Assembly: GCA_021782495.1 (NCBI GenBank)
Contig: JAJXUV010000001.1
Span: forward strand, 374,637-438,636
From: Pseudomonadota bacterium
Lineage (GTDB): Bacteria; Pseudomonadota; Gammaproteobacteria; UBA1113
Length of the DNA: 64,000 nt
Reading direction: 5' to 3'
A program made the translations under genes and the position numbers. Shown here piece after piece: positions 1 through 64,000 of the stretch (its first letter is position 1; every line of letters starts with the position of its first letter). The notes beneath the pieces are model-generated. The model saw nothing but the letters and a program-made list of their open reading frames with translations. It was not told the origin of the DNA and did no database searches.

Positions 1-1376
1 ATATAATCTGCCCAGGATAATATCGCGTTGCTATGGGAGGGTAAGATCCACCGGCCTATCTCCAAATCATTTTCGTCTATTAAAATTCTGTGGCCATAGA
101 CTACATCCACCTCAGGATGCTGCATAAAATAATTGGCAATATAATTCAAACTGCCTGGTAATAAGAGATCGTCAGAGTTTAGGTAAGCCATGATTTCACC
201 GCTGCAATGCGCAAACCCAAGATTAATAGCGTGTGATTGGCCATTGTCCTGAATAGATTCCCAATGCGTCAGTTGAGTATGGTATTTTTGAATAATCTCA
301 ACGGTATTGTCTGAAGATAAGCCATCTTGTATAACATATTCCAAGTTAGGATAGTTCTGATCCAGGATGCTCTTTATGGTTCGTTCTATATAAGATCCTT
401 GATTGAAGGAGGGCGTCACAATAGAGATGCGCGGGATATCTGCTTTCTTTAATACGGAAGGCGCTGTGTTTTTATATAAAAGTGGTTTCGGGGGATAATG
501 ATACAATTGACCTAACTTAGGAGAAAAAAGATTTTTACAGCGAAATAAAAATCGTATCAATTTGTTTGCTAGTCTATTTTGCCATACGGAATGTGGTGCA
601 ACATAACATAAAGCAGTATATTTTTTATAAATAGAAAGGCGGAAAAAATAAGCAAGCTCGTCTGTTTTTTGTTTTATAGTAATTAGTTCTTGTTTAATCT
701 GTTCTGTATGATCTGTACTTAAATAATTTTCTATTTTATTTAATGCGCTATAGATGGGTAGTTGTAGTATTTTGTATCTATCCAGACAAAAGTTCAATAA
801 TTTACTGTCGACCTCTTGATCTTCCACAAGCGGTTGGTTTTTCAGATGATATTTTTGCTGATGATAAAAGAAGTTTAGCAAATCATACTGTACTTTGACA
901 AATAAATCATTTTGAATCACAATTAAAAGAGGAATGTTTTCTAAACATTTTTCAGTTAAACCTAGCGTTATGTCTTGTGTATTTGGATAGTAACAGAGTA
1001 TATGCTGAAATCCATGCCGTTCTAAAAGTTGCCATAAAGAATGCATGATTGCAGGATAGCGTTCTTTTTGAATTTCAGTGACGGGGGACCAGAAAATGAG
1101 AATATTGGCTGTAGTGGATTGCAACAACTGTTCTAATTGTGTGTGATTTTCGTAGCGAAATTCAAAAATAGTTTGAGTATTTTTTGAGCCGGCAGGTACT
1201 GATTTTAAACTTAACTGCGTGTAAAGGGACGAATAACTAAATAAATCATCCCCAGGTAAAGTAGAAGTAAAAGAATCGATTTTGTTTTCTCGAATCAAGA
1301 GCATTAATAAATTTTTTAGTATATTATAGGACACGTTATATTTCCACCTATCACTTTTACTTGCTAATAACCGCAT
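1..1376 (-). CDS. Family 2 glycosyltransferase with a long N-terminal extension. Only the 5' part is in the window; the gene runs off the window start.
   Basis: I hand-translated the minus strand from the ATG at 1376-1374. It reads MRLLASKSDRWKYNVSYNIL... and stays open to position 1. Around 440-300 it encodes the GT2 signature ...DIPRISIVTPSFNQGSYIERTIKSILDQNYPNLEYVIQDGLSSDNT.... It is absent from the ORF track because the window edge truncates it. Confidence 0.65.
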   Translation of the reverse strand, partial: MRLLASKSDRWKYNVSYNILKNLLMLLIRENKIDSFTSTLPGDDLFSYSSLYTQLSLKSVPAGSKNTQTIFEFRYENHTQLEQLLQSTTANILIFWSPVTEIQKERYPAIMHSLWQLLERHGFQHILCYYPNTQDITLGLTEKCLENIPLLIVIQNDLFVKVQYDLLNFFYHQQKYHLKNQPLVEDQEVDSKLLNFCLDRYKILQLPIYSALNKIENYLSTDHTEQIKQELITIKQKTDELAYFFRLSIYKKYTALCYVAPHSVWQNRLANKLIRFLFRCKNLFSPKLGQLYHYPPKPLLYKNTAPSVLKKADIPRISIVTPSFNQGSYIERTIKSILDQNYPNLEYVIQDGLSSDNTVEIIQKYHTQLTHWESIQDNGQSHAINLGFAHCSGEIMAYLNSDDLLLPGSLNYIANYFMQHPEVDVVYGHRILIDENDLEIGRWILPSHSNAILSWADY

Positions 1377-1436
1377 TATTTTTGTAAACTGCGATATTAT
1401 ATTAAAAATGGGTATAAAAAGCCACAAGAGTAGAAT

Positions 1437-2387
1437 ATGAACAAAGATTTAAAAATATATGTTTCAGGACATGGCGGTTTGGTAGGCGCGGCCTTATTGC
1501 GTCGTTTACACAATTTAGGTTTTCACAATATTGTTTACCGAAGCAGTGCAGAGCTGGATTTACGTAATCAGCAAGCTACCTTAGCGTTTTTTGCCGCAGA
1601 AAGACCGGAGGTGGTTTTTTTGGCGGCAGCCAAAGTAGGAGGTATACAAGCCAACAGCCTCTATGGTGGTCAGTTCTTGTACGATAACTTGATGATTCAA
1701 TCCAATGTGATTGAAGCTGCTCGTGTATATGGCGTAAAACGCTTGGTTTTTTTAGGCAGTTCTTGTATTTATCCTAAACTTTGTCCACAACCGATTAAAG
1801 AAGAGTATCTATTAACAGGGCCTTTGGAAGCGACTAATGAGCCTTATGCCATTGCTAAAATAGCAGGAATAAAATTGTGTGAGGCTTATAATCGTCAGTA
1901 TGGAACTCATTTTGTCTCGGTTATGCCAACTAATTTATATGGTGAGAATGATAATTTTCATTTGGAAAACTCACACGTATTACCCGCATTATTGCGAAAA
2001 TTCCATGAAGCTAAAGTAAACCGGTTATCTACCGTGACGATATGGGGAACAGGGAAAGTATTTCGTGAATTTTTACACGTCGATGATATGGCAGATGCCT
2101 GCATTTTCATCGCGCAAAAAGAAGGTTTTGATGGACTTGTTAATATCGGTACGGGCAAGGATATCAGCATAGAAGGTTTGGCTTTGTTGATTAAAGAAAT
2201 CGTAGGCTATAACGGAAATTTAATATTCGATACTTCCAAACCAGATGGTACACCCAAAAAATTGCTGGATGTGCGTCAATTGACGGCTATGGGCTGGCAA
2301 GCCAAAATATCTTTGGCCGAAGGTATTAAACAAACCTATCAGTGGTTTCTAGAATGCGAGACGGAATATGCTTTTCGCGAAGTATAG
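1437..2387 (+). CDS. fcl: GDP-L-fucose synthase (GDP-4-keto-6-deoxy-D-mannose 3,5-epimerase/4-reductase)
   Basis: 316 aa. N-terminal Rossmann motif YVSGHGGLVGAALLRR. SDR YxxxK motif (PYAIAKIAGIK). The product has Fcl/WcaG-like length and overall similarity. The stop TAG at 2385-2387 overlaps a repeat copy. Confidence 0.85.
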   Translation: MNKDLKIYVSGHGGLVGAALLRRLHNLGFHNIVYRSSAELDLRNQQATLAFFAAERPEVVFLAAAKVGGIQANSLYGGQFLYDNLMIQSNVIEAARVYGVKRLVFLGSSCIYPKLCPQPIKEEYLLTGPLEATNEPYAIAKIAGIKLCEAYNRQYGTHFVSVMPTNLYGENDNFHLENSHVLPALLRKFHEAKVNRLSTVTIWGTGKVFREFLHVDDMADACIFIAQKEGFDGLVNIGTGKDISIEGLALLIKEIVGYNGNLIFDTSKPDGTPKKLLDVRQLTAMGWQAKISLAEGIKQTYQWFLECETEYAFREV

Positions 2388-2547
2388 GGCTTGTTGACGT
2401 TTGGTTTATCGGCTGCAAAATGAGTAGAACCGGGCAAAATCATAGCAAATTTTCGTCAAATATAACTCGATATTCTCCTCAAATTTGCTATGATTTTGCC
2501 TCGGCTCCCTCATTTTTCGCTTCGACAAACCAAACGTCAACAGGCCC
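2387..2547. repeat. MITE-like palindromic element of about 160 bp, lying between the convergent stop codons of fcl and the FkbM methyltransferase
   Basis: Imperfect terminal inverted repeats: gggcttgttgacgtttggttt at 2387-2407 and aaaccaaacgtcaacaggccc at 2527-2547. Internal arms are also reverse complements (ggcaaaatcatagcaaattt / aaatttgctatgattttgcc). No ORF is present. The ends carry the dispersed 13-mer GTCAACARGCCCT. Confidence 0.45.
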
Positions 2548-2551
2548 TGGT

Positions 2552-3403
2552 TTAGCGCCATTTTATTAGTTTTTTTAAAGTAGATGCATATTTTTTGCTG
2601 CCGGACTGTAAGTGTTTAATCTCCTTGTCCAACCGAATAATTAACTCAAGCCTCTCTGCGCAAGCATGCTGTAGCATCGTATTTTCAGCGGCTAATTGAG
2701 CATTAGACTTATTCATGTAAAAAGGTGAAATAATGGTTTGTATTTTATCTTTTGAAACAAATACGCCATCTGCAAAAGCCAGCCAGCCATCCGCTGTATA
2801 ATGCATATTGAACATGCCCGCTAAAGCATAATCTTGTGCTGTTAACCACAATGCGATTTCATGAGGATCGCTTTGATTCTCGTACAAAGATACATAAATC
2901 AACTCGGCTACAATCCAAGGGCGATGTTCTTTAATAGTCTGTTTAGCGCCTTTTAATACATTTAAATCATAACCTTGCGTATCAATTTTTATCATTGAAA
3001 TTCGGTCGCTAAGCGCTTTTTGTTTGATAAAATGATCTAGTGTGATGAGATTAACCTGCTGCGATTTTATTTTATGAATATCCTCAGGGCTATAATGGTA
3101 AGCCAGCACAGAGCCAGTTGCCCGATCACTGTCACAATAAAAAGGCATGTCCCCATTTTGATCGCCTACTGCAGAATGAATCAATTCCACTTGAGTATTA
3201 TCAGCAAAATTAGATTGTAATATATTGTAATTGTCTTTATTGGGTTCAAAAAGAATAGCTTTTTGAATGTTGTTTTCTAAAAACATTTGTTTGCTAAAAT
3301 CACCGTGATAAGCACCCACATCTAAAAGAATGCTGTCTTTAGAATTCAGTGCGCCCGATTTGGTATGCTGGCTGAGCCACGATTCTAGCGAGTCAATTTG
3401 CAT
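2552..3403 (-). CDS. FkbM-family SAM-dependent methyltransferase
   Basis: 283 aa. SAM-binding motif LLDVGAYHGDFS. FkbM-type motif KIDTQGYDLNVLKG. Lies in the sugar cluster next to fcl. Confidence 0.8.
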   Translation of the reverse strand: MQIDSLESWLSQHTKSGALNSKDSILLDVGAYHGDFSKQMFLENNIQKAILFEPNKDNYNILQSNFADNTQVELIHSAVGDQNGDMPFYCDSDRATGSVLAYHYSPEDIHKIKSQQVNLITLDHFIKQKALSDRISMIKIDTQGYDLNVLKGAKQTIKEHRPWIVAELIYVSLYENQSDPHEIALWLTAQDYALAGMFNMHYTADGWLAFADGVFVSKDKIQTIISPFYMNKSNAQLAAENTMLQHACAERLELIIRLDKEIKHLQSGSKKYASTLKKLIKWR

Positions 3404-3456
3404 AATATACTCCAGATTTTACAAGTGGCTTATTATAGCACTATAATGCTTTTACA

Positions 3457-4302
3457 TTGAAAGTATGGAAAGGTGTTTATATGCCTAGGATAGAGCGTCG
3501 TAGAGTATCTCGGATGAATCAAGAATCTTGTTGGTTGAATCATTATGCTAATAATGTGCGTTCTCAATTTGGTGAAGACGGGATTATTGATAAAATTTTT
3601 TCAATTATTGGCAGTGGCTCTCGTTTGTGTGTAGAGTTTGGCGCGTGGGATGGTGAATTCTTGAGCAACACATGGAATCTTATTAATAACAAGGGATGGT
3701 CGGGTGTGCTCATTGAAGGGGATTCGGACAGAGCAGCAGCACTAGCAGAAAAATATATCCATAATAAGAATATCGTTACCATTCATTCTTTTGTAGGGTG
3801 GTCCGGAGAGCAAGCTTTGGATGCTATTTTGAAAAAAATAAAAATAATGAAAAATTTTGAGTTACTGAGTATGGATGTTGATGGAAACGATTGGCACATT
3901 TGGGAGGCATTGAAAAACTATTCCCCGAGGGTTGTTATTGCTGAATTTAATCCCACCATACCAAACGATGTTTATTTTGTTCAGGATTCTGATTTTTCCA
4001 TCAATCAAGGGTGCTCATTACTCGCATTGATTGAGCTGGGGAAAGAGAAAGGGTATGAATTAATCGCAACAACTATTTGTAATGGGATATTTATTCAAAA
4101 GGAGTTTTTCCCGCTTTTCAACATAGTGGATAACAGTATTGATGCTATGTACGATCAAGCTTTAGATATTGCTCTTTTTCAAGGATATGACGGGACATTC
4201 TTTGGTGCGGGACATATGTGTCTAAATTGGCGAGGGATCCCGATTGAACAAGAAGATTTGCAACCTTTGCCGAAGGGCATGCGAAATTATAAATACGAAT
4301 AA
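3457..4302 (+). CDS. Hypothetical protein, possibly an FkbM-like methyltransferase
   Basis: 281-aa ORF. GxG-like segment IIGSGSRLCVEFGAWDG. LLSMDVDGNDWHIWEAL resembles the FkbM KIDxEG block. The likely true start is the ATG at 3481, which has GGAAAGG 7 nt upstream. Confidence 0.45.
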   Translation: MKVWKGVYMPRIERRRVSRMNQESCWLNHYANNVRSQFGEDGIIDKIFSIIGSGSRLCVEFGAWDGEFLSNTWNLINNKGWSGVLIEGDSDRAAALAEKYIHNKNIVTIHSFVGWSGEQALDAILKKIKIMKNFELLSMDVDGNDWHIWEALKNYSPRVVIAEFNPTIPNDVYFVQDSDFSINQGCSLLALIELGKEKGYELIATTICNGIFIQKEFFPLFNIVDNSIDAMYDQALDIALFQGYDGTFFGAGHMCLNWRGIPIEQEDLQPLPKGMRNYKYE

Positions 4303-4345
4303 TTATAACTGATTACGTGGGTGCATCTGAGGAATTTAGTAAACG

Positions 4346-5074
4346 TCACATTTTGCGAAAGCCATTTTCATTTAGTGCTTTGTTTGCCTGAATCAGTTCT
4401 TGAATAACTTTTTCTTTTGCAATCAATTCTGCATCTAAGAGGGTAATGTCTCTGTGATCGTTATAGATGGTGTTCCAATCGACGCCATGCTCATAGGCAA
4501 AAAGAGAAAGATCTGCTTGTAGCGAGATGGGATAATAAAGAATGCAATCATTCAGTACCATGATTCTATGTTGAGAACTTAATTTTTGCAGAGCGATTAA
4601 TATCTCATGAAATTGTGGCCATTGGCTTATTTCATGCGGTTTAGGCGGAGTAGTAAGAAATAATCGAGCATCATCGATGACGATAATACTATGAGAGGGT
4701 AAGGTGGCAATTGCATTAATTTCGTTGATGAGTGGGCATTGCGAGGTGACGCCCGCCGTATCGGTAGCAGCACACCAATGCGCATCTAACCAGTATAGTG
4801 TGGGTTGATGAGCTACTTGGGCTTGGATTTTTAAGAGCCAAGTGTCAGAAAAACCACAGTCAATATGAATTTGGGGATAATCTTTAAAACGTTCCTGTGC
4901 TTTATTGGCCAAATTCTCCGATAATTCCACACTGTAAAGCGTGTGAAAATAAGGGAGGGCATTGGCAATGCTGTCTCCATGAAAAGTGCCTGTTTCCACA
5001 AAAACTTGAATCCCTAGTTTAGATTTGAGTAGCTCCAATAAACGGGGGTCGATGGAAAAATGAATAGCGCCCAT
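4346..5074 (-). CDS. Class I SAM-dependent methyltransferase (TylF/MycF-like sugar O-methyltransferase fold)
   Basis: 242 aa. Motif VFVETGTFHGDSIANAL followed by LYSVELSE. It is the third methyltransferase in a row in the sugar cluster. Confidence 0.6.
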   Translation of the reverse strand: MGAIHFSIDPRLLELLKSKLGIQVFVETGTFHGDSIANALPYFHTLYSVELSENLANKAQERFKDYPQIHIDCGFSDTWLLKIQAQVAHQPTLYWLDAHWCAATDTAGVTSQCPLINEINAIATLPSHSIIVIDDARLFLTTPPKPHEISQWPQFHEILIALQKLSSQHRIMVLNDCILYYPISLQADLSLFAYEHGVDWNTIYNDHRDITLLDAELIAKEKVIQELIQANKALNENGFRKM

Positions 5075-5137
5075 TTGTTTCTCTCGTGTGGTATTATTAA
5101 TGAGTATTAATTATATACATGTTTTTTACTGTGATCA

Positions 5138-6268
5138 ATGATGAAAATTTTGTTTATTTATAAATCATACTACCCTGAAAGCGTTGGGGGTGTCGAGGAA
5201 GTGCTACGGGTATTAATGGCTGGCTTATCGCAGCGAGGCCATCAATGTACTCTGTTGGTAACGACGAAACAGAAAAAGGCCTATAGCCGTTTAGAGGGCT
5301 TGGTGACTATTCATTATTGTCCGATGAATATAGAGATTTCCTCCTGTCCATTCAGTTTAAGTTTTTTGAAAAAATTCCATCAATTAAAATTAGAATATGA
5401 TATTGTCAATTTTCATTTTCCTTGGCCCTTTGCAGATTTGAGTTCTTTTCTTATTCGATTACAGAAACCCTATGTGATCACTTATCATTCTGATATTATT
5501 AAACAAAAATACTTAAAGTTTATTTATACGCCATTGATGCATTGGTTTTTACGTCATGCCAATGCCATTATTGCAACTTCTGAGCAGTATCAACAATCCA
5601 GTCCAATCTTGCGCCGTTATCCAAATACCACACAGGTTATTCCACTGGGGCTGCCTGAAGGCTTAGCACAGACACAATTCGCCAAAGAATTGAGGGATTG
5701 GCAAGAACGCGTAGGACAAGATTTTTTCTTGTTTTTAGGCGTATTGCGATATTATAAGGGATTATCTTATTTACTGAATGCAGTAGAAAATACGCAAATA
5801 CCGGTCGTTATAGCGGGTTCTGGCCCTGAGGAATTAATGTTAAAAGCGATTGCTGTTCAAAAAAAGTTAAATCATGTACGGTTCATTGGCGCAGTCAGTG
5901 AAAAAGACAAGTTTGCTTTATATGCTTTATGTAAAGCCATTGTGATTCCTGCCTGTGAGCGTTCAGAAGCTTATTGTTTAAGTTTGGTCGAAGGCTTACG
6001 AGCAGGTAAACCATTAATTTCCACTGAATTAGGCACTGGCACTTCTTTTGTGAATCAAGCAGATGAAACAGGGCTGGTCGTTACTGCCAAGGATAGCCTT
6101 GCCCTACGTAAAGTACTGCTAAAGCTTCAGCAAGACGAGCATATTTGTCTAAAATTTGCGCAATCCGCGCGTAAAAGATTCTTGGATTACTTTCGTAGTG
6201 ATAGTATGATAGAAGCTTATGAAAGGCTTTTTAAGGGAATAACCAGCCAAGAAAACAAAAAGAAATAA
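5138..6268 (+). CDS. Glycosyltransferase family 4 (GT-B fold)
   Basis: 376 aa. N-terminal KILFIYKSYYPESVGGVEEV. C-terminal E(x7)E-type motif ACERSEAYCLSLVEGLRAGKPLIST. Confidence 0.75.
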   Translation: MMKILFIYKSYYPESVGGVEEVLRVLMAGLSQRGHQCTLLVTTKQKKAYSRLEGLVTIHYCPMNIEISSCPFSLSFLKKFHQLKLEYDIVNFHFPWPFADLSSFLIRLQKPYVITYHSDIIKQKYLKFIYTPLMHWFLRHANAIIATSEQYQQSSPILRRYPNTTQVIPLGLPEGLAQTQFAKELRDWQERVGQDFFLFLGVLRYYKGLSYLLNAVENTQIPVVIAGSGPEELMLKAIAVQKKLNHVRFIGAVSEKDKFALYALCKAIVIPACERSEAYCLSLVEGLRAGKPLISTELGTGTSFVNQADETGLVVTAKDSLALRKVLLKLQQDEHICLKFAQSARKRFLDYFRSDSMIEAYERLFKGITSQENKKK

Positions 6269-6331
6269 TCCTTGTCTTTTATCTTATTTTATTGTATTAT
6301 TTACCGTCAATTTGCGTCTATTTTCTAATTT

Positions 6332-7792
6332 TTGGGGGGGGTGGTGGTAAATAAAGAGTCAAAATTGGTGCCAGTATTACTTTCCGGTGGAAGTGGTACG
6401 CGCTTATGGCCTATGTCACGTGAGCTCATGCCTAAACAATTTTTACCCGTAGCGGCAGCAATGAGTCTTTTTCAGTTAACTGTTCAAAGATTAAACGGCT
6501 TGTCAGCTTTAGCACCGATAGTGGTTTGTAATCAGGAGCATCGCTTCTTAGTTGCAGAACAGTTACGTGAAATTTCTATCCAGCCTCAAAAAATTATTTT
6601 AGAACCGACCGCGCGTAATACCGCACCAGCTATCGCTTTGGCAGCCTTAGCGGCAATGCAAAATGATGATGATCCCATATTGCTGGTTTTACCGGCCGAT
6701 CATTTGCTGGAAGATCAACAAACTTTTTGTGCAACTATTGCAAACAGTATGTCTCTTGCGAACAAAGACTACCTTGTTACTTTTGGGGTTACCATGTTGC
6801 AGCCCGAAACAGCTTATGGCTACATTCAATTAGGGACGCATTTAACGGAAACCCCAGGGTATGAAGTGAAAGCATTTGTTGAAAAACCAGATAGGGCGCG
6901 CGCGCAGTTATTTTATGCAAGTGGTGATTACGTGTGGAATAGTGGATTGTTTTTATTTAAGGCTTCAAATTATTTAACGGAATTGAAGCAATGGGCGCCG
7001 GATATTTTAGCGTGCTGTGAGAAAACTTTTCAAAATCGTCACGAAGATGAAGATTTTGTACGTATGAATGCAAATGATTTTAAAAATTGTCGGAGTGATT
7101 CCATTGATTATGCGGTTATGGAGCATACTGCTAGATCAGCTGTAGTGCCCTTAACAACACCCTGGAGTGATGTGGGTTCCTGGGCTTCTTTGTGGGAAGC
7201 CAAAGTAGGTGAACACGACGCCAATGCAAATGTCAAAGTAGGAGATGTTATTTTAGAAGATGTGCAAAATTGTTATGTGCATGCTGAAGATCGCTTGGTA
7301 GTCGCTTTAGGAATAAATAATTGCGTTGTTGTGGAAACGGCGGATGCGATTTTAGTTGCTAATAAAGATAAAAGTCAGGAAATTAAAACGATTGTTTCTA
7401 AACTTAAATCATTAAACCGAGAAGAAATTTTGAATCATGTGATGGTTAAACGTCCTTGGGGAACTTACCAAGTTTTAATGGAAGGTCCGAATTTTAAGGT
7501 TAAAAAGATCGTTGTTTATCCTGGCGCTCAATTGTCCTTGCAAAGCCATGAGCATCGGGCTGAACATTGGGTTGTGACAGCAGGCATTGCTGATGTCATT
7601 AATGGGGAACAATTCATTCAACTCACAGCAAATCAATCGACCTATATTCCTGCAAGAGCACAACATCGGCTGTCAAATAACACGAGTCAGGTATTGGAAT
7701 TAATAGAAGTACAAACAGGTAACTACTTAGGGGAAGATGATATCAAACGTTATGATGACGTTTATGGTCGTGTAGGAGCAGAGAGTATTTAA
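6332..7792 (+). CDS. manC: Bifunctional mannose-1-phosphate guanylyltransferase / mannose-6-phosphate isomerase (type II PMI)
   Basis: 486 aa. N-terminal VLLSGGSGTRLWPMSRELMPKQF nucleotidyltransferase motif. C-terminal cupin region (VHAEDRLVVALG... QSHEHRAEHWVVTAG). The start is uncertain; candidates are 6341, 6344, 6365 and 6368. Confidence 0.85.
   Translation: MGGVVVNKESKLVPVLLSGGSGTRLWPMSRELMPKQFLPVAAAMSLFQLTVQRLNGLSALAPIVVCNQEHRFLVAEQLREISIQPQKIILEPTARNTAPAIALAALAAMQNDDDPILLVLPADHLLEDQQTFCATIANSMSLANKDYLVTFGVTMLQPETAYGYIQLGTHLTETPGYEVKAFVEKPDRARAQLFYASGDYVWNSGLFLFKASNYLTELKQWAPDILACCEKTFQNRHEDEDFVRMNANDFKNCRSDSIDYAVMEHTARSAVVPLTTPWSDVGSWASLWEAKVGEHDANANVKVGDVILEDVQNCYVHAEDRLVVALGINNCVVVETADAILVANKDKSQEIKTIVSKLKSLNREEILNHVMVKRPWGTYQVLMEGPNFKVKKIVVYPGAQLSLQSHEHRAEHWVVTAGIADVINGEQFIQLTANQSTYIPARAQHRLSNNTSQVLELIEVQTGNYLGEDDIKRYDDVYGRVGAESI
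6334..6341. repeat. Homopolymeric G8 tract at the 5' end or RBS of manC
   Basis: Sequence tttttGGGGGGGGtggtggtaa. It lies within the first codons of the track ORF (TTG 6332). If the real start is TTG 6365 or GTG 6368, which has aaagag 6 nt upstream, the tract lies in the 5' leader. Confidence 0.6.
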
Positions 7793-7795
7793 TCA

Positions 7796-8926
7796 CTATA
7801 TGCCGTAAAAATCATACAATATCTCTACTAGCCGCATAATGTCATCTTCTTTTAAGCCATAATGCATGGGTAATCGTAACAATCGCTCACTCTCTATTGT
7901 TGTGTATTTATCTTCTCCTATAAAATCCCCATAAATTAATCCAGCTTTGGCACTGTGTAATGGCACGTAATGAAATACGGTGGAAATACCGTGTTTTTTA
8001 AAAACTTCAATTAAACGGCTGCGCGTGGCTAGATTGGCAACTTTCAAATAAAACATATGCGCATTGTGAATGCATTCTTTTGGGATAACAGGTAATTCTA
8101 TATCTCCGTGCTGCATGACATCAGATAATGAGAGATTATATTTATGCCATGATTGGAGTCTGTTGTTATTAATTTCATGGGCTACTTCTAACTGGGCCCA
8201 AAGATACGCAGCATTTAATTCGCTGGGTAAATAACTACTACCAATATCACACCACGAATATTTATCTATTTGACCACGGAGAAATTTACTGCGGTCAGTT
8301 CCTTTTTCGCGAATAATCTCAGCGCGTTCGGTATAATCTTGATGGTTTAATAATATAGCACCACCTTCTCCCATAGTATAATTTTTTGTTTCGTGAAAAC
8401 TAAAAGCACCCATTTCACCCATTGAACCCAAAGCACGTCCTTTGTAACTGGACATAACCCCTTGTGCGGCATCTTCAATGACGAGTAAATTATATTTTTT
8501 AGCAATGGCCATAATGGTATCCATCTCACAAGCTACGCCGGCATAATGTACAGGTACAATTGCTCTGGTTTTGGGTGTGATGGCAGCTTCAATGAGTTGT
8601 TCATTCAAATTCATGGTATCCGGTCTAATGTCAACAAATTTGATTTTAGCGCCGCGTAATACAAATGCGTTGACAGTAGACACAAACGTAAATGAAGGGG
8701 CTATGATCTCATCTCCGGGTTGAATGTTTGCCAAGATGGCTGTCATTTCCAATGCATGTGTGCACGAAGTGGTGAGTAATACTTTACGAATATTGAATTC
8801 ATTTTCAAACCATTGATTACATTTTTTAGTAAATTGACCATCACCACAAATTTTATCGTTATTCAATGCTTGGCGCATATAATCCAATTCTTTGCCTGAA
8901 AATAGTATTTTATTAAATGGTAACAT
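7796..8926 (-). CDS. dTDP-4-keto-6-deoxyhexose 4-aminotransferase (DegT/WecE/ArnB family, PLP-dependent)
   Basis: 376 aa. Motifs: GKELDYMRQALNNDKICGDGQFT, FHETKNYTMGEGGAIL, EIIREKGTDRSKF and SERLLRLP. It is very WecE/RffA-like. Confidence 0.85.
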   Translation of the reverse strand: MLPFNKILFSGKELDYMRQALNNDKICGDGQFTKKCNQWFENEFNIRKVLLTTSCTHALEMTAILANIQPGDEIIAPSFTFVSTVNAFVLRGAKIKFVDIRPDTMNLNEQLIEAAITPKTRAIVPVHYAGVACEMDTIMAIAKKYNLLVIEDAAQGVMSSYKGRALGSMGEMGAFSFHETKNYTMGEGGAILLNHQDYTERAEIIREKGTDRSKFLRGQIDKYSWCDIGSSYLPSELNAAYLWAQLEVAHEINNNRLQSWHKYNLSLSDVMQHGDIELPVIPKECIHNAHMFYLKVANLATRSRLIEVFKKHGISTVFHYVPLHSAKAGLIYGDFIGEDKYTTIESERLLRLPMHYGLKEDDIMRLVEILYDFYGI

Positions 8927-8935
8927 TAAATTTCC

Positions 8936-9826
8936 TTAAATGACTTTTACTCTATTGTGATTTAGAACAGTTAAGGAAAGTAGATATTCTCTATATCCAG
9001 AATTGCCTAATTTGTTTGCTAATTTTTGTAATTGTTGATCATCAATGTATCCGTTTAACCAAGCAATCTCTTCTGGGCAACTTATTTTGAGGCCTTGTCT
9101 GGATTCTATAGTTTCGATAAAATGGGCTGCCTGCAATAAAGTAGTATGTGTGCCTGTATCTAACCAAGCGGTGCCTCGACTGAGTACTTCGACTTCTAGT
9201 TTTCCAGCCGCTAGATATAAAGTGTTAATATCGGTAATTTCTAGCTCGCCGCGAAATGAAGGTTTAATACGATGCGCGTAGTCAACAACGGTATTGTCAT
9301 AGAAATAAAGCCCTGTTACCGCAAAATTTGATTTAGGTTGTTTTGGCTTTTCTTCTATGGAAATAGCTTTGCCATCATTATTGAATTCTACTACGCCATA
9401 ACGTTCAGGGTCAGTCACGTAATAAGCAAATACTTTGGCACCATGGATATTTTGACGAGCTTTTTGCAAAGTACCGCTTAAGTACGCGCCATGAAAAATA
9501 TTATCGCCTAAAATTAACACCACATCGTCATCGCCAATAAATTCTTTGCCCACAATAAAAGCTTGCGCTAATCCACCGGGAGTGGGTTGCTCTTTGTAAC
9601 TAAAACGCATTCCCCATTGTTGTCCATCACCTAATAAAGTTTGGTATTGCCATAGATCTCTCGGCGTAGAGATAATTAAAATATCGCGAATCCCTGCTAA
9701 CATGAGAGTGGACAGTGGATAATAAACCATGGGTTTATCATAAACAGGTAACAATTGTTTACTAATAGCGAGTGTTAAGGGATATAGTCGGGTTCCACTT
9801 CCGCCTGCTAAAATAATGCCTTTCAT
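8936..9826 (-). CDS. rfbA: Glucose-1-phosphate thymidylyltransferase
   Basis: 296 aa. [52 protein letters not shown] is the canonical RmlA N-terminus. Confidence 0.9.
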
Positions 9827-9834
9827 ATCGTTCC

Positions 9835-11265
9835 TTATACAGTAGTTAATAAACTTTTACTCAATTCCACTCCAAATTGATCGAAGGGATTAATTGCCCA
9901 TAATGCAGCGGCCATGACAGTACGGTGCTCATACAAAGCCAATAAAGAACCCATGATTTTGGGAGATATTTTTTCAAAAGAAAATAAATGATAAGGTTGC
10001 CCTAGGCCTTGACGCGCTGATGTTAATGCTTTAGCTTGGGCCAAACAATGTGTTGCCAATTTGTTTTGTTGCTGTGAAAAATAAATGTCAGATGTGCGTG
10101 GTAAGATAATATCTATTGGGATAAGCCGGGTTCCTTCCATCAACAGTTGTTGAAAAGTATGTTGACTATTACTACCGACACCGCCCCAGATAATTGGGTT
10201 AGTATGGTAATCTACGATTTCACCCTGCAGAGTGCGTGATTTACCGTTACTTTCCATCATCAACTGTTGCAAATAATGTATTAAATCACTTAACTGACTA
10301 CTATAAATTAATATGGCACGGCTATGTGCATCTAAAAAATTAGTGTACCAGCAATCCATTGCTGCTAATAGCAATGCTGGGTTTTGCATAAAATTTTCTT
10401 GAGCGCAGATTTCATCCATAGCGTGTGCGCCTGCCAAGAACTCTTTAAATTGATGTGTACCTATAGCCAACATCAAAGAAAATCCTATAGCAGACCATAT
10501 GGAAAAACGTCCACCCACCCAGTGATTGATTTTCAGAATATGTTTTTTCTTAAATCCTTGCTGCAATGCTTTTTCTTCATTCGCAGTAATGGCAATACAC
10601 TGATTGGCAATAAAATGAGAATCTGCATCGAGTGCGGAACACAAATTAGAAAAATTAGTGAGCGTTTCATCGGTGGTAAAAGATTTAGAAGATACAATGA
10701 ATAAACTGTGTTTTACATCAATTTTTTTTAGAGTATCTTGTAATTCCCACGGATCTAGATTGGCAATGAAGTGAAACGATAAGTCATTTATCTTATGGTT
10801 TTCTAGCGCTTTAATTAAGAACCTAGGTCCATAATCAGAGCCGCCAATACCCATATGAACAATATAACGAATCGGGTGCTCACTGCCTTCCCAAGGTTGA
10901 TGTTGATGAATTATTTCTGTTAAAGATTGCATTTTTTGTATAGAATCTGCGACAGAATCTCTCACGGTCTCTGAGTAATAATGTGGGTTGCGCAATGCTG
11001 TGTGCAATGCTTGTCGTTGTTCAGAAATATTGACTTCCTTGCCCTGTATCATCGCTTTAAAAAATTCCATCACTCCTTGTGATTGACACAAACTGGATAA
11101 AAGAGTCAATACTTCATTGGTTATATAATTGTGACTGAGATCGCAACTAATTCCTGCTGCTTCTAAATGCAATGTATACATGGGTAGGTGAAGTTTTAAC
11201 TTTTGTGCCTGTTCTTTTAGCAGAGGCCATTGTGGCGTTTTAGATAAAAGTCTCCTGGAAAACAT
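9835..11265 (-). CDS. pgi: Glucose-6-phosphate isomerase
   Basis: 476 aa. PGI signature segments [13 protein letters not shown] and [17 protein letters not shown]-terminal GVELSK. Confidence 0.8.
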
Positions 11266-12305
11266 TAAATAATTCCTTTATTATATGCTGCAATATAAAA
11301 ATCTATTGTTTTTCTAAGGCCAACCATGGGATCGGTAGTAGGCTGCCAATTTAAGGTTTGACGAATCTTTTTGTTATCAATAGCATAACGAAAATCATGG
11401 CCAGGGCGATCAGTGACAAATTGAATGAGATTTGCATGAGGGCTTTTTTCTGGGTAATATTCGTCCATGATATGACAGATTATTTTAATTAAAGTGAGGT
11501 TGTTAACTTCATAACCGCCACCGATGTTGTATACCTCGCCGACTATGCCTTTTTCTAAAATAAGACAAATGGCTTGACAATGATCTTCAACATAAAGCCA
11601 GTCACGATAATTCAATCCATTACCATAAACAGGAATGGCTTTAGACTCTAAGCAATGATAAATAACGGTAGGGACCAATTTTTCTGCATGTTGGTGTGGT
11701 CCATAATTATTAGAACAGTTAGAGATGGTGACAGGCAAACTGAATGTTTTACCATAAGCACGTACAGCATGATCCGAAGCAGCTTTAGAAGCTGAGTAAG
11801 GAGAGTTGGGTTTATAAGGTGTTTCTTCAGTAAATGGAAGATCATTTTGATTGAGAGAGCCATATACTTCATCTGTGGAAATATGATGAAAGCGGCATTG
11901 TTCTGCAGACCATTTTTGTTCATCTATCCAATATTCTTTAGCCATTTGCAATAAAGTAACCGTACCCATGACATTGGTTTCAAAAAAAATGGCTGGAGTA
12001 GCAATTGAATTATCAACATGCGATTCGGCCGCAAAATGCACAATGGTATCGATAGTGTGTTTTCTAAGTATTTCAGCAACTTTTTCCCCATTGTTAATAT
12101 CAGCCTGAATAAAAGTATGTCGCGGGTGATTTTGTACAGAGGTCAAATTAGCTAAGTTGCTTGCGTAGGTTAATTTGTCATAACTGTATACATTTACAGC
12201 ATTATTTTTTACTAGTAATTCATTAACGAAGTGACTACCAATAAACCCAGCAGCTCCCGTGATTAATACATTTTGTATTTTTCGCATGATAAGTGAGTTC
12301 CTCAT
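11265..12305 (-). CDS. rfbB: dTDP-glucose 4,6-dehydratase
   Basis: 346 aa. VLITGAAGFIGSHF, plus SDR YxxxK (YSASKAASDH). The likely start is the M at 12287 (MRKIQNVLITG). Confidence 0.9.
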   Translation of the reverse strand: MRNSLIMRKIQNVLITGAAGFIGSHFVNELLVKNNAVNVYSYDKLTYASNLANLTSVQNHPRHTFIQADINNGEKVAEILRKHTIDTIVHFAAESHVDNSIATPAIFFETNVMGTVTLLQMAKEYWIDEQKWSAEQCRFHHISTDEVYGSLNQNDLPFTEETPYKPNSPYSASKAASDHAVRAYGKTFSLPVTISNCSNNYGPHQHAEKLVPTVIYHCLESKAIPVYGNGLNYRDWLYVEDHCQAICLILEKGIVGEVYNIGGGYEVNNLTLIKIICHIMDEYYPEKSPHANLIQFVTDRPGHDFRYAIDNKKIRQTLNWQPTTDPMVGLRKTIDFYIAAYNKGII

Positions 12306-12691
12306 TAAATCTTCTTGAAAACAAAGATTCTCATTGTATTGTATGAAATCAATGCAGCAATAATCGTTGTTAGAATTTGGGCTAAATAGGGATTCGCTTT
12401 TAGTAAAGAGACAAATCCGTGTAACAATGTTAAATTTATTCCTAATAAAAACACATAAAAAGTAACATAACGTATTATCAAAATATAATTATTGTGCTTA
12501 ACTGAAAAAACTATAAATTTATTCATGAAATAGCTCAAGACTACCCCTAATAAGAAAGAAACTGTACTGGCGATTAAGTAGTTACAATTAAAATAAATTA
12601 ATGTCGCATAAATTGAATAAGCCACTAAATTATAGCTAGCTGCGACAAAACCGAATTTGATGAATTGCTGGTAGCGCCAAATCAATTTCAT
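12305..12691 (-). CDS. GtrA-family small membrane protein (bactoprenol-sugar translocation accessory)
   Basis: 128 aa with four predicted hydrophobic helices. Its stop overlaps the rfbB start, and it overlaps the GT2 stop by 4 nt. Confidence 0.65.
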   Translation of the reverse strand: MKLIWRYQQFIKFGFVAASYNLVAYSIYATLIYFNCNYLIASTVSFLLGVVLSYFMNKFIVFSVKHNNYILIIRYVTFYVFLLGINLTLLHGFVSLLKANPYLAQILTTIIAALISYNTMRIFVFKKI

Positions 12692-13644
12692 AACCCGTGT
12701 TTTTCATCCAGTACGTATAAAGGGCGTTTACGGCTCTCATCAAAGTTTCGCCATAAATATTCACCAATGATACCCAATGTCAGCATCTGAACGCCTGAAG
12801 TAAACATCATAGCGACCATTAAAGAAGACCAACCGGCATTAGCGCCAAAAGCGATTTTTTGAAAAATGACATAAGTTGCGTAAATTAAACTAAAAATGCA
12901 ATCCAATAGACCCACTAAAGAAATAATACGAATGGGAACATAAGAAAACGCCAATAATGAATCTAATGCCAATTTAAATTTTTTGGCGAAGGTCCAACTG
13001 GATTTGCCAATTTTTCTAGATTCACGTGTGTACGCCACTTCAGCGCGTTGAAAGCCCAGCCATAATACTTGCGCAAAGAGCGAAGTGTTTTTTTCTTCTA
13101 TTTTTGTTAAAACATCAATGACTTGTTTATCCGCTAAAAAACAATCGAACCCACCCAAAGGCATGTCCGTGATAGCATATTTTTTCATGAGTTTATAGTA
13201 AGTGGAAGCAAATAATTTTTGATAAAACGATTCCTGGCGTTCTTGACGTACAGCCAAAACAACTTTATTACCTTCGAGATATTTTTTAAATAATTTCAAA
13301 ATTAAGACAGGGGGATCTTGTAAGTCGGCGGATATCACGACCGCACAATCCCCACTGATATGTTCAAGCCCCGCGTATATAGCAGTATGTTGCCCAAAAT
13401 TACGAGATAATTTAATGACTTTTACTTGGGGATTGAGCGCTCTTAATTTTAAGGCTTCTTGATAAGAATTGTCTTTGGAGCCATCATCCACCAAAATTAG
13501 CTCATAATCTGCTAAGTGTGGAAATACGTCTGATGCCAATTTTGCATACGTAACAGGCAGATTTTTTTCGTTAAAATACAGTGGGATTACAATAGACAAT
13601 TTTTTAGACATATTTTCTTGCCTGGGTAGTATAAATATGGGCAA
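12688..13644 (-). CDS. Undecaprenyl-phosphate sugar transferase (GT2, ArnC/GtrB/DPM1-like)
   Basis: 318 aa. LSIVIPLYFNEKNL and ELILVDDGSKDNS GT2 motifs. Two C-terminal transmembrane helices, typical of ArnC/GtrB. The likely start is the M at 13611. Confidence 0.8.
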   Translation of the reverse strand: MPIFILPRQENMSKKLSIVIPLYFNEKNLPVTYAKLASDVFPHLADYELILVDDGSKDNSYQEALKLRALNPQVKVIKLSRNFGQHTAIYAGLEHISGDCAVVISADLQDPPVLILKLFKKYLEGNKVVLAVRQERQESFYQKLFASTYYKLMKKYAITDMPLGGFDCFLADKQVIDVLTKIEEKNTSLFAQVLWLGFQRAEVAYTRESRKIGKSSWTFAKKFKLALDSLLAFSYVPIRIISLVGLLDCIFSLIYATYVIFQKIAFGANAGWSSLMVAMMFTSGVQMLTLGIIGEYLWRNFDESRKRPLYVLDEKHGL

Positions 13645-13686
13645 GATTTTATCAAAGCAAGACCTTTATTGTCAATATCTTTAGCT

Positions 13687-14595
13687 TTAAGATTTAATCA
13701 GGGGAAGGCTAAATCTTGTTCTAAAAGATTTTAGCGGGAGTAGTGAATTCCCTTCAATATCATGCAAATTGGTTATCATTAATAATCCAGAAGCACAAAC
13801 TATTACCGGATACCCATTATAGCAAAAAATAACTTTGCCTATATTGTTTTTTCTATTTTCTATCTGCACGTCAGGATAAAGCTGTGCATCTAGTATGGTT
13901 ACAAGTTTGTTACTGACAATTGTTTTTGCTCCGTCATATGGAGGACCAACAGCGTCTATAAAACGCTTAATTTCTTCTGATGATTGTTCCCAGTTGATTA
14001 AATAATCAGATTCATCTCGCCATAGACTATAACTTGCCTGAGCTTCATTTTGCTGAATAGATATAAGACGATCATTTGATATTAAATTTAACACTTCGAG
14101 TATACATTCAGAATATAAAACTGAAATTTTGTCTATTGCATTTTGAATTTTAATTGGATAAAGTATTTTTATTTTTTTTTGGCAAATAATAGGTCCTTTA
14201 TCATATTCTTCGTGAGCAAATAGGGCTGTTACCCCAATAAAATTTTCACCGTTAATAAGCGAATTAACTAAAGGTGCAAAGCCTCTATATTTAGGGAGCA
14301 TTGAATCGTGTAATACAATTAGATTTTTATTGTTTTTTAGAAGCCATTTCCATCCTATTGCAAACAAATAAACTCCTTCAGAAATCTGAAATTCAGAATT
14401 TCGTTCAACACATTTGATGTTGTTTTTTTTGCAGAAATTTATTATTTCATTGGAATAATCATTTTTTATATGGGTGTCTTTTGCAAATACAACCAGCTCA
14501 AAAATTGGAGAAGAAAATTGTTGATGAATACTATTTAAAACAGTATAACCTTTTTGTCCAAGAATAAATAATATTATTTTCAATTGATTTTTCAT
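13687..14595 (-). CDS. Formyltransferase-fold protein (putative sugar N-formyltransferase)
   Basis: 302 aa. Formyl_trans_N motif LIVLHDSMLPKYRGFAPLVNSLING matches the SLLPxxRG signature. It is co-oriented in an operon with the GT2, GtrA, rfbB, pgi, rfbA and aminotransferase genes. Confidence 0.7.
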   Translation of the reverse strand: MKNQLKIILFILGQKGYTVLNSIHQQFSSPIFELVVFAKDTHIKNDYSNEIINFCKKNNIKCVERNSEFQISEGVYLFAIGWKWLLKNNKNLIVLHDSMLPKYRGFAPLVNSLINGENFIGVTALFAHEEYDKGPIICQKKIKILYPIKIQNAIDKISVLYSECILEVLNLISNDRLISIQQNEAQASYSLWRDESDYLINWEQSSEEIKRFIDAVGPPYDGAKTIVSNKLVTILDAQLYPDVQIENRKNNIGKVIFCYNGYPVIVCASGLLMITNLHDIEGNSLLPLKSFRTRFSLPLIKS

Positions 14596-14773
14596 TTTCG
14601 TTTAACAGGCTCTCTTTTTATGAAGATATTGACAATTATAATATACATATTGTTCAAAATTAAGATGCTACTACTATACTAGAAATTTAAAATGTTTGTT
14701 ATGGAAGGCTAGCAGTGTTTTTTTGTTCATTTTTAAGCTATAATATCTTCTAAATTAATTATAAGGTCAAAAT

Positions 14774-16150
14774 TTGAACAATATTCCCCGCCACATCTTC
14801 CGCCACTACGATATCCGTGGGATTGCCGGTGTTGAACTGACGACAGACGCTGTTTACCAGATCGCACGCGCTTTTGGTGCAATGTTGCAGATTCAAAAAG
14901 AAGAAACAGTTATTACGGCTTGCGATGCGCGCTTAAGTGCAGAGATCTTGTATCCTGCTTTAAAAAAAGGCTTGCTAGACAGTGGTTTAGAGGTAATCGA
15001 TATTGGCGCCGTGCCGACGCCAGTTTTGTATTTTGCAACGGCCACCAGTCCGTGCGCCAATGGCGTGATGTTAACGGCCAGCCATAATCCCAAAGAATAC
15101 AATGGCTTAAAGATGTTGTTGCAGGGAAAAAACTTAACGACAGCTGAGCTGCAAGGCTTGGCTGAAGTCGTGAATACCACTTCTTTCCGTCCTTTAGCTT
15201 CAGGTCAACTGCGACAAGCGGATTTTCTATCCCCTTACATCGATACCATCGTACAACAATGTTCTTTGGTACAGCCGCTTAAAATTGTCATCGATTGTGC
15301 CAATGCTATTCCCGCGGTAGTGGCACCCACTTTATTTAAGCGTTTGGGCTGTGAAGTCATTGAATTGCACACAGAATTAGACGGTACTTTTCCCAATCAT
15401 GCGCCGGATCCCACGCAACCGAATAATTTAAAAGATTTGATCACGGTTGTAAAAGCGCACCAAGCGGATCTCGGATTGGCCTTTGATGGCGATGGTGATC
15501 GCGTAGGCGTGGTCACTGCCGAAGGTGAGGTGATATTTGCCGATCGCTTATTGATGCTATTAGCCCAAGATGTTTTATCGCGGCATCCAGGCGCGACGAT
15601 TGTTTATGACGTTAAATGCTCCCATCTGTTGAAGCAAGTCATTCAAGCTTCAAATGGCAGACCCTTGATGGGAAAAACAGGCCATTCGCTGGTTAAGGCT
15701 TTGATGCGACAAGAAAAAGCTTTGTTGGCGGGGGAAATGAGTGGCCATATTTTCTTTAAAGAAAATTGGTATGGCTTTGATGATGGTTTGTATACAGCAG
15801 CACGCTTATTGACTTTATTGTCGCATGCTTCGGACGTTAGTGCCGTGTTTGCAGCGCTACCTCGTTGGTTTTCCACGCCTGAATTGGCTATTCCTGTGGC
15901 CGAAGATCATAAAGCCCCCTTAATGCAGGCTTTGATAACGCGTTTAACAACCGAATCAGGTGAAGTGTGTTTACTCGATGGCATTCGCATTGATTTCCAA
16001 GATGCTTGGGGATTGATACGACCGTCCAATACCACACCGAGTTTGGTTTTACGCTTTGAAGGCGGAAGTGAAGAAAGTTTAATACGCGTCCAAACCTTAT
16101 TTAAAAATCATTTATCTGCAATAGAACCGGGATTGGTCCTGCCGTTTTAA
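14774..16150 (+). CDS. manB: Phosphomannomutase/phosphoglucomutase
   Basis: 458 aa. Active-site loop TASHNPKEYNG. Metal loop FDGDGDRVGVV. Sugar-binding loop GEMSGH. Confidence 0.85.
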   Translation: MNNIPRHIFRHYDIRGIAGVELTTDAVYQIARAFGAMLQIQKEETVITACDARLSAEILYPALKKGLLDSGLEVIDIGAVPTPVLYFATATSPCANGVMLTASHNPKEYNGLKMLLQGKNLTTAELQGLAEVVNTTSFRPLASGQLRQADFLSPYIDTIVQQCSLVQPLKIVIDCANAIPAVVAPTLFKRLGCEVIELHTELDGTFPNHAPDPTQPNNLKDLITVVKAHQADLGLAFDGDGDRVGVVTAEGEVIFADRLLMLLAQDVLSRHPGATIVYDVKCSHLLKQVIQASNGRPLMGKTGHSLVKALMRQEKALLAGEMSGHIFFKENWYGFDDGLYTAARLLTLLSHASDVSAVFAALPRWFSTPELAIPVAEDHKAPLMQALITRLTTESGEVCLLDGIRIDFQDAWGLIRPSNTTPSLVLRFEGGSEESLIRVQTLFKNHLSAIEPGLVLPF

Positions 16151-16167
16151 AAATATTTTCTCGATGG

Positions 16168-16183
16168 GCGCCTCGCGAGGCGC
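16168..16183. terminator. GC-rich perfect palindrome (gcgcctcgcgaggcgc) downstream of manB. Possible terminator or bidirectional hairpin.
   Basis: 8+8 perfect palindrome 18 nt after the manB stop. On the + strand it is followed by an A-run, so it would give a U-run only on the opposite strand. A second small hairpin, gcgt...acgc, follows. Confidence 0.3.
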
Positions 16184-16280
16184 GCGTGAAAAAAATACGC
16201 CGATCTTGGCGTTAAATCTTGCATCTACTATTATCTTTTGATAAAATCAATTCCCCCCTGCCAATAAGAGCGCTATTCAT

Positions 16281-18062
16281 ATGGCCCAGACAAGCTTCCC
16301 GACCACCACTTTTCGCTTTATTTTTCATTTTGCTAAAGCGCAAAAGTTAAAATTTAGCTTGTTTGCTTTAACAGGAATGGCTTGGGCTGTCAACGATTCC
16401 CTATTTCCTTATTTTTTAAAGCAAATTGTCAATACTTTAGCAGGATATCAGGGAATTCCGTCGAATGTTTTCGCCGCCGTTCGAGGCACTTTGATTTTAT
16501 TGGTAGCCTTTTGGTTGGTGATGGAACTTTTGCAGCGCGCTCAAGGCATTTTGCAAATTTACACTTATCCGAAATTTAGAGCCCAAATTCGAGGATCTGT
16601 GTTGGAACACGTGAAGACTCTGTCGCAAGAATATTTTGCCAATCATTTTGCCGGAAACATTTCTAAGAAATTATCGGATTTGCCGAACAGTTGTCAAACC
16701 ATTACGGAAATGGTGTGTTTTCAATTCATTACGGTGGCTGCGGGTATCGTGATGGTATTGACGATGATGTGGAAAATCAATCCGCTTTTTGCATTTATTT
16801 TATTAGGATGGCTCAGCTCGCACATTGGGATTACCATCTTATTTTTAAAACGGACTAATCACTTGTGGGAAATGCATGCAGATGCGGTATCGGTCTTAAA
16901 TGGAAAAATTGTCGATGTGTTAACGAATATGAGTACCGTGCGTTTGTTTTCTCGCCATCATTATGAAACCGATTATGTAGGGATTGTGCAAAATCAAGAA
17001 ATGAAAAAATCTCGAGATGCAATGTGGTTGATGGAATTAACGCGCGTGGGTTTGGGTATCAGCGGTTTGTTGTTGATATTCGGTATGGTGTTCACCTTAT
17101 TATATGGTTATAGCCATGGTTGGGTGAGTCTAGGCGATTTTACCCAAGTTGGAATGCAAACATTTTGGCTTTTAGGATGGATTTGGTTTATCAGCTATCA
17201 GTTGATGCAGTTTGCGCGTGAAAGCGGGACCATTCGGGACGCTTTGAAATTAGTCGCGGTGAAGCCTGATATTAGCGATGAAAAGGGTGCAAAAGCTTTG
17301 ATAGTAAAAGAAGGCAGCATTGATTTTCGAAACGTGGGTTTTGCTTATCAAAAAAATAGAGCGGTCTTTCAAGATTTTAATGTGCATATCCGCCCGGGAG
17401 AAAAAGTAGGGTTGGTGGGCTTCTCAGGGTCGGGTAAATCGACCTTCGTGAATTTAATTTTACGTTATTACGATCTACAGCAAGGTCAAATTTGCATTGA
17501 CGATCAAAATATCGCTGAAATCACCCAAGATTCTTTGCGCAACAACATCGCCACAATTCCGCAAGATCCGAGTTTGTTTCACCGTACTTTAATGGAAAAT
17601 ATACGGTATGGTCGTTTGGAAGCAAGCGATGAAGAAGTGATGCAAGCTGCCAAAATGGCACACTGCGATGAATTTATCCAGCATTTAGATGAAGGGTATG
17701 AAGCTTTGGTCGGTGAACGCGGCATTAAACTGTCCGGTGGGCAACGTCAACGTATCGCGATTGCCAGAGCGATATTAAAAGACGCACCTATTTTAATTTT
17801 GGATGAAGCCACTTCAGCCTTAGATTCAGTCACCGAAAAATTAATTCAAGACAGTTTGAAACAATTGATGCAGCATAAAACCACGCTGGTCATCGCGCAC
17901 CGATTGTCTACTTTAAATGGTATGGATCGCATATTAGTGTTTCATCATGGCCGTATTATTGAAGAAGGCTCGCAAGCAGAATTGCTAGAAAAAAACGGCC
18001 ATTTTGCTCATTTGTGGAAAATGCAAAGCAATGGCTTTTTGCCGGAAGAAGAAGGCGCTTAA
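16281..18062 (+). CDS. ABC transporter, fused permease/ATPase (MsbA/lipid A exporter-like)
   Basis: 593 aa. Six N-terminal transmembrane helices. Walker A GFSGSGKST, ABC signature LSGGQRQRIAIARA, Walker B ILILDEATSALD. Confidence 0.85.
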   Translation: MAQTSFPTTTFRFIFHFAKAQKLKFSLFALTGMAWAVNDSLFPYFLKQIVNTLAGYQGIPSNVFAAVRGTLILLVAFWLVMELLQRAQGILQIYTYPKFRAQIRGSVLEHVKTLSQEYFANHFAGNISKKLSDLPNSCQTITEMVCFQFITVAAGIVMVLTMMWKINPLFAFILLGWLSSHIGITILFLKRTNHLWEMHADAVSVLNGKIVDVLTNMSTVRLFSRHHYETDYVGIVQNQEMKKSRDAMWLMELTRVGLGISGLLLIFGMVFTLLYGYSHGWVSLGDFTQVGMQTFWLLGWIWFISYQLMQFARESGTIRDALKLVAVKPDISDEKGAKALIVKEGSIDFRNVGFAYQKNRAVFQDFNVHIRPGEKVGLVGFSGSGKSTFVNLILRYYDLQQGQICIDDQNIAEITQDSLRNNIATIPQDPSLFHRTLMENIRYGRLEASDEEVMQAAKMAHCDEFIQHLDEGYEALVGERGIKLSGGQRQRIAIARAILKDAPILILDEATSALDSVTEKLIQDSLKQLMQHKTTLVIAHRLSTLNGMDRILVFHHGRIIEEGSQAELLEKNGHFAHLWKMQSNGFLPEEEGA

Positions 18063-18085
18063 TTTAAGCGCCTTCACACACACCA

Positions 18086-19558
18086 TTAAACGATATCCAC
18101 CGTCGCTTGTAGTGAATACAAATTTGCCGAGGCATCGACAGAACCCACAGAAGCACTTAAGTGAGGCACACTTGGATCGGAAGGTTGGTTGATCTTCGCG
18201 TCTTGAAACCAAATGTGCATGTACCCTGCATCTAATTTCAGGTATTGATTGATCCGGTAACCAGCCCCCAAAGCGCCTTCCCAACGATTACTGTCGGGTA
18301 AACGAATGGTGCGATCCGTATTATTCACAGGAGATTGATCGAAAGCGCCGCCGATTCTGAAAGTGAGTTCATTATTAAATTTATACTCTGAACCCAAAGC
18401 ATAGCGCCAAGTATTTCTGAAATTTTCAGGGTAAGTGATATCCACCGCTTGATTGGGTTGAATTAATTGTGAGCTTCTCGTATTAATGAAAGCAACGTCT
18501 TTCAATGTTAAGTTTTGAACACTGTTCCACTGAGTGTAATACAAGGAGGTCATCAGAGCCCATTGCGCAGTTAACTCTTGATAAAAACTCAAGGTCGTCA
18601 TTGCAGGCACCTTGACTTTAGCGGAAGTGTCCGTTTTGAAAGTGGGGTAAGAACCCGTGGTTGTATTGGAACCCAAAACTGTCGTAGTCGTTCGTGCTCC
18701 CTCGCCGCCAGTGTATTTGCTGGTACCGCTTAAATCGTATTGCACGGCGGAACGATAACTCAATCCCAAGCGTGAGCCCGGGCTGAATTGATACAAGCCG
18801 CCGATATCCCAACCCCAGCCCCAATCGTCTGCATTATTTCGAATAGCACTGTCTGAGTACTGTTGGGTAACGGTCACAGGGCCGATTAAAGGACTCTTTC
18901 CTTGTGCTATCACAGTCGGGTTGGGCATGAGATTAGAGTGACTATTAAGGGTAGCACTCATTTGTTGTGCGTCGATACCCGCACCGACAGAGAATTGCTC
19001 GCTAAATTTAAAAGCGATATTCGGGTTGATATTGATGGTTTGGATCTTAGAATTCGTGGCTTGATAGCGCAAAGGCGTGTCGCTATCATAATAAGTAGCC
19101 AAACCGAAAGGCGCAGTTAAACTGATACCGCCATACCATCTATCATTAAAAGGCATCGCATAATGAAATTCGGGCACAATGTTATTCGTACCACCATTCT
19201 CGCTGGTCCGTGTTAATTGACAAGCATTAATAGGAATTATTCCAAAAGGACTGGTAGCGAAGCCACCTTCAATACCCCCACAAGCGGAACCGCTAAAGTC
19301 CGCATTGGCGCTGATCACTGTTGCGCCAAGTACAAATTCTGGGTTTTTAAGATTCACCAAACCGGCTGGGTTGCTGAAGTTGGTCGTGGCATCTTCGGCA
19401 TAAGCCGCACCGCCTGCACCGGCTAAACTAACTTCAGTAGTACTGTATTCATTGGCCAGCTGAAAACCACTGGCAAAAGCTTGGCCATAGAGTGCACCTA
19501 ACAATAAAGTGGTACGGCGCAACGCAGGTAATGAAATGAAGCGATTTAAATGAATCAT
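18086..19558 (-). CDS. Outer membrane transport protein, OmpP1/FadL/TodX family
   Basis: 490 aa. Signal peptide. N-terminal GFQLANEYSTTEVSLAGAGGAAYAEDATTNFSNPAGL is typical of FadL. Confidence 0.7.
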   Translation of the reverse strand: MIHLNRFISLPALRRTTLLLGALYGQAFASGFQLANEYSTTEVSLAGAGGAAYAEDATTNFSNPAGLVNLKNPEFVLGATVISANADFSGSACGGIEGGFATSPFGIIPINACQLTRTSENGGTNNIVPEFHYAMPFNDRWYGGISLTAPFGLATYYDSDTPLRYQATNSKIQTININPNIAFKFSEQFSVGAGIDAQQMSATLNSHSNLMPNPTVIAQGKSPLIGPVTVTQQYSDSAIRNNADDWGWGWDIGGLYQFSPGSRLGLSYRSAVQYDLSGTSKYTGGEGARTTTTVLGSNTTTGSYPTFKTDTSAKVKVPAMTTLSFYQELTAQWALMTSLYYTQWNSVQNLTLKDVAFINTRSSQLIQPNQAVDITYPENFRNTWRYALGSEYKFNNELTFRIGGAFDQSPVNNTDRTIRLPDSNRWEGALGAGYRINQYLKLDAGYMHIWFQDAKINQPSDPSVPHLSASVGSVDASANLYSLQATVDIV

Positions 19559-19611
19559 CGGGACATACTCCTTATTTTATCCGAATTTAACTCTAACGAT
19601 GTGTTAGGTCT

Positions 19612-21066
19612 TTGTCAATAGATTCTGGTTATTTGCGCCGATCTCTGAACAACAGTATAATTCAAGCAATCTTTTCAAAAACAGAGCATAAAATGGACAA
19701 AATTAGAATTTACTTTTTATCCAGTCTATTGGTATTCGGCATGGGGCTAAGTGTATCGCCCAGAATAGAGGCTGCAGATTCTTTAGATACCGTGGTTGCC
19801 GTGGTGGGCGACGATGTGATTACGCAAAGTGAATTAGACAAAGAAGTCAGTTACATCAAAACACAATTAAAACACAACCATACGCCTTTGCCGACCAATG
19901 CGGAACTTCAACATCAAGTCTTAGAAAGAATGATAGACCAAAAATTAGAGTTGCAAATGGCGGCTAAATTAAATATCAATATAGATGATGCCACCGTCGA
20001 TAAAGCGATTCAAACAATTACAGCTAAAAATCAAATGAATATAGATTCTTTAAGACAAGCACTACGATTAGATCACATCAATTATGATTTTTACAGGAAT
20101 CAGGTGCGAGAGCAATTGGCGGTACAACAATTGTTACAACGTGAAGTGGCGCCGCGCATTTACATCAGCAAACAAGATGTAGACAATATTTTGAATTCCA
20201 AAGGCTATCAACAAGCGCACGAAGCGGTGCAATACAATATCGAAGATATTTTGATTGCATTGCCCGATGAGCCATCTTCTGAACAATTGGCTGCGGCGAA
20301 TAAAAAAGCGCAAGACATCGTTAAAAAATTAAAAGCGGGCGCTAATTTCCAACAATTAGCCGTTGCGCAATCGAATGGTGAAGAAGCCTTACAAGGCGGG
20401 GCTTTAGGCTGGCGTACGCCCGAAGAATTGCCGCAAGTGTTTGTCGATGCTGTTCGAGGGTTAAGCCCGGGCGATGTGAGCGCGCCTTTGCGTGCTGGAA
20501 ATGGCATTCACGTGTTGCGTTTAGCTGGTGTGAAAAACAATGAACAAAAACACATCATTCAAGAAACCAATGTGCGTCATATTCTTATCAAAACCGATGC
20601 CATTAAAAGCGATGAAACAGTTCGTAAAGAATTGTTGGATTTGAAAAAGCAAATCGACAGCGGCGTGAGTTTCGAACAATTGGCAGAAAAATATTCTCAG
20701 GATCCTGGCAGTTCGGTTAAAGGTGGAAATTTGGGGTGGGTAAAACCCGGAGAATTGGTGCCGCCTTTTGAAAAAGCCATGAATGCTTTGGCGGTCGATC
20801 AAATCAGCGAACCCGTTAAGAGTGAATACGGTTGGCATTTAATTCAAGTCATGGGACGTCGTGACAAAGACGACACACAGGAATACAAACAAATGCAGGT
20901 AAAACGCATGTTGTTCGAAAGTAAAATGAATGAAAAAACACAAGATTGGATCAGACGTATGCGACAATCTACCTATATTAAAATTTATTTGCCAACAAAC
21001 GATCCCAAAGACGCATCAAAAACTTTTGAGGGCAATGCGCAAAATGATGAGGAAAGCGATTCTTAA
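19612..21066 (+). CDS. surA: Periplasmic chaperone / peptidyl-prolyl isomerase SurA
   Basis: Two parvulin domains (...GGALGWRTPEEL... and ...GGNLGWVKPGEL...). A signal peptide starts at MDKIRIYFLSSLL, which gives a likely true start at 19693. Confidence 0.85.
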   Translation: MSIDSGYLRRSLNNSIIQAIFSKTEHKMDKIRIYFLSSLLVFGMGLSVSPRIEAADSLDTVVAVVGDDVITQSELDKEVSYIKTQLKHNHTPLPTNAELQHQVLERMIDQKLELQMAAKLNINIDDATVDKAIQTITAKNQMNIDSLRQALRLDHINYDFYRNQVREQLAVQQLLQREVAPRIYISKQDVDNILNSKGYQQAHEAVQYNIEDILIALPDEPSSEQLAAANKKAQDIVKKLKAGANFQQLAVAQSNGEEALQGGALGWRTPEELPQVFVDAVRGLSPGDVSAPLRAGNGIHVLRLAGVKNNEQKHIIQETNVRHILIKTDAIKSDETVRKELLDLKKQIDSGVSFEQLAEKYSQDPGSSVKGGNLGWVKPGELVPPFEKAMNALAVDQISEPVKSEYGWHLIQVMGRRDKDDTQEYKQMQVKRMLFESKMNEKTQDWIRRMRQSTYIKIYLPTNDPKDASKTFEGNAQNDEESDS

Positions 21067-21849
21067 GTGAAAACTTTTATCCCAGCTAAAAAACGGTTCG
21101 GACAAAATTTTTTAAAAGACAATCGCGTGGTTTCTGCTATTCTAAATGCGTTTTCCGCGAAAGCAGGACAAAGAGTGGTAGAAATCGGTCCTGGGCGCGG
21201 CGCTTTGACGCAAGCACTCTTAAACAGCGGCGCTACGGTCGATGTGGTAGAAATCGACAATGACTTGGTGGCCGAATTGCAAGCGCGTTATCCAGCGCTG
21301 CAAGGGCATTTGCACCATCAAGATGCTTTGTCTTTTTCTCTAACCCAACTGCATTTAGACCAAGAAAAAGTGCGCATTATCGGGAATCTGCCCTACAATA
21401 TTTCAACGCCTTTGTTGTTTCATCTTTTAACGCAAAAAGAGTGTATCCAAGATATGGTATTCATGTTGCAACAAGAAGTGGTGGATCGCTTAGCCGCTCA
21501 ACCTGGTTGCAAAGCTTATGGCCGTTTAAGCATCATGATGCAATTGCATTGTCAGGTACAAGCTTTATTTAGTGTGCCACCGCAAGCTTTTAGCCCTCAA
21601 CCCAAAGTGATGTCGAAGATCGTGCATTTAGTCCCTTATGAGAAGCCTTTGTTTGTGCTTGAATCGATGACGACGCTGGAAAATATATTACGTGATGCGT
21701 TCAATCAACGCAGAAAAACACTGCAAAATAGTTTAAAAGCTTATTTTACAGCGGAAGCATTGACGGCTGTAGACATCGATCCACACGGTCGCGCTGAGCA
21801 ATTGAGTGTGGCCCAGTGGGTGCGGTTGGCGAATGAATTATTCAAATAA
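21067..21849 (+). CDS. rsmA: 16S rRNA (adenine1518/1519-N6)-dimethyltransferase
   Basis: 260 aa. KKRFGQNFLKD and VVEIGPGRGALT motifs. Immediately downstream of surA, as in the conserved surA-(pdxA)-ksgA arrangement. pdxA is absent here. Confidence 0.9.
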   Translation: MKTFIPAKKRFGQNFLKDNRVVSAILNAFSAKAGQRVVEIGPGRGALTQALLNSGATVDVVEIDNDLVAELQARYPALQGHLHHQDALSFSLTQLHLDQEKVRIIGNLPYNISTPLLFHLLTQKECIQDMVFMLQQEVVDRLAAQPGCKAYGRLSIMMQLHCQVQALFSVPPQAFSPQPKVMSKIVHLVPYEKPLFVLESMTTLENILRDAFNQRRKTLQNSLKAYFTAEALTAVDIDPHGRAEQLSVAQWVRLANELFK

Positions 21850-22998
21850 ATGCTTAAAATCATATTGCCAGGGCAAAATGCTCCATTCTTTGAACTTTAG
21901 TTTTTCATCGCCAGCATACACGATGTGGCCGCATTCGTGTGGTAGTTCGCTGATGGCGTGCCATTGTTGTAATCCTTTAACGAGGTCTTTGGTTAAGGTC
22001 ATCGTGGATTTCATTTCAAAAGCCAATAATTTACCGCCGTAATCTACTAATAAATCCACTTCATGACCACTGTGATCGCGCCAATAATAAATAGGCGCGG
22101 TTTTACCTTTGGCGAAAAAAGCTTTGACGATTTCTGAAATGATAAAGCCTTCGAAAATGGCACCTCGGCTGCTGTGAATCAGCAATTGTTCCGGCGATTG
22201 TAAACCCAATAATCTGCAAACAATGCCCGAATCGTAGAAATAAAGCTTGGGCGTTTTGACCAATCTTTTCTTAAAATTATTGAAATAAGGACGTAATTTA
22301 AAAACAATATAACTGGCTTCCAATATATTGAGCCATGTATTAGCCGTTGTTTGTGATATGCCGCAAGCTTGTGCAAGTGTTGTTAAATTTAATTGTTGTC
22401 CGTGCTGACCCGCACACAAACGTAAAAACAATTGAAATTGTGAAAGGTCTTTAATGTAAATAATATCGCGTACATCGCGTTCCAAATAAGTACGAACATA
22501 CGCATTGAACCATAAATCGGTGTCCAAATTTTCTTGGTAAGGTCTAGGGTAACTGCCATGGAATAAGTATTGCCATAAAGAAACCGATTTAAAGGGTTTA
22601 AATTCTTGATAGCTAAGCGGCAGCAATTCTAAAATAGCGACACGACCTGCCAGTGTTTGGCTAATGTGTTGCGACAATAAAAAATTTTGTGACCCAGACA
22701 AAATAAAATGCCCCGCTTTTTTTTGAGTGTCGGCATATTCTTGAATGTAAGAAAATAAGGGGGGAAAACGTTGGGCTTCATCGATGATCCAAGGTTTAGA
22801 GGTTTGGGTTAAAAAACCACGAGGGTCATCTTGTATTTGTAATAGTTTGTCAGGCGATTCAAGCGATACATAATGATAATCCGGAAAAGTAGATTGCAGC
22901 AAAGTGGTTTTGCCGCTTTGTCTGGGTCCGGTTAAGGCGGTGACAGGAAAGGACTGTACCGCTTTTTTCAATGTGGGTGTGAGAAGTCGATTAAACAT
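21838..22998 (-). CDS. AAA+ ATPase with DUF4143 C-terminal domain (COG1373 family)
   Basis: 386 aa. Walker A LTGPRQSGKTT. Walker B-like WIIDEAQ. The C-terminal half is typical of DUF4143. It is one of two paralogues in the window. Confidence 0.75.
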   Translation of the reverse strand: MFNRLLTPTLKKAVQSFPVTALTGPRQSGKTTLLQSTFPDYHYVSLESPDKLLQIQDDPRGFLTQTSKPWIIDEAQRFPPLFSYIQEYADTQKKAGHFILSGSQNFLLSQHISQTLAGRVAILELLPLSYQEFKPFKSVSLWQYLFHGSYPRPYQENLDTDLWFNAYVRTYLERDVRDIIYIKDLSQFQLFLRLCAGQHGQQLNLTTLAQACGISQTTANTWLNILEASYIVFKLRPYFNNFKKRLVKTPKLYFYDSGIVCRLLGLQSPEQLLIHSSRGAIFEGFIISEIVKAFFAKGKTAPIYYWRDHSGHEVDLLVDYGGKLLAFEMKSTMTLTKDLVKGLQQWHAISELPHECGHIVYAGDEKLKFKEWSILPWQYDFKHLFE

Positions 22999-23001
22999 AG
23001 T

Positions 23002-23067
23002 GGATTTTAGTATACACTAAAATCCTGTAAAATTCAAAGTACAACCTTGGATTTTACAGGATTTTAG
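23002..23067. promoter_or_regulatory. Nested palindromes built from GGATTTTA/TAAAATCC, immediately upstream of the DUF4143 ATPase start. Candidate operator or leader hairpins.
   Basis: Palindrome ggattttagt-atac-actaaaatcc at 23002-23025. 17-bp arms ctaaaatcctgtaaaat (23017-33) and attttacaggattttag (23051-67) around a 17-nt spacer. The first palindrome starts 4 nt upstream of the start codon at 22998. Confidence 0.4.
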
Positions 23068-23199
23068 ATTGAAATTGTAAACTAGCCATCCAGAGCAGAA
23101 AAGTGCTTATAAAATAAACTAAATAGCGGGAAAAAGTCAATTTTAAAGCATTCTAAATCGCCCACACATAGCCGAACGATGGTTTCTCTCTTAATTGTA

Positions 23200-23216
23200 C
23201 ACAAAGTTATCCACAG
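23200..23216 (+). promoter_or_regulatory. DnaA-box site 1 (perfect TTATCCACA at 23207-15 inside the 17-mer cacaaagttatccacag)
   Basis: Exact consensus DnaA box. A degenerate box ttgtacaca lies 3 nt upstream. The 17-mer is repeated identically at 23384-23400. Confidence 0.45.
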
Positions 23217-23383
23217 GCTGGCTGGCTACCAAAAAAGAAATTAAAAGACAAGCCCTTTTTAAAGATTTTATATAAAATTTTTTATATAGTTGATTTATAA
23301 GGATTTTTTAATAAAATTGAGCGAAGAGAGGACAATCTGTACTTATTTTAATTAATCTATCGGACGATATGTGAAAACTTAAC

Positions 23384-23400
23384 CACAAAGTTATCCACAG
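23384..23400 (+). promoter_or_regulatory. DnaA-box site 2 (perfect TTATCCACA at 23391-99). It is preceded by a one-mismatch box ttaaccaca.
   Basis: Identical 17-mer cacaaagttatccacag, 184 bp from site 1. An AT-rich stretch of about 90 bp (23250-23340) lies between them. priA starts 87 nt downstream. Confidence 0.45.
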
Positions 23401-23486
23401 AAAAAATATAAGATGCGGTAACACACACATTTTTGATAAACTAAGTCAACAGGCCCTAAATATCATCCTAACAGGCCCCTATTTAA

Positions 23487-25502
23487 ATGAATGAATTAGA
23501 AGTTTATCCGCTTATCGCCAAAGTCGCTTTAGACCTTCCTTTGCGCGTTTTATTCGATTATACCTTGAATGCAGAAGGTCCTATGCCGCAGCAAGGGATG
23601 CGTGTACGTGTGCCTTTTGGTGAGCAAACCAAAGTAGGGGTGATCGCGGCTTGCGCCACAGAATCCGGAGTGCCAGTCCATAAACTAAAGCGTGTTACGG
23701 CTATTTTAGACAATAAACCCTGTGTTTCAGAAGCGATTTTGCGTTTGTGTCAATGGGCAGCAGAGTATTATCACGCTTCTTTGGGCATGGTTCTCGCGGG
23801 GGCTTTGCCCAAACGGCTGCGCTTAGGCGAAGCAATGCCTGAAATAACAGCCCCGATCTTAAATAACGAAACTGATTTTTTACGAACAGCGGGTCATGAT
23901 TTAAATACAGAGCAAAAAAATGCTGTAGACAATATTGTTGCAAGTCTAGGACAATTCAAAACTTTTGTTTTGGATGGCATCACAGGCAGTGGTAAAACGG
24001 AAGTGTACTTACAAGCCATTGCTTGCGCTTTGCAACAAAGCTTGCAAGTGTTGGTCTTGGTGCCGGAAATTGGGTTAACACCGCAAATGATCGCACGTTT
24101 CACGGATCGGTTTAGCGTGCCTATTGCGTTAATGCATTCTAAGTTGACGGAGAAGCAACGTTTAAACCATTGGTTATCGGCTGCGAGTGGCGAAGCACGC
24201 ATTGTCATTGGCACGCGCTCCAGTGTGTGGGCGCTTATGCCGCAATTGGGATTGATCATTGTAGACGAAGCACACGATGCTTCTTATAAACAACAAGATG
24301 GCGTGCAATATTCCGCGCGCGATGTGGCTGTACAAAGAGCCTATCAAAGTGACATTCCAGTGGTGTTGGGATCAGCCACGCACAGTTTAGAAACTTTATA
24401 CAATGTCATTCAAAATCGTTTTTCTCCTTTGGTTTTACGTGAACGCGCTGGTACTGCACGTTTGGGACAATTTAAAGTCTTAGACATACGCAATGAACGC
24501 GTAGAAGAAGGCATTTCAAGGCGCTTACTTCAGGAAATTGCAATTCGTGTTCAAAGAGGTGAGCAAACTTTATTATTTTTGAATAGGCGGGGGTTTTCGC
24601 CTATTTTAATTTGTCATCATTGTGGTTGGGTGGTTCCTTGTTCGCATTGCGACAGTTATATGACGCTGCATTTATCGCCGGAACGTTTGCATTGCCATCA
24701 TTGCGATAGGGTGCGTAAAAAACCGAGAGAATGTTTGAACTGCCGAAGCGATGTGTTGATGCCAGTGGGTTTAGGCACTGAACGCATCGAATCGGTGTTA
24801 AGCAAAGCTTTTCCGAATACAGAGGTGTTACGCATAGACAGAGACACAACACGAAAAAAAGGCAGTTTAGAAATTTATTTGAAAGCGATAGAAGACACAC
24901 AACATTTAATTTTGGTCGGTACACAAATGTTGGCGAAAGGACATCATTTTCCCAATGTGACTTTGGTTGGAATTATAGACGCAGACAGTGGTTTGTTCAG
25001 TTCTGAATTTAGAGCCACTGAACATTTGGCACAATTGATTGTGCAAGTAGCGGGTAGAGCGGGGCGCGCGGAAAAACCCGGTGAAATTTGGATCCAAACT
25101 CGGCATCCAGAGCATCCTTTATTCAACATTTTATTGGAAAAAGGATACCATGCTTTTGCAAACCATATATTAGAAGAGCGTCAAGCAGCGCAATTGGCGC
25201 CTTACAGTTATATGGCAATTATTAGAGTAAGAGGACGAAAGCCAGAAATGTTAAAAGCCGTCTTGACAGGAGCGAAGAAAAGTATGGCAACTGCTTTAAG
25301 TGCTACCGTCCATTGTTTAGGACCTGCACCTTCACCGATGGAAAAACGCGATAAAACCTATCACTATCAATTGTTATTGTGGTCTTATCAACGTTCGGTC
25401 TTGCATCAAGCCTTGAAACAATTAAGCGATTTTTTAAGTACAAACAAACAAGCACGTACTTTGCGTTGGTCTGTGGATGTCGATCCCTACGATACTTTTT
25501 GA
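23487..25502 (+). CDS. priA: Primosomal protein N' (replication restart helicase PriA)
   Basis: 671 aa. Walker A GITGSGKTEVY. DEAH box IIVDEAHD. A Cys-rich zinc-binding region (CHHCGWVVPCSHCDSYMTLH...CHHCD...CLNC). Confidence 0.9.
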   Translation: MNELEVYPLIAKVALDLPLRVLFDYTLNAEGPMPQQGMRVRVPFGEQTKVGVIAACATESGVPVHKLKRVTAILDNKPCVSEAILRLCQWAAEYYHASLGMVLAGALPKRLRLGEAMPEITAPILNNETDFLRTAGHDLNTEQKNAVDNIVASLGQFKTFVLDGITGSGKTEVYLQAIACALQQSLQVLVLVPEIGLTPQMIARFTDRFSVPIALMHSKLTEKQRLNHWLSAASGEARIVIGTRSSVWALMPQLGLIIVDEAHDASYKQQDGVQYSARDVAVQRAYQSDIPVVLGSATHSLETLYNVIQNRFSPLVLRERAGTARLGQFKVLDIRNERVEEGISRRLLQEIAIRVQRGEQTLLFLNRRGFSPILICHHCGWVVPCSHCDSYMTLHLSPERLHCHHCDRVRKKPRECLNCRSDVLMPVGLGTERIESVLSKAFPNTEVLRIDRDTTRKKGSLEIYLKAIEDTQHLILVGTQMLAKGHHFPNVTLVGIIDADSGLFSSEFRATEHLAQLIVQVAGRAGRAEKPGEIWIQTRHPEHPLFNILLEKGYHAFANHILEERQAAQLAPYSYMAIIRVRGRKPEMLKAVLTGAKKSMATALSATVHCLGPAPSPMEKRDKTYHYQLLLWSYQRSVLHQALKQLSDFLSTNKQARTLRWSVDVDPYDTF

Positions 25503-26584
25503 GACTTTACCCACATCCACATCGGCAATACAATCAATAAGAAAGCACAAGACACACCGGCATAAGCCAAAGCCCTGATGAACAACCACGGTGCTAACAT
25601 TGCGATGGCAGTTGGCGGAACATAAGTTAATAACATTAAAAACATTTTAGGGCGAATGGTTCTAGGGATTTTTAAAGCCCCCGATAAAAAGTCCAATAGG
25701 GAAATCGAAACGCCTAAAAATGCGGTAAACGTGCAAATAGCGCCGAATAACCAAGCAAAACTGTGTAAAATAGCACTATTAGTGACGCTTTCCAATTGTT
25801 GCAATAAAGTAGCCGTGGTGTCTTGACTGTGCATCAAGGTGCTTAATTGTCCTCGATTCAATGCGCCATGCACACTCGCAATCCAAATCAAATACAAACT
25901 CAAGGGAATTAATCCGCCTAATAATACAATCCGAATAAGTCGCTTTTTGTCGAAATGCAAATACTCGCCGATGGCCGGTAAAATCATGCCATAACCGAAA
26001 GACGTGATCATCACTAAAAAACCATCGAAGGTGTAAGCATTTTGACCGAGGCGCAGATTTTCCCAGCGATCGCTGGGCATAATGCTCGCTATCAATAAAA
26101 AACAAGTGACAATTTTGATCAGCATAAACACGCGATTTAATTTATCGGCAGCGGCAATGCCTTGATAAACTACACTGCTTAAGAGCAAGGCGGTGAGCAG
26201 TAATGCCAGCGGTTTTGGAATGACGAGATGTAAGCGTGCGAGCAGCGCGTGCACGACGTCACCTGTCGCCACCGTGTAAGCACACAATAAACTGTATAGT
26301 AATAACAGTGAAAATAATAAGGTAACAAAAGAAATAAGGCGCCCGGTGGTTTTGCGTGCGAGTGGCATGATGCCGATGTGATCGCGATACTGCATTTGAA
26401 CGAAGACAATGGCCAAAGCACCTAAGGTCATTAAGGCCCAAGCCAGCAACAAGTACAAAGTGATGGCGATAAAATTTAATTCGCCCGTGACTGCCGGCAA
26501 AGCCAACATCCCGCCACCAATGGAAGTGCCGAGAATGAGGAGAAGAGAGCCTAATTCTTTGAATAGCATAGAATATCCTTTCAT
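25487..26584 (-). CDS. Aromatic amino acid permease, HAAAP family (TyrP/Mtr-like)
   Basis: 365 aa, about 11 transmembrane helices. N-terminal LGTSIGGGMLALPAVTGELNF is typical of HAAAP transporters. Confidence 0.7.
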   Translation of the reverse strand: MKGYSMLFKELGSLLLILGTSIGGGMLALPAVTGELNFIAITLYLLLAWALMTLGALAIVFVQMQYRDHIGIMPLARKTTGRLISFVTLLFSLLLLYSLLCAYTVATGDVVHALLARLHLVIPKPLALLLTALLLSSVVYQGIAAADKLNRVFMLIKIVTCFLLIASIMPSDRWENLRLGQNAYTFDGFLVMITSFGYGMILPAIGEYLHFDKKRLIRIVLLGGLIPLSLYLIWIASVHGALNRGQLSTLMHSQDTTATLLQQLESVTNSAILHSFAWLFGAICTFTAFLGVSISLLDFLSGALKIPRTIRPKMFLMLLTYVPPTAIAMLAPWLFIRALAYAGVSCAFLLIVLPMWMWVKSQKVS

Positions 26585-26665
26585 TTTTTATACAACTGGC
26601 GTGTACACTCAAACTAGTGCATAATAGAACTTATCATATCATATTTAAAATTCATGTGGTAAGTC

Positions 26666-27268
26666 ATGACAATTTGCGATTTTCACAAAACACTCTTTAT
26701 TAAAAGTGCCGCCGAATGGGAGCATTTACCCAATAATCCCATTATAGAAATTGCCTTTGCAGGTCGCTCGAATGCGGGAAAATCCAGCGCAATTAACACC
26801 ATCACTGGGTTAAGCAAATTGGCAAAAACCAGTAAAATGCCAGGCCGCACACAATTGATCAATTATTTTAAATTGCATGAAAGCTTGTATTTGGTCGATT
26901 TGCCCGGTTATGGGTATGCTAAAGTACCGGAAGCGGTGCGTGAACGCGTGCAACGCATGTTGGGGCGTTATATTTTAGAGCGTGCTGCCTTGTACGGATT
27001 GGTCGTGGTGATGGACAGTCGACATCCTTTAAAAGAAAACGATCGCATCGTCATCGATTGGGCTTTGGAGCGAGACATCGCTGTACATTTGTTACTAACC
27101 AAAGCGGATAAATTAAGCCATCAACAAGCCCAAGAAACCAAACGTGCCGTGGAAAAAACGTTTGTGGAACATCGCGATCAAATCAGCGTTCAATTGTTTT
27201 CATCGCTTAAAAAACAAGGTGTAGAAGAAGCGCGTGCGTGGATCGCTCAGTGGATAAAGGAGCCCTAA
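26666..27268 (+). CDS. engB: Ribosome biogenesis GTP-binding protein YihA/EngB
   Basis: 200 aa. G1 motif GRSNAGKSS. G3 motif DLPGYGYA. G4 motif TKADK. Confidence 0.85.
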   Translation: MTICDFHKTLFIKSAAEWEHLPNNPIIEIAFAGRSNAGKSSAINTITGLSKLAKTSKMPGRTQLINYFKLHESLYLVDLPGYGYAKVPEAVRERVQRMLGRYILERAALYGLVVVMDSRHPLKENDRIVIDWALERDIAVHLLLTKADKLSHQQAQETKRAVEKTFVEHRDQISVQLFSSLKKQGVEEARAWIAQWIKEP

Positions 27269-27271
27269 GCC

Positions 27272-29980
27272 ATGTCAAATAAGCCTACCGATCCACAACA
27301 TCCGTTCATTTTAGTCGATGGTTCTTCCTATTTATATCGAGCTTTTCATGCGCTGCCACCTTTAGTGAACAGCAGCGGGCAACCGACGGGTGCAGCTTAT
27401 GGTGTGATTAACATGCTGCGCAAATTATTGAAAGAATATACGCCGGAATATGCCGTCGTGGTGTTTGACGCTAAAGGAAAAACGTTCAGAAGTGACTTGT
27501 ATCCAGAATACAAAGCACACAGACCGCCGATGCCGAACGATTTAATCTGCCAAATTGAACCCTTGCACGCTTTAATCAAAGCGCTGGGCATTCCTTTGTT
27601 GATCGTAGAAGGGGTAGAAGCAGACGATGTGATTGGTACTTTGGTGAAAAAAGCCAAAGCCTTGCATTGGCATTGTGTGGTGTCTACCGGTGACAAAGAT
27701 TTGGCGCAATTGGTCGGAGCAGGTGTGACACTCATCAACACCATGAATAACACGGTACTAGATGAAACCAGCGTGCTTGAAAAATTTGGCGTGAAAGCGA
27801 CACAAATAGTAGATTATTTGGCTTTGATGGGAGATACCGTAGACAATGTTCCAGGTATTGAAGGGGTAGGTCCAAAAACCGCCGTTAAATGGTTGCAGCA
27901 ATATGGCAGTTTGGAATCGATTATTGAAAATGCCGATGAAATCAAAGGCAAAGTTGGCGACAATTTACGCGCAACGCTGGATTATTTGCCTTTGGCCAAA
28001 CAATTGGTGAGTATTCATTGCGATGTGACATTGCCAGTGACTTTAGACGATTTGCACCTTCAAACACAAAATCAAACCATGCTTGTAGAATGGTTGGAAA
28101 AAATGGAATTTAAATCTTGGCTAAAAGATTTAAATCAGAATGAAAAAAAAGAGATTATACCGGCATTGAGCACACAATATGAGTGTGTGTTAACGTGGGC
28201 GGATTTAGATCGCTGGTTGGATAAATTAAAACAAAGCACTTTATTCGCCATAGACACTGAAACAGACAATTTAGATGTGATGTTGGCCAATCTGGTTGGC
28301 TTGTCTTTTTCCGTATCGCCTTATGAAGCGGCTTATGTTCCTTTAACGCACGATTATTTGGGCGTGCCATCGCAATTAAAACGAGATGAAGTATTGCAAA
28401 AAATAAAGCCTTTGTTAGAAGACAAAAGCCTCACCAAAATAGGGCATCACATCAAATACGATATTAATTTATTTTTTCGTTATGGCATCGTGGTTCAAGG
28501 GTTTTTAATGGATACTTTACTCGAGGGTTTTGTTTTGTCTGCAGGTGGTAGAAATGACATGGATACTTTGGCCTTAAAGTATTTGGACTACAAAACCATT
28601 ACCTACGATGAAGTGACTGGCAAAGGCGCTAAGAAATTGACTTTCAATCAAGTGCCTTTGGACAAAGCCACGTCTTATGCTGCTGAAGACGCCGATGTGA
28701 CTTTGCGATTACACCAATATTTTTATCCGCGGCTACAACAAAATAAAACCTTATTGTCGGTTTACGAAACCATAGAAGCACCCTTGATTCAAGTGATAGC
28801 CCGTGTGGAACAAGCGGGAGTTCTAATTGATGGCGAGAAATTACGAAAACAAAGTGCCGATTTTGCAAAACAATTGGTGGAATTAGAAGAAAAAGCATTT
28901 CAATTATCAGGCGTTTCTTTTAACATCAATTCGCCCAAACAATTGCAAGAAATATTGTTTGTGAAAATGGGTTTGCCCGTTTTTGAAAAAACGCCTACTG
29001 GACAGGCTTCTACCTCGGAATCTGTTTTGCAAGAATTGGCACACGATTATCCTTTGCCCAAAATTATTTTAGAATACCGCAGCATCAGTAAATTAAAATC
29101 CACTTACACTGATGCTTTACCTTTGCAAATTAATCCGTACACGGGCCGTGTGCATACTTCTTATCATCAAGCGGGTGCTGCAACGGGCCGTTTGTCTTCG
29201 TCCAATCCCAATTTACAAAATATTCCAACGCGCACAGAAGCGGGGCAACAAATCCGACAAGCTTTTATTGCGCCAGAAGGCTGTGTGTTATTAGATGCCG
29301 ATTATTCGCAAATAGAATTGCGGATTATGGCGCACTTGTCTGCAGATGAAGGCTTGTGTTCGGCTTTTGCTGCGGGTATCGATATTCACCGCGCAACGGC
29401 TGCTGAAGTGTTCGGTGTTAAGCCAGATACGGTGACAGCTTTGCAAAGACGTCATGCCAAGGCAATTAATTTTGGTTTGATTTATGGAATGTCTCCTTAT
29501 GGATTGGCGCGACAATTGGATGTAGACAATACCACCGCCAAAGGTTATATGGACTTGTATTTTGAGCGCTATCCAGGTGTGCTTCGCTACATGGAACGCA
29601 CGCGTGTATTGGCGCGTGAACAAGGTTATGTGGAAACCATTTGGGGCAGGCGTTTGTATTTGCCGGACCTTCAATCTAAAAATAAAGGCTTACAGCGTGC
29701 GGCAGAAAGAGCGGCGATCAATGCGCCGATGCAGGGGAGTGCTGCCGACATTATCAAGCAAGCGATGATTCGCATTGATGAAGCCATTCGCGAACGAAAT
29801 ATTCAAGCTCGGATGATCATGCAAGTGCACGATGAATTGGTTTTAGAAGTACGTAAAGACAATTTAGATTTAGCGAAATCTGCTTTACGCACTGCCATGG
29901 AAGGTGTTGCTCAGTTGCGCGTTCCCTTAATCGTCGACATGGGTTATGGCGAGAATTGGGGTGTAGCGCATGGGGGGTGA
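27272..29980 (+). CDS. polA: DNA polymerase I
   Basis: 902 aa. 5'-3' exonuclease N-terminus (LILVDGSSYLYRAFHA). 3'-5' exonuclease domain. Polymerase motifs DYSQIELRIMAH, RRHAKAINFGLIYG and QVHDELV. Confidence 0.95.
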   Translation: MSNKPTDPQHPFILVDGSSYLYRAFHALPPLVNSSGQPTGAAYGVINMLRKLLKEYTPEYAVVVFDAKGKTFRSDLYPEYKAHRPPMPNDLICQIEPLHALIKALGIPLLIVEGVEADDVIGTLVKKAKALHWHCVVSTGDKDLAQLVGAGVTLINTMNNTVLDETSVLEKFGVKATQIVDYLALMGDTVDNVPGIEGVGPKTAVKWLQQYGSLESIIENADEIKGKVGDNLRATLDYLPLAKQLVSIHCDVTLPVTLDDLHLQTQNQTMLVEWLEKMEFKSWLKDLNQNEKKEIIPALSTQYECVLTWADLDRWLDKLKQSTLFAIDTETDNLDVMLANLVGLSFSVSPYEAAYVPLTHDYLGVPSQLKRDEVLQKIKPLLEDKSLTKIGHHIKYDINLFFRYGIVVQGFLMDTLLEGFVLSAGGRNDMDTLALKYLDYKTITYDEVTGKGAKKLTFNQVPLDKATSYAAEDADVTLRLHQYFYPRLQQNKTLLSVYETIEAPLIQVIARVEQAGVLIDGEKLRKQSADFAKQLVELEEKAFQLSGVSFNINSPKQLQEILFVKMGLPVFEKTPTGQASTSESVLQELAHDYPLPKIILEYRSISKLKSTYTDALPLQINPYTGRVHTSYHQAGAATGRLSSSNPNLQNIPTRTEAGQQIRQAFIAPEGCVLLDADYSQIELRIMAHLSADEGLCSAFAAGIDIHRATAAEVFGVKPDTVTALQRRHAKAINFGLIYGMSPYGLARQLDVDNTTAKGYMDLYFERYPGVLRYMERTRVLAREQGYVETIWGRRLYLPDLQSKNKGLQRAAERAAINAPMQGSAADIIKQAMIRIDEAIRERNIQARMIMQVHDELVLEVRKDNLDLAKSALRTAMEGVAQLRVPLIVDMGYGENWGVAHGG

Positions 29981-29990
29981 AAGATTCGTG

Positions 29991-30551
29991 TCATTGAATA
30001 ATTTCCGCTACCGTTTTAACTTCAGCCATCGTACTCAAAATTGACAGAGACTTTTCTTGATTTTCTTCATTGTTGCTGGCACAAGCATCTTTAGCGATAG
30101 TTACCGCATAATTACGGTCGTGTGCGTCACGTGCAGTGCTTTCTACGGCATAATTGGTAGAGATACCACAGAGAATTAACTGTTCTATCTGATTGACGCT
30201 CAAGATAGCTTCAAGAGGGGTACCATAAAACGCATTGATCCGATGTTTTATTAGCACAATATCGCTTTTACGATAATCCAGTTTTGAATCAAAATCGGTG
30301 CTTGATTCGCTGAGTTTCAGCCAATGGTTGGGTTTATTGTGTTTAAAAATCGGAGAACGATAGGCCAATTCCACATAAGAATCGCTAAATCCCACTTTAA
30401 CAAAAACAATCAATTCTTGTTTTTTTCGGGCATCAGCAATCAATTGATTGGCTTTTTCCAAGGTATGGTGTTTTTCTAAAAAACCTTTAAAGTCATCTCG
30501 TTGATTAATGCCGTTAATGAAATCAAGAACGATCAATGCGGTCTTTAACAT
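29991..30551 (-). CDS. Isochorismatase-family (cysteine hydrolase) protein
   Basis: 186 aa. N-terminal TALIVLDFINGI. A YcaC/isochorismatase-like catalytic Cys region (LILCGISTNYAVESTARDA). Confidence 0.7.
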   Translation of the reverse strand: MLKTALIVLDFINGINQRDDFKGFLEKHHTLEKANQLIADARKKQELIVFVKVGFSDSYVELAYRSPIFKHNKPNHWLKLSESSTDFDSKLDYRKSDIVLIKHRINAFYGTPLEAILSVNQIEQLILCGISTNYAVESTARDAHDRNYAVTIAKDACASNNEENQEKSLSILSTMAEVKTVAEIIQ

Positions 30552-30665
30552 GGAAATCTCCTTTTAAGGTTGGTTTAGTATCAGGTGGCCAAAAAACAAA
30601 GTAATCAATACGCCAGCAATAATGATCAGATAGCCTAATATAAATATGCTACAACAGTACCACAT

Positions 30666-31664
30666 TTATGCATCAACAAAAACCAATAGTGTTGATAAGA
30701 TAGAAAGTTGTTTCAGTGTTTCGGTTAATTGAATGTGTTCTTGAAATGTTGCTAGGGGAACCGATGGATCTTTGGCTGCAGTCATTCTGAGAGAACTCAA
30801 CTGTGCGGAAAGCAATTGTAATTGTTGCGCAACATTTTTTGAGATACTATGGTCATTGTTGTCAAACAAAGTGCCTATTTTGACTAATAAAAATTTTAAT
30901 TCCTCCGCAATGCCTTGTAATTCAGGATGGTTAATTTTTCTAGGAAGTTCGAGTTCCAGTAAAAATAATGTATGATAAATCCGTTCAAGTTTTTTGTACT
31001 GAAAGTCCTGTGATGCTAGGTTACAATTGCGCCACCAATGCTCGTGACTGATTTCTTGCAGGTTAAGTTTAGCTTGTTCTAAGCTTTCAAACAGGCTTAT
31101 CCTAGAGTGGATGTTACTAGGGTGTTCTAACATATTGTAGTAATAATGTTTTAGCATTTGCCGTATTTGCTGCATTTTTTTCGGTAGAGAGTCACTCGTG
31201 CGATTGGGGAAAATCCAATAAGTCGCGAGCAATGCTAATAAACACCCTAACAAAGTCATTTCCATACGAGTCAGCGCAATTTGCCAATTTCCTGGTACAA
31301 TCAAGCAAACCAGAGCAACGGAAATAATTGTATTAAATAGCGCATAAAATGTATAGTTAAAAGCTTTAAGATAGACGGTCAAGAACACAATCAAAGGAAT
31401 TAAGATATCCAAATACAACCAATGAGCACCTGCAACATGGGCCACTAAAATCCCCAAGATCATGCCCACAAATGTTCCACCAATCCGCTGTTTAATTCTA
31501 CGAAATGATTGACCTGAAGTGGGAAAAATGCAACCTAGAATACTAAAGGCCGCCCAATAGCCATTGTGCAATTGAAAAACTTGGTAAATGACGACTGCAA
31601 GGGTGCAGGTAATGCTTAGCCGTAAAGTGTAATGTAAATACAAGCGATCAATACTAAAATTCAT
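30666..31664 (-). CDS. FUSC-family (YccS/YhfK/AaeB-like) membrane protein, second half-homologue
   Basis: 332 aa. Transmembrane region with FUSC motif YWAAFSILGCIFPTSGQSFRRIKQRIGGTFVG, plus a soluble C-terminus. Its start overlaps the upstream gene's stop (ATGA at 31661-64). Confidence 0.55.
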   Translation of the reverse strand: MNFSIDRLYLHYTLRLSITCTLAVVIYQVFQLHNGYWAAFSILGCIFPTSGQSFRRIKQRIGGTFVGMILGILVAHVAGAHWLYLDILIPLIVFLTVYLKAFNYTFYALFNTIISVALVCLIVPGNWQIALTRMEMTLLGCLLALLATYWIFPNRTSDSLPKKMQQIRQMLKHYYYNMLEHPSNIHSRISLFESLEQAKLNLQEISHEHWWRNCNLASQDFQYKKLERIYHTLFLLELELPRKINHPELQGIAEELKFLLVKIGTLFDNNDHSISKNVAQQLQLLSAQLSSLRMTAAKDPSVPLATFQEHIQLTETLKQLSILSTLLVFVDA

Positions 31665-32746
31665 ACACTATCCTTTTGACGAATGATTTTAGCTTGAGAT
31701 GCAAGAAATGCTAATAAATCCCAGAGTTGAATGGTATGGTATAGATAATCAGAATAATCTAAAATTGCAGATAAATCTGGGTTTTGTTGCTGACAGGTTT
31801 GAATTTGTATGACTTTAATGGCTTCACGATATTGTTTTACAAAAATATTTGTTTCTTGGAAATGCGCTGGTTTATATTGCAATATGTTGATAAGCGCTCT
31901 GATTAATTGTTGAGTATGCGTCGGTACAGTGGCTAATTTAGTTTCTTCAAAGCAGATATGTTGCATGGCTTGAGCTTGAATAGATTGCATTTGTTTTTGT
32001 AGCAAATACACTTGATGCAGCCCTTTGTGAAACTGGTAATAAGCAGTGCGTGTAAGCTCATCTGTGTGCGTATTCAAATAAGTTTGAAATAAAGTATTTT
32101 GCAACGTCAGTAGTGCTTCAGTGTGCGGGGCGTTAAGGTAACAACTTTCCAGGATACGTATGCAACTATTATTTAAACGTTTAATAGGTTTTTCTGGAAA
32201 AAACAGTAATGAAGTGATGATACATAGAATCCCAGCGCCCAAAAAAGTCAGTGCCACGTGCCAAGCAAAAAAGTGATTGCCCAGACTACTTCCAAAAGCA
32301 ACGTATAAAAAAGCCGCCCAAGCGCCGGCATTAAAATAACGGTTGCCAAAAGCAATCGTATAACCACAAACAAAAACCACCACAGGAATTGTCAATAGAA
32401 ACCATAAGGGATAAGAGCTTAAATAAATGCCAATCCAAGCCAGTGCTGTAAAAATAAGAGTGATACTCCCTGAATAAAGGATTCTTTTACGAGGTATTTC
32501 CAAAGTGTCGATTTGAGAAAAAGCCAAGGCCGCAAAAGCAGCCCATCCTAATAAGGTAGGTTGGTGTAACCATTGAAAAATACCGATACTGATCAACACA
32601 CAAATAGCGGCCAGAATAGCCACTCGCAATATGCGGTATTCTGGATCAATCGTATTGATATACTTAGCTAGATGGAAAAGCTTATCAGGTTCAATCACTG
32701 TCATGCTCAACCGAAATGTGCATACGTAGGGCTTATGGTAACACAA
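31661..32746 (-). CDS. FUSC-family membrane protein, first half-homologue
   Basis: 361 aa. Transmembrane region with FUSC-like LLGWAAFAALAFSQIDTLEIPRKRILYSG, plus a soluble C-terminus. The likely start is the M at 32704 (MTVIEPDK). Confidence 0.55.
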   Translation of the reverse strand: MCYHKPYVCTFRLSMTVIEPDKLFHLAKYINTIDPEYRILRVAILAAICVLISIGIFQWLHQPTLLGWAAFAALAFSQIDTLEIPRKRILYSGSITLIFTALAWIGIYLSSYPLWFLLTIPVVVFVCGYTIAFGNRYFNAGAWAAFLYVAFGSSLGNHFFAWHVALTFLGAGILCIITSLLFFPEKPIKRLNNSCIRILESCYLNAPHTEALLTLQNTLFQTYLNTHTDELTRTAYYQFHKGLHQVYLLQKQMQSIQAQAMQHICFEETKLATVPTHTQQLIRALINILQYKPAHFQETNIFVKQYREAIKVIQIQTCQQQNPDLSAILDYSDYLYHTIQLWDLLAFLASQAKIIRQKDSV

Positions 32747-32794
32747 AATTGGGAGTGATATCTAAAATAAACAAAGAGATTTTTGTAGAACCTC

Positions 32795-33955
32795 TTATTT
32801 TGGGCCTTCATCGGTTTCTGCCAAATAATTTTGTACTCCAACCACTTCTATATTATCTTCTAAAAAATAATCCACATGTCCGGGATAAATGATGGTAAGT
32901 TTATCCAATTTTAGATCTTTTATAATCGTATTCATCGCCGAACTTCGTTTAGGCGATGAAGTGTATTTTACTTCGAAGCCTAGACGTTTACCTTCTTTTA
33001 AAATCAGCAAATCCAACTCAGCCTGTTGATGCACGCCCCAAAAATAGCAATCCTCTGCGCTCACACGATTGACACGGATAATTTCCTCTAAAGCAAAACA
33101 TTCCCAAGAGTGCGCCAGAAGAGGATGCACGAGTAGATCCGAGTAACTGTGTATGTTCAGTAAAGTGTGTAAAATACCACTGTCTCGAATGTAGACCTTA
33201 GGCCTTTTGATTTGGCGTTTACCAATATTTTCAAACCACGGCTTTAATTGTCTTACCATAAAAGTGCCTGTTAAAATATCCAGATAATGCATCACGGTTT
33301 TATCGCTTAATCCTAAAGAACAAGCAATATCAGAAGCATTGAATATTTTTCCGTGATAATGTGCTAACATCATCCAAAAGCGTCGTAAGTTTTCTGAGGG
33401 AATTTTAATACCCAGTCTGGGAATATCGCGTTCCAAAAATGTGAGAATAAACGCTTTACGCCATGCATCGCTGATGGCATCGTCTTTGGCTAAATAAGAT
33501 TTAGGAAATCCACCGCGAAACCACAAGGGTTCTAATTGTCCTACTTCTGGATAAGAAAAGGGTGTAAGTTCTAAATAACTAATACGGCCGGCCAGTGTTT
33601 CCGAAGAAGATTCCGCCAATTCGTGGGAGGCGCTGCCTAAAATTAAAAATTGCTGCGTTAAAGTCGGATCGTCTGCTAACACACGCAAACTTGGAAATAA
33701 AGATTTTACATATTGAATTTCATCGATCACAATGAGCCCTGATAATTTGGACAAGGTCAACAAAGGATCGCTTAAACGTTCTAAATCGCGGCTGTTTTCT
33801 AAGTCAAAATAATTCTGTGAAGCGATATTTCCTTCTTGAGCGATGTATTGCCGCGCACAGGTCGTCTTTCCACATTGTCGTGGTCCTAATAAGGCCACTA
33901 CAGGATTGACCTGAAAAGCGAAGTCTATTTGTCGAAGTATGTCGGTACGTTGCAT
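32795..33955 (-). CDS. AAA+ ATPase with DUF4143 domain (second paralogue)
   Basis: Walker A LLGPRQCGKTT. Walker B-like LIVIDEIQ. I chose the start at 33955 (MQRTDILRQ), which gives the Walker A the same N-terminal spacing as in the paralogue. The track ORF extends to 34060. Confidence 0.7.
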   Translation of the reverse strand: MQRTDILRQIDFAFQVNPVVALLGPRQCGKTTCARQYIAQEGNIASQNYFDLENSRDLERLSDPLLTLSKLSGLIVIDEIQYVKSLFPSLRVLADDPTLTQQFLILGSASHELAESSSETLAGRISYLELTPFSYPEVGQLEPLWFRGGFPKSYLAKDDAISDAWRKAFILTFLERDIPRLGIKIPSENLRRFWMMLAHYHGKIFNASDIACSLGLSDKTVMHYLDILTGTFMVRQLKPWFENIGKRQIKRPKVYIRDSGILHTLLNIHSYSDLLVHPLLAHSWECFALEEIIRVNRVSAEDCYFWGVHQQAELDLLILKEGKRLGFEVKYTSSPKRSSAMNTIIKDLKLDKLTIIYPGHVDYFLEDNIEVVGVQNYLAETDEGPK

Positions 33956-34027
33956 CGCTAATCCACGAAGTTTCGGAGTACATATCCGAATTTTCATATA
34001 AAATAGTGGATTTGTCAAGTAATTTGT

Positions 34028-34060
34028 ATGAAATTTCGGACATAGACTACGAAATTTCAT
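34028..34060. promoter_or_regulatory. 11-bp-arm palindrome atgaaatttcg-N11-cgaaatttcat upstream of the second DUF4143 ATPase
   Basis: Perfect inverted repeat about 75-105 nt upstream of the chosen start at 33955. It parallels the palindromes upstream of the first paralogue. Confidence 0.35.
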
Positions 34061-34121
34061 AGATTGCCCTGTTTGTAGACGAGTATGCTAAAATATCTCA
34101 AATTCATTACTATAGTTATTT

Positions 34122-35264
34122 ATGATGATCAACCCCCTAGCCCTCTACATCCATTTTCCTTGGTGCGTGCAAAAATGCCCTTACTGTGATTTTAATTCAC
34201 ATGCTTTGCGCGATACGTTGCCGGAAACGCAATACATTCAAGCCTTGATAGCCGATTGGGAAGAAGATTGTCAGTACGTAGGCGATAGAGTCATCAACAG
34301 TATTTTTTGTGGGGGTGGAACACCCAGTTTATTTTCGGGAGAAAGTTACTATCAATTACTAAACGCTTTGGCTTCACGGGTTGCTTTTTCTGAAGATCTA
34401 GAAATTACCTTAGAAGCGAATCCAGGCACTTTAAGCGCGCAGCGGTTGAATGCTTTATACGATGCAGGGATTAATCGTTTATCGATAGGTGCCCAAAGTT
34501 TTCAATCAGATAAATTAAAAACTTTGGGGCGTATTCACAATCCAGAGTCTATTTATGAAGCGATGCGATTTGCCAAAGAAGCCGGGTTTCAACGCATTAA
34601 TTTGGATCTGATGTATGGTTTGCCGCAGCAAAATGTAGAAGATGCACTCTACGATTTAGAACAAGCGTGTACATTAGCACCTTCGCATTTGTCTTGGTAT
34701 CAACTCACTTTAGAACCAAACACGCCTTTTTATAGAACGCCGCCGCCTTTACCGACTGAAGATGAAATTATTGCCATCGCTGAAGCGGGTGAAGCCTATT
34801 TAAAAGAACAAGCTTATGAACGATACGAAATTTCAGCTTTTTGTCGGGACAAAGATCGCTGTAGACACAATGTAAATTATTGGCAATACGGTGATTACAT
34901 CGGTATCGGTGCGGGTGCGCACGGTAAAATAACCCAAGCAGATGGCAGTATGGTGCGAACGGTCAAGAAAAAGCATCCCAAACACTATTTAGAAGGTGCA
35001 GGCTTTATGCAAGAAAAAATAATTGTCACACATAGAGAAGCTTTATTTGAATTTATGTTAAATGCTTTGCGTTTACAAGAACCTATTGCTTGGACTTTAT
35101 TGGAAGAACGCAGTGGTTGGAAACAAGAAGCGGTTTTCCCTTATTGTGACAAGTTGGTACAAAAGGGACTTATGGAATATAATCAAGATACTTTTTATTT
35201 AACGGCTAAAGGTAGAATGTTTACCAATGAAGCCATCAGCGCATTTTTGCCGGAGTCGCTATGA
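34122..35264 (+). CDS. hemW: Radical SAM heme chaperone HemW (HemN-like, oxygen-independent coproporphyrinogen III oxidase family)
   Basis: 380 aa. Radical SAM CxxxCxxC motif (FPWCVQKCPYCDFNS). GGGTPS motif. HemN_C region. Confidence 0.85.
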   Translation: MMINPLALYIHFPWCVQKCPYCDFNSHALRDTLPETQYIQALIADWEEDCQYVGDRVINSIFCGGGTPSLFSGESYYQLLNALASRVAFSEDLEITLEANPGTLSAQRLNALYDAGINRLSIGAQSFQSDKLKTLGRIHNPESIYEAMRFAKEAGFQRINLDLMYGLPQQNVEDALYDLEQACTLAPSHLSWYQLTLEPNTPFYRTPPPLPTEDEIIAIAEAGEAYLKEQAYERYEISAFCRDKDRCRHNVNYWQYGDYIGIGAGAHGKITQADGSMVRTVKKKHPKHYLEGAGFMQEKIIVTHREALFEFMLNALRLQEPIAWTLLEERSGWKQEAVFPYCDKLVQKGLMEYNQDTFYLTAKGRMFTNEAISAFLPESL

Positions 35265-35899
35265 ATAGTTTAAGCATTATCGAAAAAATTTTTTATATGG
35301 GGCTTCCCATTTTATTTGCCATTACCGTACACGAAGTGTCGCATGGTTGGATGGCTTTGCGCTGTGGTGATCGCACCGCTAAAATGAAGGGGCGATTGAC
35401 TTTAAACCCCATTAAACATGTCGATATGATAGGCACTGTCTTGTTGCCAGGCGTACTCATTTTGATGCACGCGCCTTTTATTTTTGGTTGGGCTAAACCA
35501 GTGCCCGTGGATTGGCGCAATTTACGCAATCCTAGACGTGACATGGCTTTAGTGGCTTTGATGGGGCCTTTATCGAATTTTATCATGGCGCTTCTGTGGG
35601 GGTTTTTCCTTAAATATACTTTCGATCCCACTTCTCCCAACGGGTGGATGATCATGGCTCAAACGGGGGTGATGATCAATGTGGTGCTAATGGTCTTGAA
35701 TTTGTTACCTTTGCCTCCTTTAGATGGTAGTCGAGTAGTGAGTAGTTTATTGAGTCCACGGGCAGCCTATCAATACAATAAATTGGAACGGTATGGTTTC
35801 ATCATCATTTTAATTTTGTTATTAACCAACACCTTATCGGCGATTTTAACCCCTTTATTGACCCTCATATTACAGGTGATAGGCTGGATATATTCATAG
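35261..35899 (+). CDS. Site-2 protease family (M50) zinc metalloprotease
   Basis: 212 aa. HExxH motif (TVHEVSHGWMA) within the first transmembrane helix. Multiple transmembrane helices. Its stop TAG at 35897-99 overlaps a copy of the 13-mer repeat. Confidence 0.75.
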   Translation: MNSLSIIEKIFYMGLPILFAITVHEVSHGWMALRCGDRTAKMKGRLTLNPIKHVDMIGTVLLPGVLILMHAPFIFGWAKPVPVDWRNLRNPRRDMALVALMGPLSNFIMALLWGFFLKYTFDPTSPNGWMIMAQTGVMINVVLMVLNLLPLPPLDGSRVVSSLLSPRAAYQYNKLERYGFIIILILLLTNTLSAILTPLLTLILQVIGWIYS

Positions 35900-35936
35900 G
35901 GCTTGTTGACAAACCGAATGTCAGCAGTTTTAGGGA

Positions 35937-35965
35937 TTTAAAATTTGAACAAAAAGTGGTATAAT
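35937..35965 (+). promoter_or_regulatory. Sigma70-like promoter for the downstream symporter gene
   Basis: -35 tttaaa at 35937-42. 17-nt spacer. Extended -10 tgg-tataat at 35957-65. SD aaggag at 35989-94. ATG at 36001. Confidence 0.35.
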
Positions 35966-36000
35966 TGTGCCATCTTTCCAAGCTTCATAAGGAGTTTAAC

Positions 36001-37290
36001 ATGCTCACTCGTATTCTCAGTCCCTTAAGGCGTTGGTTGCAATTGCCTTTATGGGGGCAAATCTTGATTGCTTTGGTATTGGGTATTGCGACCGGCTTGG
36101 TTGGTGGGCAGGCCATAGAACCGATACAAGTGGTAGGACTCATGTTTATCCATGCCATTCAAATGCTGGTAGTGCCGGTGGTGTTTACCGCCATTGTGTG
36201 TGCAGTCATGTCCTTAGATAAATTAACCCAAATGAAACGACTGCTGTTTAAAGCTTTGGGGCTATATGGGGTGAGTATGATTTTTGCGGCAACCATTGGC
36301 GTTGTTTGCGCTATCTTGATTGCACCAGGAGAAGGAATGATGTTGGGGTTAACAAAACCTTCTGCTGCATTGATGCAACACGCACCAACCGCTAGTCAAG
36401 TTTTAATTGGCTTTATCCCAGTGAGTCCGGTGGCGGCTTTTGTGGAAAACAATGTCATACAGATTTTAGTATTTGCCGTTTTGCTGGGCCTGTCGATCCG
36501 TTTAACAGGGGAAGCTGCTGAACCGGTTGCCAATTTATTTCGATCTTTTTCAAAAGTAGTCTTTAAATTTGCGCACATCATCATCAGTCTTTCACCTTAT
36601 GGGGTATTTGCGTTGATTGCCTATGTATTTGGCCGTTATGGATTGATCGTATTACTTCCTTTAGCTAAATTTGTAGTAACTGTTTATGTGAGTTGTGTTT
36701 TACAATTGGTGTTAGTGTACAGTTTGGTCTTGCTGAGCAATGGCATTAGTCCCCTGAAATTTTTCAAAGCCATTGGCCAAGCGATGATTTTGTCTTTTAC
36801 CACCTCCAGTTCTGCAGCGACCTTACCCGTTACTTTAAAATGTGCTCAAGAAAATCTGAAAATTCCGAAAGATTTAGCGGGGTTTTTATTGCCTTTGGGA
36901 ACCACTTTTAATTTGAATGGATTATCCATTTATTTGGCTGTGGCAACGGTGTTTGCAGCCAATTTATATGGCATTCATTTGGGGTTTTTGCAGTATTTTA
37001 CAGTGATCATCACCATTGTTTTTACAGCAATGGGTGCTGCAGCAGTGCCGGGTTCTGCTTTAATTGTGATGGGTGCGGTCATGAGTTCGGTAGGCATTCC
37101 TTTGGGTGCACTCCCTTTGATTGCAGGCGTGGATCGTTTAAACGATATGGCGCAAACCAGCACCAATGTGATAGGCGATTTATTTGCAACAACTTTGGTG
37201 TCTAAAAGTGAAGGAAAAAAACCTTTTTCTGAGGAAGATCAAGAAACCCATTCACTGTCTTCTTTAGAAAAGGAAATCGCTAACGAATGA
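36001..37290 (+). CDS. Dicarboxylate/amino acid:cation symporter (DAACS, GltP/DctA-like)
   Basis: About 10 transmembrane helices. SSSAATLPVT motif characteristic of DAACS. I chose the start at the ATG 36001, which has a good SD. The track start TTG 35965 overlaps the -10. Confidence 0.8.
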   Translation: MLTRILSPLRRWLQLPLWGQILIALVLGIATGLVGGQAIEPIQVVGLMFIHAIQMLVVPVVFTAIVCAVMSLDKLTQMKRLLFKALGLYGVSMIFAATIGVVCAILIAPGEGMMLGLTKPSAALMQHAPTASQVLIGFIPVSPVAAFVENNVIQILVFAVLLGLSIRLTGEAAEPVANLFRSFSKVVFKFAHIIISLSPYGVFALIAYVFGRYGLIVLLPLAKFVVTVYVSCVLQLVLVYSLVLLSNGISPLKFFKAIGQAMILSFTTSSSAATLPVTLKCAQENLKIPKDLAGFLLPLGTTFNLNGLSIYLAVATVFAANLYGIHLGFLQYFTVIITIVFTAMGAAAVPGSALIVMGAVMSSVGIPLGALPLIAGVDRLNDMAQTSTNVIGDLFATTLVSKSEGKKPFSEEDQETHSLSSLEKEIANE

Positions 37291-38552
37291 ATGTTGTGGC
37301 CTTAACGCGTTACAAAGTCATGGCACTCGCTTGCTTTATGTGGAGTATTGCCGCGGTATTTTATGGATTAGATTATTTACAACACACGGTGCCCAGTGTG
37401 TTGATCGAACCTATTTCCGCCAGCATCGGAATAAATTACATCGATCTGGCCACGGTCATGAGTATTTATTTCCCTATTTATGCTTTGTCGCAGATCCCCG
37501 CTGGGTATTTGATAGATAAATATGGTATTAAGCAAACGCTGGGGTGGTCTTGTTTGACGGTGAGTTTGGGATTGTTTTGTATGTTGGTGCCTGTGCTCAG
37601 CGCGATTGTGATAGGACGTATTTTAATCGCCATAGGCTCGGCCTTTGCTTTTATCGGTGCTTTAAAAACCATTTCTGTGTGGTTCCCACTGAACTATTTT
37701 TCTTTGTTTGTAGGTATTACGCAATCGATTGGTGTTGTGGGAGGATTAACAGGACAAGTCTTCATTAATCACTTGATTGTCATGAGTACTTGGCAGACGG
37801 CCTTGTTTAACATTGCTTTATTCGGGGTTTTGTGGGGTATCATTATTTTTTTCTTATTGAAAAATAAACCTACGGTTGCTATTCATTCGCTGAGTCCTTC
37901 AGTCACTTTAGAGCAATGTAAAAAGGATAGTACTTTCCTAGGCATCATTCGCGATAAAAATATTTGGTTATTGGCTATTTACGCTGCGATTATGGTTGGC
38001 ACCGTAATGAATACCTTTGCGGAATTGTACGATGTATTGTTTTTAAAAAAATCTTTGGGGATGACAAGCCAGCAAGCAACTTATATCACGATGTTTATTT
38101 TTATCGGTGTTGGAGTAGGAGCGCCCTTGCATGGCATTATTTCAAATCGCTTTTCACAACAAAGTATTTGGATGCGGTGGTGTGCACTCATGACTTTAAT
38201 CGTTTTCCTTTGTATTCCGATTGCGTCTCTGTTGTCAGCAGGAATGAGCGTGTTGATTTTAATTTATTTTTTATTGGGCTTTTTTGTGTCTTCTATGCTC
38301 TTATCTTTTTCCATTGCGCGTTACTGTTACGCTATAGACAGTCACGGCATTATTTTTGCTTTGGTCAATACCATTATTGGTTTTGGAGGGTTTTTATTTC
38401 CTTTAGTGTTTGGAAAGGTCGTGAAGCTTTTAATGATGCATCTACAGCTTGAGAATGAATTATTGCTGCCCTTATTTTTATTGGCCATTCCTTTGCTGAT
38501 TAGTTTGATGATGACTTTTTTTATCCAAGAAGGCAAAAAGCTCTGTCCATAA
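37287..38552 (+). CDS. MFS transporter
   Basis: 421 aa, 12 predicted transmembrane helices. MFS-like loop motif GYLIDKYGIKQTL. It overlaps the upstream stop by 4 nt. Confidence 0.75.
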   Translation: MNVVALTRYKVMALACFMWSIAAVFYGLDYLQHTVPSVLIEPISASIGINYIDLATVMSIYFPIYALSQIPAGYLIDKYGIKQTLGWSCLTVSLGLFCMLVPVLSAIVIGRILIAIGSAFAFIGALKTISVWFPLNYFSLFVGITQSIGVVGGLTGQVFINHLIVMSTWQTALFNIALFGVLWGIIIFFLLKNKPTVAIHSLSPSVTLEQCKKDSTFLGIIRDKNIWLLAIYAAIMVGTVMNTFAELYDVLFLKKSLGMTSQQATYITMFIFIGVGVGAPLHGIISNRFSQQSIWMRWCALMTLIVFLCIPIASLLSAGMSVLILIYFLLGFFVSSMLLSFSIARYCYAIDSHGIIFALVNTIIGFGGFLFPLVFGKVVKLLMMHLQLENELLLPLFLLAIPLLISLMMTFFIQEGKKLCP

Positions 38553-38633
38553 CTCCTCTTTCTCCCCCCTCTTGTTTTTTATTATACGATCCGCTATAGT
38601 CGTATTTTTATGGATAAATTCAAGGAGTAAACG

Positions 38634-39224
38634 ATGAAAAAAATAACGGTTAGAGTGTGTGCGGCTTTGAGTGTGTTAGTCGGGATCAGTGCTTGTAATC
38701 CTAATCCCCCTATGTATCACAAAAAAGCTGAAGTCAAAGAACATCGCGGTGCTGATAATCTGCAAGCGCAACGCTGGGATTTTAATTTACCCAATCAGGA
38801 AGTGTGGAAGATCGGCTATAAAGTGCAAAATGACACCGTCAATAATTTTATCTGGATCCCTAAAGGCCAAAATATGGGAACCTGGAAACAGAATATTACG
38901 GATAAGTTTATCGTAGACAGTGCAGTTCAAGATAAATCGCCAAAAGATTTGATGGAACGCGCGCAACAATCTTCAAAAGCACAATGTGAAAGAGTCGATT
39001 GGAATACCTTAAGCGAAAACAGCAATCAAATCATCTATGAAGCCGATACCATCAACTGCGGTAAAGCTGGAAAGGAATCACAACACATGGTGGGCCGTAT
39101 TGAGCGAGGGCAGGGCGGTATGTACTCCTTGCAATATTTTGCAGTACAAGATATTCTCGAAGGGCATCTCAAACAAACTATGTTGAACACTGTACAAGAT
39201 GCCAAGTTAGTGTCCAACAATTAA
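38634..39224 (+). CDS. Hypothetical lipoprotein
   Basis: 196 aa. Signal peptide with lipobox LVGISAC. Otherwise hydrophilic. No recognisable domain. Confidence 0.55.
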   Translation: MKKITVRVCAALSVLVGISACNPNPPMYHKKAEVKEHRGADNLQAQRWDFNLPNQEVWKIGYKVQNDTVNNFIWIPKGQNMGTWKQNITDKFIVDSAVQDKSPKDLMERAQQSSKAQCERVDWNTLSENSNQIIYEADTINCGKAGKESQHMVGRIERGQGGMYSLQYFAVQDILEGHLKQTMLNTVQDAKLVSNN

Positions 39225-39349
39225 AGCATGATATATTCTTCGCATTTGATTCTTAGGCTTTGTTGCCTTCGCCCATCTCGCGCCAGTCATGTAGAGTGCT
39301 TCACTCCTGGTGCGCGCGAGTTCGGCGCCTTACCTAAAAATCAACTGCT

Positions 39350-40087
39350 ATGAGTATAGCCGCTGTCTGGGCGACGCCTTTTTCTCAGGAGAAGGCGCAA
39401 CAGTTAGCAGATTCTTTGCAATTACCGCTGCACTCGGAAAAAAGTGCAGCGGTGGATTTCTATCTTTATTACACTTCCAATGGTTTAACTTTAATCGGGA
39501 CACATTTGAATTTAGGTCCACTTCATTTGGATTTTAATCAAGGCGCATTGTCGCAACGTTTAGAAAAAGCCTCTATTCGCAATGAAGCTTTGGCGCGCGC
39601 AGTGGGCTTGCATAAAAAGCGAGATGCTCATATTTGTGATGCAACGGCAGGCATTGGTCGAGAAGGGTGTTTGTTAGCAGCTTTAGGTGCCCAGATCACT
39701 TTGGTGGAGCGTTCCCCCATTATGGTTGCTTTACTGAAAGATGCCTTAGAACGTTGTGAAGCACCTTGGCGCGAAGGCGTGCATTTGGTGGCAGCAGACA
39801 GTGTTGATTTCCTAAATACAACTCTCGCAGAGTTTGATGTGATTTATTTGGACCCCATGTTTGAAGTCCACAGCCATAAAGCACAAGTTAAAAAAGAAAT
39901 GCAATACTTACAAGCTTTAATGGGACCGCAAGAAGATGGCGATGCTTTGTTTCGCGTTGCTTTAAGTCGCAACCCTTGGCGCATTGTGGTTAAAAGACCT
40001 TTAAAAGCACCTTCTTTGTTAGCACAAAAACCGGATTTTTGTTTGAAATTAAAAACTTACCGATTTGACGTATATGTCTTGCCTTAA
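39350..40087 (+). CDS. rsmJ: 16S rRNA (guanine1516-N2)-methyltransferase
   Basis: 245 aa. SAM motif ICDATAGIGREGCLLAALGAQITLVERSP. DPMF motif. Typical of RsmJ/YhiQ. Confidence 0.8.
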   Translation: MSIAAVWATPFSQEKAQQLADSLQLPLHSEKSAAVDFYLYYTSNGLTLIGTHLNLGPLHLDFNQGALSQRLEKASIRNEALARAVGLHKKRDAHICDATAGIGREGCLLAALGAQITLVERSPIMVALLKDALERCEAPWREGVHLVAADSVDFLNTTLAEFDVIYLDPMFEVHSHKAQVKKEMQYLQALMGPQEDGDALFRVALSRNPWRIVVKRPLKAPSLLAQKPDFCLKLKTYRFDVYVLP

Positions 40088-40174
40088 AAATGTATTGACA
40101 TTACTTTAAATTTATATTAACATTACAAATTATATTAAAATTTTTATAGGTAATATAAAGAGGAGATTAAAAAA

Positions 40175-40447
40175 ATGGCTGCAGTCAAAGCGAACGGTCA
40201 CCCGCACTATTCTTGGGTCGAATTTGGGTTTTTAGAAAACGTCGTAGTCTCAACGTTATTCGACGATTCTTTTTTAACACAAAATAGATTATTACGGGGA
40301 TTGACATGGCACAGCTACCTAAAGAATATAATGCATTGGCGACAAATGAAATGGTTAAGGCGATTTGCAAACCACTGTTTGACAGCACAGACATTTGTTA
40401 TTTCCACTATTCTAAATTATACGACAACGCAAAAACTTGCATCTTAA
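40175..40447 (+). CDS. Hypothetical 90-aa ORF with a strong RBS. It overlaps the 5' end of the LuxR gene in another frame.
   Basis: SD agaggag lies 9 nt upstream of the ATG at 40175. No recognisable domain. It may be a frameshifted N-terminal extension of the regulator, or a small upstream ORF. Confidence 0.3.
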   Translation: MAAVKANGHPHYSWVEFGFLENVVVSTLFDDSFLTQNRLLRGLTWHSYLKNIMHWRQMKWLRRFANHCLTAQTFVISTILNYTTTQKLAS

Positions 40448-41076
40448 GCACTCACCTTGAATTTTATGAATATTTTTGGAAAAGTCATCAAGAATTTTTC
40501 AAACAATACTCTGAAAACATTTTTTTAAATAAGCCAACCTCAGTGCTCTTATTAAATGATGGGATCCAATTTGGTATTGATCGTATTTTGGTGATCATAA
40601 CACGGTATAAACATTATTATGAGCTATTTGGGTTTGGAACAACGCCTGGAAACGATTCTATCCTTAATTTTTATTTAAACAATATGGATGTTTTGAAAAA
40701 GTTTACACTTTATTTTAAAGAAAAAGGAGATGCTTTAATTAAAGAAGCTGAGAAGAATTTTTTGCCAGTGAAAGGATACTCTATCAAAGAAATGAAAGAT
40801 TTTTCGAAGAAAAAACAGCGGGAACCTTGTTTCGATGTTAAGTTGAAAAAAATAGGGATCCAGACTGAATTCGGAGAAGTTTCAATCACAGCAAGAGAGC
40901 TTGAAATTTTAAGGTTGATTGCACATGGATACAGCGGCAAAGAAATGGCAAACAAATTAAACGTTGTTTTGAAAACCATAGAAAGTCATATGGCACACCT
41001 TAAACTGAAGCTGGGCTACACGCGACGCAGTGATTTGGTTGAATGTTTTTTTAAGAGTCCTTATTCGGAAATTTGA
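40306..41076 (+). CDS. LuxR-family transcriptional regulator (C-terminal HTH with an uncharacterised N-terminal domain)
   Basis: 256 aa. The C-terminal ITARELEILRLIAHGYSGKEMANKLNVVLKTIESHMAHLKLKLG is a LuxR/GerE-type HTH. The local sequence is AT-rich. Confidence 0.75.
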   Translation: MAQLPKEYNALATNEMVKAICKPLFDSTDICYFHYSKLYDNAKTCILSTHLEFYEYFWKSHQEFFKQYSENIFLNKPTSVLLLNDGIQFGIDRILVIITRYKHYYELFGFGTTPGNDSILNFYLNNMDVLKKFTLYFKEKGDALIKEAEKNFLPVKGYSIKEMKDFSKKKQREPCFDVKLKKIGIQTEFGEVSITARELEILRLIAHGYSGKEMANKLNVVLKTIESHMAHLKLKLGYTRRSDLVECFFKSPYSEI

Positions 41077-41161
41077 GAAGTGCATTTATATGAAAATTGC
41101 CCCCTTTTGATTTAAAGAAGGGGGCAGCTCAGTTTTAAGTCAAGCTATTTTCTCCTAAAGG

Positions 41162-41401
41162 TTAAGCCATTACTAACTTTTTGGAGTTAGATGCTATATT
41201 AGGACTGTTATTATTATCATCATCTTTTCTGGCATTTTCCTTATCTTCAGATGTTTTGCAGAAAAAAACGAACCTAGACGAACTCTGTTTAGGTTTGCGT
41301 TTTCTGAATAAATCATCAAGTTCTCCGCTGTCTATCATTTGTTGTAATGAACTCGCATTTTTCATAATAGACTCAAGACTTTCATCTTCTTTTCTAGCCA
41401 T
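41162..41401 (-). CDS. Hypothetical small charged protein
   Basis: 79 aa, highly charged and low-complexity. It lies in an AT-rich islet, convergent with the LuxR gene. Weak. Confidence 0.25.
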   Translation of the reverse strand: MARKEDESLESIMKNASSLQQMIDSGELDDLFRKRKPKQSSSRFVFFCKTSEDKENARKDDDNNNSPNIASNSKKLVMA

Positions 41402-41651
41402 GATACATTCTCCTCTGTTGTTTTTTTCAAAAATTTTACTATTTTGTATGATTAACGTGATACGTTAAAAATACGACCTTCGAAGCTCTTTTTTTCAAAA
41501 ATTTTGTTAAAATTTCTAATTTTTCGATCTTCTTGAGACAAGGATAGTTGTATTTTGAAAAGAAAACATCAGGGAAAAACCCTGAAGAATGGAATTTTAT
41601 GTATCGCTCGCACTTAAGGATGGGAACTAGAGGCAAGAAAAAACAACATTT

Positions 41652-41677
41652 GTCATCCCTGCGTAAGCAGGGATGAC
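41652..41677 (-). terminator. Rho-independent terminator for the PTPS-family gene. It is a copy of the GTCATCCCTGCGnAAGCAGGGAT hairpin repeat.
   Basis: Stem of 11 bp, gtcatccctgc-gtaa-gcagggatgac. On the minus-strand transcript it is followed by uuguuuuuuc. It lies 24 nt after the stop at 41701. Confidence 0.55.
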
Positions 41678-41700
41678 GGAATCATTGTTTATAGTGACAG

Positions 41701-42189
41701 TTACTTCACCCACTCATAAGAACCACACTGCCCGGGTGCTGAACACACTTTCACGACAATGCGTTGGATGCCATATCGTGTGAGGTCGTGTTTGTCTTGA
41801 CTTAATTTGTCAATGAACCAGCGTGACAATTCTTCTACTGTGATATTACGCAGAGGTAAGTGTTTTACATCTTTTTTTAGAAAGGGAATTTTTTCTTGAT
41901 CAAAATAAACGTATAAATAATCCCCCTCTTCTTCTAAGCGTAAATGAGGGGAATGATCTGGGATCAAGGTGTATTGACTCAATTCATCGCATAATGCACG
42001 GATTTTTTGTTTATAGAGGGCATAATCGAAGGTCATGCCGTTTTCGTCGACTTGAGCCGTCAAGCTGGCATAGACGCTAAAATTATGACCATGCAAGCGT
42101 TCTCTGTGTGTGGCAGAGTAAATGGTAAAATGGGCGGCGTCAAACCCCATGTATTCTTTATTTAATTCTATGACGGTATAAGCACTCAT
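41701..42189 (-). CDS. 6-pyruvoyl-tetrahydropterin synthase family protein (PTPS/QueD fold)
   Basis: 162 aa. The HGHNFSV zinc-binding motif is present. The usual Cys upstream (CxxxHGH) is replaced by RERLHGH, so it is not a canonical QueD. Confidence 0.65.
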   Translation of the reverse strand: MSAYTVIELNKEYMGFDAAHFTIYSATHRERLHGHNFSVYASLTAQVDENGMTFDYALYKQKIRALCDELSQYTLIPDHSPHLRLEEEGDYLYVYFDQEKIPFLKKDVKHLPLRNITVEELSRWFIDKLSQDKHDLTRYGIQRIVVKVCSAPGQCGSYEWVK

Positions 42190-42848
42190 GTGCGCTCCTT
42201 AGTTTGTATGCCAGTTGTAGTCGCCAATAATAAACTATCTGCCGGTCTTTTGGCAAAAAGCCCAGAATCTAAAAGGCCGGGGATACTGGCTAGTTTTTCT
42301 TCTAAAGCGATGGGTTCGTGCAGAGGGAGTCGATGCACATCTAAAATGATATTGTGATTATCCGTCACAAAGCCTTCGCGTAATATGGGTAAACCGCCTA
42401 ATTTGACTAATTCTCTGGCGACATAACTTTGGGCCATGGGAAGTACTTCGATGGCTAAGGGAAAATTGCCTAAAGCTTTGACCATTTTAGATTCGTCGAC
42501 GATGCACACAAATTTTTGTGCAGCCGTTGCCAATATTTTTTCGCGCAATAAACAACCGCCTCCGCCTTTGATCATTTGAAAATGTGAATTGATTTCATCG
42601 GCACCATCAATGTAAACATCGATCCCTGAAGCTTGATTAAATTCTATAACCGGAATATGGTGTTGCTTTAAAAGCGTATAAGAAGCGACGGAACTCGCAA
42701 CAGTGGCTTCAATGAGGTGTTTTTTAGGAGCGAGTGCAGCAATGAAGCAATTCACCGTTGAGCCCGAACCGATACCTAAGATCCCATTTTCGGGAATGTA
42801 ATCCAAAGCAGCCAAAGCCACGGCCTCTTTTAAGGCATTCTGATTCAT
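42186..42848 (-). CDS. rpiA: Ribose-5-phosphate isomerase A
   Basis: GIGSGSTV and DGADEI motifs. I chose the start at 42848 (MNQNALKEA), directly after the rsmD stop. The track ORF extends to 42911. Confidence 0.85.
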   Translation of the reverse strand: MNQNALKEAVALAALDYIPENGILGIGSGSTVNCFIAALAPKKHLIEATVASSVASYTLLKQHHIPVIEFNQASGIDVYIDGADEINSHFQMIKGGGGCLLREKILATAAQKFVCIVDESKMVKALGNFPLAIEVLPMAQSYVARELVKLGGLPILREGFVTDNHNIILDVHRLPLHEPIALEEKLASIPGLLDSGLFAKRPADSLLLATTTGIQTKERT

Positions 42849-43402
42849 AAGTCTACCTCTATTAATTGATACACGACTTGTCCTGCTTTGCCCTGTTTCA
42901 GACAACGCCAATGTGAGGGCAAAGTGAGCGTGTGTGTTTCTGTCATTTCAATGTACACGAGAGATCCTTGTTTTTCGTAGCCATACTGTTTCAGTAAAGG
43001 AATACATTGATCTAATACATCCCCCTGAAAAGGGGGATCTAGAAATATAATATCATAAGGATGCGGTTTAGGGTGAATGGGTAAGAGTGCATTTTGATTC
43101 AACAAAGTTACTTTGGTTTTGTCCAAGTGACAATCGCTTAATACCTTTTTTAAGGTGTGTATAATCTTAGGATCATTGTCGACAAAAGTCACTTCCGTTG
43201 CACCGCGAGATAAGGCTTCTAAACCTAAAATACCACTGCCTGTAAATAAATCCAAACAGCGCGCTTGATAAAGAGAAGTTCCTAGCCAATTGAATACGGT
43301 TTCACGGACTCTATCGCCTGTGGGACGAACGAGCGCATTTTGCGGAACAGGAATGTGTTTGCCGCGCCAAAGACCTGCGATAATACGGACATGATTAGCC
43401 AT
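42845..43402 (-). CDS. rsmD: 16S rRNA (guanine966-N2)-methyltransferase
   Basis: 185 aa. LDLFTGSGILGLEALSRGA SAM motif. DPPF motif. Typical of RsmD. Confidence 0.8.
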   Translation of the reverse strand: MANHVRIIAGLWRGKHIPVPQNALVRPTGDRVRETVFNWLGTSLYQARCLDLFTGSGILGLEALSRGATEVTFVDNDPKIIHTLKKVLSDCHLDKTKVTLLNQNALLPIHPKPHPYDIIFLDPPFQGDVLDQCIPLLKQYGYEKQGSLVYIEMTETHTLTLPSHWRCLKQGKAGQVVYQLIEVDL

Positions 43403-44729
43403 GAGAAGAAGCTTCGCTCTCTTCAGTCACCACCACGCTTAAAAAAGATTTTCCTTTTAAATGGTGATTGATAGCTTGTTGCATATCGTTTAAAGTCACA
43501 CCGCTGATATGGTTACGATATTGATCCAAATAATCTAAAGGCAAATGGTAAAATCCGATGCTGGCTACCGCATTGCTGATATTGGCATTGCCGCTTAAAG
43601 CCAGCGGAAAACTTCCGATGATATTTTTCTGCGCCAGAGTCAATTCATTGGCAGTAGCGCCTTGGGCAATAAATTGATCTAAGGTCGAATTGACGGTTTG
43701 AATGGCTTTTTCACGAGAGGCATTCTGTGTTTGTAAGCCAATGACAAAAGGCCCTTTTTCTTGCAAAGGCACAAAACTACTGACGATCGAATAGGTTAAA
43801 CCTTGTTTGTCACGCACTTCTTCAAAGAGTCGAGAGACCAAAGGGCCTCCACCTAAAATATAGTTGGCCACATACAAAGAATAAAAATCGGGATCCAATC
43901 GGCTAATCCCAATCGTCCCGATACGAATACTGCTTTGTGTGGTGGGAAAAGGCACCGTGATGTTTTTATTGTTGCTTAAATCAGTGGGAACAGGTATAGC
44001 CGGTGCTTTCGTCCCTTTGGGCAATGTGCCCACCAATTGTTGAGCGATGGTATGCACTTTATTTTCATCGACATTGCCGACAATCACTAAGAGTGCATTT
44101 TCAGCATTGTAATATTGACGATAAAAATTTTGTAGATTTTCTCGATTCAGCGTGCTGACCGTATTCGCATTGCCTAAAGGATGGTGAGCATAAGGATGCG
44201 TGCCATAAAGATTTTGATAAAAAGTGCGTGAGGCTATGCCATCCGGAGATTGTTCATCGACAGAAATCGCTTGTAAGGTTTCGTTCTTAAGACGAGTGAC
44301 AGAAGAGGTGGAGAAATTGGGTTCGAGGATGAGCGCTGCGAAAGTACTTAAAGCAGGCATTAAAGCATCGTCTGTAGATAAACTGCGTAAACTTAAAGTG
44401 GTTGCATCGCGACCGACCGTCGCATTGTAGAGCGCCGCCACTTTATCAAAGTTTTGTGCGATTTGATCAGCGGATAAATGTGCAGTGCCTTCTTCTAAAG
44501 CATTTGCCGTTAAATTCGCCAAACCAAATTGAGCACCATCTCGCGCTGCGCCCGCATTGAATAAAACTTGGATGTCTACAATCGGTTGTTCTGTGAGTGG
44601 AACCCACAAGACACGCACACCATTATTGGTTTGCCATTCGTGAATGGAAATCAAAGGGTTAGTGTCGGTCGCATAAAGACTCATACTGAAAAACAATAAA
44701 CAAAATAAACTCAATAATCTAGTGTACAT
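43395..44729 (-). CDS. M16-family (pitrilysin/PqqL-like) peptidase, non-catalytic-type subunit
   Basis: 444 aa with a signal peptide. M16 fold. It lacks the HxxEH motif and is paired with the downstream HxxEH-containing paralogue. Confidence 0.7.
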   Translation of the reverse strand: MYTRLLSLFCLLFFSMSLYATDTNPLISIHEWQTNNGVRVLWVPLTEQPIVDIQVLFNAGAARDGAQFGLANLTANALEEGTAHLSADQIAQNFDKVAALYNATVGRDATTLSLRSLSTDDALMPALSTFAALILEPNFSTSSVTRLKNETLQAISVDEQSPDGIASRTFYQNLYGTHPYAHHPLGNANTVSTLNRENLQNFYRQYYNAENALLVIVGNVDENKVHTIAQQLVGTLPKGTKAPAIPVPTDLSNNKNITVPFPTTQSSIRIGTIGISRLDPDFYSLYVANYILGGGPLVSRLFEEVRDKQGLTYSIVSSFVPLQEKGPFVIGLQTQNASREKAIQTVNSTLDQFIAQGATANELTLAQKNIIGSFPLALSGNANISNAVASIGFYHLPLDYLDQYRNHISGVTLNDMQQAINHHLKGKSFLSVVVTEESEASSHG

Positions 44730-46119
44730 AGGATTCTCCAGGATTAGGGGTTTCGACAGTATTGGCCTTTGAAGGCAAAGGCGTCAGTATTCCCACGATT
44801 TCTTGATTGCCTACCAAATATTGTTGTGCCACACGTTGAACGTCGGCTGCGCTGACTTTTTGAATTTGTGTGACATAATGGTTCAGCTCAGACCAATCAC
44901 TGCCCGTTGCGGTGAGCGTACCGATGGCTTGGGCTAAATTGGATATATCATCTTGTTGGTAAATGGCATTGGCAATCGCATTCTTTTTCACTTTTTCTAA
45001 TTCTTCGGAACTCACCGGTTTTTGCTGCAAAGTTTGAATTTGCGATCGAATCGCTTTTTCTAAGGTGTTGATGTCCACATTTTTTTGTGGAACTGCCTCG
45101 ATCACCCATACACTTGAAAACCGCTTATACAATTCGTAATTGATATCGATGCTACTCGCCAAAGCTTGATGACGCACTAAATTTTGTTGCAAACGCGCAC
45201 TGTCGCTGCCTGCTAAAATAGAGCCTAATACATCCAAAGCATAGGGATCGATGCTGTTTTTATCGGACATAATCGTGGGGGCGCTGTAACCCATCATCAA
45301 AACTGGAACTTCAGCAGGAATTTTTAAATTAAGGCGCCGTTGACCCGGATTGCTTAATTCTAATTGCGGTTTGGCTGAAGGCAAAGTCATTGGCTTTAAA
45401 GCGCCAAAATATTTCTCTGCCAAAGCAAAAACATCGTCGGCTTTGACGTCGCCGACCACCACAATAAAAGCATTATTCGGTGCATACCATCGTTGATACC
45501 AAGCGCGCAAATCTTCTACGGTGATGTTGTATAAATCCGCAGGCCACCCCACGGTGGGATTGTGATAAGGCAAGGCCACATAAGCTTGGCTAAAAAATTG
45601 TTCGCCCATTTTAGCGAGCGGATTATTGTCGACGCGCCAACGACGTTCTTCACGCACGACTTTAATTTCTTTGTTAAACTCTTCAGGCGTTAAACTCAAA
45701 TGGCGCATGCGGTCGGATTCTAATTGAAAGGCCATTGGCAATTTATCCGCAGCCAATTCTTGATAATACGCAGTGAAGTCGTCGTAAGTAAAGGCATTTT
45801 CTTGTCCGCCATTTTCGGCGATCGATCGAGAGAAAACACCGGGGCCATAGGTGGGGGTGCCATCGAACATCATGTGTTCCAACAAGTGAGAAATGCCGGT
45901 ATTACCCATCGATTCGTAACTGCTGCCGACTTTGTACCACACTTCTGAAATCAATACAGGCGCTCTATGGTCTTCTTTGACATAGATGGTTAATCCATTG
46001 CCTAAAGTCTTGGATTGAACCGTAACTTGAGCAAAAATTGAACTTGACAAGAGTAGAGCTAAACACCAGAATCCTGCACGCAGGCGACGTAGAGTTAAAT
46101 AAGACATCGATATACTCAC
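44719..46119 (-). CDS. M16-family zinc peptidase (insulinase-like, HxxEH)
   Basis: 466 aa with a signal peptide. Inverted zinc motif [14 protein letters not shown]. Confidence 0.8.
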
Positions 46120-46234
46120 TTTTAAGGGACAGTTACCCCTTATAATACCCCCTCTTGTATTTATTATCCATATTTGCTATAAATATCCCCCTTTCGATGA
46201 GATTATTCAGTTAACCAATGGGGATGTACTAAAA

Positions 46235-46471
46235 ATGTCCAGAGTATGCCAAGTCACCGGCCGTGGGCCTAAGACGGGAAACAATGTTTCGCACGCACAC
46301 AATAAGACTCGACGTCGTTTTCAAATCAATTTGCAATATAGACGTTTGTGGTCGCCGGCCTTGAAGCGCTTTGTCAAATTAAGGCTCAGCAACGATGGGT
46401 TGAGGTTGATCGATAAGCTCGGTATCGATGTGGTATTGGCGCGTTTGCGTGAGCGCGGCGAAAAAATCTAG
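46235..46471 (+). CDS. rpmB: 50S ribosomal protein L28
   Basis: 78 aa. [34 protein letters not shown] is the canonical L28. Confidence 0.9.
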
Positions 46472-46490
46472 AAAATAGGATTAAAATATT

Positions 46491-46646
46491 ATGCGTGATA
46501 AAATCAAACTCGTGTGTGAAGAAGGTACTGGCGAGTACTACACCACTACTAAAAATAAGAAAAATACGCCTGAAAAACTGCGTTTCAAGAAGTATAGCCG
46601 CAAGCTCAAAAAGCATGTTTGGTTCAAGGAAGATAAAATTAAATAG
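46491..46646 (+). CDS. rpmG: 50S ribosomal protein L33
   Basis: 51-aa ORF, below the track cutoff. I found it by hand: [51 protein letters not shown]. It lies 19 nt after rpmB, as in the conserved rpmB-rpmG operon. Confidence 0.85.
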
Positions 46647-46712
46647 CTTATTTCAACCATTCTATGTTAAAATAACCGCCTTATTAGGGTTATATATTAT
46701 AAAGGGTGGGAT

Positions 46713-49274
46713 ATGAGCGAGTTAAGCAAAGAAATCATTCCTGTCACCATTGAGCATGAATTAAAACAATCTTACCTAGACTATGCGATGAGCGTGATCG
46801 TGGGCCGTGCTTTGCCCGACGTTCGCGATGGTTTAAAACCCGTGCATCGACGCACTTTGTTTGCCATGCACGAACTTAACAATGACTGGAACAAGCCTTA
46901 TAAAAAATCCGCGCGTATCGTCGGTGACGTCATCGGTAAATACCACCCGCATGGCGATTCAGCCGTGTACGATACCATTGTTCGGATGGCGCAACCCTTT
47001 TCTATGCGTTATTTGCTGGTCGATGGCCAAGGTAACTTTGGTTCGGTCGATGGCGATTCCGCCGCAGCGATGCGATACACCGAAGTGCGTATGTCGCGTT
47101 TTGCCCACAGTTTATTGGCCGATTTAGACAAAGAAACAGTCGATTTTGTCGACAATTACGATGGCAGTGAAAAGATCCCAGCCGTGATGCCGACGCGTGT
47201 TCCGCATTTGTTGGTCAATGGCACAGCGGGAATTGCTGTAGGTATGGCGACCAATATTCCGCCGCACAATTTGGGGGAAGTGATCGACGCCACGGTTGCT
47301 TTATTGTTAGAACCTGATTTAAACATTGATCGTCTGATGACGTTTATTCCCGGCCCAGATTTTCCAACGGCGGGAATTATCAATGGCCGTGCAGGCATTG
47401 TCGAAGCCTATCGAACTGGTCGTGGTCGTATTTATGTGCGGGCTAAAACCCACATTGAAACCGATGAACGTTCCGGCAAAGACAGTATCATCATCACCGA
47501 ATTGCCTTATCAAGTGAATAAAGCGAAGCTCATTGAAAGAATTGCAGAGCTTGTAAAAGAAAAGAAAATAGAAGGAATCACGGCTTTACGCGATGAATCG
47601 GATAAAGATGGTATGCGCGTCGTCATTGAATTAAGACGCGGCGATATGCCAGAAATTTTATTAAATCAATTGTATACACACACGGCGATGCAAAATGTAT
47701 TTGGCATCAATATGGTAGCTTTGTGCGATGAACAACCGAGAACTTTAAACCTCAAACAAATTTTAGAAGCTTTTATCAAACACCGACGTGAAGTCGTGAC
47801 ACGGCGTACTTTGTTTGAATTGCGTAAAGCCAAAGAAAAAGCCCATCTTTTAGAAGGTTTGGGTGTGGCCTTAGCCAACATAGAGGAAATGATTGCGCTG
47901 ATTAAAGCGTCTAAAACAGCGGCAGAAGCCAAAGAAGCTTTATTGGCGCGTACCTGGCAACCTGGGTGGGTCAAACAATTGTTGGCCGCGATGAGTGAAA
48001 CGGTGACCAGACCCGAAGAATGTGCGCCGCACGAAGGCATGCACGGCGATGCGTATCAACTCACCCCGGCGCAAGCGCAAGCCATTTTAGATTTACGTTT
48101 ACAACGTTTAACAGGTCTGGAACAAGACAAAATCCACGAAGATTATCAGGAATTAGTGAAAATCATCATCGATTTGATGGATATTTTAAGTTCACCCGAT
48201 CGTTTGAAAGAAGTCATCAAAGAAGAATTGCTGGCTGCGAAAACCGATTTTGCCGATGCGAGACGCACTGAAATTATCGGTACTCAAGAAGACATTACGA
48301 TGGAAGATTTGATTACGGAAGAAGATGTAGCAGTGACTTTATCGCATGAAGGCTATGCCAAAGTACAATCACTTGATAATTATCGCTTACAAAGACGCGG
48401 TGGTCGTGGTAAGTCGGCTTCTAAAATGAAAGAAGAAGATTACATTGAAAAATTATTGATTGCCAATACGCACGATACTTTATTGTGTTTTTCGAGCCAA
48501 GGCAAAGTATATTGGTTGAAGACCTATCAACTCCCCGCAGCGGAACGCACTGCCCGAGGTAAACCGATTGTGAATTTATTGCCTTTGAGTGAAGGCGAGC
48601 GTATACAGGCTATTTTACCGGTGAAGGATTTTAAGGCGGATGTCGCCGTTGTAATGGCAACACGCAGCGGCCTGATTAAAAAAATTCACGTAGAGCAATT
48701 TTCCAGACCGCGCGCCAATGGCATTATTGCGCTGGAATTATTAGAAGGCGACAGTTTGGTGAATGCAGAGTTGGTCACTGCCAATCAAGAAATCATGTTA
48801 TTTTCCGACGATGGCAAAGCCATTCGCTTTAACAGCGATGAAGTACGTGCGATGGGTCGCAATGCACGCGGTGTGATGGGCATTAAACTCAAAGAAAATG
48901 CCAAAGTGATCGCGCTTTTGAGTTTAAAAGAAGGCGGCGCCATTTTAACAGCCACCGAAGGCGGTTATGGGAAACGCACACCGATAGAAGAGTATCGCGC
49001 CACAGGCCGCCATGGTATGGGCGTCATTTCCATTATTGTCAATGAACGCAATGGCAAAGTGGTGGGTGCTTGTCAGGTATTTCCTGGGGATGAAGTGATG
49101 TTGATTTCCGACCAAGCAACCTTAGTGCGTACCAGCGCAGATGAAATTTCAGAAGTGGGTAGAAATGCCCAGGGTGTTATTTTGATCCGTTTAGAAGAAG
49201 AAGAACATTTAATTGCCGTGCAATCGATCACCGATGTGGGAGGAGATGAAGCCGGTGATGTCGAAGAGAGTTAA
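46713..49274 (+). CDS. gyrA: DNA gyrase subunit A
   Basis: 853 aa. Active-site Tyr region AMRYTEVR. Quinolone-resistance-determining region (GDSAVYD). C-terminal beta-pinwheel repeats. Acidic tail. Confidence 0.95.
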
Positions 49275-49362
49275 CTACGCACCCATCTATATCCAAGAAA
49301 CTTCAAAATGCAAAGTATATGTAACAGAAAATACTGTATCTGTAGAAACAACGCAACGACTC

Positions 49363-49436
49363 TGTCATCCCTGCGAAAGCAGGGATCCAGTTTTAAATAG
49401 GGGTTTTTTTACTGGATCCCTGCTTTCGCAGGGATG
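49363..49436. repeat. Composite palindromic repeat. Two mutually reverse-complementary 26-nt arms, each itself a hairpin (atccctgc-N4-gcagggat), around a T-rich spacer. It lies between gyrA and the permease.
   Basis: Arm 1 is tgtcatccctgcgaaagcagggatcc at 49363-88. Arm 2 is ggatccctgctttcgcagggatgaca at 49411-36. The spacer contains gggttttttt. The hairpin core is shared with the element at 41652-41677. It could act as a bidirectional terminator. Confidence 0.5.
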
Positions 49437-49460
49437 ACAAAATTGTTTGTTTTCATAGGG

Positions 49461-50780
49461 ATGAAGAACGTGATTCAAAAAAAATTAGCGCTTTTTTTCG
49501 AACTGGAACGATACAATACCACTTTCAAAATAGAGTTATTGGCAGGATTAACGACATTTTTAACGATGTCCTATATCATTTTTGTCAATGCACACATTCT
49601 CAGTTTAAGCGGCATGAATTTTGGTGCGGTGTTTGTAGCGACTTGCATCGTCACCACCATTGGAACTTTTTTGTTAGGTATCCTCGCCAATTACCCCATT
49701 GCCATTGCACCCGGTATGGCATTGAATACCTATTTTACTTTCACCATCGTACAAGGCTTGGGCTTCAGTTGGCAAAGTGCTTTGGGCGCTGTTTTTATTT
49801 CGGGTGTCTTATTTTGCATCTTAACCTTGACAAAACTTCGCCATTGGTTAATAGAAGCGATCCCAGAGAGTTTAAATCTGGGTATATCGGTGGGGGTGGG
49901 TCTTTTTATTATGTTATTGGCTTTAAAAAGTGGGGGCCTAATCAAAGCCAATCCCAATACCTTGATCACGTTGGGAAATATTCACACGGCGCCAACTTTT
50001 TTATTTTTATTGGGTTTTTTAATCATTGCCACTTTAGACCACTATAAAGTATTGGGCGCTATTTTGATTGGGATTTTAAGCATTACGCTGATTTCTATCT
50101 TGATAGGAGAAAGTAAGTTTTATGGTGTTTTTTCTTTACCGCCCAGCATCAAGCCGACCTTGTTTGCACTGGATATGAAAGAAGTTTTTAACTTCCATGG
50201 TGTTTCTATTATATTCGCTTTTGTTTTGATCGGTTTGTTTGATGGAACCGGTTCAGTGGTGGGTCTTTTGAGATTGAAACGATTTTCAACCGATCCTCAA
50301 AAGCCCCGTAAAATTTCCAGGGCTTTGTTCGCAGACAGTGTAGCGACTATGTCGGGTGGATTATTGGGAACTTCCAGTACTTCGCCTTTTATAGAAAGTG
50401 AATCGGGGATCCGCGCTGGAGGCAGTACTGGCTTAACCGCGCTCACCATTGCTTTTTTATTTTTATTGTCTTTGTTTTTGTTGCCCTTAGCTGAAAGTAT
50501 TCCGAGTTATGCCGTGGCACCGGCACTCTTGTACGTCGGAATTTTAATGGTGAGAAATATAATTGATTTAGATAGAGAAGATTTCTCAGAATTTATACCC
50601 AGTATCATCACGATGACATTGATCCCTTTTAGCGGCTCGATTGCCGATGGCTTGGGTTTGGGCATTCTAAGTTATATTGTATTGAAGCTTTTGGCAGGAC
50701 AATATAAAATACTGAATCGAACCTTGATGATGTTAGGCCTGTTGTTCATCGTGTATTTTATCTTCAGGCCGCAGTTGTGA
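49461..50780 (+). CDS. NCS2-family purine permease (AzgA/PurP-like guanine/hypoxanthine or adenine permease)
   Basis: N-terminal ...ELERYNTTFKIELLAGLTTFLTMSYIIFVNA is typical of the AzgA family. About 12 transmembrane helices. I chose the start at the ATG 49461 (MKNVIQKK). The track start at 49434 lies inside the upstream repeat. Confidence 0.8.
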   Translation: MKNVIQKKLALFFELERYNTTFKIELLAGLTTFLTMSYIIFVNAHILSLSGMNFGAVFVATCIVTTIGTFLLGILANYPIAIAPGMALNTYFTFTIVQGLGFSWQSALGAVFISGVLFCILTLTKLRHWLIEAIPESLNLGISVGVGLFIMLLALKSGGLIKANPNTLITLGNIHTAPTFLFLLGFLIIATLDHYKVLGAILIGILSITLISILIGESKFYGVFSLPPSIKPTLFALDMKEVFNFHGVSIIFAFVLIGLFDGTGSVVGLLRLKRFSTDPQKPRKISRALFADSVATMSGGLLGTSSTSPFIESESGIRAGGSTGLTALTIAFLFLLSLFLLPLAESIPSYAVAPALLYVGILMVRNIIDLDREDFSEFIPSIITMTLIPFSGSIADGLGLGILSYIVLKLLAGQYKILNRTLMMLGLLFIVYFIFRPQL

Positions 50781-51041
50781 AAATATGATCGAGAGATCTA
50801 AGCACATCAACATCAATCAGCCCAGGCAGATATCAAGGCCTTAAGGGAAGTAGCATGGCAACTTGAAAAATTGCTTATTTCCCATGGAGTCAGTCAAGAA
50901 CAATTGTTCTCTGAGTTTAGGGCTCTACGTGAAGGAAAAGAGTCTTGAAGGCAGATAATATTTTAATTTTAGACGCAAACATTATCATTCGAGCTGTTCT
51001 GGATAATAAAGTTCGCAATTCTGATTTTTATAGTGTGATAA

Positions 51042-64000: not shown

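Follow-up and report, generated by a model that had tools for sequence, protein, structure and literature searches.

Near the start of the window, by which we mean the whole 64-kb stretch of DNA that was analysed, the gene for GDP-L-fucose synthase (Fcl) converges on a minus-strand gene for an FkbM methyltransferase. As originally predicted, the two stop codons (TAG at 2385-2387 for fcl and 2552-2554 for the methyltransferase) enclose a palindromic element, here termed E1, and both ends of this element are copies of a repeated 13-mer, GTCAACARGCCCT. The 13-mer has four exact and three one-mismatch matches in the window against an expectation of 0.06, and none of 100 shuffled windows reached seven matches, which upholds the earlier claim that its occurrence is not random. 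Six of the seven matches are ends of full or truncated elements. The remaining match (5295-5307) probably arose by chance, because it lies within a glycosyltransferase ORF and is without a TA flank. The matches and elements are located as follows.

13-mer, exact: 2386-2398 (minus), 2536-2548 (plus), 23445-23457 (plus), 35898-35910 (minus)
13-mer, one mismatch: 5295-5307 (minus), 63498-63510 (minus), 63630-63642 (plus)
2386-2548, plus strand: E1, full copy of a putative MITE, subfamily A; element proper 2387-2547, 161 bp
2385-2386 and 2548-2549: E1 flanks, TA on the left and TG on the right, a degenerate duplication
2387-2398, plus strand: E1 left terminal inverted repeat, GGGCTTGTTGAC
2536-2547, plus strand: E1 right terminal inverted repeat, GTCAACAGGCCC
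23445-23458, plus strand: solo right end, GTCAACAGGCCC plus TA, 29 nt upstream of priA
23470-23481: second partial right end, AACAGGCCCC plus TA, after the solo right end near priA
35897-35910, plus strand: solo left end, TA plus GGGCTTGTTGAC, at the M50-peptidase stop
62331-62471, no strand given: E3, full, decayed copy of a putative MITE, second subfamily (144-bp type), between rpmF and plsX
63498-63642, minus strand: E2, full copy of a putative MITE, subfamily A, 145 bp, 85% identical to E1

The coordinates originally assigned to the 161-bp palindrome (2387-2547) are right, and its description as near-perfect is somewhat generous: complementarity reaches 92% in the outer arms of 26 nt and 74% in the inner arms of 47 nt. 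As RNA, E1 is predicted to fold into a very stable hairpin (-92.1 kcal/mol, z = -14) between the convergent genes, and the only ORF across it is a single mechanical 75-aa GTG frame.

Only this one palindromic element had been recognized, whereas the window holds three. The exact sites listed earlier and the site at 63630-63642 all stand, but the match at 63498-63510 was overlooked, and the two latter sites pair to bound the second full element, E2. This copy is inverted with respect to E1 and lacks 18 nt of its centre; homology between the two runs exactly from AGGG to CCCT. The plsX reading frame ends within a terminal repeat of E2, which contributes the final three codons as well as the TGA stop (63507-63509), and fabH starts downstream at 63665. 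The third element, E3, has the ends GGGCGTGTTTAC and GTAAGCAGGCCC, with TA at 62472-62473, and sits in the spacer between rpmF, which stops at 62319-62321, and plsX, which starts at 62487. A partial 13-mer copy noted previously at 62464-62472 is the right end of this decayed element. E3 has 82% identity to elements of other genomes, and its type is also present in Legionella pneumophila, for example next to lpg2920-21.

Two further sites are solo ends. Near priA, the solo right end is accompanied by a second partial right end, which accounts for the other partial copy noted before, at 23470-23478. At the M50-peptidase ORF, the TAG stop (35897-35899) is made by the TA and first G of the solo left end, and a possible degenerate partner, GTCAGCAG, lies 9 nt inward. 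Local alignment of the solo-end regions with all elements yielded no significant homology inward of the terminal repeat. The identical context originally reported for the Fcl and M50-peptidase stops is indeed found at both (ATAGGGCTTGTTGAC), and 13-mer copies also lie, in line with the same report, 14-29 nt upstream of three start codons. In the window copies themselves, the duplicated TA is partly degenerate (TA/TG in E1, TA/TT in E2 and TT/TA in E3). Counting full copies and solo ends, these 64 kb preserve no fewer than three complete insertions (E1, E2 and E3) together with two truncated ones.

Tips, target site and distribution across genomes

When one genome per species was scanned with a two-end pattern, at least 119 loci emerged, spread over seven or more phyla (Pseudomonadota, Chloroflexota, Bacillota, Bacteroidota, Verrucomicrobiota, Desulfobacterota and Vulcanimicrobiota). 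Single genomes other than the host carry at least three to eight copies, with at least eight in one Dehalococcoidia MAG and at least six in a Neisseriaceae MAG. Copies are about 140-165 bp long, and the differences in length between copies of close relatives are not multiples of three, which indicates that there is no conserved coding capacity. The two-end pattern gave no matches in viral contigs, a 24-mer specific to E1 and E2 recovered a single extra copy from the metagenomes scanned, and blastn of E1 against plasmids returned nothing related.

The flanks of 115 copies follow the pattern Y-T:A-GGG…CCC-T:A-R, with T at -1 in 104 and Y at -2 in 98 on the left side, and A at +1 in 105 and R at +2 in 98 on the right. 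The element proper is therefore GGGYYTGTTRAC…GTYAACARRCCC, flanked by a TA duplication in a YTAR target, and the 13-mer comprises the terminal inverted repeat and a single base of this duplication. Both terminal inverted repeats and target-site duplications, which had been suggested as a check, are thus present. Over 13-19 bp, the tips GGGYYTGTTRAC and GTYAACARRCCC vary little or not at all among 22 aligned copies, and the approximately 30 subfamilies have only these transposase-type tips in common. Literature matches to the tip sequences were mostly chance primer matches, the useful ones being the insertion sequence (IS) ISAba31 and Legionella primers adjoining lpg2920-21. Literature searches combining IS427 with 'miniature inverted' and Legionella with 'MITE' did not return a description of this family; the Coxiella QMITEs and an automated census of MITEs were all that emerged.

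The siting of copies at stop and start codons results from insertion into the TA of YTAR sites in short intergenic spacers, and the 13-mer overlaps stop codons because TA followed by GGG makes TAG. Both element ends begin with GGG, such that TAG is rebuilt whenever a copy enters a TAA or TAG stop at its TA, and the next frame runs into the TGA inside GTTGAC. Gene-end insertions are thus tolerated, and build up there and between convergent genes. Among 228 element ends, the junction TAG closes an open frame of 100 codons or more at 30, and a TGA or TAA within the repeat serves as the stop at 13 more. For comparison, among all YTAR sites of these loci just 3.1% act likewise as stops.

Comparison with relatives at rpmF-plsX-fabH (PlsX 81-90% identical) covers both E2 and E3. 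In three of these relatives plsX and fabH abut or overlap, with an alignment gap that corresponds exactly to E2, and their rpmF-plsX spacers are without E3. Both elements inserted into the very short spacers of this operon after the split from these relatives, and E2 replaced the C-terminal tail of PlsX. The C-terminus of PlsX in this organism is encoded by a MITE, and the operon now has two long hairpins aboard. Possible by-products of the elements for the host are an mRNA hairpin and weak inward promoters.

Insertion sequences with matching ends

ISAba31 is 858 bp long, encodes a 248-aa transposase with DUF4096 and DDE_Tnp_1 domains, and has the inverted repeats GGGTGTGTTGACACTT and AAGTGTCAACAGACCC with a 2-bp duplication (PMC4776018). 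When its ends were checked in NZ_KR535993.1, the flanks read ttTA:GGG…CCC:TAat. The right repeat, GTCAACAGACCC, matches at 12 of 12 positions within the MITE consensus, and the left repeat reads GGGTGTGTTGAC. ISAba31 and related ISs of the IS5 family, IS427 group, also share with the MITE a 2-bp TA duplication in a TTAA/YTAR context, and ISAba31-type and MITE tips both carry an inward-facing TTGACA. The ends of four more plasmid-borne ISAba31 homologues begin with GGG (for Piscirickettsia, right end only, ...GGAGCC), and two of these homologues show the TA duplication on either side, the other two at the single end that was identified.

Other ISs resemble particular MITE subfamilies. The left ends TA:GGG(T/C)CTGTTGACA of three ISs (L138, L140 and L141) are an exact MITE-type tip. 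One complete 802-bp IS (L133) has 37 nt of its right end in common with the E3-type MITE at 92% identity, and two further IS left ends (L134 and L135) have 65-75 nt in common with another MITE subfamily, which is not that of E1 and E2. No parent IS resembling the E1/E2 subfamily in its subterminal sequence came to light; every parent identified belongs to a different subfamily. A Legionella contig that carries a MITE also holds a transposase fragment 55% identical to ISAba31.

ISs of the IS427 group are ~830-865 bp long, with 13-21-bp inverted repeats and 2-bp duplications (PMC3281130), and the same combination of repeat length and duplication, which is the mark of this group as the source of the ends, is found in our elements. 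Differences lie in size and content, as the window elements span 141-161 bp and encode no transposase, compared with ~800-860 bp and one or two transposase ORFs in the ISs, and the inverted-repeat arms of the MITEs reach ~70 nt, whereas the inverted repeats of ISAba31 are only 16 bp. Using tblastn, no IS427-group transposase was found in the 64-kb window, and no autonomous copies were found in the 119 loci, as judged by paired tips 600-1800 bp apart and by ORFs beside solo tips. The window elements are derivatives of IS427-group ISs, and are not ISs themselves because there is no transposase in the elements or the window.

The 13-mer elements are thus very probably non-autonomous transposons (MITEs) with ends of the IS5 family, IS427 group. 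They are smaller than ~500 bp, lack conserved coding capacity, and are bounded by terminal inverted repeats and a TA target duplication. In addition, they occur in many dispersed copies, are present or absent at orthologous sites (E2 and E3), and share their ends with ISs, all of which agrees with the MITE reading offered in the original prediction. The elements are selfish DNA of a commonplace kind, and the 13-mer is no regulatory motif. We infer that an IS427-group DDE transposase, supplied in trans, recognizes the tips of ~13-19 bp, GGGYCTGTTRAC(A)…, and the flanks show that insertion occurs into the TA of a YTAR target with duplication of this TA.

Alternative readings and the covarying arms

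The original prediction also raised the possibility that the 13-mer doubles as a regulator-binding or termination signal. It could be a site of this kind in the fcl, priA, plsX and fabH operons, with the palindrome being an elaborated bidirectional terminator, as might be suspected from the copies placed before three starts and on two stops and from the very stable hairpin that E1 forms between convergent genes. However, every good copy is a mobile-element tip with TA flanks, the same tips reside beside unrelated genes in at least seven phyla, and relatives have the same operon without E2 and E3. A search for intrinsic terminators (GC-rich stem plus T-run) found none at 2250-2700, the region of E1, and none that coincide with E2 or E3. 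The elements show no preferred orientation with respect to the genes beside them (53 to 42). Given that six of the seven matches are element ends, and that no Rfam family is matched, a regulatory role of the 13-mer is extremely improbable.

The arms of the elements provide the strongest reason to consider a structured ncRNA gene or an RNA cis element, such as an RNase III target or mRNA stabilizer, whose transposon-like ends would be incidental. In a 22-member subfamily, 95.3% of cells are paired versus 79.1% in shuffles, double changes occur in 31 of 53 pairs, and one strand folds better in 22 of 22 copies. An orientation-specific core, TTTTCGTTAAATAG-N6-CTATTCGCCTCAAA or more loosely RAGGCR…TWACGM, is also kept in distant phyla. 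Such an RNA is nevertheless very improbable, since no Rfam family is matched at the gathering score, there is no orientation preference relative to neighbouring transcription, the copies are insertions absent from relatives, and the ~30 subfamilies are alike only in their tips. The E1 region matched only plant and animal microRNA-precursor models in Rfam 15, at 40-47 bits against thresholds of at least 200, and these are generic long-hairpin matches. Moreover, long DNA quasi-palindromes undergo template switching, which can mimic compensation by generating 'compensatory' changes without any RNA function.

Membership in another class of short repeat, namely a REP/REPIN element with a RAYT transposase, an integron attC site or a DNA uptake sequence, has a negligible probability. 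The elements are palindromic, intergenic and multi-copy, and their GTYAAC bears a superficial likeness to attC core sites. Yet a TA duplication in YTAR and tips identical to those of the IS5 family are foreign to both REPINs and attC sites. REP/REPIN and ERIC-type palindromes are likewise short, present in many copies, intergenic and often located between convergent genes, but REPINs create no target duplications and depend on RAYT (IS200/IS605-like) enzymes, whereas the 13-mer element has DDE-type terminal repeats and a TA duplication. Integron attC sites were dropped because the core sites do not match and the copies are single, with no cassette arrays. DNA uptake sequences were dropped because seven matches per 64 kb are far too sparse, and the motif is never free of an element end, bar the one probable chance match. 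IS6- or IS903-type ends were also rejected, as the duplications there are 8-9 bp and not TA.

Among described MITEs, the Correia elements of Neisseria (CREE) are similar in their size (~100-155 bp), long hairpins, many copies, TA duplication, and intergenic and operon-internal siting. The Correia terminal repeat is 26 bp long and starts TATAGCGGATTAAC. This repeat is absent from our elements and differs entirely from the tips GGGTCTGTTGAC read in the window and in Neisseriaceae loci, and membership was therefore rejected. Correia elements are known only from Neisseria, whereas the 13-mer superfamily extends across phyla and its Neisseriaceae members are a separate subfamily. Correia elements are established to be co-transcribed and to affect promoters, termination and RNase III processing (PMC11602168). 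QMITE1 and QMITE2 of Coxiella burnetii are MITEs from a related order (Legionellales/Coxiellales) that likewise form hairpins and overlap gene ends, and the QMITEs are sometimes transcribed as sRNAs (PMC5896051). QMITE1 differs by its 300-400 bp length and variable 2-4-bp repeats, and QMITE2 by 7-11-bp direct repeats of variable sequence (PMC5896051). No TA duplication or such tips are described for either, and they are set apart from our elements by description only.

For the MITEs described here, the two arms of ~60 nt have co-evolved for complementarity even between copies of one genome, with the tips (~13-19 bp) held constant, and the covariation far exceeds what neutral decay after insertion would leave. 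Neither this covariation nor the orientation-specific core is predicted by a plain 'dead transposon' model. Propagation of the MITEs might pass through an obligatory folded intermediate (single-stranded or cruciform) or depend on a conserved host-factor or RNA module, and although we consider this unlikely, such a requirement would represent a mechanism not described for IS5-family elements.

For genome annotation, a false lead is removed: the 13-mer does not mark a regulon, and its association with stops and starts is a trace left by TA/YTAR targeting. Contig breaks in metagenome assemblies are likewise explained by the elements. The use of one IS427-type tip by ~30 MITE subfamilies in at least seven phyla offers material on how MITEs originate from ISs and spread, and the covariation of the arms raises the question of whether hairpin formation is relevant to the movement of very short DDE-type elements.

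The repeated 13-mer and its full-length copies

The 13-mer GTCAACARGCCCT, which comprises the terminal inverted repeat and one base of the target duplication, matches the window exactly at four sites and with a single mismatch at three more. As the original prediction proposed, this number greatly exceeds chance, in that dinucleotide-preserving shuffles (n = 100) give an expectation of 0.06 matches and never reach seven (0/100). The elements and related sites in the window are as follows.

2385-2387: TAG stop codon of the GDP-L-fucose synthase (Fcl) gene, at the left border of E1
2386-2548: E1, full MITE
2552-2554, opposite strand: stop codon of the FkbM-family methyltransferase gene, at the right border of E1
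23445-23457 and 35898-35910: solo ends, 13-mer matches without a full element
62331-62471: E3, decayed MITE from another subfamily (144-bp type), which occupies the rpmF-plsX spacer
63498-63642: E2, full MITE of 145 bp, inverted relative to E1, with one-mismatch ends at 63498-63510 and 63630-63642

The palindrome originally recognized at 2387-2547 is upheld by the complementarity of its arms (92% over the 26-nt outer arms, 74% over the 47-nt inner arms) and by a predicted fold of -92 kcal/mol (z = -14), and E1 occupies the entire gap between the stop codons of two convergent genes. The gene names first assigned by eye (Fcl, FkbM, PriA, M50 peptidase, PlsX and FabH) were likewise confirmed or found plausible. 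A contig from the same organism (L002, Logan contig SRR13178630_122524) ends at 10996, within E1 and 45 nt past the fcl stop codon, the usual pattern for an assembly break at a repeat.

E1 and E2 align with 85% identity precisely from AGGG to CCCT, and the centre of E2 is shorter by 18 nt. E3 was detected by BLAST comparison of the collected elements with the window. It is 82% identical to 144-bp elements from other gammaproteobacteria, can be aligned to its 144-bp homologue in Legionella pneumophila (L029), and has tips (the conserved outer ends) that are degraded to GGGCGTGTTTAC and GTAAGCAGGCCC. The partial copy noted earlier at 62464-72 is the right end of E3. Neither solo end exhibits significant homology inward of its tip, and the match at 5295, which has no TA flank and falls within a glycosyltransferase ORF, is taken as chance. 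A DUF4143/AAA_14 ATPase gene (21838-22998) adjoins the solo end upstream of priA, and a gene of the same family resides directly upstream of rpmF in a relative (L131, 1312-2487); these positions suggest local rearrangement.

Distribution, target site and autonomous relatives

A scan of one genome per bacterial or archaeal species for both tips 110-140 nt apart recovered at least 119 loci. The listed loci include representatives from Legionellales and Coxiellaceae, Neisseriaceae, Pseudomonas, Zetaproteobacteria, Burkholderiales, Dehalococcoidia, Clostridia, Bacteroidota, Verrucomicrobiota, Desulfovibrio and Vulcanimicrobiota, with several genomes contributing at least 3-8 copies apiece. Judged by their interiors, these loci form approximately 30 subfamilies that have only the tips in common. 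The subfamily of E1 and E2 has 22 members, from Legionellales, Coxiellaceae and gammaproteobacterial MAGs.

Among the listed loci, 115 copies had sufficient flank for base statistics. The base 5' of AGGG is T in 104 of these and is preceded by C or T in 98, whereas CCCT is followed by A in 105 and then by A or G in 98. Because of these preferences, we define the element proper as GGG…CCC, flanked by a duplicated TA within a YTAR target. The feature is a genuine MITE with IS5/IS427-group ends, and the MITE-like reading of the original prediction is substantiated by the TA duplication, the IS-type tips and the absence of E2 and E3 from relatives.

A full-text literature search with the tip sequence located ISAba31, an 858-bp IS5-family IS with a 2-bp duplication and inverted repeats GGGTGTGTTGACACTT and AAGTGTCAACAGACCC (PMC4776018). 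In its plasmid record the borders read ttTA/GGGTGTGTTGAC…GTCAACAGACCC/TAat (slashes mark the IS boundaries), and the IS encodes a transposase of 248 aa with DUF4096 and DDE_Tnp_1 domains. Plasmid-borne homologues (39-51% identity) have ends that start with GGG, except in Piscirickettsia, where only the right end was identified and terminates in GGAGCC. Four of these homologues exhibit the TA duplication, two at both ends and two at the sole identified end. IS427-group members are approximately 830-865 bp long and often contain two frameshifted ORFs; their repeats measure 13-21 bp and their duplications 2 bp (PMC3281130).

A MITE-bearing Legionella contig also carries a truncated OrfA that is 55% identical to ISAba31, and the use of this fragment as a query recovered several ISs. 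One is a complete 802-bp IS with TA flanks (L133), whose right end matches an E3-type MITE at 92% over 37 nt. Two others (L134, L135) have 65-75 nt of their left ends in common with another MITE subfamily, and the left ends of three more (L138, L140, L141), TA/GGG(T/C)CTGTTGACA, are exactly MITE tips. In the sequence internal to the tips, none of the recovered ISs matches the E1/E2 subfamily, and tblastn detected no IS427-group transposase in the 64-kb window. Locus L077 (3200-4181, minus strand) contains a truncated IS427-like OrfA, next a small GIY-YIG-like ORF and finally an IS/MITE-type right end (…GAATTGTAAACATGCCC), an arrangement that may represent an IS-derived element with a passenger gene. 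The searchable literature seemingly holds no description of the MITE family by name, but the family belongs to a well-known kind.

Arm covariation and the central core

In the 22-member alignment of the E1/E2 subfamily, the 19-bp tips do not vary in sequence, but the inner stems covary, as is seen even between E1 and E2 in the same genome. Paired cells amount to 95.3%, compared with 79.1% in shuffled and 31-52% in slid controls, and 177 cells are changed on both sides (52.9 shuffled; 16-41 slid), with double changes in 31 of 53 pairs. An asymmetric central block, TTTTCGTTAAATAG-N6-CTATTCGCCTCAAA, is kept in one orientation while the flanking stems change (alignment A2, columns 64-103). Of 118 elements, 32, drawn from several subfamilies, carry a looser core, RAGGCR…TWACGM, on a single strand only (0.7 expected from shuffles), and one strand yields the better fold in 22/22 copies. 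Candidate explanations for the covariation and core are selection acting on master copies in favour of a folded intermediate, long subterminal repeats that coevolve with the transposase, and mutational 'quasipalindrome correction' through template switching.

Gene ends and possible host effects

Insertion at TA followed by the terminal G creates a TAG codon, and the next frame reaches TGA within GTTGAC. The junction TAG serves as the stop codon of an open frame 100 codons or longer at 30 of 228 element ends, and an in-repeat TGA or TAA does so at a further 13, whereas such stops account for only 3.1% of all YTAR sites in these loci. This approximately fourfold excess is expected if insertions within genes are purged and those at gene ends are tolerated. 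Regeneration of TAG and tolerated gene-end insertion together account for the identical A-TAG-GGCTTGTTGAC context, correctly noted at the Fcl and M50 stop codons, without any need to invoke a function. Neighbouring genes are convergent in 20 cases and divergent in 8. Published primers for deletion of the L. pneumophila lpg2920-21 toxin-antitoxin locus contain TTTAGGGTCTGTTGAC (PMC12457610), and therefore an element copy abuts this locus in Philadelphia-type genomes.

In three relatives whose PlsX proteins are 90%, 88% and 81% identical to that of the window, plsX and fabH overlap or lie 19 nt apart, and the resulting alignment gap coincides exactly with E2. E3 is missing from all three, two of which have an rpmF-plsX spacer of 17-19 nt. 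In the closest relative (L142, PlsX 90%), this spacer is 124 nt (533-656) and contains a small GC hairpin within an unrelated insert, which indicates an independent hit on the same spacer. PlsX in the window (62487-63509) is 340 aa, compared with 343-353 aa in the relatives. Its C-terminus (…MLS/RVC, then stop) is encoded from the slash onwards by the E2 tip (AGG GTC TGT TGA, with the stop at 63507-63509), and the protein is three residues shorter at the N-terminus, starting from a TTG codon 14 nt downstream of E3. PlsX has thus been remodelled at both ends beside MITEs.

The proposal that the 13-mer acts as a regulator-binding or termination signal is not supported, given that no intrinsic-terminator-like site was found in or beside E1 and that element orientation is unbiased relative to adjacent genes (53 to 42). 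Every tip carries an inward TTGAC(A/G) hexamer resembling a -35 element, followed 16-17 nt inward by a weak -10-like hexamer, and each copy consequently contains convergent weak promoter-like sites. Those in the E1 and E2 tips are as follows.

2394-2421 (+): inward promoter-like site, E1
2540-2512 (-): inward promoter-like site, E1
63506-63534 (+): inward promoter-like site, E2
63634-63607 (-): inward promoter-like site, E2

The promoter of the IS transposase is the probable source of these hexamers. Within the rpmF-plsX-fabH transcript, E2 and E3 are predicted to fold into hairpins with energies of approximately -57 to -81 kcal/mol. Correia elements in Neisseria, when placed inside transcripts, affect processing, and host effects of the E2 and E3 hairpins and of the promoter-like sites in the tips are possible.

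Follow-up and report, generated by a model that had tools for sequence, protein, structure and literature searches.

In the window (the whole stretch of DNA that we analysed, 64,000 nucleotides), the segment at 23140-23402 reads as a non-coding assembly site for DnaA and IHF that belongs to the datA/DARS class, follows the grammar of datA and is not a replication origin; for this reading, drawn from sequence comparison, we see an even chance of being right. The grammar of its motifs, its conservation and its position outside an origin are direct observations. The parts of the region are listed below by coordinates and, where applicable, strand; the wider module is the corresponding layout in other bacteria.

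21838-22998, minus strand: divergent ATPase gene (Pfam families AAA_14/DUF4143)
22999-23486: intergenic region of 488 bp between the divergent ATPase gene and priA
23130-23194: conserved block upstream of the boxes (CATTCTAAA ... TTAATTG), at the left end of the constrained DNA
23195-23203, plus strand: weak DnaA box TTGTACACA, 3 nt 5' of the distal perfect box, at the position of datA box 7
23207-23215, plus strand: distal perfect DnaA box TTATCCACA, in the place taken by box 2 in datA and by box U in the wider module
23221-23229, minus strand: weak inverted-box candidate GCTGGCTAC, 5/9 to the consensus, 5 nt past the distal box
23231-23260: A-tract/T-tract block AAAAAAGAAATTAAAAGACAAGCCCTTTTT, nearly invariant in the clade
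23283-23309, minus strand: predicted IHF-type site, core and A6 tract
23379-23387, plus strand: weak DnaA box TTAACCACA, in the place taken by box III in the wider module and by box 3 in datA
23391-23399, plus strand: proximal perfect DnaA box TTATCCACA, box II of the wider module
23434-23442, plus strand: predicted extended -10 for priA (TG-A-TAAACT; TGnTAnACT), its columns invariant in alignment A1
23448-23478, plus strand: short dispersed repeat AACAGGCCC, two copies, at 23448 and 23470
23487-25502, plus strand: priA, replication-restart helicase (NCBIfam NF004067, 888 bits; TIGR00595, 573 bits)

The original prediction had placed the element in front of priA and behind a divergent DUF4143 ATPase gene, and the NCBIfam/TIGR and Pfam matches bear out both assignments. 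The gene order around the element is fadL-like, surA, rsmA, the ATPase gene, priA, an aromatic amino-acid permease gene, engB and polA; the remaining genes of the window include polysaccharide synthesis genes, gyrA and housekeeping genes. The ATPase gene at the position upstream of priA is particular to this genome, as the relatives have a different divergent gene there, which is crcB-like as judged by its N-terminus. This swap of the upstream gene between the window and its relatives means that the element travels with priA.

The 17-mer CACAAAGTTATCCACAG occurs exactly twice in the window, at 23200-23216 and 23384-23400. The two copies are identical, lie 184 bp apart and each carry a perfect DnaA box, exactly as had been predicted. 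No third copy is present in the window even when up to three mismatches are allowed, and none of 100 shuffles yielded two copies. Each 17-mer contains the perfect box and the last four bases of a weaker box that runs in the same direction. The degenerate co-directional boxes that had been proposed 3 nt before each perfect box are also there and read TTGTACACA and TTAACCACA; the spacer between the weak and the perfect box is AAG in both pairs, and all four boxes are on the plus strand. The perfect box itself is found three times in the window compared to 0.61 times expected. We did not retain the third copy (at 62570) as a functional site: it lies within a plsX-like coding sequence and is probably incidental.

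The spacer between the two pairs (23216-23378, 163 nt) has a GC content of 27%, and its most AT-rich 100 nt have 17% GC, a value that is equalled by 0.2% of all 100-nt segments. The DNA between the boxes is thus very AT-rich, as claimed, and belongs to the four spots with the highest AT content in the 64 kb. Within it, a putative IHF-type core lies at 23283-23295 (TATATAGTTGATT; AATCAACTATATA when read on the minus strand) and agrees with WATCAANNNNTTR at 12 of 13 positions. The T6 tract at 23304-23309 forms an A6 tract on the minus strand, 8 nt 5' of the core (AATCAA), which we take to be the arrangement of the H' site of phage lambda. The spacer holds one IHF-core hexamer only, at 23290. The orientation of this IHF-type site and its distance from the boxes match those in datA and in the wider module (2.7% of shuffles do equally well, p ~0.03), and TGATTTATAAG.ATTTTTT at the site is invariant across the clade.

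We compared the region in six relatives with 74-80% PriA identity. Wherever the contig extends so far, two perfect boxes are present 182-184 bp apart; a further sequence (L005) starts within priA and contributes no upstream DNA to the box comparison. The proximal perfect box is unchanged in 7/7 sequences, and the distal one, 184 nt upstream of it, is retained in every relative whose contig reaches it. The weak boxes vary: the distal one is TTGTGCACA or CTGTTCACA in the relatives and the proximal one is TTAATCACA. Over the ~260 bp from CATTCTAAA to the proximal box the window is 71-74% identical to the relatives with few gaps, while the four-fold degenerate sites of priA are 31-41% identical, i.e. 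saturated, in the same relatives. In alignments A1 and A2, segments of the upstream block show little or no change in 5-6 relatives, and GGCTACC at 23224-23230, which overlaps the weak inverted-box candidate, is kept in the clade. The A-tract/T-tract block that follows may possibly reflect intrinsic bending or the site of another protein.

The 85 nt directly before the priA ATG are just 47-51% identical, with the exception of the invariant TTTTTG.TA.ACT. Because this motif is conserved in the clade, we read it as a candidate extended -10 of priA; the element lies 37 nt downstream of the proximal perfect box. A DnaA-regulated promoter, which the original prediction had also proposed, may thus be present. 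A simple promoter scan listed no promoter for priA, since the extended -10 has no match to a -35 element and was therefore missed. Two other candidates for the source of the conservation were rejected. A structured RNA found no Rfam match (window and 18 related loci) and no conserved fold on either strand (RNAalifold gave -9.7 and -17.8 kcal/mol, with a positive covariation term and 0-2 compensatory pairs). A 21-codon ORF at 23179-23244 (MVSLLIVHKVIHRLAGYQKRN) keeps its ATG, frame and TAA in 6/6 clade members. As a leader peptide it was discarded: it has no Shine-Dalgarno sequence, its variable codons alter the amino acid and it coincides with the distal box pair. The conservation of this ORF would be best explained as a by-product of constraint at the DNA level.

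The layout of the window was compared with that of E. coli datA. Minimal datA consists of boxes 7, 2 and 3 and one IHF site, all of which are essential and co-directional (PMC5742627). [quoted passage not shown] In MG1655, datA reads TTGTAAACA-GAG-TTATCCACAG, 56 nt, TAACCTATTGATA, 84 nt, TTATTCACA-AGC-TGTGGATGA, where we assigned TTGTAAACA to box 7 from the sequence and the published box order. The window reads TTGTACACA-AAG-TTATCCACAG, 67 nt, TATATAGTTGATT, 83 nt, TTAACCACA-AAG-TTATCCACA. Two high-affinity boxes (23207 and 23391) thus stand around a single IHF-type site (core hexamer at 23290), TTGTACACA provides the co-directional low-affinity box next to the counterpart of box 2 (given the above assignment of box 7), and the boxes corresponding to the essential ones share one direction, as do all four in the window. 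A datA-type locus has an optimised spacing of its boxes around the IHF site. Measured from the start of this site, the next box follows after 97 nt in datA, 97-100 nt in the wider module and 96 nt in the window, while the upstream box precedes the IHF site by 65 nt, 78-80 nt (outliers 67 and 91) and 76 nt, respectively; the differences between the systems amount to approximately whole helical turns.

Both datA and the window element are non-coding and ~200 bp long. They have in common a weak box separated by 3 nt from a perfect box (TTGTAAACA-GAG-TTATCCACAG compared to TTGTACACA-AAG-TTATCCACAG, two almost equal strings), one equally oriented IHF site that separates the boxes (IHF-type and predicted in the window) and a next box that follows at almost the same distance past it (84 and 83 nt). 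The two differ in locus (glyVXY-queG in E. coli, the upstream region of priA in the window), in the length of the box-to-IHF arm (67 nt in the window versus 56 nt, an excess of 11 nt and thus roughly one helical turn), and in the downstream site, which is a co-directional tandem pair in the window whereas in datA it is box 3 with the inverted box 4. In addition, the IHF core of the window has just 12/13 of the consensus. The flanking genes are different and the similarity is confined to the motifs, so that the window element is an analogue or a distant relative of datA and not its orthologue. Judged from predicted sites, the features of datA that can be tested at the sequence level are present in the window, with a spacing close to that of datA on one side of the IHF-type site and 11 nt longer on the other, and the feature that defines DARS is absent.

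We then turn to the wider module. A scan of metagenome contigs for exact matches to the 17-mer returned at least 120 loci. The 17-mer is common to all of them by construction, and therefore only features outside it count as evidence. The wider module consists of a box, ~78 nt, TAANNNNTTGATW, ~98 nt and then boxes III, II and I separated by 3 and 5 nt (III-3-II-5-I). A priA homologue lies downstream in at least 22 loci with 38-72% GC, many of them with hemE upstream; the homologues are 33-50% identical to the PriA of the window, and their start is roughly 35-460 nt downstream in the listed priA-linked loci. Among the matches listed, 51 of 120 loci had an inverted box 5 nt after the perfect box with at least 7/9 identity to TGTGGATAA, the estimated chance of which is ~0.1% per locus. 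An upstream co-directional box (TTATGCACA, TTATCCCCA or similar) was found at -176 to -203 in all 23 priA-linked occurrences listed (mostly at -185 to -190) and also in 37 of the 93 other occurrences among the matches listed. The strict IHF consensus YAANNNNTTGATW was present at -109 to -112 in 13 of the 23 priA-linked occurrences listed, in which IHF-like sites are also frequent at -42 and +40. Box I is the least conserved box of the wider module (3/9 to 9/9 across the priA-linked loci listed) and in this respect recalls the dispensable box 4 of datA.

Besides the metagenome loci, the wider module is found upstream of priA in genomes of Methylococcales (L012, L013 and L024). The same layout lies beside uvrB (L142), between xseA and an exbB-like gene in at least about 18 loci, and near argS, pyrG, a gyrB/parE-like gene and an rsmJ-like gene. 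That the layout is not confined to priA but is also seen beside uvrB, xseA/exbB and others speaks for an autonomous unit. We did not see the wider module in Coxiellaceae MAGs, Halieaceae, E. coli or the nearest outgroups of the window's clade: in these outgroups (L149-L151, 61-72% PriA identity) there were no boxes in the 130-290 nt upstream of priA, and none were found upstream of priA in L152, L153 and L007-L011. The distribution is patchy and compatible with descent, transfer or convergence. An nhmmer profile of the upstream 225 nt of the wider module (core excluded) detected the window at noise level (E = 3.5, box 1 only). As this was not significant, what ties the window to the wider module is architecture, which falls short of established common descent.

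Could the element instead be a DARS-type reactivating sequence, at which ADP-DnaA would assemble and release ADP so that ATP-DnaA is regenerated? In MG1655 the DARS1 core is TTATCCACT-ATTCC-TGTGGATAA-CCA-TGTGTATTA and the DARS2 core is TTATCCCAG-CTTTC-TGTGGATAA-CAT-GGTGTAAGA, i.e. box I, 5 bp, box II, 3 bp and box III, with boxes I and II opposed. In terms of such a core, the 17-mer runs from the end of box III through the 3-nt spacer and box II, and in both pairs of the window a box III is placed 3 bp from a co-directional box II. In the core of the wider module the boxes are spaced exactly as in DARS1 and DARS2 (III, 3 bp, II, 5 bp, inverted I), the module has IHF sites, like DARS2, and one member is upstream of uvrB, like E. 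coli DARS1, which is located in the uvrB upstream region. DARS1 also carries TTATCCCCA ~209 nt toward its box III side, and co-directional pairs that are folded by IHF would face each other antiparallel and could, by our reasoning, mimic a head-to-head pair. However, the opposite orientation of boxes I and II is essential in E. coli (PMC6868365) and the window's clade is without the inverted box I. The candidate next to the proximal pair (AATATAAGA) has 3/9 matches, the one next to the distal pair (GCTGGCTAC, 5/9) is too degenerate for a DARS box I, and TTATCCACA-N5-TGTGGATAA has no match anywhere in the window at up to three mismatches. DARS2 differs further in having its regulatory region on the box I side and not on the box III side, and the DARS homologues described in the literature that we searched all came from relatives of E. 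coli and occupy the uvrB and mutH positions. We therefore consider a DARS function of the window quite improbable; the earlier proposal of a DARS/datA-type site holds for datA, by architecture (co-directional boxes, one IHF-type site), but not for DARS, for which the inverted box is missing. A DnaA-dependent replication origin, another possibility that had been raised, we regard as extremely improbable, be it oriC or a secondary or cryptic origin with the AT-rich spacer as its unwinding element. The search pattern for the basal unwinding system is a box with up to 2 mismatches, a spacer of 0-16 bp and at least 3 NAN trios (PMC8287927). The distal pair, with the 15-nt GC-rich spacer and AAA AAA GAA that follow it, formally satisfies this pattern, and the AT-richness of the DNA between the pairs would also suit an origin. 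Against this, the trio pattern will turn up in almost any A-tract, and it is not retained by the GC-rich members of the wider module, which keep the IHF consensus and not the AT-rich spacer. A 14-mer tandem of the spacer is likewise not conserved in the relatives; what the spacer does conserve is the IHF-type site. The GC skew is +0.068 over 1-23000 and +0.068 over 23500-64000, and the cumulative skew climbs across the entire window, so the check for a skew minimum at the site, run within the window, revealed no switch (the minimum is at position 113). No flip of the skew sign was seen at the homologous site in L006, L015, L012, L032 and others with several kb of flanking sequence, and dnaA, dnaN, rpmH, mnmG and parAB were not found among the annotated ORFs of the window. 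The layout does resemble the left half of E. coli oriC, which is composed of R1, an IHF site, R5M and low-affinity boxes: co-directional boxes flank an IHF site (IHF-type and predicted here), and 3' of TTATCCACA there is a GC-rich stretch followed by AT-rich DNA. In contrast to oriC, the window is without a skew switch, without origin-linked genes among its annotated ORFs and without conserved 13-mer-type repeats, and its AT-rich DNA is between the boxes, whereas that of oriC is outside them. For annotation, this means that a pair of perfect DnaA boxes around AT-rich DNA is insufficient to call an origin.

By analogy with datA we infer that DnaA and IHF bind to the element, that the DNA loops and that both DnaA and priA are affected. 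DnaA would bind to the two co-directional pairs (each a weak box, 3 nt and a perfect box), and IHF would bind to the lone H'-type site in the AT-rich spacer and bend the DNA sharply, bringing together the two DnaA sub-complexes that are 184 bp apart. As at datA, this complex would titrate DnaA and may also stimulate the hydrolysis of DnaA-ATP, so that less active initiator is available, and the same complex would probably couple the transcription of priA to DnaA occupancy. Relative to the predicted start of priA transcription, the proximal pair lies between about -50 and -70 (centres at about -54 and -66), from which it follows that transcription of priA is probably affected too. Hence, besides controlling or titrating DnaA, the element probably modulates the priA promoter. 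The alternative is that this is all it does, i.e. that the boxes and the IHF site, as an upstream operator or activator complex, make transcription of priA dependent on the level of DnaA and leave the DnaA pool unaffected beyond ordinary binding, which we judge rather unlikely. The conserved extended -10 predicted 37 nt past the proximal box and the module 45-240 nt upstream of priA in at least 22 metagenome loci and the Methylococcales genomes speak for it, and recurrent linkage to priA in several lineages fits a role in cis at least as well as one in trans. DnaA is, moreover, well established as a transcription factor of DNA metabolism genes, and DARS1 itself is upstream of such a gene, uvrB. 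Yet the layout of box U, IHF site and core is also found in unrelated gene contexts and in either orientation to the flanking genes, a distal pair kept at a fixed distance across an IHF site exceeds the needs of simple regulation, and closer relatives of priA as well as E. coli show no box in the DNA available upstream of priA.

Returning to the datA-like reading, it is possible, with the balance leaning somewhat the other way, that the window is a derived copy of an old, portable DnaA/IHF module (upstream box-IHF-III-II-I) that is present in beta- and gamma-proteobacteria distant from E. coli, beside genes of repair and restart. Such a module would unite datA's long-range layout and the geometry of the DARS core, and it recurs at priA, uvrB and xseA. 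In the window's clade, folding of the co-directional pairs by IHF might replace the head-to-head box pair. Together, the site in the window and the wider module suggest that datA and DARS may have specialised in two ways from a single ancestral design. If the window is indeed a copy of a portable module, non-coding loci that govern the DnaA nucleotide cycle would be old and widely distributed and not a speciality of enterobacteria, and this control would be physically linked to the replication-restart machinery.

To our knowledge, loci of this kind that set initiator activity (datA, DARS1 and DARS2) are known in detail from E. coli only, the homologues reported in the papers searched come from its close relatives and from matching genomic positions, and our literature search found no paper that ties DnaA boxes or datA-like or DARS-like sites to priA or hemE-priA. 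The site with datA grammar in this uncultured lineage related to Legionellales is a testable candidate for control of DnaA outside Enterobacteria, and so are the related modules upstream of priA, uvrB and xseA at 38-72% GC. As the site in the window stands before priA, control of initiation and supply of the restart helicase may be coupled. In B. subtilis, intergenic clusters of high-affinity DnaA boxes outside oriC are bound by DnaA and influence initiation or the neighbouring genes. The window resembles these clusters in having intergenic high-affinity boxes (predicted sites), and differs from them in its fixed IHF-centred geometry; B. subtilis, as far as we know, has no IHF.

Finally, the region just before the priA ATG contains the 13-mer repeat of the original prediction, in a reduced form: the repeat exists, but it is exact over 9 nt only (AACAGGCCC) and is missing from the aligned relatives. 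It is a short dispersed repeat that is separate from the DnaA element, with 8 near-copies in the window compared to 1.9 expected.

The interval between xseA and exbB/tolQ is a second recurrent genomic context of the module, priA being the first. Both the 17-mer (the end of the weak box, a 3-nt spacer and the perfect DnaA box) and the module (upstream box, IHF consensus and a core of three boxes with DARS spacing) were found there in at least ~18 metagenome loci (L074, L127, L045, L091, L092, L135 and L139 among them), with xseA, which encodes the exonuclease VII large subunit, divergent and an exbB/tolQ-like gene on the other side. In a further metagenome locus, L142, the full module (upstream box at -191, IHF consensus CAACGTATTGATA, core TTATCCACAGGCTTTGTGGATAG) precedes a divergent uvrB and so has the same position as E. 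coli DARS1. DARS1 also carries TTATCCCCA, on the side of box III at a distance of ~209 nt, a variant identical to the upstream box of the GC-rich module members. Separately, in three metagenome loci (L101, L049 and L085) the whole module is tandemly duplicated upstream of priA. A distance of ~450 nt separates the two cores; both have a separate upstream box, and some also have a separate IHF consensus.

Features of the window
21838-22998, minus strand, AAA_14/DUF4143 ATPase gene
23002-23067, nested palindromes directly upstream of that gene
23179-23244, plus strand, 21-codon ORF MVSLLIVHKVIHRLAGYQKRN, overlapping the distal box pair
32795-34060, minus strand, second AAA_14/DUF4143 ATPase gene
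62570-62578, third perfect DnaA box TTATCCACA, inside a plsX-like CDS (PF02504)
2385, 2540, 23449, 23470, 35897, 55235, 62464, 63497 and 63634, ACAGGCCCTA-like short dispersed repeat

In all six clade members the short ORF has a conserved start codon (ATG), frame and stop codon (TAA), and a Shine-Dalgarno sequence is absent; it is probably a by-product of constraint on the DNA. In the conserved block directly upstream of the distal box pair, the related locus L015 has a 10-nt tandem duplication (GTTGAGCGAT, at ~5700-5720), the sole indel there among clade members. The third perfect DnaA box has no partner boxes around it and is probably incidental. Only three other places in the window (12422-12532, 40071-40183 and 60058-60278) are as AT-rich as the spacer between the box pairs (≤17% GC per 100 nt), and none of the three contains a DnaA box.

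As the first ATPase gene stands where relatives have a crcB-like divergent gene, it looks like a lineage-specific insertion adjoining the DnaA element. The palindromes before it, with arms GGATTTTAGT/ACTAAAATCC and 24-nt arms CTAAAATCCTGTAAAATTCAAAGT/ACCTTGGATTTTACAGGATTTTAG (92% complementarity), look like an operator; they are missing upstream of the second ATPase gene.

The ACAGGCCCTA-like repeat, with eight near-copies in the window versus 1.9 expected, resembles a REP-like element. Its copies are frequently found at the ends of genes and, likewise frequently, in inverted pairs ~140-155 nt apart. In the related locus L003 (~110-145) a palindromic copy (GGGCCTGTAGCCATTGGCTACAGGCCC) is inserted upstream of priA, in the same place as in the window. 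Elsewhere in the window, positions 51570-55832 (plus strand) encode a 1420-aa protein with a superfamily-1 helicase core (AAA_11/AAA_12) and C-terminal Sel1/TPR repeats.
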